Source of the DNA: Guillardia theta CCMP2712
Lineage: Eukaryota > Protista > Cryptophyta
Assembly (NCBI RefSeq): GCF_000315625.1
Contig: NW_005434605.1
Span: 300,407-364,406 of the forward strand
Direction of reading: 5' to 3'
Length of the DNA stretch: 64,000 bases
In this document: one piece after another, positions 1 to 64,000 of the stretch
How positions within the stretch are numbered: position 1 is the first letter of the stretch
How the letters are laid out: the number at the start of each line of letters is the position of its first letter
The notes under the pieces: generated by a model
What the model saw: the letters and a program-made list of their open reading frames with translations, nothing else
What the model was told of the DNA's origin: nothing
The model's database searches: none
Position numbers and translations under genes: made by a program

Positions 1-27
1 GTGTGCTGATTCACCCCGTTTGAGCAG

Positions 28-1028
28 ATGCCCTGAACGGCAGTTTGGACGACTTCCAGGCCAACGTAGCTGGTTGCTGCGTCGTCCCGGCTCCACTGAC
101 CTTGAGCAACCCACAGACGGCGAGACCTGGAGGCTCAGACGAGGCCGATGAGCGGAGGACAGTGATTGTGGACGACAAGATCCCTGAGCTCTATCCCCCC
201 GAGCCGAAAGTCTCCAAGAAGCGAGTCGTCAACGTGAGCTTGATGGGGAGAATCTCGTGACCTGATGTTGTTTATCTCGGTTTCGTTCAGGTATCCTCTG
301 GGAAGGAAAAGCAGATTGAGCTTGAAATCCTGCACGGCACAGACTTTCAGGGCCCTGAGTTGTACTGGAAGACTGGGGTGAGATAGATGGGAGAGGAGGA
401 GAGGGGGAGGAGGAGGATTGGGAGAAGGGTGATTATGATGATGACGACGACGATGCTGAGGATGAGGATGAGGATCAGGATGAGGAGGATGATGATGAGG
501 AGGATGAGGAGACGACCAGGAGCAGTAGAAGGAGCAGTAGTAGTGGTAGGAGGAGACAGGAGGTGGAGGACGCTCTGAATTGGAGATGACGATGGGCCAT
601 TGCAAGGTGAAGGCCATCACGAGCAACCCCTACTGCCTGATCGTCTACCACAATCAAGTTTGTCGGGGGAAGACCGTGAAGAGCAGGTCCATCCCATCGA
701 CGTCCCTTCCCTTCCCTTCTTTGCCCCCACGGATGCCAGGAGGAGTTCGCACGGGCTGACCGTGCTTGTGCAGTCGTAACCCGATCTTCCACGACAAGTT
801 GAAGTTTCACGCTCCTCTCGACGGGCCGTTGGGATCCGCCAGGATGTCCGTCCTCTGCGACGAGGTTGATGAGCCCGAATGCTTCCGGGACTGACGGGGG
901 AGGACAGGGAGCCGGCGAGCCGCACACGTTCATGGGGGAGGCGACCATAGACTTCGACAAGCTGGTCGACCTGATGGCGCTGGATGAAGGCGGGAACAGC
1001 AAGATTTCTCATAGGTAAGAGGCCCAAC

Positions 1029-1090
<62 letters not shown>

Positions 1091-1225
1091 CTCTTCCTCT
1101 TCCTGGTCCCGGTCCTGCTTCCCCTCTTTCACTCACCTTACTGTCCACGCAGTTGGATACAACTGCGCGGTGGTCGGAGCGGGTCGGTGCATATCTCGTG
1201 CAGGTGTCTTGTAAAGCTGAAATGA
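28..1225 (+). CDS. 3' part of a multi-exon C2-domain protein (starts upstream of window)
   Basis: Spliced pieces NPYCLIVY..., NPIFHDKLKF, FMGEATIDFDKL and WIQLRGGRSGSVHISC resemble C2 beta-strands. Introns carry (GAT/GAG)n and (GCT)n tracts. Stop TGA at 1223-1225. Confidence 0.55.
1031..1088. repeat. (GCT)n trinucleotide microsatellite, intronic
   Basis: Pure tgctgctgc run directly visible. Confidence 0.95.
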
Positions 1226-1411
1226 TGAAGAAGAAAGAGGGAGGGACAAGAATGTCTTTGATGTCGCAGACAAGACCAATTCACGCTCACATACATCAAG
1301 TCACACCATCCTACCTCATCTGAAAAATACAATGTACATCATTCTACACTTCCCAATACCTGACAGTCCTCGTCCTTGCCGAAGCCATGGCTCACTGTTT
1401 TTTTGCACTCC

Positions 1412-3979
1412 TCAACTGAATTCCTTGAGAAGTTTCTCCAGAGCTTCGTAATTGACTTTCGCTGATCGTCCGAGACGGGTTCCCATCTCCTCTCGCTTCG
1501 CTCTCCTGATTCTCTTCCTTGGCGGAGATGGTTTCACAACTTTTTCCTCCCGCATGTCCTCCTCCTCCTCTTCCTCTTCCTCCTCCAACTGCAGTTGCTG
1601 CTCACGCACCGCAACCTCCTCAGCGCTGTACAAGTAGATTCCCCCAGGCTCGAGATCGTCGTCGGAGACATCCTGGGCCGTCAGTTCCTCTCCCTCTCCC
1701 ACTTTCCGCTTCGGCATGATCCCCGTCGATCGCAGCCACCAGTCGGAGTTGACGAACGAGCCGTCGAGACATTCCCGCTCGATCTTGCTGACGTGGCACC
1801 CATATCTCAGCCCCGCCTGCCCAGCAACCAGGTGAGCTCATCGTCCCCTCTCGTGGGTTAAAAACCTTGAAGACCTCAAGGGCCCGGTGATCCTCCTCCG
1901 ACAGGTCCTCCCTCGTTACAGTCTTCGAAGCCCGATCCTGCGGGTCGGGATGAGGACGCGCGCCCAACAGCAGAGTTCAAGTCCCTACCTCCACTAGCTG
2001 CCTTATCCATTGCGCTACCCGAACAACAGACTCTTGCTGCAGCGAACCCGCATGCTGCAAGATCGCTGAACCATACCAACAAGGAAAGACGGAAACAAGC
2101 AGACCTTCGGGGTGTTGGCAAGAAACTTACTCCCTTGGGTCATCTTACGCTTCAAGTGATCCAAAACAGCCTCAGCATGGACATAAAGATTCTTTCCTTC
2201 GACCCCGAAAGGGAGATCCTTCGATTGCGAGACGAGAAATGTGCAGATCTCGCGGTTCCTGGATTCGATACTGCAGCTAGTCAGCAAGGAGAGAACAAAG
2301 AAAAAGCATCTTCACGTTGATTTCTTAATCCCAACAAGGTTTGCAATGTCAGCTCGAACTCTCGCAAGATCTCTACTGTCCGAGCAAACTACTCCACAGG
2401 CAAAGGACAAGATGCCCCCTATCACCTATTAACATCGTGAGATCCTCCTCCTCCTCCTCCTCCTCCTGTCCCCCCTACATACCGTCTGCGGGTATCGACC
2501 ATGCATTCGGTTCGCCGCCTCTAGAATCTGCATCCCAATCAATCATGTGTGACAGATTCAGGACAGGGAACCCACCAACAGCAGGTCAGAGCTGCACCTC
2601 TCGATCTTTCTCACAGACTCTTGCTGAAGGAGCACACTGGTGTCAAGGCCGCCTTCGCCAGACGGCTGCACCCTCCAGCAGTTCTTCAGCTGCTGCAGAG
2701 TTTGCTCGAGAGTAGATGAGAATTCCGACGCCCTCAACCATGGCACTGCATCTTTGACCGGGCAGAGGCGGCCGATGTGCTCTACTAGATTGTTTATTTG
2801 CTTCTTGTCTCGATCGTTCGCTCGGGATGTAGACAGAGAAGCCGCAACCTAGAGCAAGTCTCAGGAGGCGGTGAGTTCGAAGAAGTCGCAAGGGGTCACC
2901 TCCTGCAGGAAGGGCTTTTGCTTGCCCTTGCGGAGCAGCAAATAGAGGACGGCTGCTGCAACCCTCTCAATCACCGATCGATCCGCACTCCAACGAAACA
3001 GGCGGGTGTGGTCGATGTAGTTCGGGAAGGTCCCGCTGTCGGCACTCGAAGCAAGGAGGTCTTGGAGCTTTTGAGGTGCTCAGGACTCCCAGATCACAGC
3101 AAGAGCACCACCTCACCTTGATTGAAAGGCTGGGGTGAATTTTCAGATGCTCTCTAGTAGATGATATCTCTTCATCGGACAGCTGCCCTTCATTTGCAAT
3201 CTTCTGGATTATCTGCGGCAAACATCATTTCTAACAAAGGCATCATACCAATCTACCTCCTTGTGATGACAGTCGAGAAACTTCTGCAACACCGCCGAAG
3301 AATGTTCGCTGATGTCCTTCAACAGCCTTCTGGCATATCTACGGGACAGACCCTCGAGGTCGGATTCGCTACTTTTTGCATGCGACATCTTCGAGTACGA
3401 TGGATCCGTGAACGATCGAGCTCTCAGCTCCTCCTCCTTGATCAGCGCGGCATTCAGCCTCGGAACACTCCTGAGGAATGCTTGGCAGCAGCTCATCCGA
3501 CCCAGCACAAGTTCCTTGACGTTCTCCCACTCTTTCCTCATCTCCAAAGAGTTGTCCTCCTCAGACTGCCCTCCCCTACCACACACCTTATCCCCTGCGT
3601 CCACGAAGCTTCTCATCGCCTTGAACCAAATCAAACTCTGGAGGATCCGCGAGGCTCTGAGCAGGGAGCACTCGGATTCGTACTGCTCCATGAGGGAGAC
3701 GGTCTGTTCTATCACATTGCGATCATGCACATTGAGCCTGTGACACAGCTCCTCGACGATGCTCGGAGCGTTCAAACGGTTGACTGACGATCGGTCCAGC
3801 CCGTACTTGTTGGATGCATGTGTGTCGAAGTTCTCATGGACATGGATGTTCGCCGCATTGATCTCACCGACCAGCGTCTGCGCTGGGAGCACGTGTCCAC
3901 ACCTCGTGCAAACCCATACGAGGTCATCGACCTCTTCATATGAATGCTCAGCGCAAGTCACTTGCACGTCCCTGCTCAT
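1412..3979 (-). CDS. TFIIB/BRF-related transcription factor (Zn ribbon plus divergent cyclin folds), multi-exon
   Basis: N-terminal CAEH-x11-CTRCGHVLPAQTLVGEI resembles the BRF Zn ribbon. IVEELCHRLNV and VAAAVLYLLLRK resemble cyclin-fold helices. Acidic/basic tail in ORF 1412-1717. Joining of the downstream exons is inferred. Confidence 0.55.
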
Positions 3980-5294
3980 CGGGAACGCAAAGGAGGTGGC
4001 GCACGACGGTGAGTCAGAGGAAGGAGTCTCTTCGAGGCTGCATGATCAGATCGACATGATTCATGTCTCTCCCCCCATGCCTCCTCCTCAGCTCCCCATC
4101 TCCCTCCTCCTCCTCCTCCTCCCCTCCCGGCTTGCCACGATCAAGCGCCCGATTTCCTAAATCCGTTACAATTGCGTTACAATAATTTCATGATCCTCCC
4201 TAAATATTTGACATTATTGAAAATTTATTATTTGTTTTGAATGATTGAGAGATTATTCAATGGGACCTTCTGAAACGATTGAGTTGACTAATCAATCGCA
4301 CGCGGCGCGGCATGGCGGTAAGAGTGGCTCAGCGGGGAATGGCGGGTTGGGGGAGGATCAAAACGAGGCGAACCATGCGAAAAGACATGACATACATAAG
4401 AGGAGGAGTCAGGGAGAGCTTGATGGAAACTTGTCCTCTTTCAAGTGGCTGGAGGTGGTTCAAATGGCTGCAGGGAATGAAGCTGAGAGTGGCAGTAAAG
4501 GAGTAGTTTGATGTAGTGCAAACATCTCTTAGTAGAAATCAGGTAGAAGCATATCAAAACTCATCTAGCTTGTCCTGGTTCCCTCTTATCAGCATGCAAG
4601 TTGCGATATTCGTAGTATTCGCAAGCTCTCCAGCTCGCAAGTCTCGCAGAGGATTTGTGCGAATAGTGAAAGGGGAGGATACGTTCTTTGTCTGCATGCA
4701 AAGGTTCCTGCATGGGATACTATTTCAAAAATCCATTGGTCTGTTGTGCTGCTCACTTGAATCGACAAGTGTGAAACATGAAAGCCTGATTCGCTTGTCT
4801 TTCCAGTCCTTGCAGCCAGTGAACCCCAAGCCATTTCTTGCTGATCTGACTGGCCTTTCCGTCGTTGTGAAACTTAAATGGGGAATGGAATATAAAGGTG
4901 AAACCACAATTTTTCTTCGGCTCTGAACTCATCTTTCTATCCAGGAGTGCTAAAATCAACAGATAATTACATGAATATCCAACTAGAGAATACACAGGAA
5001 TTCATTGAGGATCAGTTCCAGGGAGATCTTGGTGAAGTTTTGATCAGGTGAACAGCAGTAGCACGCTGGATATTCTGTGTCCCTTGATACCATTTCAACA
5101 ACAGGTGCAACAATGTGCTCTATGTTAGAAAAAGCGAAGAATGAAAGAGATATGTGGGCGCCCGAACTAGCTCAATCCTGTACAAGCCGAGAAACGCTGA
5201 AAGGATTCGCGATCAATCAACGCAGTACTGGGAGCATGCAACACAACCTATGGACTTAATAATCTTGTGAATGAATGCAGTCGTTTTGTATATC

Positions 5295-5485
5295 ATTGCG
5301 GTGGCCGTAGGCTTCAATCAGACTCGGCGTTGCCCTCGCCGGCAGCTTCCCGGCGGCCGGGCGCGGCGGCCCCACACGGTGGGGGCCAAGTACCCTCAGG
5401 CTCCAGTCGGAAGGCGGGAGTCCCGGGCCTCAGGCTCAGTGACAGCGACCGTCCGACCGGCGGCCCGGACCTGCCGTCTAACTGA
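5295..5485. promoter_or_regulatory. CpG/GC-rich intergenic island 1
   Basis: Dense CGGCCG/CCGG/GCGG tracts with CAGTGAC and GTCCGAC, followed by GGGGTAGGGG (~5606) and an AT-rich tract (5620-5840). Confidence 0.5.
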
Positions 5486-6249
5486 GATATGGGCTACACC
5501 CTTTTGTTGACTTGTGTCATAGCGGGGATGAGGTCACCTTGTGTTTTGACCCATCAGCGACTTCCGGCTGAAAAGGTCACATGGGGGGTGATCGACGACG
5601 ATGACGGGGGTAGGGGTGCTTTTATAATGGAAGTTTTATATTAGTTTTTAAAAGGTACCACACGTGCTTTATTGATTCTAAGAATAGGCAAAAAAAGAAG
5701 ATTCACTATTTTACTCTCTGTTTACCACAGATAAAGAAGATGAAAAGTAGGTATTTAGTTTATTATAACTGTTGTATAAAACAGGTAAAGGTTCGATGCT
5801 GATATTTTATAAATAGCCTTTTAGAGTTTTATGCAACAAACCGATCGGAACCGCCATGCACTACTGAGCGGCTGGCTGGCATCTTGAAGAAGATCCACCC
5901 TCCTCCTCCTCCTCTCTCCTCCATCCCTCCGTCCTCCTCCTGTCACTTTCTATCTCTCCCTCTCGATCTTCCTTCTCTCAAGCCCCATCTCTCTTCTCCC
6001 CTTCCTGAATCCCTGTTCGCTCTGCATATTTTCGTTACACGGTACATATTTTTCCTGGACGAAATCTTGCGTTCCTTGCTGTTGTAGGAGACACATTTTC
6101 AACTGCAATCTTTGCTTCTGTCAAGAGACTCTATCCTTCAAACCCTTCTTTCGTTGATTCTTTCTTCGTTCCACTCTTGGCCGCCGGGTTCAATTGAGCT
6201 GAAAATGGCCTCAACGAGGTGATCGGGAGTCCTGGCAAGGCGCTGCGAC

Positions 6250-9200
6250 ATGTCAGGTGTGGAAGGGGAAGGCAGCGTGCTCACTGAGCACCAAGCCATC
6301 TCCCAGGCAGTGGGGATGCTCGGGGTCGAAATGGACAACTCCAAGAGGGAGATGGAGAGCGTACCGCTTAACGCAGACTGCTCTTCGATCCTCTCAGCCG
6401 ATGACAGCAGCACTGCTGGGACAGAGCTGGGCTTCTCGACGATGGAGTCCAGCAGGAGCTCAGGTTGTGCCGTGGTGAAGCTGGTGGCAGTGATCGGGTT
6501 CCACCACAACAGGGGCCACACGGTGGAGTGGACATACCCCCCGTCCCCGGGGGTGAACTTCAGGCACCTGGCGATGCTCTGCCTGCCGGAAGGAGCGCAC
6601 CATGTGTCTGGGCTCGGGCACGTGTTCTTCACCGTGGATCTTGCGCTGGATGGGGAGGAGCAGTGCACGCAGTACTTCGGAGTATCGGTCTTCGGGCACG
6701 TCAAGACGAGCGAGCTGCTGGAGAAGGAAGCGGACGACAAGAGGTCTCATGTGCAGAAGGCCGTGGTGCTGCTGGCGAGAGATCCCTGCTTCGGATGGAT
6801 GCTGGGGGAGATGAGGCCTGTGGTCCAGGACTTCTTCTCGCTCCGCGATTTCTCCAAGAAGGACATCCTGACCGAGCTCTACTTTCAGACCAGGCGGCAG
6901 CCCTCCGGCAAGTGGATCGAGTCCATGGAGTGCTCAGCCGGTCTCAACCCGCTCTCTCTTGTCCGCCGGTTTGGTAGAAACCTCGTCGTGCTGTACAAGG
7001 TGAGACGTCCACGGTTCAACAAGCCGTGGCTGACGGTTTCTCGCAGCTCCTCCTCCTGGAGCCCAAGATGATTCTTTACGCCGACAACTGTGCAGATGCC
7101 TCCTGCTTAGTCCTCTCGTTAGTCTCTCTCGTCCCCCGCCTGTTGCAGTCCCTGTCCCCCACGTTGCAAGTAGCCTCGTTCCTGTCGGAGATCTCGGCAG
7201 AAGACAAGGTCTCGTTGGAGTCCATAAGGTCCACCGCCTCGCAGGTTGAGGGCAGCCTGAGGGGCCTCAAATTGTCTTCCCGCCTCGAATCTCAAGAGAG
7301 CAGCGAGAGCAAGTCCTCGTCCGATGCCTCTCTGGGCTCCTCCGGCTCGTCCCGTGCCAATGTGAGTCGCGGCACCCACGTGGTCGACGAGAGGCCTCCT
7401 GTCTTTCTGACACGTTTTCCTGCGATCAGTTGCAAGAGTGCTTGTCCGCCAAGGCTCCGCTGGGCTTGCAGGTTGACATCCCGAAGTCTGAGGACGAAGA
7501 TCTCTTCTCGAGGTGGTGGAGGAGGCGAACGATGGTGGGGGCAGCGGGCTGATTCTGCTTAGCAGGGAGACGAGCAGGATCCATGGGCTTCCCCTCTGTG
7601 TGTTCCACAGGAACTGGTCTGTGCAGCTCCTCTTGCCTGGCTTGGCATGACGTCTGTGTGCCCTCAGCCGCCTCGAGCCCTACATCCCGATGGAGCTGCT
7701 GATGACCAGCTCGCACCATAGGTGAACTCTCTCGGATATCGTGGGGAGGAAGTTCTTATCTTCGATCGCCACAGTGAAGGAGGCTTCATGGCTGGAAGCA
7801 GCAACAGGTTCCTGATCAGCAAGCAGCTCTCGTCCTCCAAGGTTGACGTGGTGGCGAACGCCGAGGTGAGGCGGGCGGGGATGGTGGTGAGCGATGGTGA
7901 CGTGTTGTGGTGCAGACTGGGAATGTTGCGATTTATTCAGAGGAGCTCAAGAAGGTGATACAACAACTTCATTGTCATCATCGTGGTCATTGTCATTCTT
8001 GTCAAAAGCGCCATCGCCATTGTAGATATTTTCATAGTTTCATCATCATCATCATCATCATCATCACCACCACCACCACCACCACCACCACCAATATCGT
8101 CACCATCATTACCATCTTTACTATCATCGTTGCGCTGATCTTCTGCTACTTCATTGTCCGATTTTTCAACACGAATTGCTCCTCACCTGTCTCTCTCCTA
8201 CAGGTATCGCAACTGTCAGCCCACGAGCGCCAGTTTGCCGACGAGCTCACGGCCAAGGTGGAGCAGGTGCAAAGTCATAGCCTGACTTGTTCCTTCCTCA
8301 CCTCGTGTTCTGCAGTTCTCAAAGTTGCTCGAGGAAGGGGAGGAAGGGGAAGAAGAGAACTCGCCGCGGGCCATGGAGGAGGAGCTCTCGTTCTGGATCC
8401 GGAAGCAGTTCCTAGTCTTCACTCTCCGCTTGCTTCAGGCTGCGTCAAGGAACGTGCAGTCGACCATGTACAGGTATGAATGCGAATGCTCCCCCGCCCA
8501 TTCCTTCATCCTGCCTTCATCTACCACTGCTCCGCCCCCTTCCCGTTCCCCTTCCCCTTTCCCCATGCTGCTGAGGAAGCTGACTTGTGCGCAGAGTCGA
8601 CTCGATCCAGCGTGAGCTCGCAGAGAACGAGATGCCTCGCATCCATGGCGGCGCCTGGACCGACGCCTGGAGAGAGACCAACAACTTCAACCGCTGGCTC
8701 GCCGAGCACGAGCACGTGATCGCCTCCCACAGCAAGCCGCCCACGTCTCCTGCTGTCATCGCTTTCATGAAGGTCCGGGAGATGCCCAACTGTCTCTACC
8801 CCTTCCTTCCTTCCTCGTCCTCCTCCCTTCTCGCTTCTCCTTGCATCTCCCGCTCCCTCATCCCCGTTCCCTTCTCCTCCCCTGCCATCCACCACTCCTT
8901 GACGCAATCTTGAGCAGGACGGCCTCAAGTCAAGTTTGTTGGATTTTCGTCACAGCCTGCGGCAGTCGGTGGGGGCAAAGGGAGGGATCAGGAGGGCGAT
9001 GAAGTCGAGGCTGAGCTCGGGTTTCATGTCCATGTTCTCTCACAGCGGAGGAAGCACTCCGACGGCGAGTCCCGAGAAGGGAGGGAGGCACGATGAGGAG
9101 AGAAAAGCTCAGGGAAGTGGGCAAGAAGGCCTGCCGAGAGTCTGCTTGCTCGAAGCGTTTGGTGAGGGAGGAGGAGGATGTGAGGAAGGAGGGTGCATGG

Positions 9201-9571
9201 GGAGGAGGGGGAGGAGTGAGGAGGAGGAGGAGGAGAATGTGGAATGAAGGGTGGTGGTGGTCTGCTTGAGGGAGGTAAGTTCGAAGGAGTCTTTGACGAT
9301 TTTGCAGGATCGCTCGAAGACTTCACGAAGCACGAGGTGAAAGGAGACTGCGACTTATCCTCCTGCTCTCCTGGAGATTTCTCGCTGATTCGAGGGTAAG
9401 CATAGAGGAGGAGAGGAGGGGTTGAAGTGGGAAGGAGTTGGAGAACGTGATGAGGATGAGGAGAACGATGAGGAGAACGATCATTTCTGATGATGTTTTC
9501 TGCAGGCACTGTCAATCTCTTCCTTCTAGTCGCTCTCAGAGTCCCTTCAGAAGCATCAGCCAGTACTTGTA
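6250..9571 (+). CDS. AVL9: AVL9-like DENN-family late secretory pathway protein, multi-exon
   Basis: VAVIGFHHNRGHTVEWTYP, LAMLCLPEGAH, RSHVQKAVVLL, YK|LLLLEPKMILY, L-EPYIPMELL, GFMAGSSNRF and WTDAWRETNNFNRW match the AVL9 family pattern. The 3' end is approximate. Confidence 0.8.
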
Positions 9572-9866
9572 AATAGCGGTAAATAGACCAAGTTCCCTAT
9601 GACCATATTGAGGACACGCGGTGGTGATGGAGGAGGAGCTGGAGGTCGTGAGGTCGAGGAGGCGAGTGGATGGGAAGGAAGGAGAGGAGGTGGTTGGAGG
9701 GGAGGAGGAGGAGAGGGTTGGGACGGTGCGAGGGGACCGGGGAGCATGAGGATGAGAGAGAAAGAGTCTGCCAGCACCGAAGAGGAAGCGGGTAGGAGGA
9801 GTGGAGTGGATGGAGAGGGAGAGGAACCAACAGCAAAGAAGGGGAGGAGGAGGGCGGGGTCCAATC

Positions 9867-10858
9867 TCAATCTTCTTCTATCGAGAATGATTCATCCAGC
9901 TCCACAGAGAACGGCTCGTCGATTGGAATGAAGTTGTCCGCTCCCAGCAGCTCCTGCAGCTTCGCTCCCTTCGTCCTGCTCGGGATTGAGCGAGGAGGAT
10001 GAGAAAGCGAGGAGGGAACAGGAGGAGGAGGAGGAGGAGGAGGAGGAGGAGGAGGAGGGAGGGAGGGAGGGAGGGAGGGAGGACGCAACAAAACAAGAGG
10101 TGACACAACCTCGGTCGCACTTCCTGCTTGGGTCCCTCCGATTCCGAGTCGTGAATCCCACTGGAAAATCCTTCGCTATCCTGCACCCCGAGTAGCATCA
10201 TCAGAGTCGTGCAGCCAAGGGAGGAGGTCGACCGGTAGGGAAGCTGCTCTCCTCGGAGCGGCAGGAGCCTGAGGAGTGGGAGGAGCAGCCGTGCTGTTGG
10301 ACTCGTTGGTCGCTCTTGGCACTTCTGTCCTTGGAGTCTCCTCTACTTCACTGGAGGAAAGACAATCTGAAGGAGCAGAGCAGAGTTATCTCGCAGCGCT
10401 CCTGCTCTTCCGCTTCCTCTTCCTCTTCCTCTTCCTCTTCATCCTCCTCCCTGCACTTTCCCCCTACCGCTTGTGATGATGCGTGCGCTGTGCGGGAAGC
10501 CATGGTTGTTGGCGCCCAAAGGGATGCGGGAGAAGGCGATGCCAGCATGCCTAGCGCAGAAGTGAGACAGATGTTCCTTCTCGTGCCAGCACCTCGTCCC
10601 GTCGTCCTTCGCCTCCAAGGACCCTGAGACCTCGTAGAGCGAGGAAGGTGGAGGATCCGTTGAGCTCCAGAGGGGACCATGGACCTTAGCAGGGGTCAAG
10701 GAGGCCCTCGAGGTTTGCGGGAGGAAGAGGAAGAGGAAGTTGAGGAGGAAGGCTGGGGGATGCGGGGAGATACGACGAGCCGGGGAGAAGAGGATGAAGG
10801 AAGGAGCGAACGTGACGTCATGTACCTGGGTGTTCTCCAGCCTTAGATGAGGTCTGGG

Positions 10859-10890
<32 letters not shown>

Positions 10891-12756
10891 CGCCCTTGGT
10901 CAGCGTGAAAATGCTTCGAAGGTTCCTAGCAACGCCCTTCGGGACTTGATCAGCGTAGCTGTCGATCATGTTGAGGGCCTCAGGACGCATCTCTGTCATG
11001 CCTGTCAACGAGAACGGCAAGGGGATGAAGGAGGCAAAGGAGGAGGAAGAGGAGGAGGAAGAGGAGGAGGAAGAGGAGGGAAATGGTGTTGTTGTTGTTG
11101 TTGTTGTTGTTGTTTGTGGTGGTGATGGTGGTGGTGACGATGAAAAAGACGAGGCGATGGAGAAACAGACTGGATGACGATGGAGGGATGACGATGGAGG
11201 GCAGATTGGGCAGACCGCAGCCATTGGAGGTAAGGTTCAGCTCTCGTTTCCCCAGGTAGAAAGCCCCGTGGGAATTCAGCATGAAGGTAGAGGAGGCGAC
11301 TCGGGCACGCGCGGGTAGCAGGAGGGAGAGGCCGACTGTGCACTTGTACAAGGCAGTCTGAGAGATGGAACACCTCGCTTTCTCCTGCAGGCTGATCCCA
11401 TTGATGGACGAGAACTGGACCTGGCAGGATCGCATCTGCACGTGCGAAGTCCCTGACACCCACAGCCCATGCTGGCAGTGGCCCGTCCGATAGGACACCC
11501 CCCCGATGGAGCAGGAGACGAGCGCGACTTGTGAGGCTCCGCTGACCTCCACACAGATCCCCCCGAGGCTCTCAACCTGTACCACTCACTCTCTGAGTTC
11601 CTTCACCTCCCCTTGCGTGCCTTCACCTTGCATCGATCCATTGCCCATCGGCTCCCTACGATGTCCACACACGGTTCGATGCTGCTCTCCATGCGCTGCA
11701 GGACGCGGAGGTGCCGCAGGATCCCTCGGCTCCTCTCCGCTGCCTCGAGCTGGGCGTGAATGATCGTGTGCCGCGAGTCGGATCGCAAACTCTCCGACGA
11801 GCCGAGGAGAGGCTCTCTATGCCCCATGAGCTGAACAGGTCTCTTGGCGAACCCGATCTTCAGAGGACGCTGGGAGGAGGGGTAGACGGGACGTCAGGAA
11901 GCTGGAGGGGACTAAGACGTCTCAGACCTCTACAAAGTAAGATCCTTGCTCGAAGCAGATCAGGAGGAAGTTGCTCGGCGACCATGGTGAGGCGTCGCAC
12001 TGCAAGATCTGCTCGAGCTGCCGGAAGGCTTCAGCGACAGCAGAGGGACGCATCAAGAAGCACCTTGCTGAGGTTGGCTGAAGGGTCGACGTGGTACGCG
12101 TCTTCATTCTCGTCGTCAGGATGGTTAGAGACCCAGGTCTGGATTTCCCACCTCACCAACTCCTCTCAGCACCTCTCCACTCTCTTCTCTCCCCGTCCCT
12201 CTCACCCGTCGCTGCTCCATTCGAAAGCGCTTCCATTGGCTGGCGGGGCTGGTTGGCTCAGCCTCCTCTTCTTAGTCTTGGAGTAGATCACCAACCCCTC
12301 CCCACCAGCTTCTTCCTCCCCGTCGACCTCCCCATTTGATCCTCCACGAACTATCAATGCCCTATGCTGCCTGATGCAGTGCAGATTCTCGGTCGGAGAA
12401 GGATGACGGGAGGGCAGAGCTTTTTGCTGTTGTTTCTGCGGTTGAGGATGAAGTTGATGACTTGCAGAGGGTTTACGGCGCAGATGTGGATGGTCAGGAG
12501 TAGAAAGTCGAGAACGGTAACAATCAGAAAGGAAGAGGAAAGCATCACGAACATGATAATCATGACGATAGCGATGATGACAACAACCATGACGAGGAGA
12601 ATGATGAGATGGAGGAGGAGAAGGAGGAGAGGGAAGAGAAGGAGGAGGGAGAGAGAGAGGAAGAGGAGAGGGAGGAGAGGGAGGTTGCATCTCTCCCCCT
12701 CCTCCTGCCATCGCTCCTGCCACGGCGAGACCCACGAGTAGTCGCAACCCCGCCAT
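9867..12756 (-). CDS. Signal-peptide-bearing right-handed beta-helix (pectin lyase-like) repeat protein, multi-exon
   Basis: MAGLRLLVGLAVAGA leader. Repeats such as GICVEVSGASQVALVSCSIG, GLWVSGTSHVQMRSCQVQF and GISLQEKARCSISQTALY fit parallel beta-helix coils. Linking of the 3' exons is inferred. Confidence 0.55.
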
Positions 12757-13010
12757 GCGGCGGGTGAGGGGATCGGACCCCCCTCAGAGCACAATATTTG
12801 AAAAGTGCAGGGCAGCATTGCGATTGATCTTGCTGGTCAAAAACTCTGAGGGGGCAGCATTTCTAACTCCAACTCTCCACTTGAAGTTCCAACTTCTCGC
12901 CTGTATGCACTTGTTTCCGAGTCCCCGCTCGGTTGCTTTCTGTGGCACTGCTGGCTTGCACAGCTATTCTTTACACTCGTAATTCCTGCAGCCTACATGT
13001 CCGGCCACTG

Positions 13011-13236
13011 ATAGGACGTGCCAAAGTTTACTGACTTTTTGTCTTCCTTAATAGACATCCTAGGCAGTCTCGTTTCTTTTAAGAATTTACTTGCTTTCCT
13101 TCATATTCTACCACCGTCAATTCGAATAAGCAGCGTTGGACTGTGCATTGTTTTCGCACACTTGCCCTTTGGTTTCTTGACGGGATCACTTCGTGTGTCA
13201 ACACTGGATGGAGAGATACTTGTAGGAAGTTTTCCT
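13011..13236 (+). repeat. Dispersed repeat block A, copy 1 (copy 2 at ~17568-17767)
   Basis: ataggacgtg..tttactgactttttgtcttcctta..tttccttcatattctaccaccgtca..gcagcgttggactgtgcattgttttcgcacacttgccctttggtttcttg..gatcacttcgtgtg is shared with indels. Confidence 0.9.
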
Positions 13237-13606
13237 AACATTTTGGGCACAGTGCGCGAAGGCCTGCTTTTCCTCTCGGAGTTGTTGTGTTGAAAGAAGT
13301 TGTTCAAGAAAAGATGGATGGGAAGAGCATTCCAACAGGTGGTGTCGCCTCGGACTTCATGAGTCGAAGCATGTCTCGATTGGGCAGCTTCGTGAAGGAG
13401 ACATTGAATGGGTCGGCTGAGTAGCGCTATCATCCGTCCGGAATCTGTCTTACGGGCGGGCAGCGACGCCAGCACAGGCACTTGATGGAGCAGCGAATCT
13501 CAACGTACACTTCCTCAGTGGCGAGCTTCGTTCTGCGTGCGACAATGACTGGATCCCCTCTCTTGATTTATTCGGGACGTCTGGCAGTGTGCTTTTCATC
13601 CCACTC

Positions 13607-14070
13607 AGCCCAGCGGGTGCTCATCCAGCATACATGTGTAGCTTTATTCTTATCGGCTTCGTATGCACATACATTTACACAAGTCTCCCTGCTGGCTATC
13701 TCTACATGCTCTCCCCCTCTCACCGCCTCCCTGCTTCCTCGCTTGACCATCGCCCCCCCCTCCCCCCCCCCCCGTTTACACGTCCGGCCACGACATTATC
13801 ATCATCTGGGCTTCCGGCGAGCCAGCAGGGTCCCTCGCCTGCCCCTTGAGCCGCACAGCCGAGGCGCGCCTCCTGGCGTCGAGTATGCTCTCCATGCACG
13901 CGTCCGGGGAGAGGCAAGGGCGGGGCGAGGGGGCGGCCTGGAGGGAGAGGAAGAGCTGCTGGGAGGGGGAGAGCTTGAAGGCTTTACGAGGGGGGCAGGA
14001 GGCAGGAAGGTGGAGGCAGGAGGGAGGGGGGACGGAGACAGAGAAGGAGCGGGCCATGGCAGGCGAGAGA
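13607..14070 (+). repeat. Dispersed repeat block B, copy 1
   Basis: Near-identical to 16406-16890, from gcccagcgggtgctcatccagcatacatgtgtagc to ggagacagagaaggagcgg. Confidence 0.95.
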
Positions 14071-14329
14071 GGTCGAGGGCGGAGGACTAGAGGATGAGGG
14101 CGGCAAGGAAGAAATCGGGGAAGGAGGGTGTAGTAAAGTATGTGTTCTTGAAAGGGTGTTTTTTCAGATAACCGGCTGTCAACGTAAGGGCGGAGTGAGG
14201 GGGAGTAGGGGGGGGGGTTAAAGGGGGTGGCTGAGAGGGCGTATAAAGGGTGGGTGGCGGAAGGCAACAAACATTGGGCCGGAAATAGGAGCACGGACTC
14301 GCTGACAGCCGGAACCAGTACAAACACTT

Positions 14330-15924
14330 AATTCCTCGTACTGTAAATCTAGCTTAACGTTGATTCCGAGCCCGCCTCGGTGAGCCAGCAGTGCGGTGCT
14401 CCGGAAAAAATCGGAGAAATCAAACTTACTTGCTAGATCTTTACTCAAAGTTAAGTTAAAGATCAGTACGAGGACAATCAGGAGAGTCAATTTGGCAGAT
14501 GCTGCACTTGGACCTCTGAGGCGGGTGTGTAAGTTAGTAGTGTAGGTCGGATTCCACTCTTGTCCGCCGATTTGGCAGCAGGAATGAATCTCCCCCCTCT
14601 GGTGTATTCCTCGAGGAAAGCGCCCGACGGGATTCCCAGCGCAATCGGCTTCAAGATGTCAATGTATCGCAGGTGTCTTGTCAAGCAGCGAGACCGGTTC
14701 ATCGGCGATGGCATCTCCAATCTGAGCGCTCAGTATTTGCCTTGAGGAGCCTACTGCGTCCAGGATGATGGGAGGAATGGGGTCCAGTCTTGTCGGAAAT
14801 TTCTCACGAGTTTGCTGCCATAGGTGCTCGAATGGTCTGGAGAGAGGCCATGGCCTACAAGCGCCTGACTAGCTTTCTTCACTTCATTTCCCTATTTTGG
14901 TAGTGCTCAACATCCGAAAAGATGGTCTTGTTCTCCAACTTCTTCCCCTCCATGACTGGCTGCATTACCCGCTCACTCAGGCTCTCATGGTCAGTTCCTT
15001 GTGAGCGGCCTGCACTGTGTCCATTAGGTTGTTGGCGTTTACCTTGCGATGCCCGCTGTCTCGTAACTCGCCCCGTCCCAGTTGATCCTGCCCTTGACTG
15101 CTGCATGACATCCTGCTGACCTCTGCTATTTCCATCCGCTTGGCCATCTTGTTCAAAAGAAACACCCTAGCTCACCTCTCGGTTTTGTCGCGAGATTGCA
15201 AGGACTGGTTTCAGTGGGAGACAATGCCACAAGCTCCGGATAATCTTCGCTTCCTCGCAATGCAGGTCCGGGTAGCCGTGCAGCAGGTCTAGCGTAAACT
15301 GTAGTTGTAATGGAGGGATTGCGAGCCAGCAGTTCCGGAAGTTTATGTGGACCCTGTTGAGCAAAGAGGGGGAGAGCTCTGTTCCAATTCGATGTACCAC
15401 AAGGCATGTCTTGTGGACGCAGGTTGTCAAAGAGGGCTGCGCGGAAATCCGCACTAGGGTCCTCCGGGAAAAGATATGCCGGTTGAGGAGGGGGTGTGGG
15501 ACTCTGATTGACTGTAGGCTGATCGATGGGTGTCCTCTGGGAGGTGGGTCGATGAAATCTTGCCTGCTTCCGAGGTCTTTGGTTCCCCGAACCTCCTGCC
15601 GACCTACCCGAGGAGGCAATGCCATCCTGCGGAGGAGAAGCTGCAGAGAGAGATTGTCCCCCCAGCATGTCAGGGGCTAGAAGAGTTTCCTGCTGTGACT
15701 CCGAGTCAGAGGAGCCTCTCGAGACTCAAGGCCTGTGTGAGGATAGTGGGACGACGAGCCCGGCGTGCCAGTCAGTAGAGGATCAACAACAGAACTGTGA
15801 CGACGGAGGAAAGCAGTTCGTTTGTGCCGCGCCATGCTGCCTCACAGTGACGATGGAAGTGAGAGCGGATCTTCACGCATCCCTTGTTGCTGTTCCCTCG
15901 CTCTTGCCGCTACCACCGACATGA
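14330..15924 (-). pseudogene. Spliced-looking, partly disrupted hypothetical gene inside the repeat island
   Basis: ORF pieces 15153-15668, 15167-15625, 14879-15106 and 14487-14720 are separated by plausible GT-AG introns. No continuous frame or family was recognised. Confidence 0.3.
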
Positions 15925-16375
15925 AAATGGCGAGTAGGCGCATTTTTCCTTACATGCCATTTAACTCAAACAGCCTGTCAGTCACTCGGACTAGCTAGTG
16001 CAACGTGATAGGAGAATGTTGAAAGGAATCCTCCGACAGGATTTCAATTCTCTATTGAGCAACTGTAATCCCACCCTCCAAAAGTTTTTACGTGGATCCC
16101 CCCAGCCTTGACTGCTGCTCAGTGTAAGCGCTTTGACTTCGCGGACCTCCGTCTTCTTGCGAAGGTGTTTCAGTGGCCACGTTTGTTTGACCTCCTACCC
16201 GCCCCTGGCAACCCTCAGTTTACCTACTTCAAACGTCAGTTGCCTTATAGTGATGGAAGGGATGGGTTCACCCCGCAGGATCCAGCATTGGATGTTACCT
16301 ACACCGCCACTCTTCCACCGGGTCAATGCGGACGCGGCAGATGTTGTCCCCATGCTGGCTGCCTTCTTGGACACT

Positions 16376-16890
16376 CACAGGCACTTGATGGAGCAGGGAA
16401 TCTCGGCCCAGCGGGTGCTCATCCAGCATACATGTGTAGCTTTATTCTTATCGGCTTCGTATGTACATACATTTACACAAGTCTCCCTGCTGGCTATCTC
16501 TACATGCTCCCTCTCACCGCCTCCCTGCTTCCTCGCTTGAGCATCGCCTCCCCCCTACACGTCCGGCCACGACATTATCATCATCTGGGCGGCCTGGGCG
16601 ACGTCGTGGAGGACGGGCTGCGAGCCATGGAGGACGACCCCGGCGAGCCAGCAGGGTCCCTCGCCTGCCCCTTGAGCCGCACAGCCGAGGCGCGCCTCCT
16701 GGCGTCGAGTATGCTCTCCATGCACGCGTCCGGGGAGAGGCAAGGGCGGGGCGAGGGGGCGGCCTGGAGGGAGAGGAAGAGCTGCTGGGAGGGGGAGAGC
16801 TTGAAGGCTTTACGAGGGGGGCAGGAGGCAGGAAGGTGGAGGCAGGAGGGAGGGGGGACGGAGACAGAGAAGGAGCGGGGCATGGCAGGC
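16376..16890 (+). repeat. Dispersed repeat block B, copy 2
   Basis: Direct repeat of 13473-13500 plus 13607-14070, with an extra ggcctgggcgacgtcgtggaggacgggctgcgagccatggaggacgacc segment. Confidence 0.95.
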
Positions 16891-17460
16891 GGGGGAGGGA
16901 AGGGAGAAGGAAGAGGTGGGTTATAAGAGGTAGCATGTCCAGGAGTGTGAGGGTGTAGTAAAGCGGTAAAGCTGGTTCAATTGCGCTATTTCCGGCTCCT
17001 TCCCTCAGGCCATATCTGCCCCGACATGCCTCATAAGAGACACAAGCCCGCCTCGTGCCGTCAAAGATGACCACCGTAGATTTTTTAATTAACTTTGAGT
17101 AAAACTCAGGGTCAAGTTGACGTTTGACTCGTGCGCAGCCCTTGCTCAGGATCCGAGGGCAGATGGAACGAAGCTTACAGGGCGTGGAAGCGCCTGGCAC
17201 CGTACCAAGCCAGTCACCTGTATGTCGCCTATCGCTCGGGTGATAGCAGCGAGTCGCCATAAGGCCATAAGGCCGCGCCGGGAAGCGCGATCCTTGACAT
17301 CATCAACCGGGTCCCTAGTCGTGCCCTCTCTTGTACTCACCGCCATCTCCGATCGTCACCATGCTGCATATGGTGACAGCACAGGAGAGCGGAAGCCTTG
17401 TCTATCTGCGTGCCATGGGAGGGGAACAGCCCCTCCCTCCTCCATTCTTTCTCCAAGCCT

Positions 17461-17910
17461 GATCCAGCATACGTTAGCTTTATTGTAATCACTTCATATA
17501 CATATACATGTACACACACTTCCAGCTTGCTGGTCGGTGGAGGACGGGCTGCGAGCCATGGAGAATGATAGGACGTGTTTACTGACTTTTTGTCTTCCTT
17601 AAATAGTATCGTTTCTGATGAATTTAGATTACTAAGTAGCTTTCCTTCATATTCTACCACCGTCAAATTCGATTCAATGATTAATAAAGCAGCGTTGGAC
17701 TGTGCATTGTTTTCGCACACTTGCCCTTTGGTTTCTTGTCGAGATCACTTCGTGTGAAGTTTTCCTGAAAGAGGACGAGTCCCGCGCCTGCTCGCCATGC
17801 ACGGGTCGGCAGGGGGCTGGGCGTGGAGGGAGAGGAAGACTCTGCTTGGAGGGGAAGAGCTTGAAGGCCGAAGTTTGCGAGGGGGGCGGGAGGAGGGAGG
17901 GGGGCAGGGA
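17461..17910 (+). repeat. Rearranged third copy: degenerate B start + block A + degenerate B end
   Basis: atccagcatac..agctttatt and gtggaggacgggctgcgagccatggag (B), then block A, then ccatgcacg..ggagggagaggaaga..gagcttgaaggc (B). Confidence 0.8.
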
Positions 17911-19077
17911 CGGAACATTGCGTCGAGTGAGGCAGGAAATGTTCCGGGGCAGGCCCGCCTACTTGACCTTTTTTTCCGTGTCGGAGAAGAAGACTCTGCA
18001 AGTACCCCACCCCCCTGTGGGCTTCAGAGCACCTTTCATCTCCGCAGGTACCCCCTCTCTTACCTTCTTTCCCGCAGGTCAGGACCGGTCCTGTGAACTT
18101 TGTTCCTTACTCCGCCTCATTAATAGGGGGGTGGAGTGTGGATACAGTGCTGGACCCACCCCACCCCTCTGTCTCTGGTGCCTACCCCTGGTCAACAGGC
18201 ATGAAAGGGGGTCTGAGGTTCTGTGTAAATGGTTGGGTCCATGGTCCATGGGAGGTTAAAGTATGCTTATCGGGGAAGAGAGGAGGGAGGAGGGAGGAAG
18301 GAATGGAAGAAGGAAAGACATGACAAGGGAGTGATTGATGCAGTGAGGTAGGAAGTGAGGGAGTGGTGGACAGAGTGAGGGAGTGAGGGAGTGAGGGAGT
18401 GAGGGAAAGAGTGGCAGGGAGAGGGAACAAGAAGGCAGAAGCAAAGAGAAAGATGGGAGGGAGAGGAGGTAGAGAGGGAGGGACTAAGAAAGAGGGAGAG
18501 GAGGTCGAGTGGAAAAGAGGAAGGGAGAGGAGGTAGAAAGAAATAAGTAGAAAAGAAGGTATGCAGCAGTTGAAGATGCGGGAGCTGGCAGGGGAGCAGG
18601 CCCGGTGAGGGACAAAGTAACGGTCACCCAGGGAGGGGTAGGTGCAGGGATAAGAAGAGTGACCAGCTGTGGCCTGGTTGGCCGTAACAAAGGTGTAGGA
18701 ATGCAGAACTGCAATAAGTGCGATCCATTTGAGCGATCAACTTGGTTCGCATACTGCTAGTCATCCTTGGAAGTCTCGATTCATCCTCGCTGACAACTCA
18801 TGTACAGTGCGCTATGGCTTCTTGAGCCTAAATGCCGTTTACCTTCAGTCCGAGGCCTCATGTCAACTACAGATTATGTCTCGATGTGCAGCGAACAAGT
18901 CACGAATGACTGATAAATCTCCCTCACACATGTTGAAATCCGGTGCTGCTTACATGGTAGCATTTGTGCGATGATCGCAGAGAGATGGTAACTAGATCAT
19001 AAAAGCGACGAGGGTAGCAGAAGTCGGTTGCAAGTTTTTGACAGGAAAAGCCAGAAGACACATCTTGATTAGCAACC

Positions 19078-21687
19078 ATGTTTTGCTTTGGGAACAGAAA
19101 CAGGGACTTCGAAGAGAAGGTCCTTCTCATGACAAGCGACAAGTACAGGAGAACTACAATCCGCAAAGTATGCTTACCTTGATCATGTTTTAAATTGGGC
19201 GTGATTGTGAACTGATTTTCATCGTTATCCGATCCCTTGCTTTCGTCCCTGGATAGATTCAGAGGAGTCAGTACTACCTGCAGGTCAGTTGGGATGCTGC
19301 AACGAACTCTCCGTCACTCATTGATACCTCGTCGCAGATCTGGACGACTTTGTCAGCTGTTGTCTCCTTGCTTCTCGGCATCACAGTGGCTGAGCTGTGC
19401 GGGGTCGGCAAGCCTTATTCCGACAGCATCGACACAACCAATATGACCGAGGAGGAATTGCTGGTCTTGGTGAGCACGAAGTGCACTTCGAGGGCCTCGA
19501 GCGTGAAGGCCCTTGTGGCTGTGGCCTCGGTGCTGCTGACCGGCCTCGTGATTCGATTCTATTCTCTGGAGCTCTCGCTGGTACATCTGAACAGCAACAA
19601 CTGGCGGGAGGAGAGGCCCAGGTTCTGGCAAGTCACCAAGTGGGCCATGCAAGGAGGCGTCCAGACCAAGAAGTTCCTTGAGCTCGTCATAGAGATCTTC
19701 CTCTGCATCATCAACCCTGTCCCCGGGCTCTCGTTCGAGTTCCTTGCGCAGTCTTACATCTTCAAGCAAGGTCAGATGGTGCTGAACTACCGCATCGAGA
19801 ACGTTATCGTCGTGTGCATGTGAGAGCATCCTGCGCACCGAGGCCCTCTGACCGCACCGCAGGTTCCCCAGGCTGTATCACTTATGGAGGATGTACCGGA
19901 TGTGGATGTTCTCCAAGTTCTTCAATCAAGAGTTCCTAAGGTATATGGACAACCCGACTCTGAACTCGTTCGCTACCATCGTGCCGTCCAGCACCTCCTT
20001 TGCCGTCAAGGTCAGCAGTGAAGTGGCAAGGTGGTGGGAGCTGAAAGTCGGACAACGCAGGTAGCGCTGGCGAGGCATCCGGTGCTTACCATGTCGTTTT
20101 CTCTCTTCGTCTTCCTCTGGGTTGCAACGTACCTTATGAGGCTCGCCGAAGCTCCGTTTCAGACGGACATCGCGGTGGGAAGAGGATGATGGGAATGCAC
20201 CTGCTGTAAGCTGATCGTCTCATGAGCAGGAAAACATCTGGAACCCGATGGTAACTGACTGAGCTCCTGCTGTTTGACAACTACTTGACACCATCCCTTT
20301 GCCGTCCCCCCCCCTCCCTTCTCTCCCAACAGTGGTTGGTAGTAGTGACTGTAAGTCTCCCGTTGGATCGATCGACTTGCACCTCATTCGCTCCCTCCAG
20401 TTGGCTACCGTCGGCTACGGCGACACGACCCCCGTCACTTACACAGGGAGGACGATCGCAGTCCTCGTCATGATGTTCGGAGCGTAAGGCTCTCCCCTCC
20501 TCAAGGTAGCGACTGTGACGATCACGCTCAGACTCTACGTGGCTGCGGTCACCGCGACCTTCTGCGAGCATATCTCGATGACGACTGTCGAAAGGGACCT
20601 GCTGATACAGGCGAGCGATCCTTCGGACCTGCTTCCTCTCCCGCTCCTCTCCCCCTCTGATCGCTCCCAGCTCCTGTCCTGCTGTTCCTCTGAAGAGCCT
20701 TCTCAGATCGACATGGAGCAATGGCAGTTCAAGCTCGCCTGCCTCGCTGCCGCTGTCATTCAGGTGCTCCAGTGCCCGCACGTGCGAGGGAGGGCTGAAG
20801 GGACCGAGCAGAATCGATGGAGGGGAAAAAAAGACAAGAGGCTGAGCTTTCAGTTCAAGGCGATGCAGAAGAGGGTGAGGAGCCTTCTGTGGTTCCGCAG
20901 TCATGAGACCGAAATCGCTGCAGTTCATCAAGTGGACGGAGGACGAGGAGGTAGAGGTAGAGCAGTACGTCATCAAGCGTGTGAGTTCCTCCCTTGCCTC
21001 GTCGTGCTGGGAGCCTGCTGAGGTTGGCCGCAGACATCCAAGAGCAAGGAGAATCCAGCTGGGGATGGAGGACAGCAAAGTGCGCTGATCACCGCAAGGT
21101 TTGACACCCTCGAGCACAAGGTGAAGAGCTGGGCTGCATCTCAACCCCGTCTGACGTGCCATGGGGCCTCCCTCAAGTTGACAACTTGTCAAGACGAGCA
21201 GCTCAAGTTCGCCAAGGAGCAGCAGGAGGTGTTTCACAACGTCGAGAGGTCACTCAAGCATCTCCACGCGCAGGTAACGGTCGTGTCCTGGCTGACTTCG
21301 CTCCCCTGCCCCCATCCCCCACCGAGCCGCTTCCTCCTCTCACCCTCGTCCTCGAAGATCCTTCAGATGTCTTCCAACATCAGAGGGGAGGCGCCTCCAG
21401 CCCATCCCGCCCAGGGCCCTCAGGTAGCAGCATGGAGCTTCACTCTCAGTGACTTGCCCCGCTCAGAACGGGGGAGGAAAGAGAGAGAGCTTCTCAACGT
21501 CCCTCAAGCTCCTCACCTCCAAGGAAAAGGATCTGGTGGAGAACATGGAGGCTCGAGTGGAGAAGGTACCGCAATGGCGCTCATGGCAGGGCGGAGGATG
21601 AGGAGGTGCGTGTTAGGTGCTCTTCAGCCCGACGGAGAGCAGGAGGAAGAAGATCAAAGTTCTCCATGAGGTCCATGCAGACCCCAT

Positions 21688-21770
<83 letters not shown>

Positions 21771-22913
21771 ACCACCACCACCGCCACCACCACTACCATC
21801 ACCACCACCACCACCTCCTCCTTCTCCCTCTTCCTTCACCTCCTCGTGACTTTCGCTCTGCAGTCGCTAGGCAAAAGCCTCGGCCTTCTCAAGTCCCTGA
21901 TGGAGCCCGGGGGAGCAGAGGAGGAAGCGGACCCGCCGGGGCCTCCGGCATACGAGCAGATCGCCAGCTCGTGGAGGTTACAAGCGTCCTCCTCCTCCTC
22001 CTCCTCCTCCTCCTCCTCCTCCTCCTCCTCCTCCTCCTCCTGAGCCCCTCATGCCGTCTCCCAGGAGCGGACTTTCGCGGAGCGTTCAGGAGGGAGGCAG
22101 GCAGGAGGTCTGCCACCCGCTCCTGCTCGGCTGTTGTGATTGTGATCCCCTCAGCTTCGAAGTCCCGGCAAAAGCTCTGCAGCTGAGCAGCAGCACAGAC
22201 AGAGCAGGAGGAGCGAGATCGTGTCCACCAACGCCTCCAACGAGTTCGAGGTGGAAGAGCGGCGGGGAAATCCTGGAGGAAGAGAGATTCAGCAGAGGAG
22301 GGAAAGAAGTGCAAATTGGAGAAGAGGGTGGGAGGGAAGGGGAGATGGAGAGGTGGGCAGACGGGCAGGATGAGCTGAGCAGGATAGAGGAGCAAGAGAT
22401 GAGGAGAGAGAGTAGAGAGGGGAGCGGAGAGGGGGGGAAGGGAGAGTGGAGCGAGAGCGGGGTGTAGGATGGGGAGTTGTAGGAGGGAAGGAGTGGAGCA
22501 TAGGCAGGAAACAGGTAGGAGCGGCAGATCTCACGCGCTAGCAGGCGGATCTCATCAAACGATTCAACGGCAGCAGCAACAGGCTGAGCGGGTCAGACCA
22601 GGAGACTAACCTCACCCCGCGGAGGATAAGCAGACGGGAGATCACAGCGGCAACGGTGAGGAGGGGGGTGGGGGGGAAGGAGGGGAGGAGGAGAGAGGGG
22701 GAACAAGGAGGCAAGGAGCTGACGAGTGACTCAACGCAGGGACGGAGCAGCGGTAGGAGCCAGGAGGGTGAGGAGAGGGGCGGCATGGCGGAGGGAGGAC
22801 GGAGGAGGACGGTGCGGCATTCAGGTCAGAGCAATGACGTCATTCTCGTGGATGGCGCAAAGCGCCCGAGCTATCGACTGGACCGCAGCACGTCAGCCCC
22901 GCAGTATGCCTAA
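19078..22913 (+). CDS. Small-conductance Ca2+-activated K+ channel-like protein (SK/KCNN-like, 6TM), multi-exon
   Basis: Selectivity filter LATVGYGDTTP (20401-20433). SK-like motifs EIFLCIINPVPG, MFPRLYHLWR and STSFAVK. The post-S6 AAAVIQ-NRWR resembles the calmodulin-binding helix. The start codon is uncertain. Confidence 0.85.
21690..21820. repeat. (CTCCTG)n and (CAC)n microsatellites, intronic
   Basis: Directly visible. Confidence 0.9.
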
Positions 22914-23045
22914 CGCTCTTCCAGTGTATTTGTAGCAGTAGTCGGAGCAGGAGCAGGAGCAGGAGGAGAGAGACGAGGAGGAGGAGGAGAGGGAGGAGGA
23001 GAGAAGAGGAGGATATGTAAAAGGAGAACTTGACGATTTTACTTG

Positions 23046-24348
23046 TCAAGGTCCCTTTACCCCTGCCAAGACGCTCTCGGCCTCTAGCATGGACGAGAGT
23101 TCTTTGACCTCCGATGAGTCGATCATAACCTGCCATGACACCTCGTCGATTCCCCAATGTACTCCTCCTCCTCCTCCTCCTCCTCCTCCTCCTCCTCCTA
23201 CTCCTTCCTCTCCCTCCTCCTCCAATACCACGCAACCACCAGCTCCTCCTCCTCCCCCTCCCCTTTCTCCTCCTCCTCCCGACCTGTAGCGTCCAAGCAG
23301 AAAGGTATGCCGTGAGGACAACTCGCTCTCTCCTTCTGTACACACGTCATGTTTCCTTTCCCCGAGCTCCAGCGCTCACGAGGGCATGTCGACCGCCATG
23401 GCGCACTTGAGCTTCAGGTCCTGCATGACAGTGAGCAGGAGCGGCTCCACGACGACCCCACCTCCTCGTGCTGCTCCACAACTGCTCGCATCCTACTGGG
23501 TGTCAGAGATGTAGCGAAGGAGAAGTCAAGCTACCTGTCAGCAATGGTGGGGAGGGAGCTGACGAGGAACAAGGGTCGTTCTCCTCCCTCCTCCTCCTCC
23601 TCCTCCTCCTCCTGAGACTCTCGACTTGCCATGCAGACGATGTCGTCCATGTCTGACATCACGAGCTGCATGCGAGCCTGCCGAACGATAAGTGGCGGGG
23701 GGGGGCGAGGACGGGAAGGAGGAGATAGAGGAGGATGAGGAAATAGAGAAGAAACGTTAGTGCACCACGATCAGTCCGAGGGCTGCCAGTTCCTGCGAGG
23801 AACAGAAGACTGAGCGGGAGATACAGTGCGATTGTTGTCATGATGACTATCCGCCTCCTCCTAGTCCTCCTCCTCCTCTCCTTCTCCTGATTATCATCAC
23901 CATCATCATCAGACCTGCTGGAGCATGTCGTTATGTGTGTAGATCTCGTTCCACATCTTCCCCTGCTCACGTCTCAGCCACCAGCAATCGCCATGCGCGG
24001 CTCGACCTCTATCCTCTCCATCAATGCCGGCACCTCGTCTCCTGCGAGCTTCTCCCATGACGTAGACAGATCAAGCCGCTCCAGTTCGAGGATGCTGTTC
24101 ACCAGTCCAGTAGCCACATGCCTTCAGCAGCTCGTCACCCTCGCTTCTGCCTCTCCCCTCCTCCTCCTCCTCCCCTCCCCCTCCCTTTTCCTCCCCTTCC
24201 CTTTTCCTTCCCTCCCCTCCGCTCCTCCTCACCTGCTTCGCTCAGATGCCTCCTCCCACTCGTGCACGTGTTCCTCTAATCTCTTGAAGACTGCCATCGT
24301 TCGCTTCCTCCACCTCCCCCATCCTCCTACGCTCCCTCCCTTGTCCAT
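23046..24348 (-). CDS. Helical protein, possibly C1orf109/AIRIM- or CINP-like, multi-exon
   Basis: Spliced pieces VFKRLEEHVHEWEEASERSR, LVNSILELERL, DLKLKCAM and VLTAYLSAWTLQ..IDE resemble the C1orf109-type YLSAW-x2-Q..ID C-terminus. Confidence 0.4.
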
Positions 24349-24711
24349 CTTATCTACTTCAGCCGCATCCTTCACTACCTACAGCCGCATCTTCCCAAAA
24401 GCCCCCAGGTGAAAAAAACTCCTCCCCCGATACCCCGACCGCCGCCGGCTCCCCTCCGTGCCTCCTCCTCCTCCTACCTGAAGCCTCGGTTCTTCTCCAG
24501 CCTTCTCCTCTCCCTCTTCATCCTCCCCCCGTCCTTCTCTCTAGTCAGTCTCAACTGAACATCGCTCTCCTTCCACGGCTTCTGTTCTTTCATAGCCGCA
24601 GGCTATCCCTCATCCTCCGCGATTCCTTCCTTCCTTCCTTCTCGCCCACCTGTCGTCTCCCCCACCCTCCATCTCCTCTTCCTCCTCTCGCCGCCAGCGA
24701 GTACATGGAGA

Positions 24712-26224
24712 ATGGCGGGGGGCGCGGGTCCATCGCGAGGCATGTCGGTGGGCCAGAAGCGGAAAGGGAAACAGGAGGAGGCCAAGGCAGCGCGGGACAG
24801 GATCATAGCTCCCCAGCTGACGAGGAGGGTGAAGGATCAGCTGCAGGAGCTCCGAGCGAGCCCCCTGTGGTGTGAGGAGGTGGAGGCTGGGAGGAAGACT
24901 CTCTGCTTCCCCTGCAAGGGCGGCACACAGCTCTACCCCAGCAGCGCAGGGCAGCTGGCAGGCAGCCTGGGAAGTTTGCTGCGCGCCATCGTCGGGCTGG
25001 ATGCGAACGTCTCTGCTGTAGCCATCGGCACCTCCCTGCCCCGCGGCGGCTCTACTCCCTCCTACGTCGCTGGGGTCGGAGGGGAGAGCGGGGGCCGGCT
25101 GCAGGTGGCAGGGGAGGCCTTCGACCTCAGCGACCGCCTGGTCAGCCTGACGAGTCAGACGGGGAGCTGCGGGGAGGTGGATTTCTGTCCTCCCTCCTCT
25201 TCGTGCCCCAGCTCCTTCATAGTCTCCTGGTTTGACAGCCAGCAGGGCCTTGAGCTCTGCCCTCCCCTGCCGCTGGTCCCCAAGGAAGGCGCTGACGCCT
25301 CCCCCCCCATGGAGGAGGCAGCAGGCAGCCTGCCTCCGCTCTTCTTCGGAACTTTCCAGCTGAGAGGAGAGGAGGCCTCTCGAGCTACTCAGCAGGCGAT
25401 GGAGCTGGGCTACCGCGCCATCGATACCGCATCCATCTACAGGAATGAGGAGGACATCGCCATGGGCCTCGCTGCGTCCGGCGTGAGGCGAGAGGATGTG
25501 TTCATAACCTCTAAGCTCGCTCCCAACGAGCAGGGCTACAGCAAGGCCATGTCGGCCCTGACCTCCTCCCTCCAGAGGCTCAACACCTCCTACCTTGACC
25601 TCTACCTCATCCACTGGCCGGGAGCAGCCAAGACGCCGTTGGAGTCTCCTGCGAACAAGCGGCTGCGGCTGGAGAGCTGGCAGGCTCTCGAGGATGCACT
25701 GAAACTCGGGATGATTCGAAGGGCGGGAGTGAGTAACTTCTGCGTCCGTCACCTGCAGGAGCTGCTCGCGTGCTCCGAGCTTGTTCCCTGCGTCAACCAG
25801 GTCGAGCTACACCCAGCTTGCTTCCAGGAGGAGCTCCTACGTTTCTGCGAGGCCCACAAGGTTCAGGTACAGGCATACTCTCCTCTTGGATCTCCCGCAG
25901 GCGTGCAGTCGCTGCTTTCTAATGCAGACGTGCTCCGAGCGTCAAAGGAGGAGGGGGTCTCAGCTGCCCAGGTTCTCATCCGATGGGCCATGCAGACCTG
26001 CGGCTCTGCAGTAGCCAGATCTTCGAACGAGCAGAGGCTGGCAGAGAACCTAGAGACGACTCAGGTATTCGAGCATGACGAGTCGGTTGGATCTGATTGC
26101 TTTCCTTCAGCTTCCAGAGCTCTCGGAGAGCAGCATGAACCTCTTGAATGCGATAACAAAGACTGACACCCAAGGGAACCGCCTCGTGACCAAATACTGC
26201 TGGGATCCCTCAGGAGTTGCATGA
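24712..26224 (+). CDS. Aldo/keto reductase with ~200-aa N-terminal extra domain
   Basis: [42 protein letters not shown] and QAYSPLG; the catalytic D/Y/K/H residues are present. One intron at ~26064-26110; C-terminus ends YCWDPSGVA*. Confidence 0.9.
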
Positions 26225-26310
26225 AATCGTGGGATTTCTGTCGTTTGCGTAGAGAGGAGATTTGGTCAGAAAGGTCGAGACTTCTTTCACTCATGAGTTG
26301 CTGCCCTAAT

Positions 26311-28147
<1,837 letters not shown>

Positions 28148-28583
28148 TGTTGATCAGCGCTGATAGATCTGCTTGAGGAAATTCAGAAATCATCAACAAG
28201 GACTGTATCAAACAGCAAAAATACACTGTTCGTCTATGCACTACGACGCGTTAACATGCGATCCATATCGAGACATTTAGCAACGAAAACTTTGTTTAAC
28301 ACCAGTATCCCTACCCTATGATGGCGTGATCGCGTGCTAGTGTGGTGATAACCATCCCCCACTTTCATACCCAGACAAATATTCTCTACCTCCCTCCCTC
28401 TCCTGCTCCCTCCCTCCTCCTCCTCCCCGCGTTCTCCTTGATTGAGCTTGCATGGCATTCTGAATTGATCGACAGCTGTCCAATCCTTCTGTAACGGCAA
28501 TGTAACGGAAACACCATACCAACGGATCCGTAACGCACTCGGATCTCCAACGGTTACTGTAACGGTTCCGTCTTTGTCGGGCG

Positions 28584-30073
28584 ATGAGGGCGGGTTTGGC
28601 GGTAGCGCTTGTGCTGGCACTGGCGCCATGGCGGACGAGCACGTTCGAGATGGAGTGGAGCGAAGATGCTCTGAGTCTCTTCCACCAGCGCCACCGGCTC
28701 AGCCAGCCTGAGCTGGAGGTGGATCCCCGCGTGCAGGCTCGGATGGACAAGTGGGCGACTAGGTGAGGCAGGGAAGGGGTAGGTACTGACCGTGGCGGCA
28801 GGTACATGATCGAGGGCATGAACGATGTGATCGGATGGTTCGACCTGCAGGCTCTGCTCGTCCTCCGAGTCCTTTCGGCGCATCAGATCAAGAAAGGGGT
28901 GGAAGGAGGTGTGGCGGAGATAGGAGTCCACCACGGCAAGGTCCTGCAGAATCCTCGTGCATCTCCTCCTCCTCCCACCCCTCTGTTCTTGCCCTCCCCC
29001 AAACCCTCTGTTCTTCTCCTTCACCCGCACCTCATTTCTCTTCTGTTCTCCTCCTCCACCATTACCACCTCTTTCGTTGACGCTGTCATGATCCCCCACA
29101 GACCTTCACGGCCCTGAGCCTCATGAACTTGGACGCTGGGAGGCAAGGAGGACGAGCTGTCGCGATCGACGTCTTCGAGGAGCAGGATCTCAACGTGGAT
29201 GGATCGGGAGAAGGCGACCGGCAGGAGCTCTTGCGAACGCTGGAAAGATGGTGGATCATGCTGCACGATAGGAAGGAGGCTGAGACGCTTCTCTCCCCTC
29301 CAGGTGCGGGGATGTCTGCGTGACACCAGACAAGCTCGCCATCCTACAAACCGACTCGATGATCCTGCAGCCTGAGCAGGTCGGATCCTTGACGGAGGAG
29401 CCGCTGGCGTCTGACGAGCCCAGGTGCTGCAAGCGAACGACAAAAAGAAGCTGCGGATCTTCTCGATCGACGGCTCCCACACGGCTGAGGCCACATACAA
29501 CGACCTGTCAATCGTAACCGGAGCCTCTGCTGCGACAGCTCCTGATGAGGCTGACAGGCGGCTCGCGTGCTCGCACAGGACGGCATCATTATGGTGGACG
29601 ACTTCTTTGCTGAGGGGTCAGAGACATGTCGCCCTCCTAACATCGCACACTCACTCGGGAGCAGGTGGCCCGGCGTCTCCGAGGGAGTCATGAGGTTCTA
29701 CTACAACCAGTCGAGCCTCGACGAAGCCCCGCTTGTGCCCTTCTTCGTGGGGTTCAACAAGGTCGGCCTCCTCCTCGATGGCCGTGCTGTTGGTGAGGAC
29801 CTTGCTAGGTTCTGTTCGCGCGGGAGGAGGTCGCGAGCGAGTACATCGACAAGCTGTGAGAGGAAGGATCCTGCCAGCTTCCGGTGACGGTCAGCCGCAG
29901 GGTCTCGGAGAAGGACGTGATAGGCGATGATACGATGAAACTCAAGACGCAGACGATGTTGGGAAAGCCGGTGAGAACTTCCTCAGCCGGCATGACGACA
30001 GCTTCTGATGCGCCAGCAGATTATCGTGATGTCCGAGGAGGTTCAGTGCCGCAAGAAGAAGCGAAGCTTGTGA
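28584..30073 (+). CDS. Signal-peptide class I SAM methyltransferase (Methyltransf_24-like), multi-exon
   Basis: MRAGLAVALVLALAPW leader, then GGVAEIGVHHGK, AVAIDVFEEQ, RIFSIDGSHTAEATYNDL, GIIMVDDF and WPGVSEGV. Confidence 0.85.
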
Positions 30074-30197
30074 GGGAGCTTGTTGCTTCCCTTTTCAGGA
30101 GCCTTGACATCGTCCGTTGCAGGCTCCCCGGTGAAACATGCCCGGCAGGGTATCAGTGCTCGTGACGAGATCGCGGCAGTCAGCGATCTCGTTGGTT

Positions 30198-32393
30198 CTA
30201 GGGGTGAAAAAGTTTAACTCTTCCTGTCGGAGGGGAGGAGGACACAGAAAATGTACACTAGAAATTGGCAGGAGGAGGCATCGGACGCTCAGCATCCCTC
30301 CCATTCGAGTGCCAATGGTTGTGATTGACCTTGTACCCCCCACGTCTCATCTTCATCGGTCCTCTCCGTCCTTATATGGCAAGAGAGGGGATCCCTCGAA
30401 TAGCTCCTCCTCAATGGACCGGGTTCCATGGGAGAATCTTCCCCGTATCTGTGCCGAGGAAGAGGATCTTGCCCGGTCCATTGGGCCAGGGTATGGCGAG
30501 CATGGAAGAGATCTAGTGGAGCATTAGGCAGCGAAGGATGCATGCATGCCGTTAACCTTCCCTCCTCCGACCAGGTCTATCATCTTAGGGGAGAACTGAA
30601 CCATCTTCAATGCTCCGTGATGCAGTTGACGATCGTAAACCTTCGGGAAGGATAGGAAGAGGATGAGATAAGACAAGGGAGGGGGGAGTGGCTCACCAAG
30701 ACGCTCCCACCTGACGTGCCCATGTAGAGGTAGTGCCCGCTAAGTCTGTTCAAGTTGCCCTCGATTACTTTACCTGTTCCTGGGGCAGAACGTCAGTGAA
30801 AAATGAGGAGGAGGAGGAGTGTTTCGAATGGGTGGTGTGACAGGTATAGGACGAGGAAGTATAGTGGGAGGGGTGCCCATGGTGAAAAGGGCAAAGGAGT
30901 CAAGTGATCAGAAGGCTTGCCTGGGGGCGAGAGGTCCATGCAGAGGAGGCGCTCCCAATCGCGTGCGAGGACTCCAAGGTTCTGAAGGGCATTCGTTTCT
31001 GCAGCCTGCAAGCCATCAAATTGGTAAGAGGAGTTGCTAGCTACTTGCGAAATGCTTGATGGTGGGAGATCATTTGAGGAGCGAGCAAGGGGACTGAAAA
31101 TCAGCATACCAGTTTCAACGTGAAAGCCGCGAAGCTGGTTCTGTTTTGTCATGTATCAAAACCACTGTAGAGAGAGGGCGCAGCAGACTCACCCGCGTTG
31201 AGAGGAGCCGGTCTCACCCTCTGAGCAAGGCTTCCAGCACTTGAGGAAACCATCATGACTGCATGTGAAGAGCACGTCCTCCAACTCTCCTTCCTCCCTC
31301 GGCGACCACTTCATGCCGGTGATGCGGCCGTCATGCGCCTGCACGATGCTGGGCTTTATCAACTGCACCTCGTCCCCTCCCTGCAGAAGGGACTGAACGT
31401 TCCACACCATGAGCCTGCCCCTGATGTCCCCGCTAAAGAGCAAGTGCGAAGAGCAGGAGAGGCTTAGGATATCCGCGTCTGACTCGAGGTCCCCCACATG
31501 CTCCACCTCTTCCCCCTTGTGCCTCCAGACCTTGACGAAGTTGCAGCCGCACGTGAAGACGAGGTCCCCGCAGCATGCTATCGCTCGCACCCATCCCGTG
31601 TGGTCCGGCATGTCGTATTTCTTCCTCAGGCCGTCTCCTGCCACCTCGTTCGATTCAACTTTTCCATCACCTCCTTCCGTGAGCCTGGCCTTCAGTTTGC
31701 CCTTGTCATACTCCCAGCACTCTGCTTTCCTCGATTTGCCCCTTCCCACCCAGAGCTCACGCCCGACGCACTGCAGGGAGAAAATGCTCCTGTCGTCGGC
31801 GGACATGGTGACCGTCCCGTAGGGCAGGAGTTTAGGAGGAGGGTCGCTGTACCTCCCGTACGCTTCAATTCCCTCAGTCACGTTCAGCTGCCATAGCCGG
31901 AGTGTCCCGTCATGAGCCCCCGAAGCGAGAACGACTTTCCTCCCATCAGACGAGTCCAGCGGCAGGACGGCGAGGGCAGCAACACTTCCGTTGAGGTGCA
32001 TGGCAGTGTTGAATGTCTTGGGTGCGCTCAACTCCCTGGTCAGCTCCTCATGCTCATCCGAGAGGTTCTGCTCCTGAAGACAAGCCGTCAACCTCAGAGC
32101 ACCGGCACATGTCGACTCACGTATCGCTTCAGCTTGAAACGAAGGAAGTTCCTCTTCGGAGCCTCCTCGCTCGAGGCGGCGAGACCTCGGCACCCCGTTC
32201 GTTCGACGGAGCCATGTCTGCCTCGACGACGAACGACCTCAGCAGCTTGCCAGCTGGACACAAACGAGGAGGGCGGGCATGATGCGGCACGCAGGTGGGC
32301 AAGGCGAGATGTGCCTGCCAGGAGGTTGAAGGTGGAGGAAGGAGATAGGGAGCATGAGAAGAGGAGGAGCATCGGGAAGGGGGAGCTTTTCAT
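30198..32393 (-). CDS. WD40-repeat protein with a possible bipartite plastid-targeting leader
   Basis: ASGAHDGTLRLWQ, DHTGWVRAI..VKVW, LFSGDIRGRLMVWN and AHDGRIT..TCSHDGFLKCWK. N-terminus MKSSPFPMLLLFSCSLSPSSTFNLL has a hydrophobic stretch followed by Phe. The 3' exons are uncertain. Confidence 0.7.
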
Positions 32394-32423
32394 CCTGTAC
32401 TTGTCGTGTATGCGATCGCCCCT

Positions 32424-33065
32424 TCAGTTCTTTGGGCTTGTTGGGAGCAGGCGGTAAATCGGCAGGAGGAAAGCGAGGGCGGCTAAGCAGAGGATGACGA
32501 GCCCTGTCGCCCTCCAGATCCCGATGGAGTGAGAGAGCAAGGAGAGAAAGAGGGAGGCAGCAGCCCCTGCAGCGATGGATCGGTAGGACTCCCACAGCAG
32601 CGAGAGGAAGGTGACGAAGAAGATAAGCACGGAGAACTGGATCTGTTGCGCGCGATCAGCATGGACAGAAGTGGAGCAGCGCCAAAGTACCGAGCTAAAG
32701 AGCGCTCTCTCTCCCAGGAAGTACAGAAGCGCAAGGCCGGCGACAAGAGCGATCACGACTTCGAGCAGCACACGAGTCAGCACAAGACCACACCAATGAG
32801 CTCGTATGACACCCATCACTCATGCCTGCCTCCCTCACTCCCTCACTCACTCCCTCCCTCCCTCCCTCCCTCACTCACTCACTCACTCACTCACTCACTC
32901 ACTCCCTCCCTCCTTCACTCACTCCCTCACTCCCTCCCTCACTCACTCCCTCCCTCCCTCCCTCACTCACTCACTCACTCACTTCCTCCTCATCCTCTCC
33001 TTCGCCCCCGCCCACCTCCCCACCGGCCCCTCACCTGCTGGCAGAGCGAGAAGCGCCCCAGCCAT
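32424..33065 (-). CDS. Small multi-pass membrane protein (3 exons)
   Basis: MAGALLALPA | VVIALVAGLALLYFLGERALFS | IQFSVLIFFVTFLSLLW...GLVILCLAALAFLLPIY, separated by GT-AG introns. Confidence 0.5.
32828..32985. repeat. Compound (CACT)/(CCCT) tetranucleotide microsatellite, intronic; similar (GAGTGAGG)n at ~18355-18405
   Basis: Directly visible. Confidence 0.9.
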
Positions 33066-33233
33066 GCGCCTCCTCCCGGACCCTCCCTTTCTATTTTTTT
33101 GAGGCCCTCCCTCCCTCCACCGCACTATCCTTCCCTGATCCTTACTCTATCCTTGACCACTTCCGCTATCCTTGACTGCCACCTACTACCTCAGTCCGTC
33201 CTTTCCCTCTCCTCCTACTCCTGCTGCTGCTGC

Positions 33234-33272
<39 letters not shown>

Positions 33273-33476
33273 TACTCTTTCATCGTCACCTACTCTTTCA
33301 TCGTCTCCTTCTCCTACACCTGTGATCCAACCCTTACTCTCTCCCTTGCTTCAAGAGATGTGCAGTGGACGACGCTGGTGCACACACTGGGGACGGCATG
33401 GAGGCTTCTGGAGTGTGGGTGTGAGGGAGAGCATTTCGATAGCCCGTCGACATTCCAAACAAGAGAATTTTACAGG

Positions 33477-35251
33477 TCATCCTACGTGGGTGGACAACTT
33501 GAACCCGAAGTCTGCTCCCCCACGGTAGTGAATGCTCACAGAGTCCTGAGTCCCGAAAGTTGCAACGATGCCTGGCAGGGAGGGGAAACGGAGGGAGGGG
33601 AGAGGAGGGGAGGGAGGGGAGGGAGGGGAGGGGAAGAGAAACACAACATCAGGCATCCCGTCCATGAACAGAGCACGAGTCTTACGGGAGTCCAATGAGT
33701 CAGGAGGAGATTGAAGGTCGACAGGCCTGTGTGCAATGCCGTACATCGAGGGCTCGTCGGTCTTGACACGGCTAGAGCAGGCAACGATCAGAGCCAGTGA
33801 CAGGGGCCGCACACTCCCTGACCTGGCCAGCGTCCCCGACCGCGACCAGATGTACATGGCTGGCTCGGCGCCTGGGATGAGGCCTGAGGTGAAGAGGATA
33901 GGGAAGAGGGAGAGGTACCTGCACTGATGATCTTATCCCCACAAAACGTCACGGCCTGTGAAGCAACAAGCGTTATCAGCCGTCAGCCAAACGTCAGCTG
34001 CGGGCTCCCTACCTGCACGTCGCCGCATGAAGGCATGGCAGCGACCAGCTTCCTGCTTCCGAGGTGCCACAACCAGACACATTTCCCTCCTCCTCCCGCC
34101 GCCACCCAGTTGCTCTTCTCAACGTCGACCGCTCCCACGAACTGACTGGCACCCGGGCCGTTGGAGACGGGGAGGAGCTCCCCAGCCCTCTTGGAGTCCC
34201 TGCTCCCTTGTCACAAGGCTCACAACCCTGAAACCTTGACGCTCAACCTCAGGTCCCACAGCAGCACCTTCCCGTCCTCGGCTCCCGTCACAAAAAGGTT
34301 CTCATCCTTGCACTGCACGCAATGCAGGTACTTGTCGTGTCCTTGGAAGGTCGCCTTGACCTTGAACGTCCCACTATCCCACGCATACGCCTTCGAGTCT
34401 CCTGCACCGTGGGGCTCAGATCAACTTCTGCACACAGCACACCACTGCTCGCCCATCACCTGCTGCAGAAATGAAGGTTGACCCCGAGGTGTTCCGAGCG
34501 AGCCCGTTGGTCTCAGCCACGGGCAGAGTTGCCCCCCGCCCCTGCCTTGAGTCACTTCATATCTCAGCACCACGAGACTCACGATGCAAATCTGGGGTTG
34601 CACGAAGCTGTCGATCAGCACAGCTTTGGCACCGAGCAAAGAATCTGCCTTCCATGCTCGCATGCCATCGTCGGACCCTGTGAGGATTACCTGTCCAATT
34701 CTCAGTGCAAGCATGCTAGGATTGGCGGGATACATCTTTGGAAAGAGACAGCATGCAGAAAATCGAGCAATCATGGAGTTTGTGGGTAAACGCGGGGCTG
34801 GGTTTGCAGTCTCTTCCTGCAGATTCCCAAAAGGACGCGTTCAACATTCTGAGGGAAAGTCAGATTGTCAGAGGAAGAGGGTCTGCACGAACGGGTCGAT
34901 CTCCCAGACCAGCATTTTTCCTTCAGATCCTGCAGCATGACGAGTCACTCTACTCAGAGACAGCTCCATGCTCTCTTGGCCCTCTGTCTGGCACGACAAC
35001 CTCGCACTCCGACACAACCCCCCAGGTCAACAGGGGAAAGGGGAGTTCGGAGAGCAAAGCAGGAGGCTGCTTCACAGTTGATGACAAGAAGAGAAGCAGG
35101 CAAGGAGCAGGACAAGCAAGCCGTCTCAGCCATCGCCCTCACCTGCTGCCAACACATGTCGCTCTACGAACATCCCCGCGAAGAGCGTGCCCATGGCGCC
35201 GACTACCTTCCCGGGCCACCCGGGCCACCCGGGCCATCCGTCAGCCGGCAT
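33477..35251 (-). CDS. THOC6: THO complex subunit 6 (WDR58/DWA1-like WD40), multi-exon
   Basis: TLFAGMF..VLAAGSEGKMLVW, GDSKAYAWDSGTFKVKATFQGHDKYLHCV..VTGAEDGKVLLWDLR and NWVAAGGGGKCVWLWHL match the THOC6 pattern. Confidence 0.8.
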
Positions 35252-35415
35252 GCCGCGCACTGAACTCTGAGCTACTAGCCCCCAGGAAAGCGGGGGGATG
35301 AGGGACCGCGTGACCCGAATTGAATCTTTCTGTTACAGTTTTCTCGGGATGTAACGGAGTGTTAAGTAAAAGAAGTTTTTTTAGGAGGAGACTCGTGCGC
35401 GAGCGTAGCGGCAGA

Positions 35416-36558
35416 ATGAAGGTAAGATGGGCAATGGTGTCGCGCTCGTGGGAGGATGGGCGGGAAGAGGAGGATATGAAGGGTTGTGAGATGAACTTGA
35501 AAGTATGGTAGATGGTTGCTTGTGGTCATTGTTGTTGTATGCGGTCCAAATCCTGTGCGGATCGCATCACGAGATGATCGATGATGTGGCGATTTAGTAT
35601 CAGTCCTTACGGTGTGTGGGAGGCTTCTATGCTTGATAGCAGGATGCAGTGGTTGAAATATGTGTATATGCAGTATGAAGTCCGTGTTTACATCTTGACT
35701 CATTGCTTTGTAGTTCAACATCGCGAACCCTGCAACTGGCTGCCAGAAGGTGCTGGAGGTCGAAGATGAGCGCAAATTGTAAGTAGTCTACCTTGATGTT
35801 GTTGTCCACCTCGCATGTCTTATTTGTGGGAATCAGGCGCGAATTCTACGACAAGCGCATGAACCAGGAAGTTCAGGGTGACGTGCTTGGCGATGAGTTC
35901 AAGGGATACGTCTTCAAGATCTCTGGAGGAAATGACAAGCAGGGTTTCCCCATGAAGCAGGGTGTCATGACCAGCAAACGTGTCCGCCTCCTCCTCAAGA
36001 AGGGATCCTCCTGCTACCGTCCCCGCAGGAAGGGAGAGCGCAAGAGGAAGTCTGTCCGTGGATGCATCGTCTCTTCCGACATCCAAGTCCTCAACTTGTT
36101 GATCGTCCAGAAGGGTGAGGGTGAGCTCCCAGGACTCACTGGTGAGTTTTTGCCTCGCCCCTGCTTGAATCCGAAGTCTTATGTTTCGTGCAGACACCTC
36201 TGTGCCCCGCCGCCTTGGTCCCAAGCGTGCTACCCGCATCAGGAAGCTCTTCGCTCTCGAGAAGGGTGACAAGCTCGAGAAGCAGTACCGCCTCAAGCGT
36301 GAGGTTTCTCGTGGTGAGGGCAAGAAGCCCACCATCAAGGCACCCAAGGTGCAGCGTCTCGTTACCCCCCAGCGTCTCCAGAGGAGACGTGCCGAGAAGG
36401 CGCTCAAGAAGGCTAGCCGTGAGAAGAGCAAGGAGGACGCTAAGAAGTACCACGACTTGGTCATTAAGCGCAAGAAGGAGGCCAAGGAGAAGCGTGCCGA
36501 GCAGGCTTCCAAGCGTAGATCCCAGAACTCTGCTACCAAGAGCGGTGCATCAAAGTAA
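35416..36558 (+). CDS. RPS6: 40S ribosomal protein S6 (eS6)
   Basis: MK | [12 protein letters not shown].. | [45 protein letters not shown] | [20 protein letters not shown]. Intron 1 is 35422-35713. Confidence 0.98.
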
Positions 36559-36655
36559 ACTTTTCGACTTCATTCATTACAAAGCAGAAAACCAAAGTTT
36601 CCATTCATTCGAATATGATTCCTTCGAGCATGTTTGTTCAGAGATATATTTACAT

Positions 36656-37415
36656 TTATTTTGTTACCGAAGCAGCAACAACTTGTTGTAATGTTGTGTA
36701 TTCCACTTCGTAGAGTTCAGATAGGACCGGCCAGACGTTCTTCCGTGCAACAATCAAGACACGTTGGGATGTGTCAGGAGAGCACAAGTTAGAAAGTGCT
36801 TGGGAAAACGAAGGTTCAAGTCCTTGTTTGCGCTTGATTTCTAACGGCCCGATCTCGTCGATGATCAAGTAGTCCACCCTTACACTCTCATCGAGCTCCT
36901 GACGCGCCCATTTGAACACTGCCTCATCGAAAATGAATGGCCCAACGGCTACGGTTGATTCCCCGTATGTCGACGTAGCTCCTTCTGCTCACTAGAAATC
37001 AGATGATTGCAGAAGATCGCGCACTGATTCTCCACCCCCTCATGCACTCTCCTTACTGAATCCACTCGTCAGGATTTACCTTGATCAGAATGAAATTCCA
37101 TCTCGCCTTTCATGTCTTTCTTGAAAGCTTTCATCTTTTCTTTGGTCTCCTCACTTATTTCATTCAATTGGAGCAACCGAGTTTCTGAGCTCGAAATTCG
37201 TATCAAATGGCGACGGTCATCTTTGGTGGGGGCAACGACTCCAGCCACACTGCCGGTATGCAAGCATCGAGGAGGAGCATCAATATCCAAGAAAGCAAGG
37301 GATGGGGTCAAGACCTCTTTCCTCGGCGCTTGAGTTCTTCCGCTGCCTCCAAGAGGGTCGACCTGGTGGCTCCTCCTGCCTCCTCCGGGCTGATGACGAT
37401 CAGCGGTGTCGGCAT
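36656..37415 (-). CDS. NTPase_1/DUF2478-like P-loop-fold protein with degenerate Walker A, multi-exon
   Basis: MPTPLIVISPEEAGGATRSTLLEAAEELKRRGK|SVAGVVAP, VGPFIFDEAVF and DYLIIDEIGPLE (Walker B of the NTPCR type). Confidence 0.65.
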
Positions 37416-37507
37416 CGAAGGTATCGAAACTTTAGAAGTATGAAAGTTTACTCGAAAGTTCTGATGGCTGAACATGGTTCAAAGTTTGAAACTTGTTAAA
37501 TATCCGT

Positions 37508-37890
37508 CGTGGGGGTAGGGGTGCTCAATATCCCTTTAAGTGTACGGGTGTAATGTTGTGCTATTTGGTGGGTAGGGGTAGTCAATCCTGGTTGTTGACC
37601 CTCGAACGGCGAAGTGCTGAGCCCCTCGAGGGTGGGGTGATCATGGGTAATATGGGGGGTGGGGGTATGAGTATCAGGGTGGAAGAGCCAAAAAGGTGGT
37701 TGCGGTGGGGGTCGGATGTTTGAACTAGACCTGAAGGGGTAGGGTAGTATGTTGAAGTAGCCGGTGATTGGTGGGTTCTTTATATATGAAACATGGGGTC
37801 CTTTGTGGACAGAAGGTAGGGTGGTAGTTTTTTGGGGTGACGAGAAGGGTGGGGTACAAGGTAGGGCAGGATCAAGGGGTGGGTAAAATT
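37508..37890 (+). promoter_or_regulatory. Cluster of GGGTA(GGG) motifs in a divergent intergenic region
   Basis: gggggtaggggt (37511), ggtaggggta (37571), ggggtatg, gggtagggtag (~37738), gtagggtggtag, ggggtac, gggtaaa. Confidence 0.5.
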
Positions 37891-38459
37891 TTGCTGATGC
37901 TGCTAGTTTGGGCGAAAATGAATACACGGGAGGACAACAAAACGGCAGGATGGGAAGGAGGGGGAAGGGGATGGGAGGGGATGGGAGGGACATGAATGAA
38001 ATGAATTCTATGGAATTGATAAGGAGAGCAGTAGAGAACGGGAGACGGGATGAAGAGAATCAAAGAGAAAAGAAGGACAGACCACACAAGCATTGGCAAT
38101 GAATCTATCTCGAAGATGTTGAATTATCGTTGCATTTGATTGGACTCAGTCGATCACTTTATCTATGATGTTTTCTTGCCTTACTTTTTCCTGATCACCC
38201 CGTGAGATGATGTGGCAAGGAGGGTGAGCATGGTAGAAAAGGTGCCGGGCTCCTACGAAGCTGATATGAGAGCCGTTATGTCATCCTTCCTGCAGAGCCC
38301 ATGTGATCCAATGAAACTTGAAAGATATCACTTTCGATATATGCTTGCGGCCATACCTGTGTGATGTATTTCAATCGAGATCCGTGATTTGATGCCAAAA
38401 CCGAGTTCTTGCTCTTTGCTAACTGTGTTTGCTTCCGCTAGTCCTGAAAGGAGTCCAAG

Positions 38460-39193
38460 ATGTCCGGCAATAATTGGGGAGGTGGAGCAGGTTGGGACGA
38501 GAGAAACTGGGATGCAGTCCGTCAGCAGGAGCAGAAGAAGCAGGAAATTTTGGTGAAGGCTTCTCAGAACTCAGAGAAGATCAGGCAGATGGTCAGGCAA
38601 ACCGACCAAACTCGTCAGGTCGCAGGAGAGACTCTCACCGTCCTCGACCAGCAATCTGGTGAGTGAAATCTGCATTGTCAAGATGATGCGGACTGAGAGT
38701 GTGGGCAGAGCAACTGAAGCGCATGCATGGGGAGGTGGACAAGATAGAAGCTAACCTGAACTTCGCTGATCGCACCATCCGAGGAATGGAATCCATCTGG
38801 GGCTCCTTCAAGAACTACATGACAAAGGGCAACGTCAAGAGCTCACGTCCAAGAGCGGAGGCTGAAGCCGAGAAGCTAGATCAGAACAGGTCCGCAAGGC
38901 AGTCGGGCAGCACTGGAAGGAACCTGGCCGATTCTTTCAACGCCCGAGCTAACAACCAGCAAAAGGAGTACGCTTCTGACTGGAAAGGTAAACTTCAGAA
39001 GCTAGAAGACCAACAGGAGAACGATCTGGATGATCTGTCGAGAATGGTTGGAGAACTTAAGGCCATGGGGAAGGATATGGGAACAACTCTTGATTCGCAG
39101 ACTAAGTCGATCGAACGCTTGTCGGACAGGACAGATGCTGTGGACTCCAGGCTGGCCAAGTCGAACATTCGCGTTAAGAAGATGCTTGGATAG
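38460..39193 (+). CDS. SNAP25-family Qbc-SNARE (2 coding exons)
   Basis: Two SNARE helices, TLTVLDQQS|EQLKRMHGEVDKIEANLNFADRTIRGMESIWG and QENDLDDLSRMVGELKAMGKDMGTTLDSQ. Confidence 0.9.
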
Positions 39194-39302
39194 TTAAAGG
39201 AATTTTTTCTGTTTACAAATTTAATTCAGTATCAATAGAAGCACTTCAAAGCAGGATGGAAGCGGCCAGGATTAACGCTGCCCTGTCGTTTCATTAACCT
39301 AC

Positions 39303-40169
39303 CTATGAATATGGTCCATCGACGAGCTTGTACACTAAATACTCGCTCGTTCCGAAATAACGCGTTGCCAGCTTGTGGCCCATCGGAGTGGGCTGAGAGA
39401 AAGCACAAAAGTTAGGAGGAACAACGCTGCCGTTGTGAAAGCTTTCTCTCACACTGTCCAACAACTTTTTTGCATGTCCTTTCCTCCTGTGATTCTTGTG
39501 AATCCAAATTTGGCAAATTCCACATTCAGCTCTTTCTGCGCGTTCAGAAAGCATAATCAGTGCGTCCTCATCTTCCTCATTTTCTACTGCAGGCCGTGGC
39601 AGAGCTTTGTATGCTTTGTTGATCTCCTCCGCTAATATGTATCCAATCACTCGTTTCCTTTGCGATATCAGCAAGTAGTATGCGTGAAACCTCGACTCAA
39701 GCCGTTCGCTGCAGTCAATACCCCCCATCTGTTGTTCGACAGAATTTCTGACTTCCTCTGCCTTTTCTATGTGTGATGCTTGATCGTCGGGACGAATGCA
39801 AACTATCCGAGATCCGCAATCAAATCGCTTTATGACCCGCTCGTTCCTGAAGCCTCGAAATTCCACGCCCTCCACTGCGTTGGCATGCACTTTCTTGTGT
39901 AGAGCTTCATCTGGCTCTAGACCAGGGCAAAATACCATTCCGCACACTTTGCATGCACGTGCACTGAAATCTCGTTGCCCAGCATCAATGAAAAGTTGTC
40001 GCATATCGTCATTCTTCCTCTTCTTCTGTGGCCGATGATTTGATTTTGGCGCTTCGACATTGTTTTTCCACTTGAGAACTTCTAGAGCAGAACGAACAGT
40101 CTTATCAGAGCGAGGAGCCGAAGGCGAATCCAAGAGTCCTTCTTCGGGGACACTGGAAGGGTCTTCCAT
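39303..40169 (-). CDS. ECO1: Cohesin acetyltransferase ECO1/ESCO
   Basis: QLFIDAGQRDF (PIP-like), CKVCGMVF..DEALHKKVH zinc finger, CGICQIWIHKNHRRKGHAKKLLD and AFSQPTPMG. Confidence 0.93.
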   Translation of the reverse strand: MEDPSSVPEEGLLDSPSAPRSDKTVRSALEVLKWKNNVEAPKSNHRPQKKRKNDDMRQLFIDAGQRDFSARACKVCGMVFCPGLEPDEALHKKVHANAVEGVEFRGFRNERVIKRFDCGSRIVCIRPDDQASHIEKAEEVRNSVEQQMGGIDCSERLESRFHAYYLLISQRKRVIGYILAEEINKAYKALPRPAVENEEDEDALIMLSERAERAECGICQIWIHKNHRRKGHAKKLLDSVRESFHNGSVVPPNFCAFSQPTPMGHKLATRYFGTSEYLVYKLVDGPYS

Positions 40170-40831
40170 ACGCAGCGCAGCATACTCAGCAAATTGCGAC
40201 GCGGCACCTTTCGAAGTGATCGGTGGTACCGAGATTTCTCCAGTACTTCGCCTCCTTCATGATATGTCAGCAACTACCACAGCATATCATTACAATACCC
40301 ATAGGCCGGCATGACAATTCCGCAGAGATTCCTTTCCAATTCTTTTTGCCTAGATTCTGTCAGTTCGCGATCAGATCACGGTTTGAGTAAGACTGTCATA
40401 GAAGTGAGAAATATTAGGTAGGCTGGGGGGGGGGGGGGAGGGGATGAGTGGCCATTGTACAAGCTAAGTGAAACGAGAAGCCTTTGATCAAGACGTGGAA
40501 GGCGTATGATTTCTCAATAAAGCTCGGTCTTTCAAATTGTAAGAAGGTGCAAGATGAATCAGTCTAAGTGATAACTCATCAGTATTGATGCACAGCCTGG
40601 GGAAGGAAACACAATCGGTGAGTGGCGGGAAAGCATAGGTGGAAGCGAGGGGCGATTATGTGAAGTAGGTGTATGAAGAGAAAGGAAAGAACGCGGAGAG
40701 AACCAAAGATGGATAGAACACAATCCAACAAACCACAGCAAAGAGAAGAATGATAATGAAGGGGGTGCCACGGGCAGTGGAATTGGAACCGGGGGGGGGG
40801 GGGGGAGGGGGGGGTAGGAACGACGAAACGG

Positions 40832-40931
40832 NNNNNNNNNNNNNNNNNNNNNNNNNNNNNNNNNNNNNNNNNNNNNNNNNNNNNNNNNNNNNNNNNNNNN
40901 NNNNNNNNNNNNNNNNNNNNNNNNNNNNNNN
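40832..40931. other. Assembly gap (N)
   Basis: Run of N. Confidence 1.
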
Positions 40932-41369
40932 GAAGAGGAGGAGGAGGAGGGAAGAGGAGGTGGAGGCGGAGAAGGAGAAGGAGGAGCAGGGAGGAGCAGG
41001 GGAGGAGGGAGGAAGAGGGAAGAGGAGGAGAGCACCAGAAGAGCAGGGGAGGAGGGAGGAGAGGAAGGAAGGAGAAGGAGGAGGGTTGGCGGGTGTGCGG
41101 GCGGGGAAGCGGGTGGGAGGGGAGAGCGCGGGAAAGATTTCGGAAAAAGGGGAATAGAATATAGTATTGTATATTGGATACTGACCGCATGATTGCAACT
41201 ATTTGAAGTTTATTGGGATTTTCTTAACTGAATTTTATAGTTTACTGATCATTCTGTCCCTTCGGCAAATAAAGATTCGTGGAAAAGGGTGGGGTACTCG
41301 ACAGGCCCGGTACGGGTGGGGGTACTTCACTCAGGAAGGTTTGGGGAGTACCCAAGAGACACCGCCGAC

Positions 41370-42045
41370 ATGCTCGCTAGATTCGTGACGGTCAGTCGCC
41401 CATGGAGGAGGAGGGAGCGGAGGGGGAGAAGAGGAGGGGAATTCTATGGTGGAGGAGGAAGACTGTATTATGGGGCAATGGGGGAATGGTGAAAATGAGA
41501 AGGCCAGGGATGGTCTTGAGGGAAAGACGGTGGGGATGGTTTTGTCGTTTTTTGTTGTTGTTGGTCGCGGCGGTTACGTATGCAAATGCGTTTATTCGTG
41601 CTTAAATTGTCTTGTGATGCTGGATATCTCATGTTTTCTTATGATTGTTTGCTGGTCTTATTTTGGATCCAACAGCCCTCTGGAAGAATGCTCTTCGCCC
41701 AGCCTGTGATTGTTCCAGGAGAAGTCCTGTTGAACGGAACCTGCGTAAGATGTTGATGACTCTTAGGCGACGCTGACCTTGTCATTTTTTCTTTGTACAG
41801 AACTCCATGCCGGGATGGGATCCCATGTAAATCTGATTGTTGATCCTGTGTGCCATGTGACCGCCGTACAGGGGCATGTGGAACCCGACCGACTATCACT
41901 CCGATCCTGACTGCCGCCTCAACCCCATGTACAACGAGCGCGGCATGGGTGAAGGTGTGTGCACGACATCCTATGCCTGCAGTTGAAACTCACAGTCATT
42001 TCCCGTGTGCTTGCAGGCGCTTCGTACGGTGGCCAGTACCACTAA
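41370..42045 (+). CDS. 75-aa microprotein, 5 exons (not in the ORF track)
   Basis: Exons 41370-41390, 41676-41744, 41801-41826, 41872-41954 and 42017-42045 join through canonical GT-AG introns with no stop. GGGGTA motifs lie upstream and AATAAA at ~42115. Confidence 0.7.
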
Positions 42046-42504
42046 AAGCTACAACTAAGTGCCATTTCAAGTGCATTGGTCCAAAGAAGAGCGCAATTCG
42101 TTTGTTTATGAGACAATAAATCGGTAATGAAAACAGGAGGTTTTGATTCTCAATGCTGTTAAATTTGGTTTGGACAAGACTTGTCGGAACGACAGATTTC
42201 ATCGTGGCAACGAACATATCATCTCTCGAAACTTGAGATACATTCATCGGTGGTTGTCGATCCCTGTCTCTATGTGGTCCGATCATGTTGTTGGCAGATT
42301 TGATCTAATAATCACCCGCGCTTCTAGTACATGACGACCATGGTTTTGCTGATGCCGACCATGGCTGTCGTCGTTACAGCCGTGACTCCTGACTCGTGTG
42401 ATTCTTCTCCTCTGAGTCTTGCTGCCTCCAAGGGGACTGGCACAGACCATCAGATAGTCAAAGTGGTACCAGTGTTGTTGCTGGTACTACAGCTAAAGGA
42501 GATG

Positions 42505-42840
42505 GAGACTCGAAGCTCAGCCGGCCGCCGGCGGCCGCGCGGCCGGGCAGTGACTGCGGCAAGGAGCCTGATGCCCGAGAGAAAGGACAGACCGTACTCT
42601 GAAACATCGGCTGTCAGTTACCACAAACGCCGGTCAACTCAGTATGCCTCTGGCACGGGGCCCGGCTGGCACCGTCGCCGGGGGGGCCGCCGCGCGGACT
42701 CCGGTCAACCGTTGACCAGTGTCAGCCGCGCGGCGTGACAGTGATCGGACGGCCCGCGGCGCGGCCCGGCCGCCCGGCCGCGCCGTACTAGGCTACCGCC
42801 GGTGCACCCGGCCGCCCTCATCGGGTGGTTACCTACCGTT
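42505..42840. promoter_or_regulatory. CpG/GC-rich intergenic island 2
   Basis: ccggccgccggcggccgcgcggccgggCAGTGAC..., gtgacagtgaTCGGAC..., cggcccggccgcccggccgcg. Confidence 0.5.
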
Positions 42841-43149
42841 ACAAAATGCAGGCTTGCTGCGACATGTGAGGAGCAAGGAGAAACCGGGGCGAGAAGTGAA
42901 GAGAGAGAGGAATGAGGAAGAGAAGACGCGAGAGCAAATGAGAACGATAAGGTAGGAGGAACAACTGAACAAGGAAAGTTAGGAGAGTAATTTTCGACAA
43001 ACTATGGACAAAAAGCATTGAAAGCAACGAACGCTTGTTCGAGTCGAGAGTCTTTTCTTTGTCTGTCTCTTTTCAACATACTTACTGGTACAATTATGGT
43101 CAGGTGTTAGTTTCTGAATATCAAGTCTTGTGCTCTATTATAGTTTGGA

Positions 43150-45763
43150 ATGGATCCCATCGCCAAGATCAAAGAGGAGTACGAGGCTAGGAAACGAAAG
43201 CTGCAGGAGATTGCTACCACTGCCGTGCCGAACGAGGGGACCGAGAAGAAAAAGAAAGTATATTTAACGAAAGGGCAAGCCAAGAAACTACTGTAAGTTG
43301 TTTGAGATGATATTTTTCCGAAGTGCGCTAGCGCTTATGCTATTTCATCTCTGACAGGGAACAATCAACTTCATCGCAAACACAGGAAAGCAGCGACAGC
43401 GCCAACAAAGAATCAGCATCAGCCGACTCACAGCAACTTGAAAACGGGGGTGGGCAAACCACAAAGAAATGGATCCCGAAGGAAGAGGTGGTGCGCAGGC
43501 TCAGGGCGCTGAGGGCGCCTATCACGATCTTTGGAGAAAATGACGAGGAAAGGATCATCCGTTTGAGGAAACTGGAGCTTTCTCGTCCAGATGAGGAGGA
43601 GGAGACACGGGGGCAGAAGAACTTCCTCCTGGAGGAGAAGAAACGAGAGAAGGAGAAGCTTCTGGAGGGAGATTCATCGGCGGAGGACGAGCTGACACCA
43701 GAGCAGAAGCGAGAGAAGAAGATGAATCGTTTGCAGAAGTACGTCCCTCTTGCTCTTCACTTGCATCCTCACTCTTGCTTCGTCAGACTGAGATCCAGGG
43801 AAGACGAAGCCTTGAAGTCGCAGAACAAGCATGACCTGATCAGCACTTGGCTGCGGCGCTGCCTCAAGGAATGGGAGATTGACATCGACGATCTGCCAGA
43901 TGAGGTGAGTTGGCATGCTCTTGTATGACGGCTGACTTGAGCTGCAGTTCTCCAAGACCGTGAAAGGGCGGCAGGAGATCAACACGTTCAAGCAGACTAA
44001 GGTACGCAGAATGTGTGGCTCCGTGGGCATGTCCCTTGTGTTGACTTGATTCATGGCAGATTTACTTGAAGCCTTTGTTCAAGATGCTCAAGACAAGAAG
44101 TTTGGAAGGAGATATCCTGGTGAGAGATGCTTCTTCGGTTCTACAGCATGAGGACATTTCATGCCCTTCACATTCCCATCTCGATCCTCCGCCTTCTCCT
44201 GACCTCCTTCTGCCCGAACCCTTCTGTTCATGGACCATGACTGTTCCACATGCCAGGAACGTCTCGGAGAGATCATCAAATGGTGCCGAAGACGTGAGTA
44301 CACCAAGGCGGCGGACGAATACCTCCTCCTGTCCATCGGCAAGGCGGTGATGCTACCACGTGCTATCTCCTCGTCTTGACGAGCATCAAGGCCTGGCCCA
44401 TGGGAGTGACCATGGTTGGTATCCACGAGCGCTCAGCAAGAGAGAAGATCTTCTCTCAGGTGAGCTCTCGGGATTGCGCGCGGGGTGCGTGGGGTGGGGG
44501 GGGGTCTGAGAGCCGGGGTGGCAGGACGTGGCCCACATCCTCAACGATGAGACTCAGAGGAAGTTCATCCAGTCGGTCAAGCGCCTCATGACTTACAGCC
44601 AGAACAAGTACCCCCCAGCAGCTTCACCAAGGCCATCGAGCCCACCTGCATCGACCAGCACGCCCCGAGCTACCTTCGAGAGGTGACAGCCCTGCAGTCC
44701 TCTCCCAGCCCTCCCCCTCCCCCNNNNNNNNNNNNNNNNNNNNNNNNNNNNNNNNNNNNNNNNNNNNNNNNNNNNNNNNNNNNNNNNNNNNNNNNNNNNN
44801 NNNNNNNNNNNNNNNNNNNNNNNNNNNNNNNNNNNNNNNNNNNNNNNNNNNNNNNNNNNNNNNNNNNNNNNNNNNNNNNNNNNNNNNNNNNNNNNNNNNN
44901 NNNNNNNNNNNNNNNNNNNNNNNNNNNNNNNNNNNNNNNNNNNNNNNNNNNNNNNNNNNNNNNNNNNNNNNNNNNNNNNNNNNNNNNNNNNNNNNNNNNN
45001 NNNNNNNNNNNNNNNNNNNNNNNNNNNNNNNNNNNNNNNNNNNNNNNNNNNNNNNNNNNNNNNNNNNNNNNNNNNNNNNNNNNNNNNNNNNNNNNNNNNN
45101 NNNNNNNNNNNNNNNNNNNNNNNNNNNNNNNNNNNNNNNNNNNNNNNNNNNNNNNNNNNNNNNNNNNNNNNNNNNNNNNNNNNNNNNNNNNNNNNNNNNN
45201 NNNNNNNNNNNNNNNNNNNNNNNNNNNNNNNNNNNNNNNNNNNNNNNNNNNNNNNNNNNNNNNNNNNNNNNNNNNNNNNNNNNNNNNNNNNNNNNNNNNN
45301 NNNNNNNNNNNNNNNNNNNNNNNNNNNNNNNNNNNNNNNNNNNNNNNNNNNNNNNNNNNNNNNNNNNNNNNNNNNNNNNNNNNNNNNNNNNNNNNNNNNN
45401 NNNNNNNNNNNNNNNNNNNNNNNNNNNNNNNNNNNNNNNNNNNNNNNNNNNNNNNNNNNNNNNNNNNNNNNNNNNNNNNNNNNNNNNNNNNNNNNNNNNN
45501 NNNNNNNNNNNNNNNNNNNNNNNNNNNNNNNNNNNNNNNNNNNNNNNNNNNNNNNNNNNNNNNNNNNNNNNNNNNNNNNNNNNNNNNNNNNNNNNNNNNN
45601 NNNNNNNNNNNNNNNNNNNNNNNNNNNNNNNNNNNNNNNCCCAGCCGCCATCCCCGCTCTGCTCCCCCCGCTCTCTCCATAGCCAGCTAGGAGAAGGACG
45701 ATGCCAAATGACATGCTCCTGCAGATTGGCAAGATCGAGGCAGAGGGGATCTGGAAGAAGTGA
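43150..45763 (+). CDS. PRP18: Pre-mRNA splicing factor PRP18, multi-exon; last exon probably beyond the gap
   Basis: [18 protein letters not shown] (PRP4-like motif), [19 protein letters not shown]|[43 protein letters not shown]. Confidence 0.92.
44724..45639. other. Assembly gap (N)
   Basis: Run of N. Confidence 1.
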
Positions 45764-45889
45764 GAGAGGAGCACGCGTCGTAGTCGCCCTTGAATGAAAT
45801 GATCGCCATGAACTTTGAAACCTCACCGCCTCCCCTGTTCGCAAGCTCGTTACTCACGTTCCTCCTCCATGCCCCCATTCCCTCTTCCT

Positions 45890-45990
45890 CCCTCCTTCTC
45901 CCCGTCCCTCCTTCTCCCCGTCCCTCCTTCTCCCCGTCCCTCCTTCTCCCCGTCCCTCCTTCTCCCCGTCCCTCCTTCTCCCCGTCCTTG
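45890..45990. repeat. Tandem minisatellite, unit ~tccttctccccgtccc
   Basis: About five to six tandem copies visible. Confidence 0.85.
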
Positions 45991-46235
45991 CCCCGCCTCG
46001 CTGCTCCTTCCAAGGAACGGCATTTCCTAGTTTTCCTCCCAACAAAAAAATTCCAACTGACCGCTTGCCTTCCCCCACCCTCCGCCCCCTGCCTCCCGCT
46101 CCCCATCCCGACGCCCCCCTCCCCCTCTGCTACCTTCTCCTGTCCTGTCTCTGACTACCTCGCCTGACCTACACCTCTTCCTCACCTGCTGCCTGCTTGC
46201 TCTGCTCTCCCCGCCTTCTCTCCCTTCTCCCCCTC

Positions 46236-47303
46236 ATGTCGTGGGGAGGGAACAAGCCAAGCATGGCGGGAGCTGCCACGAAAGCTTTCCGAGAAGGGGA
46301 TACGCAGAAGCTGAGAGAGGTCCTCTCGTCCAGCGACGACATCTCCTTCCTCTCCAACAGCCCCGAGCCTCTTGCGTGCCTGGCCGCTCGACAAGGAGCC
46401 ATCGACATGCTGGATGTGATCCTAGGAGTGGACCCATGGAGCGCCATCGCCATGGACGCAAGCTTTCGCACGCCCCTGCATCATGCGTGCATGCACGGCC
46501 ATAGGGAGGCGGCGCGGATGCTGCTGGAGCGGAAGCCGGCGAGGGTGGCATGCGGCATCATGATGAAGCAGCAGGACGACTTCAAGGTGCTGGTCCTGCC
46601 TCCCCTCCCCATGCTCTGTGCTGAGTGAGATGGTTTCCAGATGACGCCGATCACATGTGCCATCCTCTCAGGCAGGGAGGAGGTGGTGGAGGACATGCTG
46701 GAGGCTGGCTCCTTCTCGGGCGTCGACCTCCCCACCAAGGATGGGCTGTTCCCTCTGCAGCTGGCATGCAGCAAGGGCATGCCGCGAGTGCTGTCGAGCC
46801 TCTGCTCGCAGCCGCATGGGAAGGATCTGGCGCAGAAGCTGGACAAGGATGGGTTCTCCCTCCTCCACCGAGCTGTGATGGAGGGCCACAACAACATCGC
46901 CAAGATGCTGCTGGAGGAGAAGCTCTGCCCTCCTGCCCTCCTCGACGCCTCGGGCACCTCCGCCATGGAGCTCGCGGTCAGCCTGGGGCACGTGGATGCT
47001 GCCTGGATGATGCACAGCTTCGTGCCGCTAGAGGTGGCGCGGGAGAGCATGAGAGACCTGCTGCAGCGCAAGATCGAAGAGGAGACGAGGAGTATGTTTG
47101 GGTGTGAAGTGGCCTCTTTCGAAGTGAGCGCGTACCAGGAGGGGGAGCTGGTGGAGGAGGTCTGCACGGGGGTGAAGGAAGGGGAGGTTTGGATGGCAGT
47201 GCTGAACATATTCCCGCACGGGCAGGACAGTCTGATGCAGATCGATGTGAGTGTGGAGGAGGAGGAGTATCTCCTAGTGGTAGCGCGGACTTACCGCGGG
47301 TGA
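46236..47303 (+). CDS. Ankyrin-repeat protein (2 exons)
   Basis: RTPLHHACMHGHREAARMLLE, MTPITCAILSG, LFPLQLACSKG and FSLLHRAVMEGHNNIAKMLLE. Confidence 0.9.
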
Positions 47304-47521
47304 GGACAAAGGAATGAGCCCCCAAACTCCGCAAGAGGCCTCCTCCTCCTCCTCCTCCTCCTCCCCTTGTGCTTCCTCCTCCCTCGGGCTCAGAGGCTCG
47401 TGCTCTTGTTCTAGCTTATACAGACCTCGACATCCTGCTCTACGGTGAAAGGAACTTTTATTGCTGCTCGTCACCTTGCTCCGACATCGTCCGCCTCCCC
47501 CGCCCCCCAGCTCCTCCCTGA

Positions 47522-49008
47522 TCAGACGACCTGGGACAGGAACTCTTTCCTCCGGGCCAGGAACGTGTCGCGGATGTAGGAGCAGGAGGGGATCACTCTC
47601 ATCGACCTCGCAGAGCAGTACTCGAAGGCAGCGACACAGAGCTTCTCTGCTATTCCCCTCCCTCTGAGAGCAGAGGGAGTGAAGGTATGCTCCATGTCCA
47701 TAACCGTCTTCCCGTCCTTCTTCCTCAGCCTGTAGGTCAGGAGGGGTGCATCCTCGCTGCTGGCCCCAGGGACGAGCATCACGAACCTGCTGCTCTCTGG
47801 CTCATGCCGGATGCCGTCAGGAGACGAGGAGGCGGCGCCTGCCTCCTGGCATGCTGCCTCCGTCTCTCCCTGCTCCCCCTCCCCGTCCTCCGGTGAAAGA
47901 GCCGTGAAGATGGGTGAGTGGTCGCTCCCGAAGAAGCTCTCCCTTTTCCTGCCCCTCCCGACCACGCAGCTCTCCCTCACCCGCTTGCCGAGGCTCGTGG
48001 ACAGCAGGCAGTAGTCTATCCTCATCCCCCGGTTGTGATACTTGTCCGTCAGGTGCGCTGACCCCGCCACGTCCATGCAGGATCGTCCGAGGATGTGAAC
48101 TCCTCAGGGCTGTGCAAGAGGCGGAAGGCGTCCACCAGCGATCCCTCCTCCAGCACCTGGCTGAACCTCTCCTGCTCGTTGGCTGTGAAGCCAGGCTGAC
48201 CCGCATCGCCGCTCGAGGGCTTCGCTGCCGATCGATCGCGATCGTTCCTCTGCGACCGGAAGAAGTCCGGATGAGTGACATCACAGTCCTTGTGTGCCAC
48301 GTTCATGTCCCCCACCCACGCGACCTCCATCCCCCGCTCCCTGCATGTCCTCACGAAGCTCAGCAGCCTCGTGTCCCACTCTCGCCTCTTGGCGAAGTTG
48401 CTCTCCTCCTTCCATCCATTGTTGGGTGCATACGTGTTCACCACAAGCAGCTCCTTCCCATCGTCCTTCACGAACTTCGCCATGCAGACTCTCCCGTTCT
48501 CGTCGTGCTCCTGCCCGAGGTCCAGGTTGTAGTGGAACGACACAGGTTTCCTGATGCCTTTGCGGATCATCAACGCAGTTCCTGCATACCTCCAGTCAGC
48601 GAGGGACCACCTAACGACATAGTTGCTGAGGGGCTCCTTTCTGAGCGCGCTCGCCACCAGCTCAAGCTCCTCCTTACACTCCTTTTCGTTGTCACGAGGA
48701 GAGCCTCGATCGCGCTTCCTCCCATCCCCGCGCTTGGAACCAGGAGGAGCTGACGCGACCATCCTGACCTCTTGCAGCGCGATGACGTCAGGCTCGAGCT
48801 TGAGGACGAGGTCACAAAACCCTCTCATGTTCTCCTCCTCTTTGCATCGGTTCACCAGACTGTTGGCGTTCCAGGAGAGGAAGGAGCGAGGAAGTCTACC
48901 TGAGGATGCTGACGATGTATCGCTCTCTTCCACCTCTTCCTCTCTCCTCCTCTTCTGCTCCTCCTCCCTCGCCTCCCCATCGCCCGCTCGCTTTAGGAAC
49001 TTAAGCAT
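47522..49008 (-). CDS. APE1L/ExoIII-family AP endonuclease fused to a C-terminal small GNAT (YjdJ/NATD1-like) domain; 1-nt frameshift at ~48062-48065
   Basis: LSWNANSL, PDVIALQEVR, YAGTALM, NTYAPNNG, WVGDMNVAH, PGFTANEQERF, LVDAFR, WTWRG/GMRIDY and GSDHSPI, then MDMEHTFTPSALRGRGIAEKLC..VIPSCSYI. Confidence 0.88.
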
Positions 49009-49325
49009 GTTGGATCCTGTAAATTTCCTGTGATACTCCATGGTGATTAAAACGCTGGTTATATTTTGATGTTTATTGACTGTAATTTGAAATTTTAAAG
49101 AAATATTGTATAATCCATCGTTTACATGAGGTTCAATTTGACCCTCTGGCGGTCTCAGGACACGGTATAAAGGAGGACCAGTAGCGACGCAGGTGAGCAA
49201 GGACTGGTGAGAGAGGGAGGAGGTGGGGGGAGGAGGACGAGGAGGACGAGGAGGACGAGGAGGACTGGATGAGGAGGACTGAGGCAGCTACAGGCGTATG
49301 GAGAGCAGGCGATCGTAGGCATAGC

Positions 49326-50555
49326 ATGGAGACTGCACACATCTGCGTTATTGGAGATGCCTTCGTCGATATCCTCGCCTGCCCCCTCGATCGCATGCCT
49401 TCATGGGGGTCGGACGTGGATTGTCCGTCCATCTCCCAGCATCCCGGAGGATCTGCGCTGAACGTCGCCATTCACCTTGGCGAGCTCCTCCGAGGCACCC
49501 CCCACACCTGCTCTTTCTACGGGCTCGTGGGGGACGACGAGTTCGGGCGCTTCCTTCGTTCCAAGCTGGCCGACTCCAACGTTGAAGACAGGACGCAGAG
49601 CTCGGGAGACTCTGAGGCCTCGACCGGCGTCTGCATCGTCCTGTCGGGAAGCAACGACCGTGGCTTCGTCACCCACGTCGGCGCTACCAGCAAGCTAGGG
49701 GTTGGGCACCTGCAGGAGATCCTCGAGGTGGACTGCAGGAGGAAGAGGCTTCACGTGCATGTGTCAGGGTTCTACTCCTGCCCCTCCCTCCAGCAGCAGC
49801 TCCCCGCGTTCCTGGACAAGCTGAGGGAGGAGGCGAGCAGCAACTCCTGCAAGCTCACCATCTCCCTGGACACCAACGGCGACGCCTCGGACCTCTGGGA
49901 CTGCGGGGTCGCTCGGGTGCTCGAGCGCGTCGACTTCTTCCTCCCCAACGAGGTGGAGGCATCGGGAATCGCTCGGAAGCTGATGAACGAGAGCGAGGAC
50001 TGCAGCGACCAGCTCCTTGAGCTGGAACGTGCAGCCCAGTGCCTAGCGGGCAAGGTGCAGGATGCGGTCGTGATCACATGCGGGAAGGAAGGCTGCATCT
50101 CCCAAACAAGGACAGGAGCAGGCGCTAGCGCTCCTCCCACCCGATGGAGCGCTCCGTCGGGGATAGTACCTGTAGACGCTACAGGAGCTGGTAAGGTAAA
50201 GACTCCAGCACTGTATCCTCACACCCGGTGCTGTACAGGCGACGCGTTTGACGCGGGATTCATCTACAGCATGGTGGTCAGCGGAGGTGACTAGGGAGGC
50301 GCAGAGGACTGAAAGCTCGGGAAGGAGCTGACGGTGTTGCTGGTCGCAGGCTCCTTAGCCAACGCCATCCAGGCGGGGTCCTGCACTGGAGCTTACTGCA
50401 CACAGCACAAGGGAGCAAACTCTCGTCCGGTGAGACCAGCGGAGGGAGCGGCAGAAGGAGACGTTGACATGTTGTCGATGATATGTAACGGGTTGCTGCA
50501 GATGTCGAGCTCACAACTTGCGGAGATGGTGCAGGAGAAGTTCAAGGCATGTTGA
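49326..50555 (+). CDS. PfkB-family carbohydrate kinase
   Basis: VIGDAFVDI, PGGSALNVA, GLVGDDEFGRFL, VDFFLPNEVEA, VITCGKEG and VDATGAG|DAFDAGF. Confidence 0.92.
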
Positions 50556-50618
50556 CTTTCCTATTTACTCAGAGCAAACCTAAAGATATGACGAATTGAA
50601 GATCGACTAGCTAGAGTA

Positions 50619-51407
50619 TCACAACCTGAGAGGAAGTTCCGGCCAGAGCACGGGCTTCCTTTGACTGCAATCCAAGTCGAACATCGCATTCAAATGAGCG
50701 TTCTGTGTCTCAATCACCTGGGTGCCATCCTTGCCGAAGAGCTTGATCAGAATTTCGCGCGGAACCTCATTGTCCTGATCAATTGCTGCCAGCATGTCCT
50801 GCTCAAAAGGAACAAAAGCTTGTCTGCCCTTTTGAGACTTAGCACCTCCCTTGCCGTTCCCTTTCGCGCCACGTCGCTGCTCCTTGCCATCCTGCGGTTT
50901 CTTCGTCGCTTTCATCACTTTCGAAGCGCTCGCAGACATTTCCACCCATGCATCTCCGTCCCCGAACCACAGCCTCCCATCTTCACTGTGGTACTGCTGC
51001 TTCGCTGGACCATAGGAACCCTTCACGTCTCTACACCAGTACAGCCCCCGCGAGTCTCTCCAGTAGATGCATCCGTCAACGGCAGCTCTGTCAGCGAAGG
51101 AGAAATCCTCATATCGTTGCCACTGGATGCCGTCCCAGAAGAAGAGAGCACCAGGAATGCCACTGTAGTACCCCAACGAGTCCATGCACCAGCAGCGGTT
51201 CTCAGAATCCATCCATCGTTGGCATCCATCGTTCGAAGGAGATATGGCCTGTCCCAGCGCCTGAACAGAAAAATTGAAACTTTCGCTCATGATTACAATG
51301 ATCCACTTTACTTGTTTTGACAAATCCCACCTCGGTAAAACCTCTTTCCAGTATTTCTTCACTCTTTCGATCCCCAAACTCGAAATCCCAACCAGTCCAC
51401 CCGTCAA
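50619..51407 (-). CDS. Gemin8-like protein (SMN complex); start unresolved
   Basis: C-terminus KLFGKDGTQVIETQNAHLNAMFDLDCSQRKPVLWPELPLRL* resembles the Gemin8 end (LYG..I..E..Q..FD..CD...P..WPVIPLK). Confidence 0.6.
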   Translation of the reverse strand: MTGGLVGISSLGIERVKKYWKEVLPRWDLSKQVKWIIVIMSESFNFSVQALGQAISPSNDGCQRWMDSENRCWCMDSLGYYSGIPGALFFWDGIQWQRYEDFSFADRAAVDGCIYWRDSRGLYWCRDVKGSYGPAKQQYHSEDGRLWFGDGDAWVEMSASASKVMKATKKPQDGKEQRRGAKGNGKGGAKSQKGRQAFVPFEQDMLAAIDQDNEVPREILIKLFGKDGTQVIETQNAHLNAMFDLDCSQRKPVLWPELPLRL

Positions 51408-51417
51408 AATTCAAAAT

Positions 51418-52423
51418 TCACTTGCTCGCCGGAGGGGGGGCACTGATCCCTTCCTTGTCACGAATAGTAATCATCACACCCAAGGGTGGCCTCTCATCCA
51501 AAACTTTGTAAAAATACTCTCGAACATCAGGTGCGGTATCATACACGCAGATCAATCTCTTCGTTTTGTCTCTTCCCAACTGGAAAACAACATGTCAAAG
51601 ACAGCCAACGCAAAGGGTAGCAAAACGGAAGAAGAAGAAAACAAATCGTCCACATCCACTAGCGGTAAGAAAATAGCGTCCGAACATGTTTGAAAAGAAA
51701 GGGGCATAATCTCAAAAAAAGATTGGACAACACAGAAAATCGATCGAATGCATGTAGCAGCATGAAAGAGGGACATCAGAAATGGCAAAACAGCTGTCAA
51801 ACAGTTATAGATTCAACTTAGAAAGAGAAGAAGACCTGCTCTCTAGCCTTCTTGTCCACGTGCGGTGATCGCAGGATAGTAATGAGCTCCCTTCGGGTGG
51901 GTAATCTAACTATGTTCCCGGTTCTCACACCAGAAAGACCGGCCAGATGCCTTATATAATTACAAGCAAACTCGTTAACCTGAGCATCAAATGCCTGAAC
52001 GTGTATCTGAGCAACCCATTTCTTTCCTTTCCCCTTGGGAGGCAGAGGAACCTTGCTAACTTTCTTCTCATCTTCTTCCTGAGCTTCCACCTGGGTCTCA
52101 ACCTGGGTCTCAACGGATTGAGCCTCGGATGAGAAGAGTCTTGAACCACGAGGGGCTACAAGGAAAGAAACACGCGCTCCCATCGCATGCAAGGAGGCAT
52201 TGGTGAGAGAACCATCGCCAACACATAGGGAGCGGTGCTGGCTTCCTAATGGTCTGAACCTGCCTGCTACCGCACTCCCGCACATGGCCCCTTCTGATGC
52301 AGCGAGTCTCCTTCCCTGCTCATGGAGAGCAGGGAACAGAAAACTTGCTGCTCCTTGCCTGGCTGCTCCTCCCCCTGCTCCTCCCAGCAGGCGCGCTAAC
52401 TGCCGACCTGCCTGCATGGACAT
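51418..52423 (-). CDS. MRPS10: Mitochondrial ribosomal protein uS10m (2 exons, intron 51835-51580)
   Basis: Arg/Ala-rich presequence, then IHVQAFD, IVRLPTRRELITILRSPHVDKKAREQ|LGRDKTKRLI. Stop TGA at 51420-51418. Confidence 0.85.
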
Positions 52424-52464
52424 ACAGCTTTGCCACCACGGAATCCAAACCACCCATACACAGC

Positions 52465-52915
52465 GACTACCCTACCCCCTGAAACGAATACATTCGAGGA
52501 GATGCGGGAAGATGGAAGAAATACTATGAATAGGCTATGCAAATATGAAGCTCACTGACACTGCTGCATTTTTTAATACCCATATACCTTGACCACCCCC
52601 ACCAAATGAACCCTACCCCCAATATTGTGTCTTTCCTCTGTCAGCCTCTGGGAAAAGCGCTGGCTCCCCCATCATCTCCGGAACTCGTAAAAAGAATACC
52701 CTACCCTACGGTGTGCCATGACTAGGGGTAGGGTGTCCTATGTTCGAACGGAGGTAGGGGTTACGGAGAAAGGTCAGGGAGATTTGAAGTAGGGGTGATA
52801 TCAATGGTCTAATGGGGGGTCATGGGTTCACATCGCACTCGCTCAGGGTAGTGCAAATGAAGCTGACGGGTAGGGTGGTGAAGAATTGGAATGGGTGGAG
52901 GACGGGTGGGTACTA
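52465..52915. promoter_or_regulatory. Bidirectional promoter uS10m/RPL10A with mirror-oriented TACCC/GGGTA motifs
   Basis: TACCC copies at 52468-52479, 52577, 52611 and 52697-52709. GGGTA/GTAGGG copies at 52725, 52753, 52789, 52846, 52868 and 52908. Confidence 0.6.
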
Positions 52916-52979
52916 TCCGTTGAAACGGTTACAGCACGAGTTAAAAAAAGATTCGCACGCGCAAGCTCAGGAGGCGACC

Positions 52980-54078
52980 ATGGTGAGCGAAGCATGCGAG
53001 AGCGTGCGAGAGATGCGCGGGGCATGGAGGGGGGAGGAGACGTTATGAGGAGACGTGAAGAGATGATGAAGGGTGTGGAGGGTTGAGATGATGTCCAGTG
53101 GTTGGGAGATGCATTCTTTCATAGATGCATTCTTGCTTTGGCTTCCTGCACCTGCTGTGTCATGTGTCGATCTCCATAGGGATTGCTCTATATGTGCGCT
53201 TCGTGCACATTTGTTCATCTCTTTGTATGATTGATCTTGAAATTCTGTTTTCTGTACACCTAGCTATCAAACTTCTCACTGAAACCTGTTGTACTCCTGG
53301 CCCATGGAGCTCTTGATGATATTTCGTGAACTGTGTGAGATGAACTGTTGAACGACATCTCACGCGATTCCTTGCAGAGCAAGCTTCAGAGTGAGACGGT
53401 GCGTGAGGCTATCAGGACCATCACCAAGGAGTCGAACGATAAGAAGAGAAAATTTCGTGAGAGTGTGGAGCTGCAGATTGGTTTGAAGCAGTATGATCCC
53501 CAGAAGGACAAGCGCTTCAGCGGAACTGTCAAGCTTCCCCGTATTCCGCGCCCCAACATGACCATCTGCATCTTGGGAGATGCTCAGCACTGCGAGGAGG
53601 CTGAGAAGAACAGCATCCCCAGCATGGACGTGGAGGCCCTCAAGAAGCTCAACAAGGTACCTGTCTTGCTGAATCGAAAGGAAGAGATCTCTGCTGACAC
53701 CTAATGTAGAACAAGAAGCTGATCAAGAAGCTCGCCAAGAAGTATCATGCTTTCCTTGCCTCTGAGGCCCTCATCAAGCAGATCCCCCGTCTCCTTGGAC
53801 CAGGCTTGAACAAGGCAGGAAAGTTCCCCGGCTTGATCACTCACCAGGAGAACATGGTGAACAAGATCAATGAAGTGAAATCAACCATTAAATTCCAGTT
53901 GAAGAAGGCTCTTTGCCTTGCTGTAGCTGTTGGACACGTCGAGATGAACGAACAGGAGCTCTTTGCAAACATCAACACCTCAGTCAACTTTTTGGTTTCT
54001 TTGTTGAAGAAGAACTGGCAGAATGTGAAATCTCTTAACATCAAGACCACCATGGGCAAGCCTCAGCGCGTTTACTAA
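52980..54078 (+). CDS. RPL10A: 60S ribosomal protein L10a (uL1); first exon contributes only the ATG
   Basis: ATG|intron 52983-53377|[65 protein letters not shown] and [13 protein letters not shown]. Confidence 0.98.
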
Positions 54079-54306
54079 GTATCAGGCAGTATGTCAGGCT
54101 CACAGTTGGTTCAGCTCCTCGTGGAAGAATGTTTTCTGATATTGAGTAATACGGGAAGGGACAAGGAGTGCAAACAACTTTGAGGATGCGTTGTCTTACT
54201 CATGTTGATTGTTTTTCAATGAAATTCGAAACCAAACATGCGCGTTTCTGCTTTCCTTGAAACAATTGTTCACAGTTTTACCTCCTTTCGAACTGATGTT
54301 CTTTAC

Positions 54307-55698
54307 TTAGAAAGGCCCGTAAAGTGGTGGTCCATCGTATTGATAGCGATGATCGTAGCTGTATTGAACCGGTGTAGGATTGGCCTTCCGCGTCGGTTCC
54401 GTGCAGATCCCAAAGATTTTCAAACACCAACAGACATCGTCAGGTGGGGATGGATCGTTCTGCACCCACACCGGCACCTCTGGCTCTACTGCCTCCTGCA
54501 CGATGTAGGCAAGAGTCTGCCGGTTCAAGTCAGCCAACTCGTCGGGAGATGTCATGCTCCTTACAGAATCATCGAACACCATGAGCCCTGATTGATCGGT
54601 CGCTCTCCGCCATTTCCTCAGCACCTCCTCTGAATCATCCAAGGACAAAGCGCGAACGGTGTACACATCCTTCTCAAGCAGGTCTATCGGAGCATACTTA
54701 CTAAGCGGATCACTGTCTAATCGGCTGCAGTCAGGAGTTGAGGCATCTGTGCTTGGGCTATAGTGAACCGAGATGATGTTGTCTGCTGCACATTCTTGCA
54801 GTTCGCGGTCTCCATAGATGCTTCTAGGTGATGTTTCACTTGGTATGGGCGATGTCACATCAGGAAGCTTCTTATTCCACTCCATCAAATCCAACATCGC
54901 TTCCAATGCAATCTGCTTCTCTTCATCAGCCTGAGAGGAATCTTTCCTTCTGAAAGTGCTCCTGCCGCTCTGAGCGGACTCATGCTCTTGATGATTGATC
55001 TGGGTGTTCTGCTTGCACTTTTCTTCATCCACCACAAAGAAGTATTGCGGAGAGTCGACATTCCTCTGCTCGATGCCTGAGCCCTTGGGTGTCGCCGGGC
55101 CATCGTTGTCCTTCAAGTATGGTTTGTGCTGCAGCACGCGGAAGTTGGAGACTGGTTTCTCGTGCTGCAGCATGGTGAGCGTCATTCGAATAGAGAGCCG
55201 TCAGGTAGCAAGAATTACCTTGACAGAAAACAAGGGCTGGTTTGTGGTGTGGGGATTCACAAAGTGAACGACTCTCGGGAGGTCTTCTGACCTCCGAGCA
55301 ACCTCATGGCCGCTCAGCTCTGGAACAAACGTTGTTCTGTTCTGAACATGCGATAGCTGAATGCTGAGACATCAATGTCGTAAGCAAGATTCAGGAGGGA
55401 AAGAAAATCAACCTTCGAAGAGCAATGCGGGGACTGTTCTGCGCTGACTTCTTGGGAGCTTTGAGGAAAACTTCGCCTGATTCGCCAGAGTTTTCTTGCA
55501 ATACTTGCATCTGTGGAAGACTGTGTCAGCATTACAGGTTCATACTGAGGACGTTCTACCTGTATGTGACTACTGTATGTATGATCACAAGTCTATAGGA
55601 TACTTCTGACTACTGTAGGATACTTCTGACTACAATATCTCAGTCTCACTCACGTCGAGGTGTCTGATTCCCTCCAATCTCGCTCCCGTTTCCACCAT
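54307..55698 (-). CDS. Hypothetical low-complexity protein, multi-exon
   Basis: 292-aa terminal ORF plus upstream exons bounded by GT-AG, starting MVETGARLEESDTST. No family recognised. Confidence 0.5.
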
Positions 55699-55974
55699 CT
55701 CCTCTATACAATATTCGCCGCCATTTCTTCGTTCAACTCAATGTTAACCTACCCCCTCGTTCACCCAGTCGAAGAGTCGGAGGAATGCCATAGTACCCCC
55801 TCCAATCCCTTCAATCACTGGTTCAAAGTACCCCCGTAACTACCACCCACCTTTCACAGGGCCAGCATCGGAGTTGTCAAAACGAACTGGGAGGACATCT
55901 ACAGTTTGAATTTCGACCGTTTGAAAGTTTCAAACGGAGGCGTGTAGGTTAGGGCCTTTAGGCAAATATTTTAT

Positions 55975-56200
55975 CCCGGTGAGTCCGGGCCCGGCCCAGT
56001 GACCCCGACTCGCGGCCCGGCCCCGCGGCCGCCAGGCCGCGGGCGTCCCGCGCCCGTGAGTCCGATGCTTTGAGCCCCTCTTCTCAAGAGTCGGGCTGGG
56101 TGACATCATGCGGCACAGTGCCGCTCATCGGCCGGCGGCCTCGAACTGAGCCGTCGCCGCCGACCGATCGGACCGACGGTCACTCACCCGGCCGTGAGTT
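55975..56200. promoter_or_regulatory. CpG/GC-rich intergenic island 3
   Basis: gagtccgggcccggccCAGTGAC..cggccgcc..GTCCGA..cggccggcggcc..gaTCGGAC..gtcactcacccggccg. Confidence 0.5.
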
Positions 56201-56335
56201 TTATTTCAAGTTTGCTGACTGTACACTGCTGGACTCCATGACATCAAGATCCGATGATCCGAAAAGTACTTAAAGTTACTGATGCTTCTGAAGTAGACTG
56301 ATCTTGATGTTGATCACTGAGTCGAATCGCTCACT

Positions 56336-58316
56336 TCAAGTCACTGATCGTGTTCGACGCTGCTGTTTCGAACAAGGTTTAGCACATGATGGAACTGCTG
56401 AGCGGAATTCTCCCAATTGGCTCCTAAGATCTGCGACCAAGTGATTTAGAGATTCAACACGCGGCGGAGGAAGGCTTACTTGTATCATTCGCATATCCGA
56501 CGTGACTGACGAGCGGTAAGCCTTGCCGATGTTGTAGACCAGCGGATCCCCGCGGAACGATTCCTCCACAACAGGCCAGAGGTCGTAGCCTTCGTCTTGC
56601 TCTGCTACAACGGATCATTCTACGCTCAGCAGCCCGCAACCGCAACAACCTTGCATTCTCTTCCCTCCCCTGATGTCATCCTTGAAATATGCGCCTGGCC
56701 CTGATTGATCATGGCGAGTCAGAGCAGAGGAGGATGAGAGAGGGAGGTGGAGGTCTACCGGGAGTCATCGCCCGACTCCGCACGAAGTCGTTCTGACGTT
56801 CCCCCTTGGAGAACTTACCGCCCTTGCGCGTCTGAATGTTGGGGAGGGTGTAGTATGCCGGGCCAGGCGTGTCTCCTCGTGGCACTGCGCTCTTGCTGCG
56901 GGGGTTGGGTTTCAGGAGGAGCTGGGCTGAGCTTGAAGTGAAGACTTCAGTTGAAGAGAAGGAGCGAGTCGAGTTGTTGGAGTGGATTTGCTTCTCCCAG
57001 TACTCCTTCGCCTTGGCAGCCTTGCTGGCCTTCTGGCTGGGAGGTTCCTGGCCCTTGTTGGAGGTGGCCTCCGATTTCCGTCTTGACCTTGACAAGGTCT
57101 TGACCAACTCTGACCCTCTCTTGCCGGAGATGTCGAGAGGATGCCGGCTGTACGGAGTCTTAGGAGCATCGACGAAGATTCGTCGGCGGTTGAGCCTCAC
57201 GTCAGAGTTCCAGGCAGGTCTGTGGGAAGCATCGGTCCGACTTGTTCTCTCAAGCACCCCGCCGCCCTCACTCTGCCTGCTGTGTGCATGTGGGACATTC
57301 CCCATGGACGTGTGAGCGCGCACAGGGTCGACAGACCTCACGCTGTAGGAGGTCCATCGCCGCGAGGCGTCGCCGAGTCGTCGTGAAGGCCTCCGGTCCT
57401 CCTGGATGAGGTCGTCCTTGGATAGCTGCTCCAGCACTCCCTCGATGATCATGGTCGACAACCCAGCGACGTACTCTTCCACCACATGCTTCGATCTCGC
57501 TGACATGGCAACACTCTTTTCCGCGCTCTCAAAGTCCTCCCTTCTTCTTCCTCCTCCCTCTCCCTCTCCGCCTCCTGCATTTCGATGGCTCCCCTCGATC
57601 GGCAGACTTGGGACCCCATGCTCTCGTTCTTCCTCCTTCTCCTTCTCCTCCTCCTTCTCCTTCTCCTCCTCCTCCTTCTCCTTCTCCTCCTCCTCCTCTT
57701 CCTCCTCCTCCTCCTCCTCCTCCTCGAAATCTTCGTCATGCTCATCGTCATAGCCCTCTCCCATCTCCACAGGCTGCTGGTCATTTCCCGTGTCCAAGTC
57801 GTCAGAGAGCTCATCGAAGTCATCCTCGTCGTAGAAGATTTGCTCGTACTCGTACAGCGCATCGTCATCCTCTATGTCGTCCCCGAAGCTCATGCGCTCT
57901 ACCACCCCCTGCTTCTTGCTCAGGGTTCCCACCCCTTCACCCTGTGGGAAGTTGTCGACGAATGTGTCCCCTACCTCGTCCTCGAACTCCATCCTCTCCG
58001 CCTCCTCCACCTGTCGTTCCGCCCTCCCTTCTCGCCTCCCCTTCAGCGGAGCAGAGGGTCTTGGCTGTCTCGCTGCTTCCTCTCGCAGCCTCTTCCATTC
58101 CTCGTCTTCCGAGCTGCTGCTTCCCTCGCCGCCATCGTCCTCCAACGTCAACATCTCTGCTACCCCTCCCGCTCCTCCCGACGGCCAGGTTTCCTCTTCA
58201 AAGTTTTCCACTTGCTGGCTCTTTCCTTTCTCCTCCACGGGCTGTTGCCGCTTTCCCGCTCCGGCATCTTCCCTGAGCGCCTGCGAGCGTTGAACTCTGG
58301 TACTTGTAGAGCGCAT
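56336..58316 (-). CDS. Acidic low-complexity protein with PGP-x-x-Y (SHIPPO/STPG-type) repeats
   Basis: 535-aa ORF with DTPGPAYY and MTPG|PGAY, and a poly-E tract. The 3' exons are approximate. Confidence 0.55.
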
Positions 58317-58557
58317 TTCCGGCTAGCTTCGCTTCCTCACGCCTCCATCCTCTCCCTGGCCCTCATCAACTCTCTCCTTGTCGCCATCACTCTCTTCCCC
58401 CTGGTCTTCCTCATGCTCCCCTTCCCCTCTCCCCCTCCACACCGCTGCCTGGCTGCTGCCTCCCCTCTACGCGCCACCATGTGGACCGGCCGGCCGATGG
58501 CGGTTGCTTTTCGAGCTGGGGCGGGCCTATGGGTAGCGAATAAAAAGGAGGCTGCCC

Positions 58558-59262
58558 ATGGCTCCCCCCCCCTCCTTCCTGTCGCCATGCGCTATCGCTC
58601 GTCCTACCTGCTCCTTCGTGCCTCCATGCGCCTTTCCTACACATCTGCTGAGCGATCACGCCCATGCCTCATGCCGGATGAGGGCATGCGGCCTTGGACG
58701 AGATGCTGTGCTGAGGGAAGCGCCGCTCTCACTGCAGACCAGCATGTCGACGGGGCAGGAAGGGGACGCGAGCGACTTGTCATCGACCCTCAAGAAGCTG
58801 GACAGGAAGAATCTCCAAGTGGATCCTCTTGCGGGCACGAGATGGCTGCTCAAACTCGACATCGGCAGGGAGCCAGGCACTTGGATGGACGCGCGTTGGG
58901 GCGCTAGCGGCCAACGAGTCAGGGTGGCCATTGCAGTAGAGATGCAGAGAGACGGGTCCGTTCGCCCGGTCGAGTATCAGTACGGGTTGCTCAGGACGCT
59001 GACAACTCCAGAAGGCTCCTCCTTTAGAGTGAAAGGATCGTTCCCGAATGAGGTGTTGGAGTTCTCAATCCGACATGGCGGGCTCCCAGAGAGCAAGACC
59101 GGATGTGATGTTAGCTTGCCGGAAGGAGAGATTTTCATGAGCATCGGGACGCTGGGGAACAAGCTTGGTTCGCGTGGGAGGATGTCGATCGAGCAGTATC
59201 GGTTCTTTGTGAGACGGGAGCGGAGGATAGTGGGGACTTTCACTGCGGAGAGGATTGATTGA
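58558..59262 (+). CDS. Uncharacterised algal protein, possibly plastid-targeted
   Basis: 234-aa intact ORF with a TCSFVP leader motif and a globular part LAGTRWLLKLDIGREPGTWMDARWGASGQR. Confidence 0.6.
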   Translation: MAPPPSFLSPCAIARPTCSFVPPCAFPTHLLSDHAHASCRMRACGLGRDAVLREAPLSLQTSMSTGQEGDASDLSSTLKKLDRKNLQVDPLAGTRWLLKLDIGREPGTWMDARWGASGQRVRVAIAVEMQRDGSVRPVEYQYGLLRTLTTPEGSSFRVKGSFPNEVLEFSIRHGGLPESKTGCDVSLPEGEIFMSIGTLGNKLGSRGRMSIEQYRFFVRRERRIVGTFTAERID

Positions 59263-59450
59263 GGACGAAAATTATTCTTTGAGTTTGCTTTTCTTGATAA
59301 TGCTTTTGATTCTTTTTCTCTTGTGTCCACTCCTTTCTCCAAGTCAAGAAGCAAAACGATTCTTCACATCAAGCCTTTCAACTTCAATAGACATCCATGC
59401 CTTCTTTACACATTTCTGCACGCCTATCCTGGCATGTATTTTGTACAACA

Positions 59451-62123
59451 TCAATTCCGAAAATTCTTGAGGATATCATCCCATTCACTGGCAACCTTGT
59501 TCCAGCTGCGTAGAAAGATGTTGCAGCAAGCACATGTCAACGTCTGATCTTGCCAGGGGAGTGCAAACCTGAAGCGATGTCTCGCCCATTCTTTCATACT
59601 CCTCCTGTACCCCTCCAGCGTCATGCCGACCTGACCAGTCTTCCTCTGCAGCCTCGTCAGCCCGCGCGTCCAGCCAAGACTAAGACTAGGATCCTTCATA
59701 CCTCCAGCATACTCCTCACCCTCGCTTCTCCAGATGCTCCAGCGGCTTCGCAGACCGTTTTTGTCCAGCGTTTCAGCCAGTCCAGTGAGATGCTTCCCGT
59801 TCCGTTGACTAAACCCACCGGATGCTGTCCCAAGTCAAAGAGCCCTGCCGTCTCGGGGATCGCAGAGCCCTCGAAGCGGCTGGTGATGGGGATGGCGCCG
59901 GCGATCTGCGAGAGGAGACGGTTGCTGGTCAACTGCAAGGGGGAAGGACGGGAGGAACCTGAGCTTTCATGAGGGCGATGCAGGAGGTTTCGGGGAAGAC
60001 TGTCGGGTAGAGGTCTGGAACGAGAGGTGAGGAGAGTTTGAGAGTTGAGCACTCAAAGGTCCTCACAGAAGCCAGCTTGAGACAGCAAGTGAGCCAGGGA
60101 CGAGTGCGAGACCATCCCGTAGTAGTTCACTCCCTCGTCCTTCATCTGCTCACCATCCGTCATCCTCCACCTGCTTCCAACTCCTGCCACCTTCTCCATC
60201 GCCCCCGACACGTGCGCCATCCATTCCTTGTAGACCGGATCCTTCGATGCAAGCTGATGGTCGTGCTGGAAGCAGCCTCAAGAGCGAGGGGGAGGAGAAA
60301 GGAGACACTCATCGACGTACCTGGGTGAAGCCGTAGAGCACGCTCAGGGTCGCGTTCTTCCCTACCTCTCCCAGGCACCTCCTGATGGTAGTCCAGGCCT
60401 GTCTGGCCGTCAGAGGTAGCAACAAGCGCCAACCCGCACCTTCAGCACGTGCAGGAGACCTCTTGACGGCATCGACGCGTAAATGAAATGTTCGGAGAGG
60501 TTTGGCCCGTCAGTGAACATGTCCTCGTCAACCCCGTTCTGCGTGATGATCGCCTTCCTCTTGAGACGATCCGGCAGCAAACTCGCGTGGAAGTCAGACA
60601 GCACCAAGACACCATCCACTTGCTTCATGAGGTGATCATAGCCAGCTTGCTCCTGCCCGAGCTTGAGTCACCTGCCCTTCACCACCTCACCAGCACGGCT
60701 CACCTGAACTGTGTCGTGCAGCCAGATGAAGCGCTTGCTCGCTGACTTGGCCATGAGCATCGGCGAGGCATAATCCCTCCAGGCAACATATCTGAGCGCA
60801 CGACCCTCAGCATATCAGGACTTGCGCATGCCTCCCTTCCTACAACGTCTCGACGTCTTGAGAGTGAGCACCTTCCCACTCCGAGGAGCAGGGGAGCAGC
60901 CACCAGGGGAGCCAGAGGGTCCCATCCCTCGCCCTCCCGCTCCTCACGGGCCTCCCGTAGATCTCCACCTGTCGCCCACCCTCTCAGACCTCCACCTGAG
61001 GTGCCAGCTGGAGCCGACCTGCCAACCCCTCGCTTGCAGGCGGGCGGAGAGGTGGATAACGGCCTGCTCCGAGCCTCCGATCCCCGAGTCGAGAGCGCTT
61101 CCGTCCCACCTGTTAGGAGCAGTCAGTCCATATGGCCAAGTGCTTCAAGACAGTCACCTCCCCGTGGGCGTGTTCCCCTGAATGAAGCAGCCCACGACGA
61201 GGACCTTCCCGCCGTCTCGTGCGGCTGCGGCGGTCAAGGTGAGGTGAAGCGATGAAGGCATGTGTCGCACCGTTTGCACGATCTTGTCGCATGAGCTCAA
61301 CCTGCGCGTCGAGGACTCCTGGCGGCATCTTTGACTTTGCTATCTCTGCTCCCCTCAAGAATGTCTTGACGGCCTGAGGATGACGATTGAGAGGAGGAGG
61401 AAGACCTGCATCTCCATCTCACCTGCGGCCCACAGCCTTCGTCTGCGAGTCTGAAGAACAAGTTCAGATGGTCCTCTTCCGTAGCATCAAAGAGAGCTGC
61501 ATGCAGCTGCAGGAGCCTTGTCGCCTCTCTCCTCCTGCCCGTTGCATCCAGCGCCTCCGATAACAATCTGGGCAACCTCACTGACCCAGGTCAGCCAAGA
61601 CCTCTTGGCACCTGTAAACGTTGGAGTCTCGTTGCCCGAGTCTCATCGCCAGCCGGAAGCTTCGGATGCTATCCTCGATCTTCATGCTGCTCTTCTTGAA
61701 GATGCCAAAGTTCGCCCACAGCCTCCCGCACTTGAAGCATTCGAGCACGCCCGTCTCCTCCAGCTGTCCTGGGCCTCTGTCGCCAGCATCTCTTGCTATG
61801 CTGGACAATCCCATCCAGGCCTCCTCGAGCCTCTCGAAGTCTGCCTTCTCCAAGGACGAATGTCTCGCTCGCTCGAACGCCTCCCTTGCCTCGTCTCTCT
61901 TTCCCATGGCTCGCAAGATCGCTCCCACAGTCAGCATGGCCCTGAGGTCACCAGGATCACGCTCGAGAGCTGAACGATGCTCCTTGTACGCCGCCAGGAG
62001 GCGAGGGTCGGGATCGGGATCAGGACGCGCTGTGTGCATGGCCTCGTTTCGTTCGGCTCCTCCCTCTCCTCCCCCCCAGGTCAGCAGGCATGCCACAAGC
62101 ACCGTCCTAGCGACCGCCGGCAT
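59451..62123 (-). CDS. Signal-peptide TPR + GT-B (GT4-like) glycosyltransferase, multi-exon
   Basis: TPR helices (AMLTVGAILRAMGKRDEAREAFERA), IITQNGVD, FIYASMPSRGL, YYGMVSH, YPTVFPETSCIALMKAQ and GAIPITS. Confidence 0.8.
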
Positions 62124-62351
62124 TGCCCGACAATCTCAGTAAGTTAACTGAAAGTTGGATAGTTGAGTAAAAGAATGAGTACACTTCCCCTGTCGGGGAA
62201 CTGCCAGGGCAGGCCTGTGCGCGGCGAGAGAGGGAGAGGAGGGAGGGAGGAAGAAGAGGGAGAGAGGGAGAAAGGAAGAGGAGGAGGGAGGGAGGGAGGG
62301 AGAGAGGGAGGAAGCGAGACGCTGATATCCTGAGATAGAGGCAGAGGGAGG

Positions 62352-64000
62352 ATGGGAGGAAAGATCGGGAAGCTTCTCCTTGCATCCACGTTGCTCCCCG
62401 GGTTCGCCGGCATGACCTGCTGGGCGAGCGACCAGAGGAGGGGAAACGCTGTGATCCTGTCCCGCGACTACGAGAGGCTGGAGACGCTGGGAGCGCAAGG
62501 ATCCCTCATGAGGGGGCACGAGGTGACCGGCAAGGCCCGCTGGCTTGGAGGGTGGAGGCTTGCAGCGGGGGTTTCTTATGAAGTGCTGCCGGAAACGGGG
62601 AGCATGCGTGTGACGTGTAGCCGGGAGTCAGGGTGTGGGACAGACTTCTCGAGGGAGGACAGGCAGGTGAAGGTACCCCGAGCATGCTGCAGTTGCTTGA
62701 CCTTCCCCGTGCAGAGAGAAATTTGGAGTTGGCAAGGGCTGGTGATGATGAACGTGACGCTGCCAGGTGACGTCCCGTACATCCTTAAGGTCTATGGAAG
62801 TGCTCCAGAGCATCGGAAGGTGGGCGCAAGCGCAGGGCACCCCGAGCCGTTCCTTGCCTGTCCCATCGTTGTGTCCGAGAGCAAAAAAGTAGTAGGGAAA
62901 CACTCACCCGCCTCCATGGTGCTGGTGGGAGGATGCCAGGTAAGAGGGGGGGTTGGCTCTTTCTGGGGGTTCTGATGCCCCTGTCTGCTTGCTAGTCTCC
63001 TCTCTCAGAGGACGGGAGCTTCGTCTCTACCTCCGCCTTCCGCACGCAGCAGGGATTGTTCACCAGGTCTCGGAGGACGCAAGTCTGCGGGGCCTTTGGC
63101 GATGACGACCCGCGCGCAGGTTTCACGTAGGAGTTCTCTTCAACGATCGAGCGAAGCAAGGAGATTCTTTCACGGTGGTCGACATGATCCTTCAAGTTGT
63201 CTTCGCGTTCCAGCCGGAAAACATCCAGATCGAACCAAAGAAGTTCTACGAGGACTCAAACCTGCTGGCACGTGGAAGAGAGGTTGCCTCGGGATTGCGC
63301 TGATGAGACGTTCCAGTCGGAGGCCGCGCGGGGAGAAAGGAACGAGCCAATCGACAAGCAATACATCGAGCTGCTGGCTGGCAGTTTCGCTTGCCCGGAC
63401 ATCATATCGTTGACGAGACGCCAGGTTGAGGTGCAGGTAGAGCAGGAGGAGGGGACCTTGTTCAAGGTCTCAAGGGTTGCTTTGTCTGCAGGAGATGTAT
63501 GACGGACTAGTGACAAGACTGAGGGGAACTACTCGACCGCTGCATTTCTACTCCTTCTACGGCCGAACCAGCAGGTGTCGTCACTCCATTCCTCCTCCCC
63601 CTCCTCAGGAGATTGATCCTCTCCAGCCACGATTGGGATCAGATCGTACGTATGCACGTTGGGAACTTGGGATACAAGGTGTCCCACCTCCTCCTCCTCC
63701 TCCTACTTCCGCTCCTTCTGAGCAAAGCGATCAGAGGGGAGACAGGGTCTTCGAAGCTGGATGTGCAGCAGGAGCTTTTCTTGAATCTATTGCTCGCCAG
63801 GTGCGGGCAGTCTCCTGTTCCCAGCTCCTCGTGACCTGGCGTGACCTTGATGCAGTACGGGTCCTACGTGGCTGGAGTCGACATTGCTGGCGCTTTGATC
63901 AATGTGATCCTCCCCCCCTGCGTGATGTTGGCTGACGCCAGACGCGCAGATAGCGCGTAGTCGCGTCCCGGGGCATTTTTGTGTGGCTGTGAGCTGAGTT
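62352..64000 (+). CDS. Signal-peptide class I SAM methyltransferase, runs off the window
   Basis: MGGKIGKLLLASTLLPGFAG leader; motif I in RGDRVFEAGCAAGAFL..VAGVDI. Confidence 0.7.

What the first reader, a model, noticed from the sequence alone, without database searches (positions are those of the whole stretch)
47522..49008. AP endonuclease (APE1L/ExoIII type) fused to a small GNAT acetyltransferase
Seen: after the final catalytic motif GSDHSPI (~47926-47906) the frame continues with no stop or evident intron. An acidic ~25-aa linker leads into a complete ~95-aa domain (IRHEPESSRFVM..LLTYR..MDMEHTFTPSALRGRGIAEKLC..AFEY..VIPSCSYIRDTFL). Knowledge: HT-x-x-P-x3-RGxGxA plus P-x-C-S-Y defines the YjdJ/NATD1 (Acetyltransf_CG) GNATs, normally stand-alone proteins of mostly unknown substrate. 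Plant APE1L acts in base-excision repair and active DNA demethylation, and mammalian APE1 is regulated by acetylation. Inference: a Rosetta-stone fusion linking this orphan GNAT family to abasic-site repair, for example self- or chromatin-acetylation at lesions. I am not aware of this architecture being described.
Basis: partly seen in the sequence, partly recalled or inferred. Interest (0 to 1): 0.7.

Follow-up and report, generated by a model that had tools for sequence, protein, structure and literature searches.

The report
AP endonuclease fused to minimal acetyltransferase
A cryptophyte alga (Guillardia theta) encodes one 495-residue protein that joins a plant-type DNA-repair nuclease for abasic sites to a tiny acetyltransferase of an uncharacterised family; the public gene model hides this fusion, and it gives that family its first pathway clue.

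Summary
On the minus strand, the frame carrying the last ExoIII motif (GSDHSPI, 47909-47929) runs without a stop through a 30-residue acidic linker. It continues into a complete Acetyltransf_CG (PF14542) domain (47525-47812, E 1.3e-17).

Contigs of three public runs from three studies all carry one more C there. That restores a single 495-aa ORF (49008 to 47522) with no intron.

The window matches the Guillardia theta nuclear genome. The public model GUITHDRAFT_75737 stops at the false stop codon (304 aa), so it shows no fusion.

- The same architecture occurs in a Hanusia phi transcriptome protein (519 aa). Its nuclease is 81-83% identical, its GNAT 80% and its linker 48%.
- It also occurs in an unnamed eukaryote's genomic contig, and as a partial copy in a metagenome contig.
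- This is the only PF14542 locus found in the G. theta genome.
- The GNAT model (pLDDT 96) matches Arabidopsis At1g77540 (TM 0.85). The family's conserved His, Cys and CoA-loop glycines are kept.

I found no paper describing the fusion. What the GNAT acetylates is unknown; tethered acetylation of chromatin or repair proteins is an inference. The scan did not report this locus before.

The parts
47522..49008 (-). Whole coding region of the APE1L-type nuclease / GNAT fusion: 495 aa once the base missing from the window at 48061/48062 is counted. ATG at 49006-49008, stop at 47522-47524.
   Evidence: The N-terminus MLKFLKR... matches Hanusia phi P0002 and exon 1 of L009.
48061..49008 (-). ExoIII/xth nuclease domain, N-terminal part (316 aa up to WTWRG). 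It carries catalytic-motif residues in SWNAN (48862-48876), ALQEV (48766-48780), TYAPNN (48418-48435) and GDMNVAH (48292-48312).
   Evidence: PF03372 36.9 bits and TIGR00633 99.7 bits. These residues are invariant in 31-34 of 34 aligned homologues, except the motif His at 33 of 34.
48049..48065 (-). Frameshift site. The C run 48062-48065 (+ strand) is one base short in the window, which creates a false TGA at 48049-48051.
   Evidence: read laying reports 'put in behind 48061: C' in the contigs of X2, X5 and X1. Hanusia phi reads WTWRGSAHLTDKYH.
47903..48061 (-). ExoIII nuclease domain, C-terminal part: MRIDY (48011-48025) and GSDHSPI (47909-47929), the last catalytic Asp and Asp-His.
   Evidence: TIGR00633 positions 213-253 of 255. 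It aligns to the C-terminal end of solved Xth 5ewt and Arabidopsis ARP 8ka3.
47813..47902 (-). Acidic, poorly conserved linker: 30 aa here and about 49 aa in Hanusia phi.
   Evidence: 48% identity with a length change, against about 80% in both domains. pLDDT is below 50 across most of the linker (residues 386-390 and 392-420) in the Hanusia full-length model.
47525..47812 (-). Acetyltransf_CG (PF14542, COG2388, NATD1/YjdJ/At1g77540-type) minimal GNAT domain. His of EHTFTP at 47687-47689, CoA-loop RGRGIA at 47648-47665, Cys of PSCSY at 47582-47584.
   Evidence: Pfam 64.1 bits. phmmer to At1g77540 gives E 1.3e-17. AF2 pLDDT 95.9. Foldseek hits 1xmt at TM 0.85, plus 2il4, 5i0c and 1r57.
47376..47521 (-). 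Probable 3' untranslated region, at least this long.
   Evidence: Contigs of X2 and X1 run on to 47376, where the tool masks a repeat. Sixteen raw RNA reads of X23 lie at 47367-47500, with the first mate on the + strand. Assigning them to this gene rather than the ankyrin gene upstream is an inference.

Best explanation
This is one nuclear gene of Guillardia theta without introns. It encodes a 495-residue two-domain protein.

The N-terminal 370 or so residues are a complete ExoIII-family AP endonuclease of the plant APE1L type. It should cut at abasic sites and clean blocked 3' ends during base-excision repair.

A flexible acidic linker then tethers a 96-residue minimal GNAT of the At1g77540/NATD1/YjdJ family. 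That domain keeps the acetyl-CoA loop and the family's conserved His and Cys.

Shown here: the continuous ORF in reads, both domains intact, conservation of the fusion in other eukaryotes, and equal sequence constraint on both domains.

Inferred: the nuclease domain brings the weak, substrate-unspecific GNAT to abasic sites and nicks. There the GNAT uses acetyl-CoA to acetylate lysines of nearby proteins, namely histone tails, repair partners or the enzyme itself, and so couples incision to local chromatin opening or enzyme hand-off.

My odds: real expressed fusion protein about 0.9; both domains catalytically competent about 0.6; target is chromatin or repair proteins about 0.35.
For: - ORF, frames and motifs.
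- Domain calls: PF03372 and TIGR00633 plus PF14542.
- Three runs from three studies restore the frame with one C, and their contigs cross the nuclease, linker and GNAT with no joint.
- Hanusia phi transcriptome protein P0002 (519 aa, PF03372+PF14542) is collinear and reads straight through the frameshift site.
- The P0122 cluster (contig L009) has the same architecture plus an upstream exon starting MLRFLKRAGD.
- P0127 (L011) has the nuclease, a long linker and the first GNAT strands before its contig ends.
- Identity between G. theta and H. phi is 81-83% for the nuclease, 80% for the GNAT and 48% for the linker. The GNAT is therefore constrained as strongly as the nuclease.
- It is the only PF14542 locus in the 87-Mb genome, while at least four other ExoIII-type loci exist.
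- GNAT fold: pLDDT 95.9 and TM 0.85 to At1g77540, including its CoA complex 2il4.
- The residues equivalent to His41 and Cys76 are present (alignment). The Cys is in 52 of 53 rows and the loop glycines in 54 of 54 rows of A3, although the plant nuclease C-termini are misaligned onto those columns there. In the GNAT-only alignment A2, the Cys and one loop Gly are invariant.
- At1g77540 acetylates H3 and H4 in vitro, according to Tyler et al. 2006 as cited in PMC11075575.
- The same GNAT family is also fused to PARG, another single-strand-break-repair enzyme, in two divergent representatives, P0230 and P0206.
- The full-length Hanusia model shows two confident globular domains joined by a linker with pLDDT below 50.
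Against: - No assay exists of either activity.
- The RNA status of runs X2 and X5 is the tool's guess. The one certain RNA run (X23) covered only the 3' end, with 16 reads. Transcription of the whole G. theta ORF as one mRNA therefore rests on the contigs and on the Hanusia transcriptome.
- The only reported activity of the family is weak, and its natural substrate is unknown.
- PF14542 is also fused to unrelated partners: enoyl-CoA hydratase, RF-1, THUMP and HMA/MauE. Fusion partners alone do not point to one substrate.
- The GNAT of P0122 is only 39% identical and sits on a long, unresolved branch. A single origin of the fusion is not shown.
Confidence: 0.55

Rival explanations
1. The GNAT domain is not an enzyme here. 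It acts as an acetyl-CoA/CoA-binding sensor or a protein-docking module that regulates or localises the nuclease.
For: The family's only reported activity is weak. The domain is a minimal GNAT of about 95 residues, with TM 0.85 to At1g77540. It appears as an add-on to many unrelated enzymes, as a ligand-binding module might.
Against: The putative catalytic His and Cys and the CoA loop are all kept. The domain is as conserved as the nuclease. Binding and catalysis cannot be told apart by sequence.
Confidence: 0.2
2. The GNAT acts on a non-protein substrate at the lesion or in nucleotide metabolism, such as a nucleic-acid-linked amine, ADP-ribose or a small molecule, rather than on lysines of proteins.
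For: Other partners of close PF14542 relatives handle nucleic acids or nucleotide derivatives: PARG (P0230, P0206), the RF-1 peptidyl-tRNA hydrolase domain with three GNAT copies (P0121), and the THUMP RNA-binding domain (P0215). Others handle CoA esters: ECH in P0188 and P0263.
Against: No such chemistry is known for this family. The one assay reported is on histones. The partners are too diverse to single out a substrate.
Confidence: 0.15
3. The two activities are functionally unrelated. The fusion is a tolerated accident of two neighbouring genes that merely co-expresses them.
For: Eukaryotic gene fusions without pathway coupling exist (general knowledge). The linker is long, disordered and fast-evolving.
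Against: The fusion is kept across proteins only 41% identical overall. It is also kept in an organism whose neighbouring adaptor-complex gene is only 44% identical to G. theta's. No stand-alone PF14542 copy was found in G. theta.
Confidence: 0.08
4. Artefact or pseudogene. The frameshift at 48061 is real, so G. theta makes a truncated nuclease and the GNAT part is dead or a separate gene.
For: The window itself has the stop at 48049-48051. The public model P0001 ends there.
Against: All three runs covering the site have the extra C, including a DNA-type run at depth 64. The downstream frame is intact for 179 codons and 80% identical to Hanusia. A truncated protein would lack the catalytic Asp and Asp-His.
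Confidence: 0.02

Closest known systems
Land-plant APE1L-type AP endonucleases (about 360 aa; Arabidopsis APE1L processes 3'-PUA ends after ROS1, PMC7617993)
   Same: ExoIII fold profile with all catalytic motifs. There is 38-44% identity over 87-100% of the N-terminal piece at 211-228 bits, far above Arabidopsis ARP or human APE1 (42-45 bits).
   Different: The solved family members that aligned (Xth 5ewt, Arabidopsis ARP 8ka3) end 5-6 residues after the Asp-His-x-Pro motif, and the plant homologues are about 360 aa with PF03372 only. This protein continues for 126 more residues: linker plus GNAT. Orthology to At3g48425 itself was not tested with a tree.
Arabidopsis At1g77540 / human NATD1 / E. 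coli YjdJ / S. aureus 1R57 (COG2388, PF14542 minimal GNATs)
   Same: Same domain family by Pfam, PDB sequence search and fold. The CoA loop and the conserved His and Cys are kept.
   Different: Those are stand-alone proteins of about 90-105 aa. Here the domain is the C-terminal module of a DNA-repair nuclease and the only family member found in the genome.
Hanusia phi EukProt protein EP00960_P025944 (P0002)
   Same: Identical architecture, collinear, 79% identical overall and about 80-83% per domain. It is transcript-derived.
   Different: A longer linker, about 49 aa against 30 aa. It is an unannotated transcriptome entry, not a described protein.
PARG-Acetyltransf_CG fusions (P0230, 892 aa; P0206)
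   Same: The same GNAT family is joined to an enzyme of the single-strand-break and base-excision response.
   Different: The GNAT is N-terminal, the partner is a glycohydrolase and the organisms are unknown. The proteins were seen only as metagenome ORFs.
Acetylation-guided base-excision repair in other eukaryotes (IDM histone acetyltransferase complex with ROS1 in plants, PMC7617993; acetylation of mammalian APE1, my own knowledge)
   Same: Functional pairing of protein acetylation with BER enzymes.
   Different: There the acetyltransferase is a separate protein from other GNAT families. No fusion is involved and no PF14542 member is implicated.

Membership tests
ExoIII/xth AP endonuclease family (PF03372, TIGR00633) | Profile match above the curated cut-off | tested here: met
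   PF03372 scores 36.9 bits against 24.5. TIGR00633 scores 99.7 bits against 99.05 for the N-terminal piece alone. The C-terminal piece adds profile positions 213-253.
ExoIII/xth AP endonuclease family (PF03372, TIGR00633) | Catalytic residues: Asn, Glu, Tyr, Asp-x-Asn, His, Asp and Asp-His in the family motifs | tested here: met
   SWNAN, ALQEV, TYAPNN and GDMNVAH are invariant or nearly so in 34 homologues. MRIDY and GSDHSPI align to the same motifs of solved Xth and Arabidopsis ARP. Mapping to human APE1 numbering rests on my own knowledge.
ExoIII/xth AP endonuclease family (PF03372, TIGR00633) | Uninterrupted reading frame through the domain | tested here: met
   Not met in the window as given, which has a stop at 48049-48051. 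Met in the contigs of three runs that carry one more C at 48061/48062.
ExoIII/xth AP endonuclease family (PF03372, TIGR00633) | AP-site incision or 3'-end cleaning activity | not testable with these tools
   Needs recombinant protein.
Plant APE1L subgroup | Closer to the APE1L paralogue than to ARP/APE1 or APE2 | tested here: inconclusive
   Indirect evidence only. Land-plant proteins of about 360 aa score 211-228 bits, whereas Arabidopsis ARP (8ka3) and human APE1 score 42-45 bits. No tree with At3g48425 was built, because no labelled sequence was on hand.
Acetyltransf_CG / COG2388 minimal GNAT (PF14542) | Profile match above the gathering score | tested here: met
   64.1 bits against 30, covering profile positions 2-77 of 80. 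The genome six-frame search gave 65.8 bits.
Acetyltransf_CG / COG2388 minimal GNAT (PF14542) | Minimal GNAT fold as in At1g77540 and YjdJ | tested here: met
   AF2 pLDDT 95.9. Foldseek gives 1xmt at TM 0.85, 2il4 at 0.80, 5i0c at 0.78 and 1r57 at 0.72.
Acetyltransf_CG / COG2388 minimal GNAT (PF14542) | Acetyl-CoA loop (R/Q-x-x-G-x-G/A) and the family's conserved His and Cys (His41 and Cys76 of At1g77540, per my recollection of Tyler et al. 2006) | tested here: met
   LRGRGIA, EHTFTP and PSCSY align to At1g77540 KRGLGLA, VHTYVP and PSCSY. The Cys and one loop Gly are invariant, and the other Gly is nearly invariant, in 47 GNAT sequences.
Acetyltransf_CG / COG2388 minimal GNAT (PF14542) | Acetyl transfer from acetyl-CoA | not testable with these tools
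   Needs an enzyme assay.

The most novel reading that the evidence does not exclude
The eukaryotic NATD1/At1g77540 family of minimal GNATs, which includes uncharacterised human NATD1, is a dedicated acetyltransferase of the base-excision and single-strand-break repair pathway. It has been captured by that pathway's enzymes, APE1L in cryptophytes and other protists and PARG elsewhere. In these fusions it acetylates chromatin or repair factors at the nick. If the P0122 fusion arose independently, the coupling evolved more than once.
Probability: 0.2. Interest if true: 0.75.

Novelty: new variant of a known kind. Interest (0 to 1): 0.55.

Why it matters
PF14542 proteins occur from bacteria to humans (YjdJ, At1g77540, NATD1). 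They have solved structures but no known substrate or pathway.

A conserved fusion to an AP endonuclease, in an organism with no stand-alone copy, gives a concrete and testable pathway hypothesis: acetylation coupled to abasic-site or nick processing. Fusions of the same family to PARG point the same way.

The finding also corrects the reference. The G. theta assembly lacks one base here, and the public protein (304 aa) lacks two catalytic motifs and the whole GNAT. Domain-architecture databases built on that proteome therefore cannot show the fusion.

Tried and rejected
- **Tiny intron at the frame change.** The only GT..AG candidate (22 nt, about 48041-48062) has the wrong phase, and no run shows a joint. 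Rejected in favour of a missing base.
- **Pseudogene reading.** Rejected.
- **Word search with the GNAT region of P0002 among 285-908-aa proteins.** It found only P0002 itself. That search is insensitive, because P0122 was missed, so it does not prove rarity.
- **ESM Atlas look-ups.** P0002 residues 320-519 gave no usable hit. For P0230 only ordinary PARG clusters came up, at a score of 0.77.
- **GNAT-domain tree of 47 sequences.** G. theta and Hanusia pair at 100/99 support. P0122 sits on a long branch of 1.63 in an unresolved position, so single versus repeated origin is not settled.
- **Naming the organisms behind L009 and L011.** Paper searches for the run and metagenome identifiers found nothing. 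The adaptor-subunit gene next to the fusion on L009 is only 44% identical to its best G. theta match, so that organism is not a close relative.
- **Raw RNA run X23.** Only about 6% of it was read, and 16 reads landed at 47367-47500. That says nothing about the linker.
- **Alignment A3, used for the full-length fold.** It misplaced the C-termini of the plant nucleases onto the GNAT columns. I use the full-length model only for the domain/linker confidence pattern.
- The pieces were searched apart and the intact Hanusia protein served as a stand-in. Read laying skipped simple repeats at 47300-47375 and 49212-49300.

Full report
**What is in the sequence**

The feature lies on the minus strand. 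Mechanical ORF listing and the sequence itself show two overlapping frames.

- Frame A runs from the ATG at 49008 to a TGA at 48049-48051. It is 319 aa and ends ...DDPAWTWRGQRT*.
- Frame B spans 47522-48076 (184 aa).

Frame B carries MRIDY (48011-48025) and GSDHSPI (47909-47929).

Pfam and NCBIfam assign the pieces as follows.
- Frame A matches PF03372 and TIGR00633 (xth) at profile positions 49-199.
- The start of frame B matches xth positions 213-253 of 255.
- The end of frame B matches PF14542 Acetyltransf_CG (64.1 bits, cut-off 30, E 1.3e-17).

**The frame change is an assembly fault**

The closest database protein is Guillardia theta CCMP2712 GUITHDRAFT_75737 (P0001, 304 aa). This identifies the window as G. 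theta nuclear DNA.

That model ends at the TGA. It also skips 15 residues (48211-48255) as an intron.

The next hit is a Hanusia phi transcriptome protein from EukProt (P0002, 519 aa, PF03372+PF14542). It keeps those 15 residues and reads ...WTWRGSAHLTDKYHNRGMRIDY... straight through. Reproducing that reading needs one more G in the minus-strand G run.

I laid four public runs on 47300-49300. The contigs of X2, X5 and X1 come from three studies; X1 is DNA-type at depth 64.5 and may be the source strain. Each shows exactly one difference from the window: a C put in behind + strand 48061. No joint appears anywhere between 47376 and 49000.

With that base the gene is one 495-codon ORF. I did not build the joined sequence for any tool. 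The pieces were searched separately and P0002 served as the intact stand-in.

The RNA nature of X2 and X5 is the tool's guess. The one certain RNA run (X23) gave only 16 reads, all at 47367-47500, just beyond the stop codon.

**Both domains look functional**

*Nuclease.* The residues in SWNAN, ALQEV, TYAPNN and GDMNVAH are invariant or nearly so across 34 homologues. MRIDY and GSDHSPI align to the equivalent motifs at the very end of solved Xth (5ewt) and Arabidopsis ARP (8ka3), which stop 5-6 residues later.

Land-plant AP endonucleases of about 360 aa score 211-228 bits. Arabidopsis ARP and human APE1 score only 42-45 bits. This places the nuclease with the plant paralogue that is neither ARP nor the much longer APE2, so it is APE1L-like. 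That inference is indirect; I built no labelled tree.

*GNAT.* phmmer against the PDB finds At1g77540 (E 1.3e-17), S. aureus 1R57 and E. coli YjdJ. An AlphaFold model built on 47 homologues has pLDDT 95.9. It superposes on At1g77540 (1xmt, TM 0.85), on its CoA complex (2il4) and on YjdJ (5i0c).

The CoA-loop glycines and the Cys of PSCSY are invariant or nearly so in the family alignment. The His of HTFTP aligns with His41 of At1g77540. My recollection of Tyler et al. 2006 is that His41 and Cys76 were proposed as mechanistically important. The paper itself was not held. PMC11075575 cites it for in vitro acetylation of H3 and H4.

**Conservation of the fusion**

| Segment | Identity, G. theta vs H. 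phi |
|---|---|
| Nuclease | 81-83% |
| GNAT | 80% |
| Linker | 48%, with a length change from 30 to about 49 aa |

A full-length model of the Hanusia protein shows two confident globular parts joined by a segment with pLDDT below 50 at 386-420. The underlying alignment was imperfect.

The exhaustive HMMER search with the C-terminal 179 residues and follow-up Pfam scans gave two more cases.

- **P0122** (416 aa; three cluster members from Logan and ENA assemblies) carries PF03372 plus PF14542. Its contig L009 also holds an upstream exon that starts MLRFLKRAGD and carries the N-terminal nuclease motifs, so the gene there has intron(s).
- **P0127** (L011, a JGI metagenome) has the nuclease, a linker of about 190 aa and the first GNAT strands before the contig ends.

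P0122's nearest named relative is the Hanusia protein, at 41% identity. The gene next to it is only 44% identical to its G. theta counterpart. The fusion is therefore kept over a large evolutionary distance, although the organisms are unnamed.

A tree of the GNAT domain could not say whether the fusion arose once.

In G. theta the fused copy is the only PF14542 match in 87 Mb. At least four other ExoIII-type loci exist.

**How it probably works**

Shown: one ORF, two intact domains, a flexible tether, and joint conservation.

Established for relatives: APE1L removes 3'-blocking ends in plant base-excision repair and demethylation, where a histone acetyltransferase complex also takes part (PMC7617993). 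At1g77540 acetylates histones weakly.

Inferred: the nuclease domain concentrates a weak, low-specificity GNAT at abasic sites and nicks, where it acetylates histone tails, repair partners or the enzyme itself.

One supporting hint comes from close PF14542 relatives, which are also fused to PARG in two divergent representatives (P0230, P0206). PARG belongs to the same single-strand-break response.

There is a caution, though. The domain is also fused to enoyl-CoA hydratase, to RF-1 (with three GNAT copies), to THUMP and to HMA/MauE. It is a promiscuous module, and a non-protein substrate or a pure CoA-sensing role cannot be excluded.

**Novelty**

Both domains are known; the architecture is not described in anything I could search.

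Among proteins listed with precomputed Pfam domains, only P0002 and the P0122 cluster carry both domains. The G. theta reference proteome hides the fusion because of the missing base.

I could not query InterPro architectures. I rate this a new variant of a known kind and of moderate interest. It is a clean, conserved Rosetta-stone link for an orphan family that includes human NATD1, but it has no functional data.

I did not test it. The scan had no earlier report on this locus.

Noticed in passing
window 48049-48065 and 48211-48255: The public G. theta protein model GUITHDRAFT_75737 (P0001, 304 aa) is wrong in two ways. It ends at a false stop caused by a base missing from the assembly. It also removes 15 codons (SQRNDRDRSAAKPSS) as an intron, although Hanusia phi keeps them and no run splices them out.
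   Followed up: yes
P0230 (892 aa) and P0206 (479 aa), metagenome proteins: An Acetyltransf_CG domain is fused N-terminally to poly(ADP-ribose) glycohydrolase (PARG_cat_N/C) in two representatives less than 50% identical to each other. This is a second link between this GNAT family and single-strand-break repair.
   Followed up: partly
P0121, P0215, P0188, P0263, P0255 (metagenome proteins): Other PF14542 architectures seen among the closest relatives: an RF-1 domain plus three GNAT copies, THUMP plus GNAT, GNAT plus enoyl-CoA hydratase (twice), and HMA plus GNAT plus MauE.
   Followed up: partly
window 40832-40931 and 44724-45639: Two runs of N (assembly gaps) lie in the window, consistent with a draft assembly that can hold single-base errors.
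   Followed up: no
window 46197-47303 (+) and 49269-50294 (+): The neighbours are an ankyrin-repeat gene, read in two frames that change near 46625-46641 (an intron or another frame error), and a PfkB-family sugar kinase. The kinase is divergently oriented, about 260 bp from the fusion gene's ATG, across an A+T-rich stretch. No functional link to the fusion is evident.
   Followed up: partly
window 47300-47375 and 49212-49300: Simple trinucleotide repeats of GAG/CTC type flank the gene. The reads tool masked them, and contigs appear cut there.
   Followed up: no
runs X14, X18, X19: Freshwater and lake metagenome runs hold 9-44% of the sampled words of this stretch. This suggests a near-identical cryptophyte, or carry-over, in those samples.
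   Followed up: no
G000 C10:643551-644063, C97:251816-252388, C9:25860-26447, C5:181948-182288: At least four further ExoIII-type loci exist in the G. theta genome, and none has a PF14542 domain nearby. They are probably the APE1/ARP-like and APE2-like paralogues.
   Followed up: no
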